The position numbers and the translations under genes were made by a program. DNA of 5,912 nt from a virus. The stretch lies in the IMG/VR virus record IMGVR_UViG_3300045988_001419, positions 1-5,912 of that record; one strand, given 5' to 3'. Each line of letters begins with the position of its first letter. Within the stretch, counting starts at the first letter, position 1. The notes beneath the pieces are model-generated. The model searched no databases and was not told the origin of the DNA. It saw nothing but the letters and a program-made list of their open reading frames with translations. This document shows positions 1 through 5,912 of this stretch, piece by piece.

Positions 1-55
1 TTGCTACACTGTCCCACAGGCCGAAATATTCATGCTTCATGATATCTTCTTTCCT
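1..55. repeat. Terminal overlap copy 1, identical to 5858-5912. Most likely an assembly overlap of a circular molecule rather than a biological direct terminal repeat.
   Basis: I compared the two copies base by base: ttgctacactgtcccacaggccgaaatattcatgcttcatgatatcttctttcct appears at both ends. The overlap contains the first 40 nt (minus strand) of the 79-aa ORF. Confidence 0.9.
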
Positions 56-60
56 TTCTT

Positions 61-183
61 TTACAGCCGGATGCCACCACGCATAGGCTTTTTGCTGAGG
101 TTGATGCTTTTGGTTTTTCGTGCGGTTACGTTAAACATATGGCGGTCTTTTGCGCCTCTCATTGCTTTACGATGTCGTGCCAT
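61..183 (-). CDS. Small, highly basic DNA-binding/packaging peptide (phiX174 J-like, gokushovirus ORF8-like), 40 aa: MARHRKAMRGAKDRHMFNVTARKTKSINLSKKPMRGGIRL
   Basis: 13 of 40 residues are Arg/Lys. The C-terminal PMRGGIRL matches my recollection of the conserved C-terminus of the small basic peptides of gokushoviruses. The ATG at 183 is preceded by GAAAGG 9 nt upstream. The ORF track offers an in-frame extension to 258, but neither that ATG nor the one at 222 has a good Shine-Dalgarno. Confidence 0.65.
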   Translation of the reverse strand: MARHRKAMRGAKDRHMFNVTARKTKSINLSKKPMRGGIRL

Positions 184-280
184 TTTTGTGTACCTTTCTT
201 TTCTTTTTTTTGTTTCGTCCATGGTTCCAATTTGCTTCTTCGGTCTGGTCTCGTGCATTCCATGTTTTGTGCATTATGGT

Positions 281-403
281 TTACTCCTTTCTGTCTTCGC
301 TGATGCTATCGTGCAGCGCATGATAGATTTCGTCGAGCTTTTCTAGAATCTGCATCATAATGCGGATTGCTTGCTTGACGTCCTTAATGGAAATCAGTGC
401 CAT
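281..403 (-). CDS. Hypothetical 40-aa acidic helical peptide, MALISIKDVKQAIRIMMQILEKLDEIYHALHDSISEDRKE, translationally coupled to the upstream peptidase gene
   Basis: The ATG at 403 lies 1 nt after the peptidase stop (405-407) and 7 nt after AAGGGGG. The ORF track shows a 72-aa version starting at 499, but that part overlaps the peptidase 3' end and lacks a Shine-Dalgarno. I recognise no family. The peptide is not hydrophobic enough to be a holin. Confidence 0.45.
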   Translation of the reverse strand: MALISIKDVKQAIRIMMQILEKLDEIYHALHDSISEDRKE

Positions 404-404
404 T

Positions 405-797
405 TTATACCCCCTTTCTGTATTTTTTCCCTCTTCGCACATCAAAGTGCACCCAATTGTTGTATACGATAATGCCGCATTCATCCGGAATGATTTCATT
501 CAGTTTGTTGGCAAGCTCTTTTGCGCTTATTCCATCTACCCGGATGTCTGCTGCCATACCGCGCATGTGATAGCTGTATTTTGCTCCTCCGCATTTTGCG
601 TTCCACTCTGGTGTTCTGTATCCGCTGGTGATGATTACCGGCTTTCCTAGTTTATCTCTGAGGATATCCAGAACGGTGTATAGGTAGTCGTCTATGAATA
701 CTACCTGGCTGCCGTCTTTGCAAGCAAATTCTTTTACTTTGAAGTGTCTTGCCAGCTTTACGTTTCCATCTGTGTCCATGATGTAGCTTTTGAGCAT
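405..797 (-). CDS. Zinc D-Ala-D-Ala / peptidoglycan peptidase, M15 family (Peptidase_M15_3 / M15A-like), 130 aa, putative endolysin
   Basis: The motifs are HFKVKEFACKDG (N-terminal), SGYR, SYHMRGMAAD (H77 at 569-567, D84 at 548-546) and WVHFD (H117 at 449-447), which together form the H-x6-D...H zinc triad of the M15 fold. The ATG at 797 is preceded by AAAGGAG 9 nt upstream. The track start at 806 is a TTG. There is no signal peptide, TM segment or cell-wall-binding domain. Confidence 0.85.
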   Translation of the reverse strand: MLKSYIMDTDGNVKLARHFKVKEFACKDGSQVVFIDDYLYTVLDILRDKLGKPVIITSGYRTPEWNAKCGGAKYSYHMRGMAADIRVDGISAKELANKLNEIIPDECGIIVYNNWVHFDVRRGKKYRKGV

Positions 798-819
798 TTT
801 CGTCAACTCCTTTGTTTGT

Positions 820-848
820 ATTATAATTTAAAAGCTCCCGGTCGTCAA
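820..848 (-). promoter_or_regulatory. Sigma70-type promoter P2: TTGACG (848..843), 17-nt spacer, TATAAT (825..820), reading into the peptidase gene
   Basis: I read this directly from the reverse complement. The -35 matches consensus 5/6, the -10 matches 6/6 and the spacer is the optimal 17 nt. The -35 lies in the loop of the 832-858 hairpin. The predicted start is near 813, just upstream of the AAAGGAG Shine-Dalgarno. Confidence 0.55.
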
Positions 849-858
849 TCGGGAGCTT
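832..858 (-). terminator. Hairpin immediately after the 60-aa ORF stop. It is terminator-like on both strands.
   Basis: A 9-bp stem AAGCTCCCG / CGGGAGCTT encloses a 9-nt loop. On the minus strand it is followed by TTTTAAATTAT. On the plus strand it is followed by GCTTTTTATTCTTTTT. It starts 6 nt downstream of the stop codon at 864-866. Confidence 0.5.
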
Positions 859-863
859 GCTTT

Positions 864-1046
864 TTATTCTTTTTCAGTGAAGTATATTTCCATTACTTCG
901 ACTTTGTACAAGGAATAGATCCCCTTGTGTTTGTTTGCGTATTCTCTTGCTCTCTTTTTTGCGTTTTTGGGTTCATCGGTGATTTTTAATACCGTGGTCA
1001 TCGTGTCGTCATTGTTCCAGCTTCTTAACTCGTATTTGTGCATCAT
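864..1046 (-). CDS. Hypothetical 60-aa protein, MMHKYELRSWNNDDTMTTVLKITDEPKNAKKRAREYANKHKGIYSLYKVEVMEIYFTEKE, in a monocistronic accessory (moron-like) cassette
   Basis: The ATGATG at 1046-1041 is preceded by AAGGAAGGTG 6 nt upstream. The track version starting at 1097 is a TTG start inside the predicted promoter spacer, so it is unlikely. The ORF has its own promoter upstream and a hairpin downstream. I recognise no family. Confidence 0.6.
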   Translation of the reverse strand: MMHKYELRSWNNDDTMTTVLKITDEPKNAKKRAREYANKHKGIYSLYKVEVMEIYFTEKE

Positions 1047-1078
1047 TTTAAGCACCTTCCTTTTCTTTCTGTGATTAT

Positions 1079-1107
1079 ATTCTATCATATTTTTCAAAAA
1101 AAGTCAA
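1079..1107 (-). promoter_or_regulatory. Sigma70-type promoter P1: TTGACT (1107..1102), 17-nt spacer, extended -10 TGaTAGAAT (1087..1079), with an A/T-rich UP-like region upstream (1108-1140)
   Basis: I read this from the reverse complement as cTTGACTttttttgaaaaataTGaTAGAATataatcac. The -35 is 5/6, the -10 is 5/6 with a TG extension, and the spacer is 17 nt. It sits at the edge of the noncoding region, about 30 nt upstream of the ORF60 start. Confidence 0.6.
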
Positions 1108-1166
1108 GTTTTTTTTGAAATTTTAATTGATATATTAGTAGCTGGTTTTGCTCCTTTGTTTTGAAT

Positions 1167-1180
1167 GGCGCTTTAGCGCC
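1167..1180. repeat. Palindrome GGCGCT-TT-AGCGCC
   Basis: The arms are 1167-1172 and 1175-1180. The same arm sequences recur at 1463-1468 and 1487-1492, and an AGCGCT palindrome lies at 1227-1232. Confidence 0.7.
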
Positions 1181-1240
1181 TTGCCGTATGGAGCGCAGCG
1201 GAATTCGGCTAAATCCATTCCTTTTTAGCGCTGTGCGCGT

Positions 1241-1361
1241 TTTCAACACTTTCAACACTTTCAACACTTTCAACAGGTTTTCAACATAAAGTTGCACAAT
1301 GATTTTCGTTATTTTGACGAACTTTCAACAATTCAACAAGTTTTCAACAAAACTTTCAACA
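1241..1361 (+). repeat. Iteron array: nine same-orientation copies of (C)TTTCAACA
   Basis: TTTCAACA starts at 1241, 1250, 1259, 1268 (four perfect 9-bp tandem units), 1279, 1323, 1342 and 1354. ATTCAACA starts at 1331 and a degenerate TTTCAACT at 1408. All copies are in one orientation and in noncoding sequence. Confidence 0.9.
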
Positions 1362-1414
1362 CTGTTTTTTGCTTTTTATTTACGCTCTAACGTTAAATTT
1401 TAGTACTTTTCAAC

Positions 1415-1423
1415 TTTTCCACA
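1415..1423 (+). promoter_or_regulatory. DnaA-box-like 9-mer TTTTCCACA (fits the relaxed consensus TTWTNCACA)
   Basis: This is a direct match to the consensus. Three iterons extended by one T (TTTTCAACA at 1240, 1278 and 1341) differ from that consensus at one position. A single 9-mer match could arise by chance. Confidence 0.3.
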
Positions 1424-1427
1424 TTGC

Positions 1428-1442
1428 CTACTACTACTACTA
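1428..1442. repeat. (CTA)5 trinucleotide microsatellite
   Basis: ctactactactacta is read directly from the sequence. Confidence 0.9.
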
Positions 1443-1462
1443 CAACAAGTTATATATTATAC

Positions 1463-1492
1463 GGCGCTTGTGAGCTTGCGAACAATAGCGCC
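1463..1492. repeat. Inverted repeat GGCGCT ... AGCGCC with an 18-nt loop
   Basis: The arms are 1463-1468 and 1487-1492, the same 6-mers as the 1167-1180 palindrome. Confidence 0.6.
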
Positions 1493-1498
1493 TAAGAG

Positions 1499-1542
1499 CC
1501 GCGCGTGCGCGCGTGCGCGCTTCGCGCGCGTGCGCACGCGCG
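1499..1542. repeat. 44-nt GC-rich alternating purine-pyrimidine tract forming a long imperfect hairpin (candidate ssDNA structural signal, Z-DNA-prone)
   Basis: The sequence is ccgcgcgtgcgcgcgtgcgcgc tt cgcgcgcgtgcgcacgcgcg. There are two 20-nt perfectly alternating R-Y runs (1501-1520 and 1523-1542). Pairing 1502-1520 with 1524-1542 around a 3-nt loop gives 19 positions: 15 Watson-Crick pairs, 3 G-T pairs and 1 mismatch. GCGCGTGCGC recurs at 1501, 1509 and 1526. Confidence 0.85.
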
Positions 1543-1560
1543 ATAAAGTATAGCTATTTG

Positions 1561-1578
1561 ATAGACTGAATAGACTGA
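1561..1578. repeat. Tandem direct repeat ATAGACTGA x2, preceded by the palindrome ATAGCTAT (1550-1557)
   Basis: Read directly: atagactga atagactga. Confidence 0.85.
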
Positions 1579-1601
1579 TACATGGAGCTTTTAAATGATA
1601 A

Positions 1602-1635
1602 TAGCCCAGTACCTTACTTGATAGGTACTGGGCTA
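1602..1635 (-). terminator. Strong hairpin 10 nt downstream of the VP4 stop. It is a candidate transcription terminator and/or ssDNA origin structure.
   Basis: A 12-bp perfect stem TAGCCCAGTACC / GGTACTGGGCTA (1602-1613 and 1624-1635) gains one extra T-A pair at 1614/1623, leaving an 8-nt loop. On the minus strand it is followed by the A/T-rich TTATCATTTAAAAG, which is not a clean U-tract. Confidence 0.5.
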
Positions 1636-1645
1636 GGTGACACCG

Positions 1646-2665
1646 TTAGAGTGTCCCCTTCTTCTTCATCTGCTTCTTTATCACCCTTTCTTTTGTCCTA
1701 CACTGTTCTGCAAAGTCTGTGCTTTCATACTTTAGCCGGTTTTCTGCTATTGCTGTTGCTTGTCTGTTCTGTTTAATTCTCCATAATCTTTGTGGGTTTT
1801 CAGCTTCCATCATTTTTTCATAATAACGTGGAATTTTTGCTCGTTTGCCGTTTGTGCATTGGATATACCCTTGTTTCCAGATTTCTGCTTTGTGTTCTTG
1901 ATAATAGTGGTCTCCTAAGCCCGGTTTGAGGCTCATACATGCAAAAGGTTTTTGTTGCCCTAGTTCATAGTATGCGTTTGCTTTTTGGCCGTCCATCTCG
2001 TACATTTTTTTTGTAACGTATCCAGCAACATATCTATATGTTTCTGGTACTGCTTGTGCTATCTGTATTTGACCCATGCCCCACAGGTTTTCTAACCATT
2101 TACTTGTGAAATATCCGTTGTGCTGTATCTTGTATAGGTGCTCTAGGTCTGTTGGTCTCCATCCATATAGAATCATATGGAAGTGTGGTCTTGCCGTCTG
2201 TTCTCCGTATTCTCCCGCTAAGAAATAGCGTAATTTGCCCCTATAAGCCTTTCTGAGGCGTTTTAAGAACTTTTGAATGTCAGTATATAGCAAAGTTTGG
2301 ACGCTTTCTGGGCGCTTCTCTCCCGGTTTCCAGGTGTATTGTACTTTTCGCATGATTTCGCCTGTGTTTACTATCATGCCCGGTACATGGTCATCGTCAT
2401 AAGTTAATGTGATAAACCAAACTTCTTCTCTTGGATAGTCTCGTGCTTCTAATTCTATTCGTGTTGTCCAGTCCTCTCTTTGTCTGATTCTGCATCCGAT
2501 GCACTGTCCGCATGGTATCAACATGACATCTTTTCTATACATCAAATCTTCATACTTGAGCTGTTTCCCGCTTATTTCAGAAAAGCGGGCAAGTGAATAC
2601 ACTCGTCCGCTTATGTCTTTGTTTTCCGGGTTGTACAGCCTTATTAATGGCTTGTAACAACTCAT
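1646..2665 (-). CDS. VP4: Rolling-circle replication initiator VP4 (HUH endonuclease, phiX174 A-like), 339 aa
   Basis: Motif I is FITLTY (residues 84-89). Motif II is the HUH element PHFHMILY (H161/H163, near 2185-2177). Motif III is YVAGYVTKK, with two tyrosines spaced YxxxY (Y212 at 2032-2030, Y216 at 2020-2018). The N-terminal PCGQCIGCR cysteine cluster is typical of gokushovirus Rep. An ATGA overlap links it to the VP2 stop. Confidence 0.93.
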   Translation of the reverse strand: MSCYKPLIRLYNPENKDISGRVYSLARFSEISGKQLKYEDLMYRKDVMLIPCGQCIGCRIRQREDWTTRIELEARDYPREEVWFITLTYDDDHVPGMIVNTGEIMRKVQYTWKPGEKRPESVQTLLYTDIQKFLKRLRKAYRGKLRYFLAGEYGEQTARPHFHMILYGWRPTDLEHLYKIQHNGYFTSKWLENLWGMGQIQIAQAVPETYRYVAGYVTKKMYEMDGQKANAYYELGQQKPFACMSLKPGLGDHYYQEHKAEIWKQGYIQCTNGKRAKIPRYYEKMMEAENPQRLWRIKQNRQATAIAENRLKYESTDFAEQCRTKERVIKKQMKKKGTL

Positions 2666-3525
2666 TTCAAATAGTCACCCGGCTTTCGTTTTTCTCCGTA
2701 TGCTCCAGTTTTGTCTTGCGGCTTCATGCCCCTACTTTGTTCTGTGCCTTTTTCCGTTTTTTTTGTTGCTTTTTCGATTGCTTTGCCTGTGTCGCTTCCG
2801 ACTTCTGTAAGGGCTTTTTGCAGTCCGTATGGCGTCATATGTGTTGAACTTAGCATTTGTTGCCAGCTTTGTGCAGCATTGTACCAGTCACTTTGGCTCC
2901 AGCTTGAACTTGAGTATGCATTTGGCACAAACCCTCCGCTTCGGCTTACTCCTAGTGCACTGCTACTCGCAAGTCCCATACTCGCACCGCTGATTGTTCC
3001 GGCTGACCCGCCCGGTGTGCTTGCGCCACCGTTTGCGAATGCTAAGATAGGGTTTAGTCCCGCTTTTTTCATGTCTTCAACTGCACGCTGGTATGCTGTG
3101 CTTGACATGTGCTCTTGCCATTCACGGTTTGCTAGTGCTTCTGCACTGTTGTAGTTCATTGCTACGCTGTTTTCAATGTGGTTATATACGCCTTGCATAA
3201 TTGCTTGTAAGGTGTTGTAACCCATCTGTTTAAGCATGCTTTGACTGTTGTATTTACCTTGCATGGCGGCTTCTTGCCCTTGGTACGCGTATGCCTGTTT
3301 AAGCCAGTCATTTACCTGTTGAATGTTCGTTCCGGCTTGGCTTCCGCTCTCGGAATGTCCACCGCCTTGGCTTTGGCTTCCGCCTTGGCTTTGGCTGTTA
3401 CCGGTTTGACCCCAGCCGCCAAAAGCTCCAGCAACGTTTTTTGCCGCGCCGGCGATTGTTCCGACCGTATTCGCCACGTTTCCCGCTACGTTTAGTGCTG
3501 TTAAGAATCCTGATAATGCTCCCAT
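2662..3525 (-). CDS. VP2: DNA pilot / minor capsid protein VP2, 287 aa
   Basis: The protein has a Gly/Ala/Ser/Gln-rich low-complexity N-terminal third. Its central block REWQEHMSSTAYQRAVEDMKKAGLNPILAF matches my recollection of the conserved TAYQR...AGLNP motif of gokushovirus VP2. The gene sits between VP1 and VP4. An in-frame stop lies directly upstream of the ATG at 3525. Confidence 0.85.
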   Translation of the reverse strand: MGALSGFLTALNVAGNVANTVGTIAGAAKNVAGAFGGWGQTGNSQSQGGSQSQGGGHSESGSQAGTNIQQVNDWLKQAYAYQGQEAAMQGKYNSQSMLKQMGYNTLQAIMQGVYNHIENSVAMNYNSAEALANREWQEHMSSTAYQRAVEDMKKAGLNPILAFANGGASTPGGSAGTISGASMGLASSSALGVSRSGGFVPNAYSSSSWSQSDWYNAAQSWQQMLSSTHMTPYGLQKALTEVGSDTGKAIEKATKKTEKGTEQSRGMKPQDKTGAYGEKRKPGDYLK

Positions 3526-3533
3526 TTAAAAAT

Positions 3534-3553
3534 AGCCCGGATTTCTCCGGGCT
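3534..3553 (-). terminator. Intergenic VP1-VP2 hairpin with a GAAA tetraloop followed by ATTTTTAA. It is a candidate attenuator/partial terminator.
   Basis: An 8-bp GC-rich stem AGCCCGGA / TCCGGGCT encloses the loop GAAA (minus-strand sense), followed by a U5 stretch. It lies between the AGGAGG at 3560..3555 and the VP2 ATG at 3525. Confidence 0.55.
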
Positions 3554-3563
3554 TCCTCCTTTC

Positions 3564-5243
3564 TTACAGTTTGTATAAGCCCGGTACGCTGTACAACGGC
3601 ATCCGTCTTACGGTTTTGTTTGCTACTCTGATTGCTCCGAAGAACTGCGGCTCATCTTGCGCAATCAATGTTCTTGCAATTTCTACTTTTCCTTCTGCCA
3701 TCCACTCTTGCGACAGTGTTGGTACTTTTTCATATTTGTCCGCATAGTGCCAGAAGTCTAACGTCCCTGTTGCGTTGCTTCGCATTTTGCCTGATACGCG
3801 GTTAGGCTTCATTCTGTAGTCTGCCCATGCTTCCTGATAACCGAAGGTTTCCTCATCACTTGCCGTGCCGGTGAGCATGATTTCCTTCTTTTTTACAGGC
3901 TGTTCACCTAAGTTTGCGAACTGAGGCACATAATAGTCCAGTCTGTCTGTTCTGCTCCAGAAACGTTCCAAGCCTTGCTGATAACTGCGATTGTGTCGTA
4001 CACAATATACACCGATTACAAAACCGTGTTCTTCAAACGATTTGGTAAAGCTGCTTTCGTTGATTGGCGTTACTGACATTGCACCAGTTTCGCCAATTGG
4101 CGTGTCATTTTCTGTCTGCTGACCGCTGGTCTGTACAATTTGGTTGATATTGATGTGATATCTGCCACCGCCTAGGTATTCTGGTACCTGTACGGTTTTA
4201 TCAGAGATTACCACATTCCACAGTGCCTGTACCTGTTCGCGGTAACGGCTGCCGCCTCGTGCCAGCGCCTCGTAGTATTGCTGTACCGCTACGGCTTTAC
4301 GTAAGTCGTTGATGGTTGCAGCGGTTACGGCTGCAAGGTCTGCACCTAGATATGCCACATCTCCTACATGTTTGCTATCGCTCGAGCTTCCTGCTATCTG
4401 CGAAATTTTTTGCCCCGATTGGGCATTAGTAATTCCCGGTATGTAACTGTCTGTAGCTTTTTGGTTGAAGTAGATTGTTTGATTTCCGCTTACTGTCCCG
4501 TATTCCGTGAGTTCGGTGTTTTTGTACATTCCTACCGGTGCATTTCCCATCATCGGCAGCGTCACTTCCGGCCCGCGCTGAGGTTGCGGAAGACAGCTTG
4601 TGAAGTAGTCGTGGAATTTGTTTACCGGTAAGCATCTGCCGCCCTTTATTGCGTTTTTCAGCCTTGCTTCTATACTTTCTACATCTGCTTGTTCGTCAAC
4701 ATAGTCAAAATCTTGGCTGCTTGTTATAAATACTGCTGCATTGTCTACGTTTTCATCTCTGAAAAATTCATTCCATATCATTACATATGCACGGATTGGT
4801 AATGCATTGACTTCGAAATTACCTTCGATTTTCGTTGGTACTCCCATGTAGTCAAGAATTGACCCTTCTTTGGGATATCCGATTCCAGGCCTTTTGTTTA
4901 GTTTGATTTTCGGTACTTTGTATTCTTTAGCTGGCATCCATGGCTTGTCATCAACTTCTCCCATGAACTTTTTGAAGTCATCCCACAGGATTCGGTTTGG
5001 ACAATAGAAGTAATAGAAGTCAATGAATGCATCATCCATCACCGGATATTTTGGTGTGGTCATTCTGATGATTGCTGACGTGTCCACTTGGAAAGTGTCG
5101 CCCGGTAATACTTCGTCAACGTAAAACGGAATTAATTCACCGGCATCAAACGTTGTGAGAATAGTCTGGTCACGGTTGAATCGTGTTCGACTTGCCTTCA
5201 TTTCCGGAATTTGGTTAAAGTGCCGCTCATTGTTTCGATTCAC
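3564..5243 (-). CDS. VP1: Major capsid protein VP1 (phiX174 F-like), 559 aa
   Basis: This is the longest ORF. Its GTG start at 5243 is preceded by AAGGAGG 7 nt upstream. The N-terminal block RTRFNRDQTILTTFDAGELIPFYVDEVLPGDTF matches my recollection of the conserved start of gokushovirus VP1. The size is typical for the family. Confidence 0.95.
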   Translation of the reverse strand: MNRNNERHFNQIPEMKASRTRFNRDQTILTTFDAGELIPFYVDEVLPGDTFQVDTSAIIRMTTPKYPVMDDAFIDFYYFYCPNRILWDDFKKFMGEVDDKPWMPAKEYKVPKIKLNKRPGIGYPKEGSILDYMGVPTKIEGNFEVNALPIRAYVMIWNEFFRDENVDNAAVFITSSQDFDYVDEQADVESIEARLKNAIKGGRCLPVNKFHDYFTSCLPQPQRGPEVTLPMMGNAPVGMYKNTELTEYGTVSGNQTIYFNQKATDSYIPGITNAQSGQKISQIAGSSSDSKHVGDVAYLGADLAAVTAATINDLRKAVAVQQYYEALARGGSRYREQVQALWNVVISDKTVQVPEYLGGGRYHININQIVQTSGQQTENDTPIGETGAMSVTPINESSFTKSFEEHGFVIGVYCVRHNRSYQQGLERFWSRTDRLDYYVPQFANLGEQPVKKKEIMLTGTASDEETFGYQEAWADYRMKPNRVSGKMRSNATGTLDFWHYADKYEKVPTLSQEWMAEGKVEIARTLIAQDEPQFFGAIRVANKTVRRMPLYSVPGLYKL

Positions 5244-5665
5244 TTTTCTGCCTCCTTTTCCGTCATTTTGCCAGTAGGTAGCGCCTGATCAGCGTCTGCT
5301 GCATTGTCTGTTTTCGTCATTTTAGACAATTCTTCGAGCTTCATGGCGTTTGCCTGTGCGGTCGCAATCATGCGATGATACTCATGGATGTTCTGTGGAA
5401 ATTCGGTAATATCCGTGTATGTATCGTTTAGTGCTCCTTCAGATAAGCTTTTCAGAAACTGCGGGTCAAAACTTGCTTTTCGGACAATGTTTTTGATATC
5501 GCACTCGTCTGTATAGCTTTCAATTTCCTGCTGGATGTCGATTGGTGCTGTTTCCAGTAGCTCTTCCTCCCCTTTTTCGTTTTTCGTCCAGACGTACTGC
5601 TTCCGGAGTTTTTCTCCGCTTTCAGAAAAGAAGGGCTTTCGCCCTTCTTCGTATCGTTTATTCAT
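5240..5665 (-). CDS. VP3: Internal scaffolding protein VP3 (Chlamydia-phage Chp2 scaffold-like), 141 aa from the ATG at 5665
   Basis: The block IDIQQEIESYTDECDIKNIVRKASFDP...YTDITEFPQNIHEYHRMI follows the pattern I recall for gokushovirus VP3 (EIDSY.DE.DI...GDIT..P.N..E). The ATG at 5665 is preceded by GGGAGGG and overlaps the upstream stop (ATGAATAA). The 181-aa track version starting at 5785 overlaps the 79-aa ORF out of frame and has no such signal. Confidence 0.75.
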   Translation of the reverse strand: MNKRYEEGRKPFFSESGEKLRKQYVWTKNEKGEEELLETAPIDIQQEIESYTDECDIKNIVRKASFDPQFLKSLSEGALNDTYTDITEFPQNIHEYHRMIATAQANAMKLEELSKMTKTDNAADADQALPTGKMTEKEAEK

Positions 5666-5897
5666 TTGGCTTGCCCTCCCAGACTTTTTCCTTGTCGTTG
5701 ATGAATTCGCCGTTTTCATCGTCAAACACTGCCAGTTTGAAGCCGGTATAGTCCCCGGGTGCCTGTCCGACAAACGTCTTTTCATCCTTTGCCATTACGT
5801 TGCACATACGTGCAAAGGTTGCATTGTTCTTGCTCTCGCCTACCCATGCGTAACACTTTGCTACACTGTCCCACAGGCCGAAATATTCATGCTTCAT
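5658..5897 (-). CDS. Small conserved non-structural protein, VP5-like (the proposed protein C analogue of gokushoviruses), 79 aa. It spans the circular junction.
   Basis: The pattern LWDSVAKCY...NNATFARMCN...PGDYTGFKLAVFDDENGEF resembles the (V/I)(F/Y)D.K...Y...A.R.F...PEDY.L..IG.YDD.TG layout I recall for small gokushovirus VP5 proteins. The start at 5897 (equivalent to 40) is preceded by AGGAAAG. Coding status is more certain than the family assignment. Confidence 0.5.
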   Translation of the reverse strand: MKHEYFGLWDSVAKCYAWVGESKNNATFARMCNVMAKDEKTFVGQAPGDYTGFKLAVFDDENGEFINDKEKVWEGKPNE

Positions 5898-5912
5898 GAT
5901 ATCTTCTTTCCT
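5858..5912. repeat. Terminal overlap copy 2, identical to 1-55
   Basis: Exact 55/55 identity with the start of the window. Confidence 0.9.

Follow-up and report, generated by a model that had tools for sequence, protein, structure and literature searches.

Gokushoviruses are among the most abundant phages of the gut, and among the few clues to how they lyse their hosts, and to which hosts they infect, is a peptidase predicted to act on the cell wall, here pointing to Clostridia. We asked how such an enzyme could reach the wall when the virus seems to encode neither a holin nor an export signal for it. The window (the whole stretch of DNA analysed, 5,912 nt, from IMG/VR record IMGVR_UViG_3300045988_001419) has a 55-nt terminal direct repeat and is therefore a complete genome, circular and 5,857 nt long. 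It was classed as gokushovirus-type on a circular genome of ~4.5–6 kb with every gene on one strand, together with the expected gene set: all real genes of the window lie on the minus strand, and Pfam and PHROGs searches identified an F-type capsid protein, a VP2 pilot protein, a VP3 of the Chlamy_scaf family, a VP4 Rep and a VP5. The database records nearest to the window are classed as Gokushovirinae. In sense order, the genome reads as follows.

5897-5658, minus strand: VP5, first in sense order
~5665-5240, minus strand: VP3 scaffold protein, Chlamy_scaf (Pfam/PHROGs)
5243-3564, minus strand: VP1/F capsid protein (Pfam/PHROGs)
3525-2662, minus strand: VP2 pilot protein (Pfam/PHROGs)
2665-1646 (1646..2665), minus strand: VP4/Rep (Pfam/PHROGs), the gene used to delimit the backbone clade; the peptidase is fixed within that clade
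1645-1098: stretch of ~550 nt without convincing genes, between VP4/Rep and ORF60
1250..1466, no strand: non-coding iteron-like array of ~9-bp TGTTGAAAG repeats, between Rep and the peptidase module
864..1046, minus strand: ORF60 (MMHKYELRSW...), upstream of the peptidase gene, with a Shine–Dalgarno (SD) site
405..797, minus strand: M15_3 zinc peptidase gene, 130 aa plus stop (PF08291, phrog_894)
281..403, minus strand: ORF40 (MALISIKDVKQAIRIMMQILEKLDEIYHAL...), directly 3′ of the peptidase gene, with ribosome-binding site (RBS) GAAAGGGGGTATAAA
274-167, minus strand: truncated 35-aa ORF, next after ORF40 in sense order
61..183, minus strand: VP8-like basic DNA-binding protein (MARHRKAM...GGIRL; phrog_10695)

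Past the VP8-like gene the circle closes on VP5. The iteron-like array occurs in either orientation among relatives. An Rfam scan of the whole window returned nothing meaningful.

The peptidase ORF (ATG 797-795, stop 407-405) lies exactly where the original prediction had placed it on the minus strand, and every M15 signature motif quoted for it is present: HFKVKEFACKDG (residues 18–29), SGYR (58–61), SYHMRGMAAD (75–84, with H77-x6-D84) and WVHFD (115–119). The codons of the motif residues, all on the minus strand, are at 615-617 (R61), 567-569 (H77), 546-548 (D84), 447-449 (H117) and 441-443 (D119). The protein matched Pfam Peptidase_M15_3 (PF08291, clan Peptidase_MD) at E=6.3e-24, scoring 84.6 bits against a gathering cut-off of 23.2 and covering profile positions 2–108 of 108, and it matched the PHROG family phrog_894 ‘endolysin’ at E=6.8e-43. 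Of the Pfam models put forward for this gene, M15_3 was the one borne out, whereas VanY (PF02557) and Peptidase_M15_4 gave no match at E<=0.01; Peptidase_M15_2/DUF882 gave a weaker match (E=2.4e-8). An assignment to the MepK L,D-endopeptidase equivalog (NCBIfam NF053624) was rejected, as the score of 46.4 bits fell far under the cut-off of 185; the proteins are related, but the bond specificity of MepK is not transferable to this peptidase.

In an alignment of 49 sequences spanning 42–92% identity, S58, R61, S75, H77, G80, D84, W115, H117 and D119 were invariant columns, and R61, H77, D84, H117 and D119 were retained in every full-length copy among 92 microvirus genes gathered from GenBank and IMG/VR relatives. 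Purifying selection was evident: the 1,668 usable pairs gave a median dN/dS of 0.14. Among solved structures, sequence comparison picked up 1LBU alone, the Streptomyces albus G zinc D-Ala-D-Ala carboxypeptidase (MEROPS M15A; E=8.6e-5 with the single sequence, 2.7e-7 with a profile). The GxR...SxHxxGxAAD motif is common to both, the R61–H77–D84 stretch aligning with a GGFR...SRHMYGHAAD segment whose aligned residues we take to be the zinc ligands of 1LBU, but 1LBU is a secreted protein of 213 aa with an additional N-terminal wall-binding domain, and identity is 28% over 90 aligned columns. Alignment and invariance suggest that H77, D84 and H117 would surround one metal site.

The structural comparison proposed originally gave a concordant picture at moderate confidence. 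An AF2 model of the peptidase (pLDDT 72.6, pTM 0.72, moderate confidence) had 1LBU as its top fold match (Foldseek probability 1.00, TMq 0.56, rmsd 2.7) and also matched VanY, VanXYc, LdcB, the T5 and RB49 L-Ala-D-Glu peptidases, LysECD7, ChiX and Hedgehog-N (Shh-N), all matches having Foldseek E >0.001. All of them have the LAS/Hedgehog-DD-peptidase fold, to which we assign the window peptidase with moderate confidence; its likeness to VanY and to T5-type L-Ala-D-Glu peptidases is at the level of fold only. Together, these results make a strong sequence-based case that the window carries a real M15_3 zinc peptidase gene in a gokushovirus-type microvirus, and the product would be expected to be muralytic.

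The following predicted signals surround the start of the gene and that of ORF60.

1079..1107, minus strand: promoter-like TTGACT-17-TAGAAT with an extended −10 TG, upstream of ORF60 (consensus scan)
832..858, no strand: GC-rich hairpin between ORF60 and the peptidase gene
820..848, minus strand: promoter-like TTGACG-17-TATAAT, an 11/12 consensus match, immediately upstream of the peptidase gene
807..812, minus strand: Shine–Dalgarno AAGGAG, 9 nt from the peptidase ATG (SD scan)

The site at 820..848 was the top-scoring one in positions 1–1700 by consensus scan alone, and its −35 hexamer sits in the loop of the hairpin. A TTG at 806 was considered as an alternative start but directly abuts the AAGGAG ribosome-binding site, so we take the ATG at 797 as the real one. 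SD-core matches were found at 7–11 nt in 9 of the 10 window genes, a pattern that would fit a host among the Bacillota or Proteobacteria and speak against Bacteroidota.

The original prediction implied that such a gene was novel, but the same finding was published by Roux et al. (2012; PMC3394797), who described M15_3 peptidases in genomes obtained from human samples, five of gokushoviruses and six of alpaviruses. The authors favoured a horizontal origin, noted an affinity to Faecalibacterium prausnitzii and a holin beside bacterial homologues, suggested that the enzyme serves as an endolysin and speculated on Gram-positive hosts (PMC3394797). The window peptidase resembles those of the Roux gokushoviruses in family, virus group, VP4–VP5 slot, Faecalibacterium/Clostridiales affinity and proposed role, and the window differs in nothing essential from the GenBank ‘peptidase M15’ gokushoviruses KX513868, KX513876 and KX513877. 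Nor are these genes only ‘noted sporadically’. A tblastn search returned 708 phage records with a peptidase homologue, the top ones being gut Microviridae/Gokushovirinae at 63–89% identity, and several top GenBank relatives already carry the label ‘peptidase M15’ or ‘similar to peptidase’. The closest GenBank peptidase is 89% identical (MT121961) and metagenomic relatives reach 92%; over 120 clusters (at 90% identity) had >80% identity to the peptidase, nearly all of them located on contigs of ~6 kb or less.

M15 peptidases also occur in marine Occultatumvirinae (PMC11499846), and the earlier statement that none had been characterised fails in the broad sense: Gp7 of Ebor, a Tainavirinae microvirus of Rhodobacter, was purified and, in a zymogram of 2025, degraded peptidoglycan (PMC11980548). 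By description, Gp7 (~146 aa) is comparable to the window peptidase as an accessory, tailed-phage-like wall hydrolase of a microvirus, although Ebor belongs to another subfamily, has a Gram-negative host and has an enlarged capsid. An M15 peptidase has been a known, ordinary feature of gut gokushoviruses since 2012, and the window is a further member of a very large clade carrying it. What is new here is the fixation of the gene across a clade, the presence of two alleles in one slot, the sharing of the cassette across backbones and the systematic lack of a transmembrane (TM) partner.

The relatives of the peptidase outside the microviruses point to its source. The nearest cellular homologues were ~50% identical at most and came almost entirely from Clostridia (sources included Lachnospiraceae, Oscillospiraceae, Faecalibacterium, Lacrimispora and Dysosmobacter), and the nearest tailed-phage homologues were the endolysin of Faecalibacterium phage FP_oengus (46%) and a peptidase of phage Aster (41.5%). 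With these non-microvirus relatives at ~41–50% identity, the horizontal acquisition by the microvirus that had been proposed is supported, and Clostridia are, on this indirect ground, its likely hosts. A link to the host through prophages was also sought, but none of 48 bacterial-genome loci with a homologue had microvirus genes near it.

The FP_oengus and Aster proteins are, like the window peptidase, single-domain M15_3 enzymes (137–138 aa, 41–46% identical) with the same motif residues, and they differ from it in a short insertion ahead of the WVH motif. Their genes were placed in the tail-proximal lysis region, where a conserved protein with an N-terminal TM segment lies near the peptidase and FP_oengus has an annotated holin as well; the microvirus has neither. 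This homology to tailed-phage endolysins and the precedent of Ebor suggest a role in lysis for the window peptidase.

The lack of a signal peptide or TM segment noted originally was confirmed by hydropathy alone: the maximum 19-residue Kyte–Doolittle mean of the peptidase was 0.73, and its N-terminus is hydrophilic. None of the 92 copies had a hydrophobic N-terminus, their 19-residue means being <=1.55 and located in internal segments, and by the same measure no export signal (signal peptide or SAR domain) was found in any of them. In the window, no coding-strand ORF of at least 25 aa reached a 19-residue mean of 1.6, and we found no canonical holin–endolysin cassette among such ORFs. The phiX174 protein E is likewise a lysis solution of a small ssDNA phage, but E is a non-enzymatic TM protein that inhibits MraY and is encoded by an embedded gene; it has no counterpart on the coding strand of the window, where no hydrophobic ORF of this amurin type occurs in any sense-strand frame. 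The earlier claim that no hydrophobic ORF is embedded here stood for the coding strand. Hydrophobic ORFs do exist antisense (for example, plus strand 360-650 and 32-346), but their frames are not conserved open in relatives, and they are artefacts of reading Lys/Arg/Glu-rich genes backwards. No provider of a membrane lesion was identified within the window.

The two small flanking ORFs were judged not to be holin-like in the original prediction, and our analysis agrees: both products are hydrophilic or amphipathic, unlike the partners in the Faecalibacterium-phage cassettes. ORF60 encodes a non-hydrophobic protein of no family in Pfam, PHROG or NCBIfam, with homologues in only two (L003 and L004) of 13 relatives. 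The ORF40 product belongs to no known family; it is a small (40 aa), helical, amphipathic, charged protein without a membrane span, and the gene with its RBS is conserved in 12 of the 13 relatives. It is nonetheless one of two candidates for a phage-encoded, non-canonical partner in a two-component lysis system, the other being the Gly/Ala-rich N-terminus of VP2 (MGALSGFLTALNVAGNVANTVGTIAGAAKNVAGAFGG). ORF40 lies immediately 3′ of the peptidase in most genomes behind its strong RBS, but the charge of its product counts against it, as does its distribution: it stands apart from the peptidase in L001 and L003, and L068 has it without any peptidase. ORF40 does not appear to be an obligate partner of the peptidase. 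Pilot proteins such as phiX174 H are membrane-active at entry, and among sense segments in the clade mild hydrophobicity is confined to the VP2 N-terminus, which has 19-residue means of 1.4–1.6 in some relatives; the window VP2 falls below 1.4, however, and VP2 is equally present in clades that lack the peptidase. A partner of either kind is, on this evidence, unlikely.

The combined absence of a holin and an export signal could also mean that the peptidase is used at entry, packaged in or attached to the virion, to open the wall locally for DNA delivery. Wall hydrolases are often part of the virion in other groups of phages, and an enzyme acting from outside faces no export problem; with Clostridia as donors and likely hosts, such an activity would be useful if the host wall is thick. 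Ebor Gp7 was detectable in virions, but in trace amounts only (PMC11980548). Against a part in entry, the 130 aa of the window protein make up a catalytic domain and nothing else, leaving no segment for anchoring to the capsid or pilot protein, its tailed-phage homologues accompany holins rather than being fused to tail proteins, and the gene is missing from the sister clade. We consider it quite unlikely that the peptidase is an entry enzyme.

That sister clade provided the most informative comparison. We sampled ~80 IMG/VR genomes with the window-type Rep (clade A) and ~60 with the Rep of KT264789 (clade B), which is 55–57% identical to the window Rep, and restricted the strict count to complete genomes.

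Clade A (window type): 86 complete genomes; peptidase in 86; TM gene ahead of VP5 in 0; VP8–VP5 gap of 15–32 nt
Clade B (sister): 60 complete genomes; peptidase in 0; TM gene ahead of VP5 in 35
Clade B VP8–VP5 gap: ~112–125 nt with the TM gene, 0–6 nt without it

The clade B gene encodes 28–38 aa with a single TM segment, is preceded by an SD site, mostly starts with GTG and ends at the VP5 start. Its product occurs as two sequence types, MNIMIAVGTGATIIAMCSAAFALIAMGIDIIKNWRKSK and MSAVFASMTMAFLAAGFYLVINAINIIKDWFK, and a tblastn search with the sister-clade TM peptide matched four records only, not enough to base a survey on sequence. A first-pass count of 58 TM genes in 62 sister-clade genomes was discarded, as most were a 27-aa ORF in the iteron region or translations of GC-rich repeats. 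In the window, the VP8-like stop is ~20 nt from the VP5 start, which leaves no room for a TM gene of this type, and the VP8–VP5 slot held no TM ORF in any of the 86 clade A genomes. Six clade A genomes have hydrophobic sense-strand ORFs elsewhere; these look like artefacts of the VP1 frame or over-long chimeric contigs (L075, L077), although a 59-aa ORF right behind Rep in L123 so far falls outside this explanation. Two apparently peptidase-less genomes, MG945200 and MG945378, were set aside as partial records that end at the variable region.

Outside these clades, the arrangement varies. The Dulem viruses L005 and L292 have the peptidase together with a conserved ~35-aa TM ORF immediately 3′ of VP2, and in L293 that slot behind VP2 holds a TM-grade ORF; the human-gut, peptidase-bearing gokushoviruses KX513864 and KT264784 had no TM ORF outside the core genes. 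A peptidase without a membrane partner is thus a real yet lineage-specific condition. Since the sister clade lacks the peptidase altogether, the enzyme is not essential for viruses of this kind.

At first sight the counts might suggest that the peptidase replaces the sister-clade TM protein functionally and works without any membrane lesion, by leakage, non-classical secretion or host autolysis: no complete genome of the 146 has both genes, every clade A genome has only the peptidase and 35 of the 60 clade B genomes have only the TM gene. The pattern tracks two clades, however: the 146 genomes are not independent and represent some one or two events, making the pattern weak evidence for mutual substitution. 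Neither gene is present in 25 of the 60 clade B genomes, the Dulem lineage has the peptidase and the TM ORF side by side, and Ebor encodes a 45-aa predicted membrane protein in addition to its hydrolase (PMC11980548). Replacement in this sense is very improbable.

The reading that we favour, and regard as probable, is that the window gene encodes a cytoplasmic endolysin that acts at release and depends on a separate membrane-breaching step. An ancestor of the clade would have acquired the gene from a tailed phage or prophage of Clostridia, out of a lysis cassette whose neighbouring holin was left behind. The promoter-like site of the gene itself would now drive transcription and the strong Shine–Dalgarno sequence translation, and because it has no export signal the product would build up in the cytoplasm. 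Late in infection it would cleave the wall, in its peptide stems or its cross-links, and thereby cause or accelerate lysis. Such an enzyme would be unable to cross the membrane unaided and most likely relies on another membrane-compromising agent; both this dependence and the timing of action are what we infer from the arrangement. The agent would come from elsewhere, the leading idea being the ancestral lysis function of gokushoviruses: that 25 of the 60 sister-clade genomes have neither gene means that a basal lysis route must exist. With a quarter to a half of related genomes having neither the peptidase nor the TM peptide, the most economical account is that all these viruses share a basal membrane breach, with the peptidase then speeding wall breakdown. 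A more specific version, possible but doubtful, is that there is no dedicated holin at all, that core proteins, possibly VP2, breach the membrane and that the TM peptide and the M15 enzyme are interchangeable boosters.

The question of how an endolysin crosses the membrane in such viruses was already visible in the 2012 literature, and the partnerless clade offers a clean system for it in a small ssDNA phage. It comes with built-in contrasts: one clade has the peptidase, its sister has either a TM peptide or neither gene, and the Dulem lineage has both.

The peptidase region (397-813) is 88% identical at the DNA level to MT121961 and the upstream segment 1078-1240 is 91% identical, yet despite this shared cassette the two genomes have capsid proteins only 49% identical and Rep proteins only 38% identical. 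KX513876 has 73% and 80% DNA identity over the same two stretches. Across the cassette-sharing backbones, Rep identity is 38% and capsid identity 44–49%. Within clade A, two alleles that are ~50% identical occupy the one slot, in 68 and 23 copies (92 copies examined). The shared cassette and the second allele indicate that the cassette has passed between gokushovirus lineages and has been replaced on more than one occasion; such recurrent capture and maintenance imply a function on which selection can act. For the L005-type allele, IMG/VR sampling returned mostly tailed-phage contigs of 20–70 kb rather than microviruses.

Across the peptidase module (window ~280–1240), which contains the M15_3 zinc peptidase gene, DNA identity between the window and the relative genomes MT121961 (L001) and KX513876 (L003) was 73–91%, whereas the capsid proteins of these genomes were only 44–49% identical to that of the window and their Rep only 38%. 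Such high identity of the module DNA on very divergent capsid and Rep backgrounds argues that gokushovirus lineages have exchanged an accessory cassette carrying the peptidase. A second peptidase allele, ~50% identical, occupied the same slot in 23 of the 92 copies collected from GenBank and IMG/VR relatives.

Two small open reading frames lie downstream of the peptidase gene.

Small ORFs downstream of the peptidase in the window
281–403, minus strand: ORF40 (MALISIKDVKQAIRIMMQILEKLDEIYHAL...), small helical protein
167–274, minus strand: 35-aa ORF

ORF40 is strongly conserved, has a very strong RBS and matched no known family; it occurs with the peptidase and also in at least one genome without it. 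The 35-aa ORF is a shortened form of a conserved ~75-aa gene in relatives (MHKTWNxRDQ...EIWxxKSFAN.IE.EL..R...NG), of which only the N- and C-terminal ends are kept; the reduced form, found in the window and in one relative (L011), looks like the product of an internal deletion that overlaps the VP8-like gene at its start.

The Rep-proximal non-coding region contains an iteron-like array of ~9-bp TGTTGAAAG-type repeats.

Position of the iteron-like array
Window: 1250–1466
L002: 1213–1430
L001: 2921–3113
L003: 5379–5577

The array was kept both in the peptidase-bearing clade (clade A) and in its peptidase-less sister clade. It lay forward in 141 genomes, and 5 genomes of clade A carried it at the usual position but inverted; two backbones of great divergence had it both inverted and moved to between VP2 and VP4. 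Its apparent ability to work whichever way it points suggests that proteins bind the array on the double-stranded replicative form.

Two further DNA features were seen in this part of the window.

Palindrome and inverted repeats in the window
1500–1542: GC-rich alternating purine–pyrimidine near-palindrome, 43 nt (CGCGCGTGCGCGCGTGCGCG / CGCGCGCGTGCGCACGCGCG)
819–838 and 1584–1603: inverted repeats of 20 nt, 95% complementary

The near-palindrome, which stands in a genome of otherwise 44% GC and has a related repeat in the sister clade, could form a cruciform or Z-DNA. The inverted repeats enclose 745 nt holding the GC palindrome, the iterons, the small reading frame ORF60 and its promoter-like site, and one arm overlaps the −10 region of the peptidase promoter-like site.

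Transmembrane (TM) ORFs were seen in relatives with and without the peptidase. The peptidase-bearing lemur-gut ‘Dulem’ microviruses have a ~35-aa TM ORF immediately 3′ of VP2, and sister gokushoviruses without the peptidase have a conserved, unannotated single-TM gene of 28–38 aa between VP8 and VP5.

TM ORFs in relatives
Dulem, post-VP2: L005 2593–2700; L292 2621–2728
Sister clade, VP8–VP5: L066 4545–4661; L067 4769–4885; L068 5148–5264

The Dulem ORF was kept between L005 and L292 (endings ...AIVDWLKRH and ...AVIRWLNRH) and could be a holin-like partner of the peptidase in this lineage; at the corresponding place L293 also has a TM-grade ORF (~2577–2786). Apparent TM ORFs were left out of account in two IMG/VR contigs with window-type Rep, L075 (8,781 nt) and L077 (10,917 nt), as both are far above microvirus genome length, contain additional AT-rich sequence and are probably chimeric or concatemeric assemblies.

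The sister-clade gene, present in 35 of 60 genomes (L150–L209), has an SD site and mostly a GTG start codon. Its product, a candidate lysis or membrane protein, resembled no PHROG family above noise and occurs as two sequence types, which have the motif IIK(N/D/E)W in common at the C terminus. The window counterpart of this slot is a ~20-nt gap from the VP8 stop (61) to the point where VP5 begins (5897, which corresponds to 40).

Follow-up and report, generated by a model that had tools for sequence, protein, structure and literature searches.

What does an array of short, same-orientation repeats do in the genome of a small rolling-circle phage, and which protein reads it? This question was raised by an intergenic locus of the window, i.e., the whole stretch of 5,912 nucleotides that was analysed, which represents a circular gut gokushovirus genome carrying all of its genes on the minus strand. 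An earlier reading of the letters alone (hereafter the sequence-only reading) had described about ten iterons in one orientation, and the array was borne out with 11 boxes, degenerate copies included. The exact motif TTTCAACA occurred eight times, on the plus strand only (1241, 1250, 1259, 1268, 1279, 1323, 1342, and 1354), against an expectation of 0.37, and none of 200 shuffled controls reached this count. The relaxed motif TTCAACA added one further site at 1332, and the degenerate boxes TTTTCAACT and TTTTCCACA completed the set; similarly, TKTCMACA gave 10 matches in the window versus 0.94 expected. Tandem Repeats Finder recovered the perfect 9-bp tandem units (1241-1275, period 9, 3.9 copies, 100% identity). 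The match to the DnaA-box consensus TTWTNCACA reported at 1415-1423 was present and was the sole one in the window, but is not significant on its own because 113 of the 200 shuffles contained at least one; the weight of TTTTCCACA as a DnaA box comes from its context. While the array was real, its span of 1240-1423 left out the (CTA)5 tract at 1428-1442 and the AT-rich DNA up to 1462.

The open reading frame at 1094-1297, whose LKVLKVLK stretch had been held to be an artefact of the repeats, was indeed found to be non-coding. It was rejected as a gene on account of 1-nt indels in its 3' half among close relatives and the lack of a Shine-Dalgarno sequence, and was further ruled out by its disruption in genomes with an inverted module; its apparent conservation in 42 of 62 genomes arises only because the underlying DNA is conserved. 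An Rfam scan of the window (E <= 1) returned no matches in the intergenic region.

Table 1. Coordinates in the window of the parts of the module (1240-1462) and of two neighbouring elements
Feature	Position	Strand	Sequence and remarks
Distal box cluster B	1240..1286	+	five head-to-tail boxes: TTTTCAACA / CTTTCAACA x3 / TTTTCAACA
B-A spacer	1287..1322	+	length kept (44-45 nt box-to-box), sequence variable except TTGCACAA
Box cluster A	1323..1361	+	four boxes TTTCAACA, ATTCAACA, TTTTCAACA, CTTTCAACA; spacing 8, 11, 12
Second spacer	1362..1406	+	length kept (53-54 nt box-to-box), sequence variable
Proximal tandem box pair	1407..1423	+	TTTTCAACT 1407-1415, TTTTCCACA 1415-1423; latter fits TTWTNCACA
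4-nt spacer	1424..1427	+	TTGC
Triplet tract	1428..1442	+	(CTA)5 = (TAG)5 on gene strand
AT-rich stretch	1443..1462	+	conserved CAACAAG, then TTATATATTATAC (80% A+T); candidate duplex-unwinding element
Promoter P1	1107->1079	-	TTGACT-17-TGnTAGAAT; serves downstream genes; context, outside module
Candidate Rep nick origin	1602..1644	-	GGTGTCACC + 13-bp hairpin, loop ATCAAGTA; context, outside module

As summarized in Table 1, the boxes belong to a larger non-coding module of approximately 220 bp, which was present in 67 gokushovirus genomes; the array is hence not unique to this contig, as it would be if it were a recent accident. Cluster B, with start-to-start spacings of 9, 9, 9, and 11, reads TGTTGAAAA-CC-(TGTTGAAAG)3-TGTTGAAAA on the gene strand and was kept in all 67 genomes, and the B-A spacer contains a small palindrome, TTCGTTATTTTGACGAA. 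Across genomes, the box-to-box spacing followed the profile 8, 54, 12, 11, 8, 44/45, 11, 9, 9. The proximal pair was conserved as TGTKGAAA + GTTGAAWA in the 67 genomes, the proximal box of relatives being TGTGGAAAA, AGTGGAAAA, or TGTTGAAAT. The spacer that follows was 4 nt long in nearly all genomes (0-3 nt in the inverted clade), and in relatives its gene strand was rich in G (GGAG, AGGT, GGGC, or GCAA). The triplet tract TAG-NNG-TAG-TAG-TAG was fixed in more than 60 of the 67 genomes with constant length; the three box-adjacent triplets were always TAG, and TCG, with a central C, was a frequent variant. The AT-rich stretch was short, 13-20 nt in the window and 12-30 nt in relatives; its reading as a dif/XerCD-like site was weighed by eye and found unsupported.

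The DNA of the module was 65-84% identical to that of the window in genomes whose VP1 and VP4 were only 40-47% and 37-47% identical, respectively. Within the module, conservation was higher in the box columns (79-96%) than in the spacers (73%). The 613 aligned sites conformed to T-G-T-[T 85% / G 15%]-G-A-[A 94% / T 6%]-A-N, and the variation fell mainly at the two positions that separate TGTTGAAAA from the DnaA box TGTGGATAA. The latter occupies one box position in 14 genomes, while a second position holds TGTGGAAAA in 29; in cluster A, one position is occupied by the perfect DnaA box TTATCCACA in 14 relatives. As a counterpoint to DnaA, the dominant box TTTTCAACA breaks the relaxed E. coli consensus at the C of CACA.

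Nor is the module tied to one place or one orientation. It alone was precisely inverted in two close relatives (L011 and L110), was both relocated and inverted in a clade of nine genomes, and can lie between VP2 and VP4 in a clade other than that of the window. No such array was found in five gokushoviruses sampled at 38-45% VP1 and 28-33% VP4 identity, and the module is accessory, being missing from relatives as distant as some of its carriers. A conserved protein of the phage, or frequent recombination, might also account for the high conservation of the module. Among GenBank microvirus records, 44 of 3212 carried a module detectable by blastn; it was never annotated as a feature in those 44, five of which show only an overlapping "hypothetical protein". 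A blastn search of the module against 72,556 plasmids gave no match. In addition, an IMG/VR scan for two copies of TGTGGATAA separated by 0-4 nt matched at least 120 contigs, with no microvirus among those listed, and therefore no microvirus module with canonical boxes was found among the matches listed. Folding of either module strand was no better than that of shuffled sequences (z +0.24 and +0.28), the boxes remaining unpaired. The inversions and relocations, this absence of a fold, and the retention of gap lengths while their sequences change suggest that the module acts on double-stranded DNA.

The order of the parts at the proximal end was compared with the basal unwinding system (BUS) of bacterial origins, which is searched for as a box carrying no more than 2 mismatches, followed after 0-16 nt by three or more NAN triplets with GAT favoured on the box side, and which has a GC cluster of about 4 bp between box and trios (PMC8287927). 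TTTTCCACA has 1 mismatch to TTATCCACA (1-2 in relatives), whereas the second tandem box TTTTCAACT, for which up to 4 mismatches are allowed, has 3; the spacer of 4 nt lies within the permitted 0-16 bp; and five triplets follow, where at least three are needed, with the consensus 3'-GAT-5' on the strand whose 5' end points away from the boxes. The triplets can accordingly be read as putative DnaA-trios on the opposite strand and as a DnaD recognition pattern on the plus strand, and the central C of the frequent TCG variant is the trio substitution best tolerated in B. subtilis. This combination of box pair, 4-nt G-rich spacer, triplets, and AT-rich DNA was fixed in more than 60 of the 67 genomes. 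With Firmicute oriC BUS elements, the phage module thus has in common the order of the parts, the 4-nt spacer, and at least three perfect 3'-GAT-5' triplets next to the boxes; the AT-rich DNA beyond is its candidate unwinding element. Specifically, the BUS of B. subtilis incC has the same polarity, with boxes followed by 5'-CTACTATTACTTCTACTA-3', and that of C. difficile oriC2 has the trio sequence 5'-CACCTACTACTATTACTACTATGA-3', both close to the phage (CTA)n. Meanwhile, several features set the phage module apart from the Firmicute elements: its boxes, about ten, are mostly TTTTCAACA and all point one way, its unwinding-element candidate (20 nt at 80% A+T) falls short of the 27-mer of B. subtilis in length, and it lies not beside dnaA but on a 5.9-kb rolling-circle single-stranded DNA phage. 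A BUS otherwise marks a chromosomal origin, usually a dnaA-linked one; since the element is on a microvirus genome, it could work like oriC, but is not one.

A counterpart of the array was found on bacterial chromosomes. Two rumen Ruminococcus genome bins contained a region of approximately 650 bp with 21-23 boxes of the phage type, and TTTCCACA and TTTCAACA interchange at matching positions between the two bins. Cluster B agreed with the Ruminococcus locus L134 in 47 of 49 bases with identical 11-9-9-9 spacing, and cluster A in 25 of 28 bases with an identical 11+8 arrangement. The chromosomal cluster lies upstream of a small gene (87 aa), from which position the genes diverge; other Oscillospirales had only 3-7 boxes upstream of homologues of this gene, which confines the dense cluster to a single lineage. 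No dnaA gene was located within 5-7 kb of the cluster, and a local tblastn search with B. subtilis DnaA (an approximate query) gave no match in the loci examined; the cluster may thus be another type of DnaA-box cluster or the site of another protein. The one candidate from a relaxed BUS scan of the locus was weak, T-rich, and overlapped a -10 box, for which it was set aside; GC skew, computed over 8 kb, gave no guidance. It is motif sharing alone that points to a host of this kind: the two 5.8-kb microvirus contigs found in genome bins were grouped with Prevotella and Bacteroides, an unreliable assignment that in any case does not favour Ruminococcus, and an exact VP1 lookup returned the source metagenome contig only, with no host information.

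Variant boxes of this type have been met in other DnaA contexts. TT(T/A)TCAACA has been proposed as the DnaA-box consensus of mollicutes (PMC3322544), "ttttcaaca" was used as a non-perfect DnaA-box motif for locating the predicted Lawsonia origin (PMC2671203), and a conserved array of boxes in T5-like phages combines TTATCCACA with TTATCAACA (bioRxiv 10.1101/866236). The injection-stop region of these phages is likewise conserved and non-coding, with consensus boxes and C-to-A variants in a fixed arrangement; unlike the module, however, it belongs to a double-stranded DNA phage, its boxes are paired in inverted repeats, no trio or unwinding element has been described, and its proposed role in stopping injection is not related to replication. 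The arrays of E. coli oriC consist of same-orientation low-affinity sites about 11 bp apart. With the DnaA-oligomerization regions of that origin (PMC10325909), the phage module shares head-to-tail non-consensus boxes that face the unwinding element, at a spacing of 9-12 bp; its array, however, runs in a single direction and is not divided into two halves facing each other. Neither IHF nor Fis sites were identified in the module.

On these grounds, recruitment or titration of a host initiator was favoured among the roles that the sequence-only reading had offered: the boxes vary toward canonical DnaA boxes, a trio-like tract and an AT-rich stretch adjoin them, and the same variants appear in the Ruminococcus cluster. 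We infer DnaA binding and subsequent unwinding at the module, and consider it somewhat probable that the array supplies the DnaA boxes of a portable, chromosome-origin-like module of about 220 bp that recruits host DnaA. DnaA-ATP of the host would fill the phased box arrays on the double-stranded replicative form, extend from the proximal pair onto the trios, and open the AT-rich DNA as at a Firmicute oriC, whereby the opened DNA would give access to the helicase-loading machinery of the host. The replicative form might thereby be amplified or maintained independently of Rep (theta-type), or Rep might be assisted, and the arrays would soak up host DnaA as a side effect. We know of no need for DnaA in a rolling-circle phage.

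The closest alternative, and an unlikely one, accepts the same box evidence with DnaA acting as ligand only: the array would titrate DnaA or read its level, blocking or timing host initiation in the manner of E. coli datA, the B. subtilis DnaA-box clusters, and multicopy inc fragments, or DnaA would serve as a transcription factor on phage promoters, with no origin fired on the phage. With ten to eleven sites per copy, a multicopy replicative form would make an effective sink; the Ruminococcus counterpart, which has no link to dnaA, could be a titration cluster in its own right; and T5-like phages have conserved arrays of DnaA boxes that are not believed to serve as origins. The dense clusters of datA and of the B. 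subtilis DnaA-box clusters/inc also lie away from dnaA, like the Ruminococcus locus and the phage arrays. Those titration loci, however, are without an adjacent trio and unwinding element; a cluster by the titration standard (at least 4-5 boxes) is present in the phage, but with trio-like triplets and an AT-rich stretch attached. Titration or sensing leaves unexplained why an invariant triplet tract, a 4-nt spacer, and AT-rich DNA occupy the exact places of a BUS, and why every box points toward that end. Binding by a different host factor, for instance a response regulator of the Spo0A type or a protein of the nucleoid or of segregation, with control of P1 or partition of the replicative form as the purpose, seems rather unlikely. 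TGTTGAA is one base off the 0A box TGTCGAA, P1 was found 134 nt from the array (within the 130-280 nt given by the sequence-only reading), the Ruminococcus cluster lies upstream of a small gene, and two direct-repeat clusters on either side of a spacer recall the design of plasmid centromeres, R1 parC among them. Position 4, nevertheless, was C in 0 of 613 aligned sites, so the consensus 0A box never occurs and the Spo0A idea fails on sequence; the box changes lead instead to consensus DnaA boxes, and no gene for a centromere-binding partner is present in the phage. An upstream regulatory array for P1, which the sequence-only reading had also proposed, is disfavoured in that the module inverts (L011 and L110) or moves to a site between VP2 and VP4 while P1 stays in place.

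Phage-encoded ligands fare less well. HUH-Rep replicons typically pair iterons with a hairpin, and a conserved hairpin with a sequence-specific loop, the candidate Rep nick origin, lies 1 nt past the VP4 stop, 180-240 nt from the array in the window, and about 30 nt from the AT-rich module end in two clades. The boxes might accordingly be iterons for Rep (VP4) or another phage protein, like those of circoviruses, geminiviruses, and iteron plasmids, positioning Rep to nick there, which we regard as quite improbable. Origins of CRESS-DNA viruses and rolling-circle plasmids likewise combine direct repeats and a conserved hairpin in one intergenic region of an HUH-Rep replicon, but the phage repeats, which are dispensable in relatives, showed none of the co-variation with Rep that the sequence-only reading had suggested looking for (the box core was unchanged across VP4 identities of 37-95%), and their distance, side, and orientation relative to the hairpin differ among clades. 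The hairpin, with four different compensated stems and a conserved loop, was also found in gokushoviruses without the module, and it evolves separately from the module. As for another phage protein, only VP1, VP2, and VP4 were encoded in 62 of 62 genomes and VP3 and VP5 in 54, with no other genes widely shared. A phiX174-origin reading of CAACAAGTTATAT was weighed by eye and found unsupported. A single-strand function, either as a complementary-strand origin (A-site primosome or primase starts) or as a packaging signal of the virion strand, is very improbable. Microviruses need a minus-strand origin, and to our knowledge none is known for gokushoviruses; Firmicute DnaG prefers CTA/TTA, CTA being a triplet at which the primases of Staphylococcus and Geobacillus are known to initiate, and the CTA tract could provide primase start sites. 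However, neither strand folds above shuffled sequences, the boxes lie outside stems, and in the several lineages with an inverted module the virion would carry the complementary sequence. The DnaA-box hairpin ("A-site") of the ABC primosome was not recovered either, the unpaired boxes all having one orientation. Finally, the window array has one 9-bp unit more than its nearest relatives, so slippage does occur; as an explanation of the whole array, a non-functional slippage product is of negligible probability, being effectively refuted by the 67 genomes, the deep protein divergence, and the fixed spacing and triplet tract.

Microviruses are textbook rolling-circle phages, whose replication is generally attributed to an HUH Rep of their own together with host elongation factors, and our literature search turned up no paper that connects DnaA with Microviridae or gokushoviruses. 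Gut microvirus hosts are otherwise largely unassigned, and the TTTTCAACA/TTTTCCACA variant with its spacing, common to Ruminococcus chromosomes, may offer a clue to the host from sequence. The module is small and has clear limits, and its natural inversions and relocations already act as experiments. More tentatively, the mammalian-gut gokushovirus clade might carry a second, host-type replicator, a portable oriC copy that works in either orientation, is fired by DnaA, and allows theta-mode, plasmid-like, Rep-independent persistence in Oscillospiraceae, in which case the box variant would also reveal the host; this we hold to be possible but doubtful. Should the portable module indeed recruit host DnaA, a large group of abundant gut microviruses would tap the initiation machinery of their hosts, a route would be open for interference with host replication via DnaA titration, and integrase-less gut gokushoviruses would have a mechanism of persistence, through either a plasmid-like replicative form or coupling to the host cell cycle.

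The window was found to be the complete circular genome of a mammalian-gut gokushovirus, with a 55-nt terminal redundancy that gives a unit length of 5,857 nt, and is approximately 85% identical to Gokushovirus WZ-2015a and the human gut gokushovirus SH-CHD5. All of its genes lie on the minus strand. Among the 62 complete genomes bearing the ~220-bp box-containing element studied here (the module, window 1240-1462), VP1, VP2 and VP4 (Rep) were the only genes present in 62/62, and VP3 and VP5 were detected in 54. The M15 (D-Ala-D-Ala carboxypeptidase-type) peptidase gene occurs in 40 of the 62 and has its own near-consensus promoter close upstream (TTGACG-17-TATAAT, 848->820), where a hairpin (832-858) scores as terminator-like on the plus strand only, antisense to the genes. 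A 75-aa protein family (M..KTWNVRDQ..YKEID..LRK..AK..EIW..KSFAN.IE.EL.RRE) is encoded in 51 of the 62 (L001-L017 and others; e.g., L002 at ~2525-2750), and no member was detectable in the window.

Features of the window and of the Ruminococcus counterpart regions
Feature	Position	Strand	Remark
VP1	5243-3564	minus	
VP2	3525-2662	minus	
Rep (VP4)	2665-1646	minus	
77-aa ORF	1097-864	minus	
M15 peptidase	806-405	minus	
VP5 and VP3		minus	
Single large non-coding region	1098-1645		VP4 stop to P1; contains the box array
Promoter P1	1107->1079	minus	TTGACT-17-TGnTAGAAT
Ruminococcus box regions, contigs L133 and L134	480-1130; 2660-3280		chromosomal, non-coding; bins RUG11850 and RUG10751, listed in that order

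The motif TTTCAACA occurs eight times in the window, on the plus strand only (1241-1361), against 0.37 copies expected by chance, and eight copies were reached in 0 of 200 shuffles; the array of same-orientation repeats proposed in the sequence-only reading is thus real. A TTCAACA match at 1332 represents a ninth copy, and with TTTTCAACT (1407) and TTTTCCACA (1415) the total comes to 11 boxes in a single orientation, the tandem part comprising 3.9 perfect 9-nt units. The LKVLKVLK ORF, suspected in that reading to be an artefact, indeed proved to be a by-product of the repeats, with 1-nt indels in its 3' half among close relatives. Distal cluster B (1240-1286) of the window has one additional 9-bp unit (1249-1257) compared with the nearest relatives (L001, L002 and others), which gives it five boxes, as in the Ruminococcus locus.

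Eleven complete GenBank relatives were fetched, of which ten carry the array after VP4 as in the window and the eleventh carries it inverted, and an IMG/VR scan with a 17-mer added ~55 further microvirus genomes. Alignment of 67 genomes yielded a consensus of ~210 nt that has ten box positions and on the gene strand reads TATATAAC-TTGTTG-TAG-NNG-TAG-TAG-TAG-(4 nt)-TGTKGAAA-AGTTGAAAA-(~45 nt)-TGTTGAAAG-TTT-TGTTGAAAA-CT-TGTTGAAT-TGTTGAAAG-(~35 nt)-TGTKGAAAA-CC-TGTTGAAAG-TGTTGAAAG-TGTTGAAAA. The module DNA was 65-84% identical to that of the window even in phages whose VP1 and VP4 were only 40-47% and 37-47% identical, respectively, a conservation judged from these alignments to be far above expectation for unconstrained non-coding DNA at this protein divergence. 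Column conservation was 79-96% in the boxes versus 73% in the spacers, and the box spacing profile (8, 54, 12, 11, 8, 44/45, 11, 9, 9) was preserved across long gaps of varying sequence.

Over 613 aligned sites, the boxes followed the pattern T-G-T-[T 85% / G 15%]-G-A-[A 94% / T 6%]-[A 87% / T 13%]-N. Most of the variation falls at the two positions where TGTTGAAAA departs from TGTGGATAA, the canonical DnaA box (which reads TTATCCACA on the other strand); position 8 is variable too (13% T). The perfect box TGTGGATAA fills one position in 14 genomes, and at another position TGTGGAAAA and TGTTGAAAA are found 29 and 28 times. As for the DnaA-box site noted earlier, the window does contain one perfect TTWTNCACA match, and this match alone is not significant. 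The likeness to the Spo0A box (TGTCGAA) was not borne out, since position 4 was never C in the 613 sites. Related variants are described in bacteria and phages: TT(T/A)TCAACA was proposed as a mollicute DnaA-box consensus (PMC3322544), the predicted Lawsonia origin was located with 'ttttcaaca' as a non-perfect DnaA-box motif (PMC2671203), and T5-like phages have a conserved array mixing TTATCCACA and TTATCAACA (bioRxiv 10.1101/866236).

Directly beyond the proximal box pair, the plus strand of the window (1407-1462) reads TTTTCAAC-TTTTCCACA-TTGC-CTACTACTACTACTA-CAACAAG-TTATATATTATAC, a feature absent from the sequence-only reading. By its layout, this stretch appears to match the published architecture of the basal unwinding system (BUS) of bacterial oriC, in which a tandem DnaA-box pair and a ~4 bp spacer lead into three or more DnaA-trios (3'-GAT-5', with A in the centre), with AT-rich DNA beyond them (PMC8287927; PMC6669920). 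Its triplet strand is almost identical to those of the known origins of B. subtilis, 5'-CTACTATTACTTCTACTA-3', which has the boxes on its 5' side and doubles as the DnaD recognition element (TnnT repeats) (PMC10201434), and C. difficile, 5'-CACCTACTACTATTACTACTATGA-3' (PMC7561715). TAG-NNG-TAG-TAG-TAG with its 4-nt G-rich spacer was fixed in more than 60 of the 67 phage genomes, and the three box-nearest triplets were invariant. In its polarity of box relative to AT-rich side, the module also agrees with E. coli oriC, where R1 stands in this relation to the unwinding element. The common triplet variant, TCG, has a central C, the substitution that B. subtilis tolerates best (PMC10721633).

A scan of genome collections with the 28-nt core of cluster B matched two small contigs of microviruses and, from rumen Ruminococcus genome bins, two chromosomal ones. 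The microvirus contigs L135 and L136 are complete, 5.8-kb and module-bearing, and their binning with Prevotella and Bacteroides is probably an artefact, not host evidence. In each Ruminococcus contig, a non-coding region of ~650 bp holds 21-23 TGTTGAAAA/TGTGGAAAA boxes, which face both ways and form two clusters. Where one bin has TTTCCACA, the matching position of the other bin has TTTCAACA, indicating that both variants are interchangeable in the bacterium too. Cluster B of the window agrees with this region at 47/49 bases, including the 11-9-9-9 spacing, and cluster A (1323-1361) at 25/28 bases with the 11+8 spacing; the comparison shows that a Ruminococcus-type bacterium uses the site variant and spacing of the phage module. 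This sharing, the sole clue to the host, points indirectly to a Ruminococcus-type bacterium, and a Firmicute host is consistent with the strong Shine-Dalgarno sites and the extended -10 promoter. The region is flanked by diverging genes, with an 87-aa ORF, DUF6512 and a SpoU methylase on one side. Because dnaA was not found within 5-7 kb and the corresponding place holds only 3-7 boxes in related Oscillospirales, the region is not assignable as the chromosomal origin; it may represent a titration cluster, or else an origin that lies apart from dnaA.

Several other elements share the non-coding region. One nucleotide past the VP4 stop, the gene strand (1602-1644) carries GGTGTCACC and a hairpin, in which an invariant GGTGTCA precedes a stem that differs between clades, with four versions, all fully compensated, and a conserved TATCAAG(T/A)A loop. 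This candidate Rep nick origin is also present in module-less gokushoviruses (L266). In one genome (L263) the element is carried by the non-gene strand, and the gene strand accordingly reads CATACTTGATAT, matching the phiX174 nick-site core, ACTTG|ATAT; in the window, ACTTGAT reads on the strand antisense to the genes, which raises the question of the packaged strand. Between the hairpin and the module lies a 43-nt alternating purine-pyrimidine (CG/CA)n near-perfect palindrome (1500-1542; 20-nt arms, 90% complementary), which could form a cruciform or Z-DNA; it occurs in most relatives and is missing from the L013, L094 and L023 clades. A perfect tandem of two ATAGACTGA units (1561-1578) between hairpin and palindrome is kept in the closest relatives (L001, L002, L011). 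Between the array and P1, a conserved GC-rich block (1125-1240) with the hairpins GCGC-ACA-GCGC and GGCGC-TAAA-GCGCC is non-coding, given its 1-nt indels, folds only mildly better than shuffled sequence as a single strand (z -1.57), and keeps the gene orientation in genomes with a flipped module. Divergent clades have a different GC-rich block there, and the block may serve as a minus-strand origin or act at the 3' end of a transcript.

In MG945447 (L011) and the IMG/VR genome L110, whose VP4 is 87-91% identical to that of the window, the inverted segment coincides exactly with the module, its limits being the AT-rich end and the last box, with the hairpin, GC palindrome, conserved downstream region and P1 left in place. 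A clade of nine genomes (VP4 ~37% identical) has the module, likewise inverted, between VP2 and VP4. As single strands, both strands of the module fold no better than shuffled sequence (z +0.24 and +0.28). Only 44 of 3,212 GenBank records with a VP1 homologue have a blastn-detectable copy, and neither such boxes nor the triplet tract was found in five gokushoviruses sampled at 38-45% VP1 identity. Combined, these observations indicate an autonomous, accessory element that would work on double-stranded DNA in either orientation.

The same natural experiments bear on the alternatives. They argue against a directional promoter element, including the upstream regulatory array for P1 suggested earlier, and against an essential Rep origin. 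Rep-binding iterons, likewise suggested earlier, rank third among the rivals: the box sequence does not follow Rep divergence, and the module is inverted, relocated or absent in some gokushoviruses. A single-stranded-DNA role, such as a virion-DNA signal, comes fourth, the folding being no better than random. Slippage junk ranks last; the array is not unique to this contig, and the sole tract length difference, a sixth TAG without the spacer in the inverted clade, is unlike the scatter that slippage should give. The leading rival is DnaA titration or sensing with no origin firing, followed by binding of another host regulator. The variation of the boxes toward TGTGGATAA and the adjoining BUS-like layout favour recruitment or titration of the host initiator, as the sequence-only reading had proposed among its candidate roles; DnaA as the binding protein is proposed here on sequence logic.

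DnaA-box clusters and the BUS are already known, as are DnaA boxes on plasmids and phage T5. In the searchable literature, no BUS-like module that is complete, conserved and mobile was found described for a rolling-circle phage with single-stranded DNA, and none of the 44 GenBank records carrying the module annotates it as a feature. We lean, by a little over even chances, toward an origin-like element at which host DnaA drives BUS-type opening on the replicative form. DnaA-ATP would bind the phased arrays and spread from the proximal pair onto the trios, opening the AT-rich DNA, which would then admit the DnaD/DnaB/DnaI helicase-loading pathway. In two clades, ~30 nt separate the AT-rich end from the candidate nick hairpin, a distance that still allows a Rep-assisting role. 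For these phages, the outcome would be Rep-independent amplification of the replicative form or its plasmid-like maintenance, or else support for Rep, with DnaA titration as a built-in side effect.
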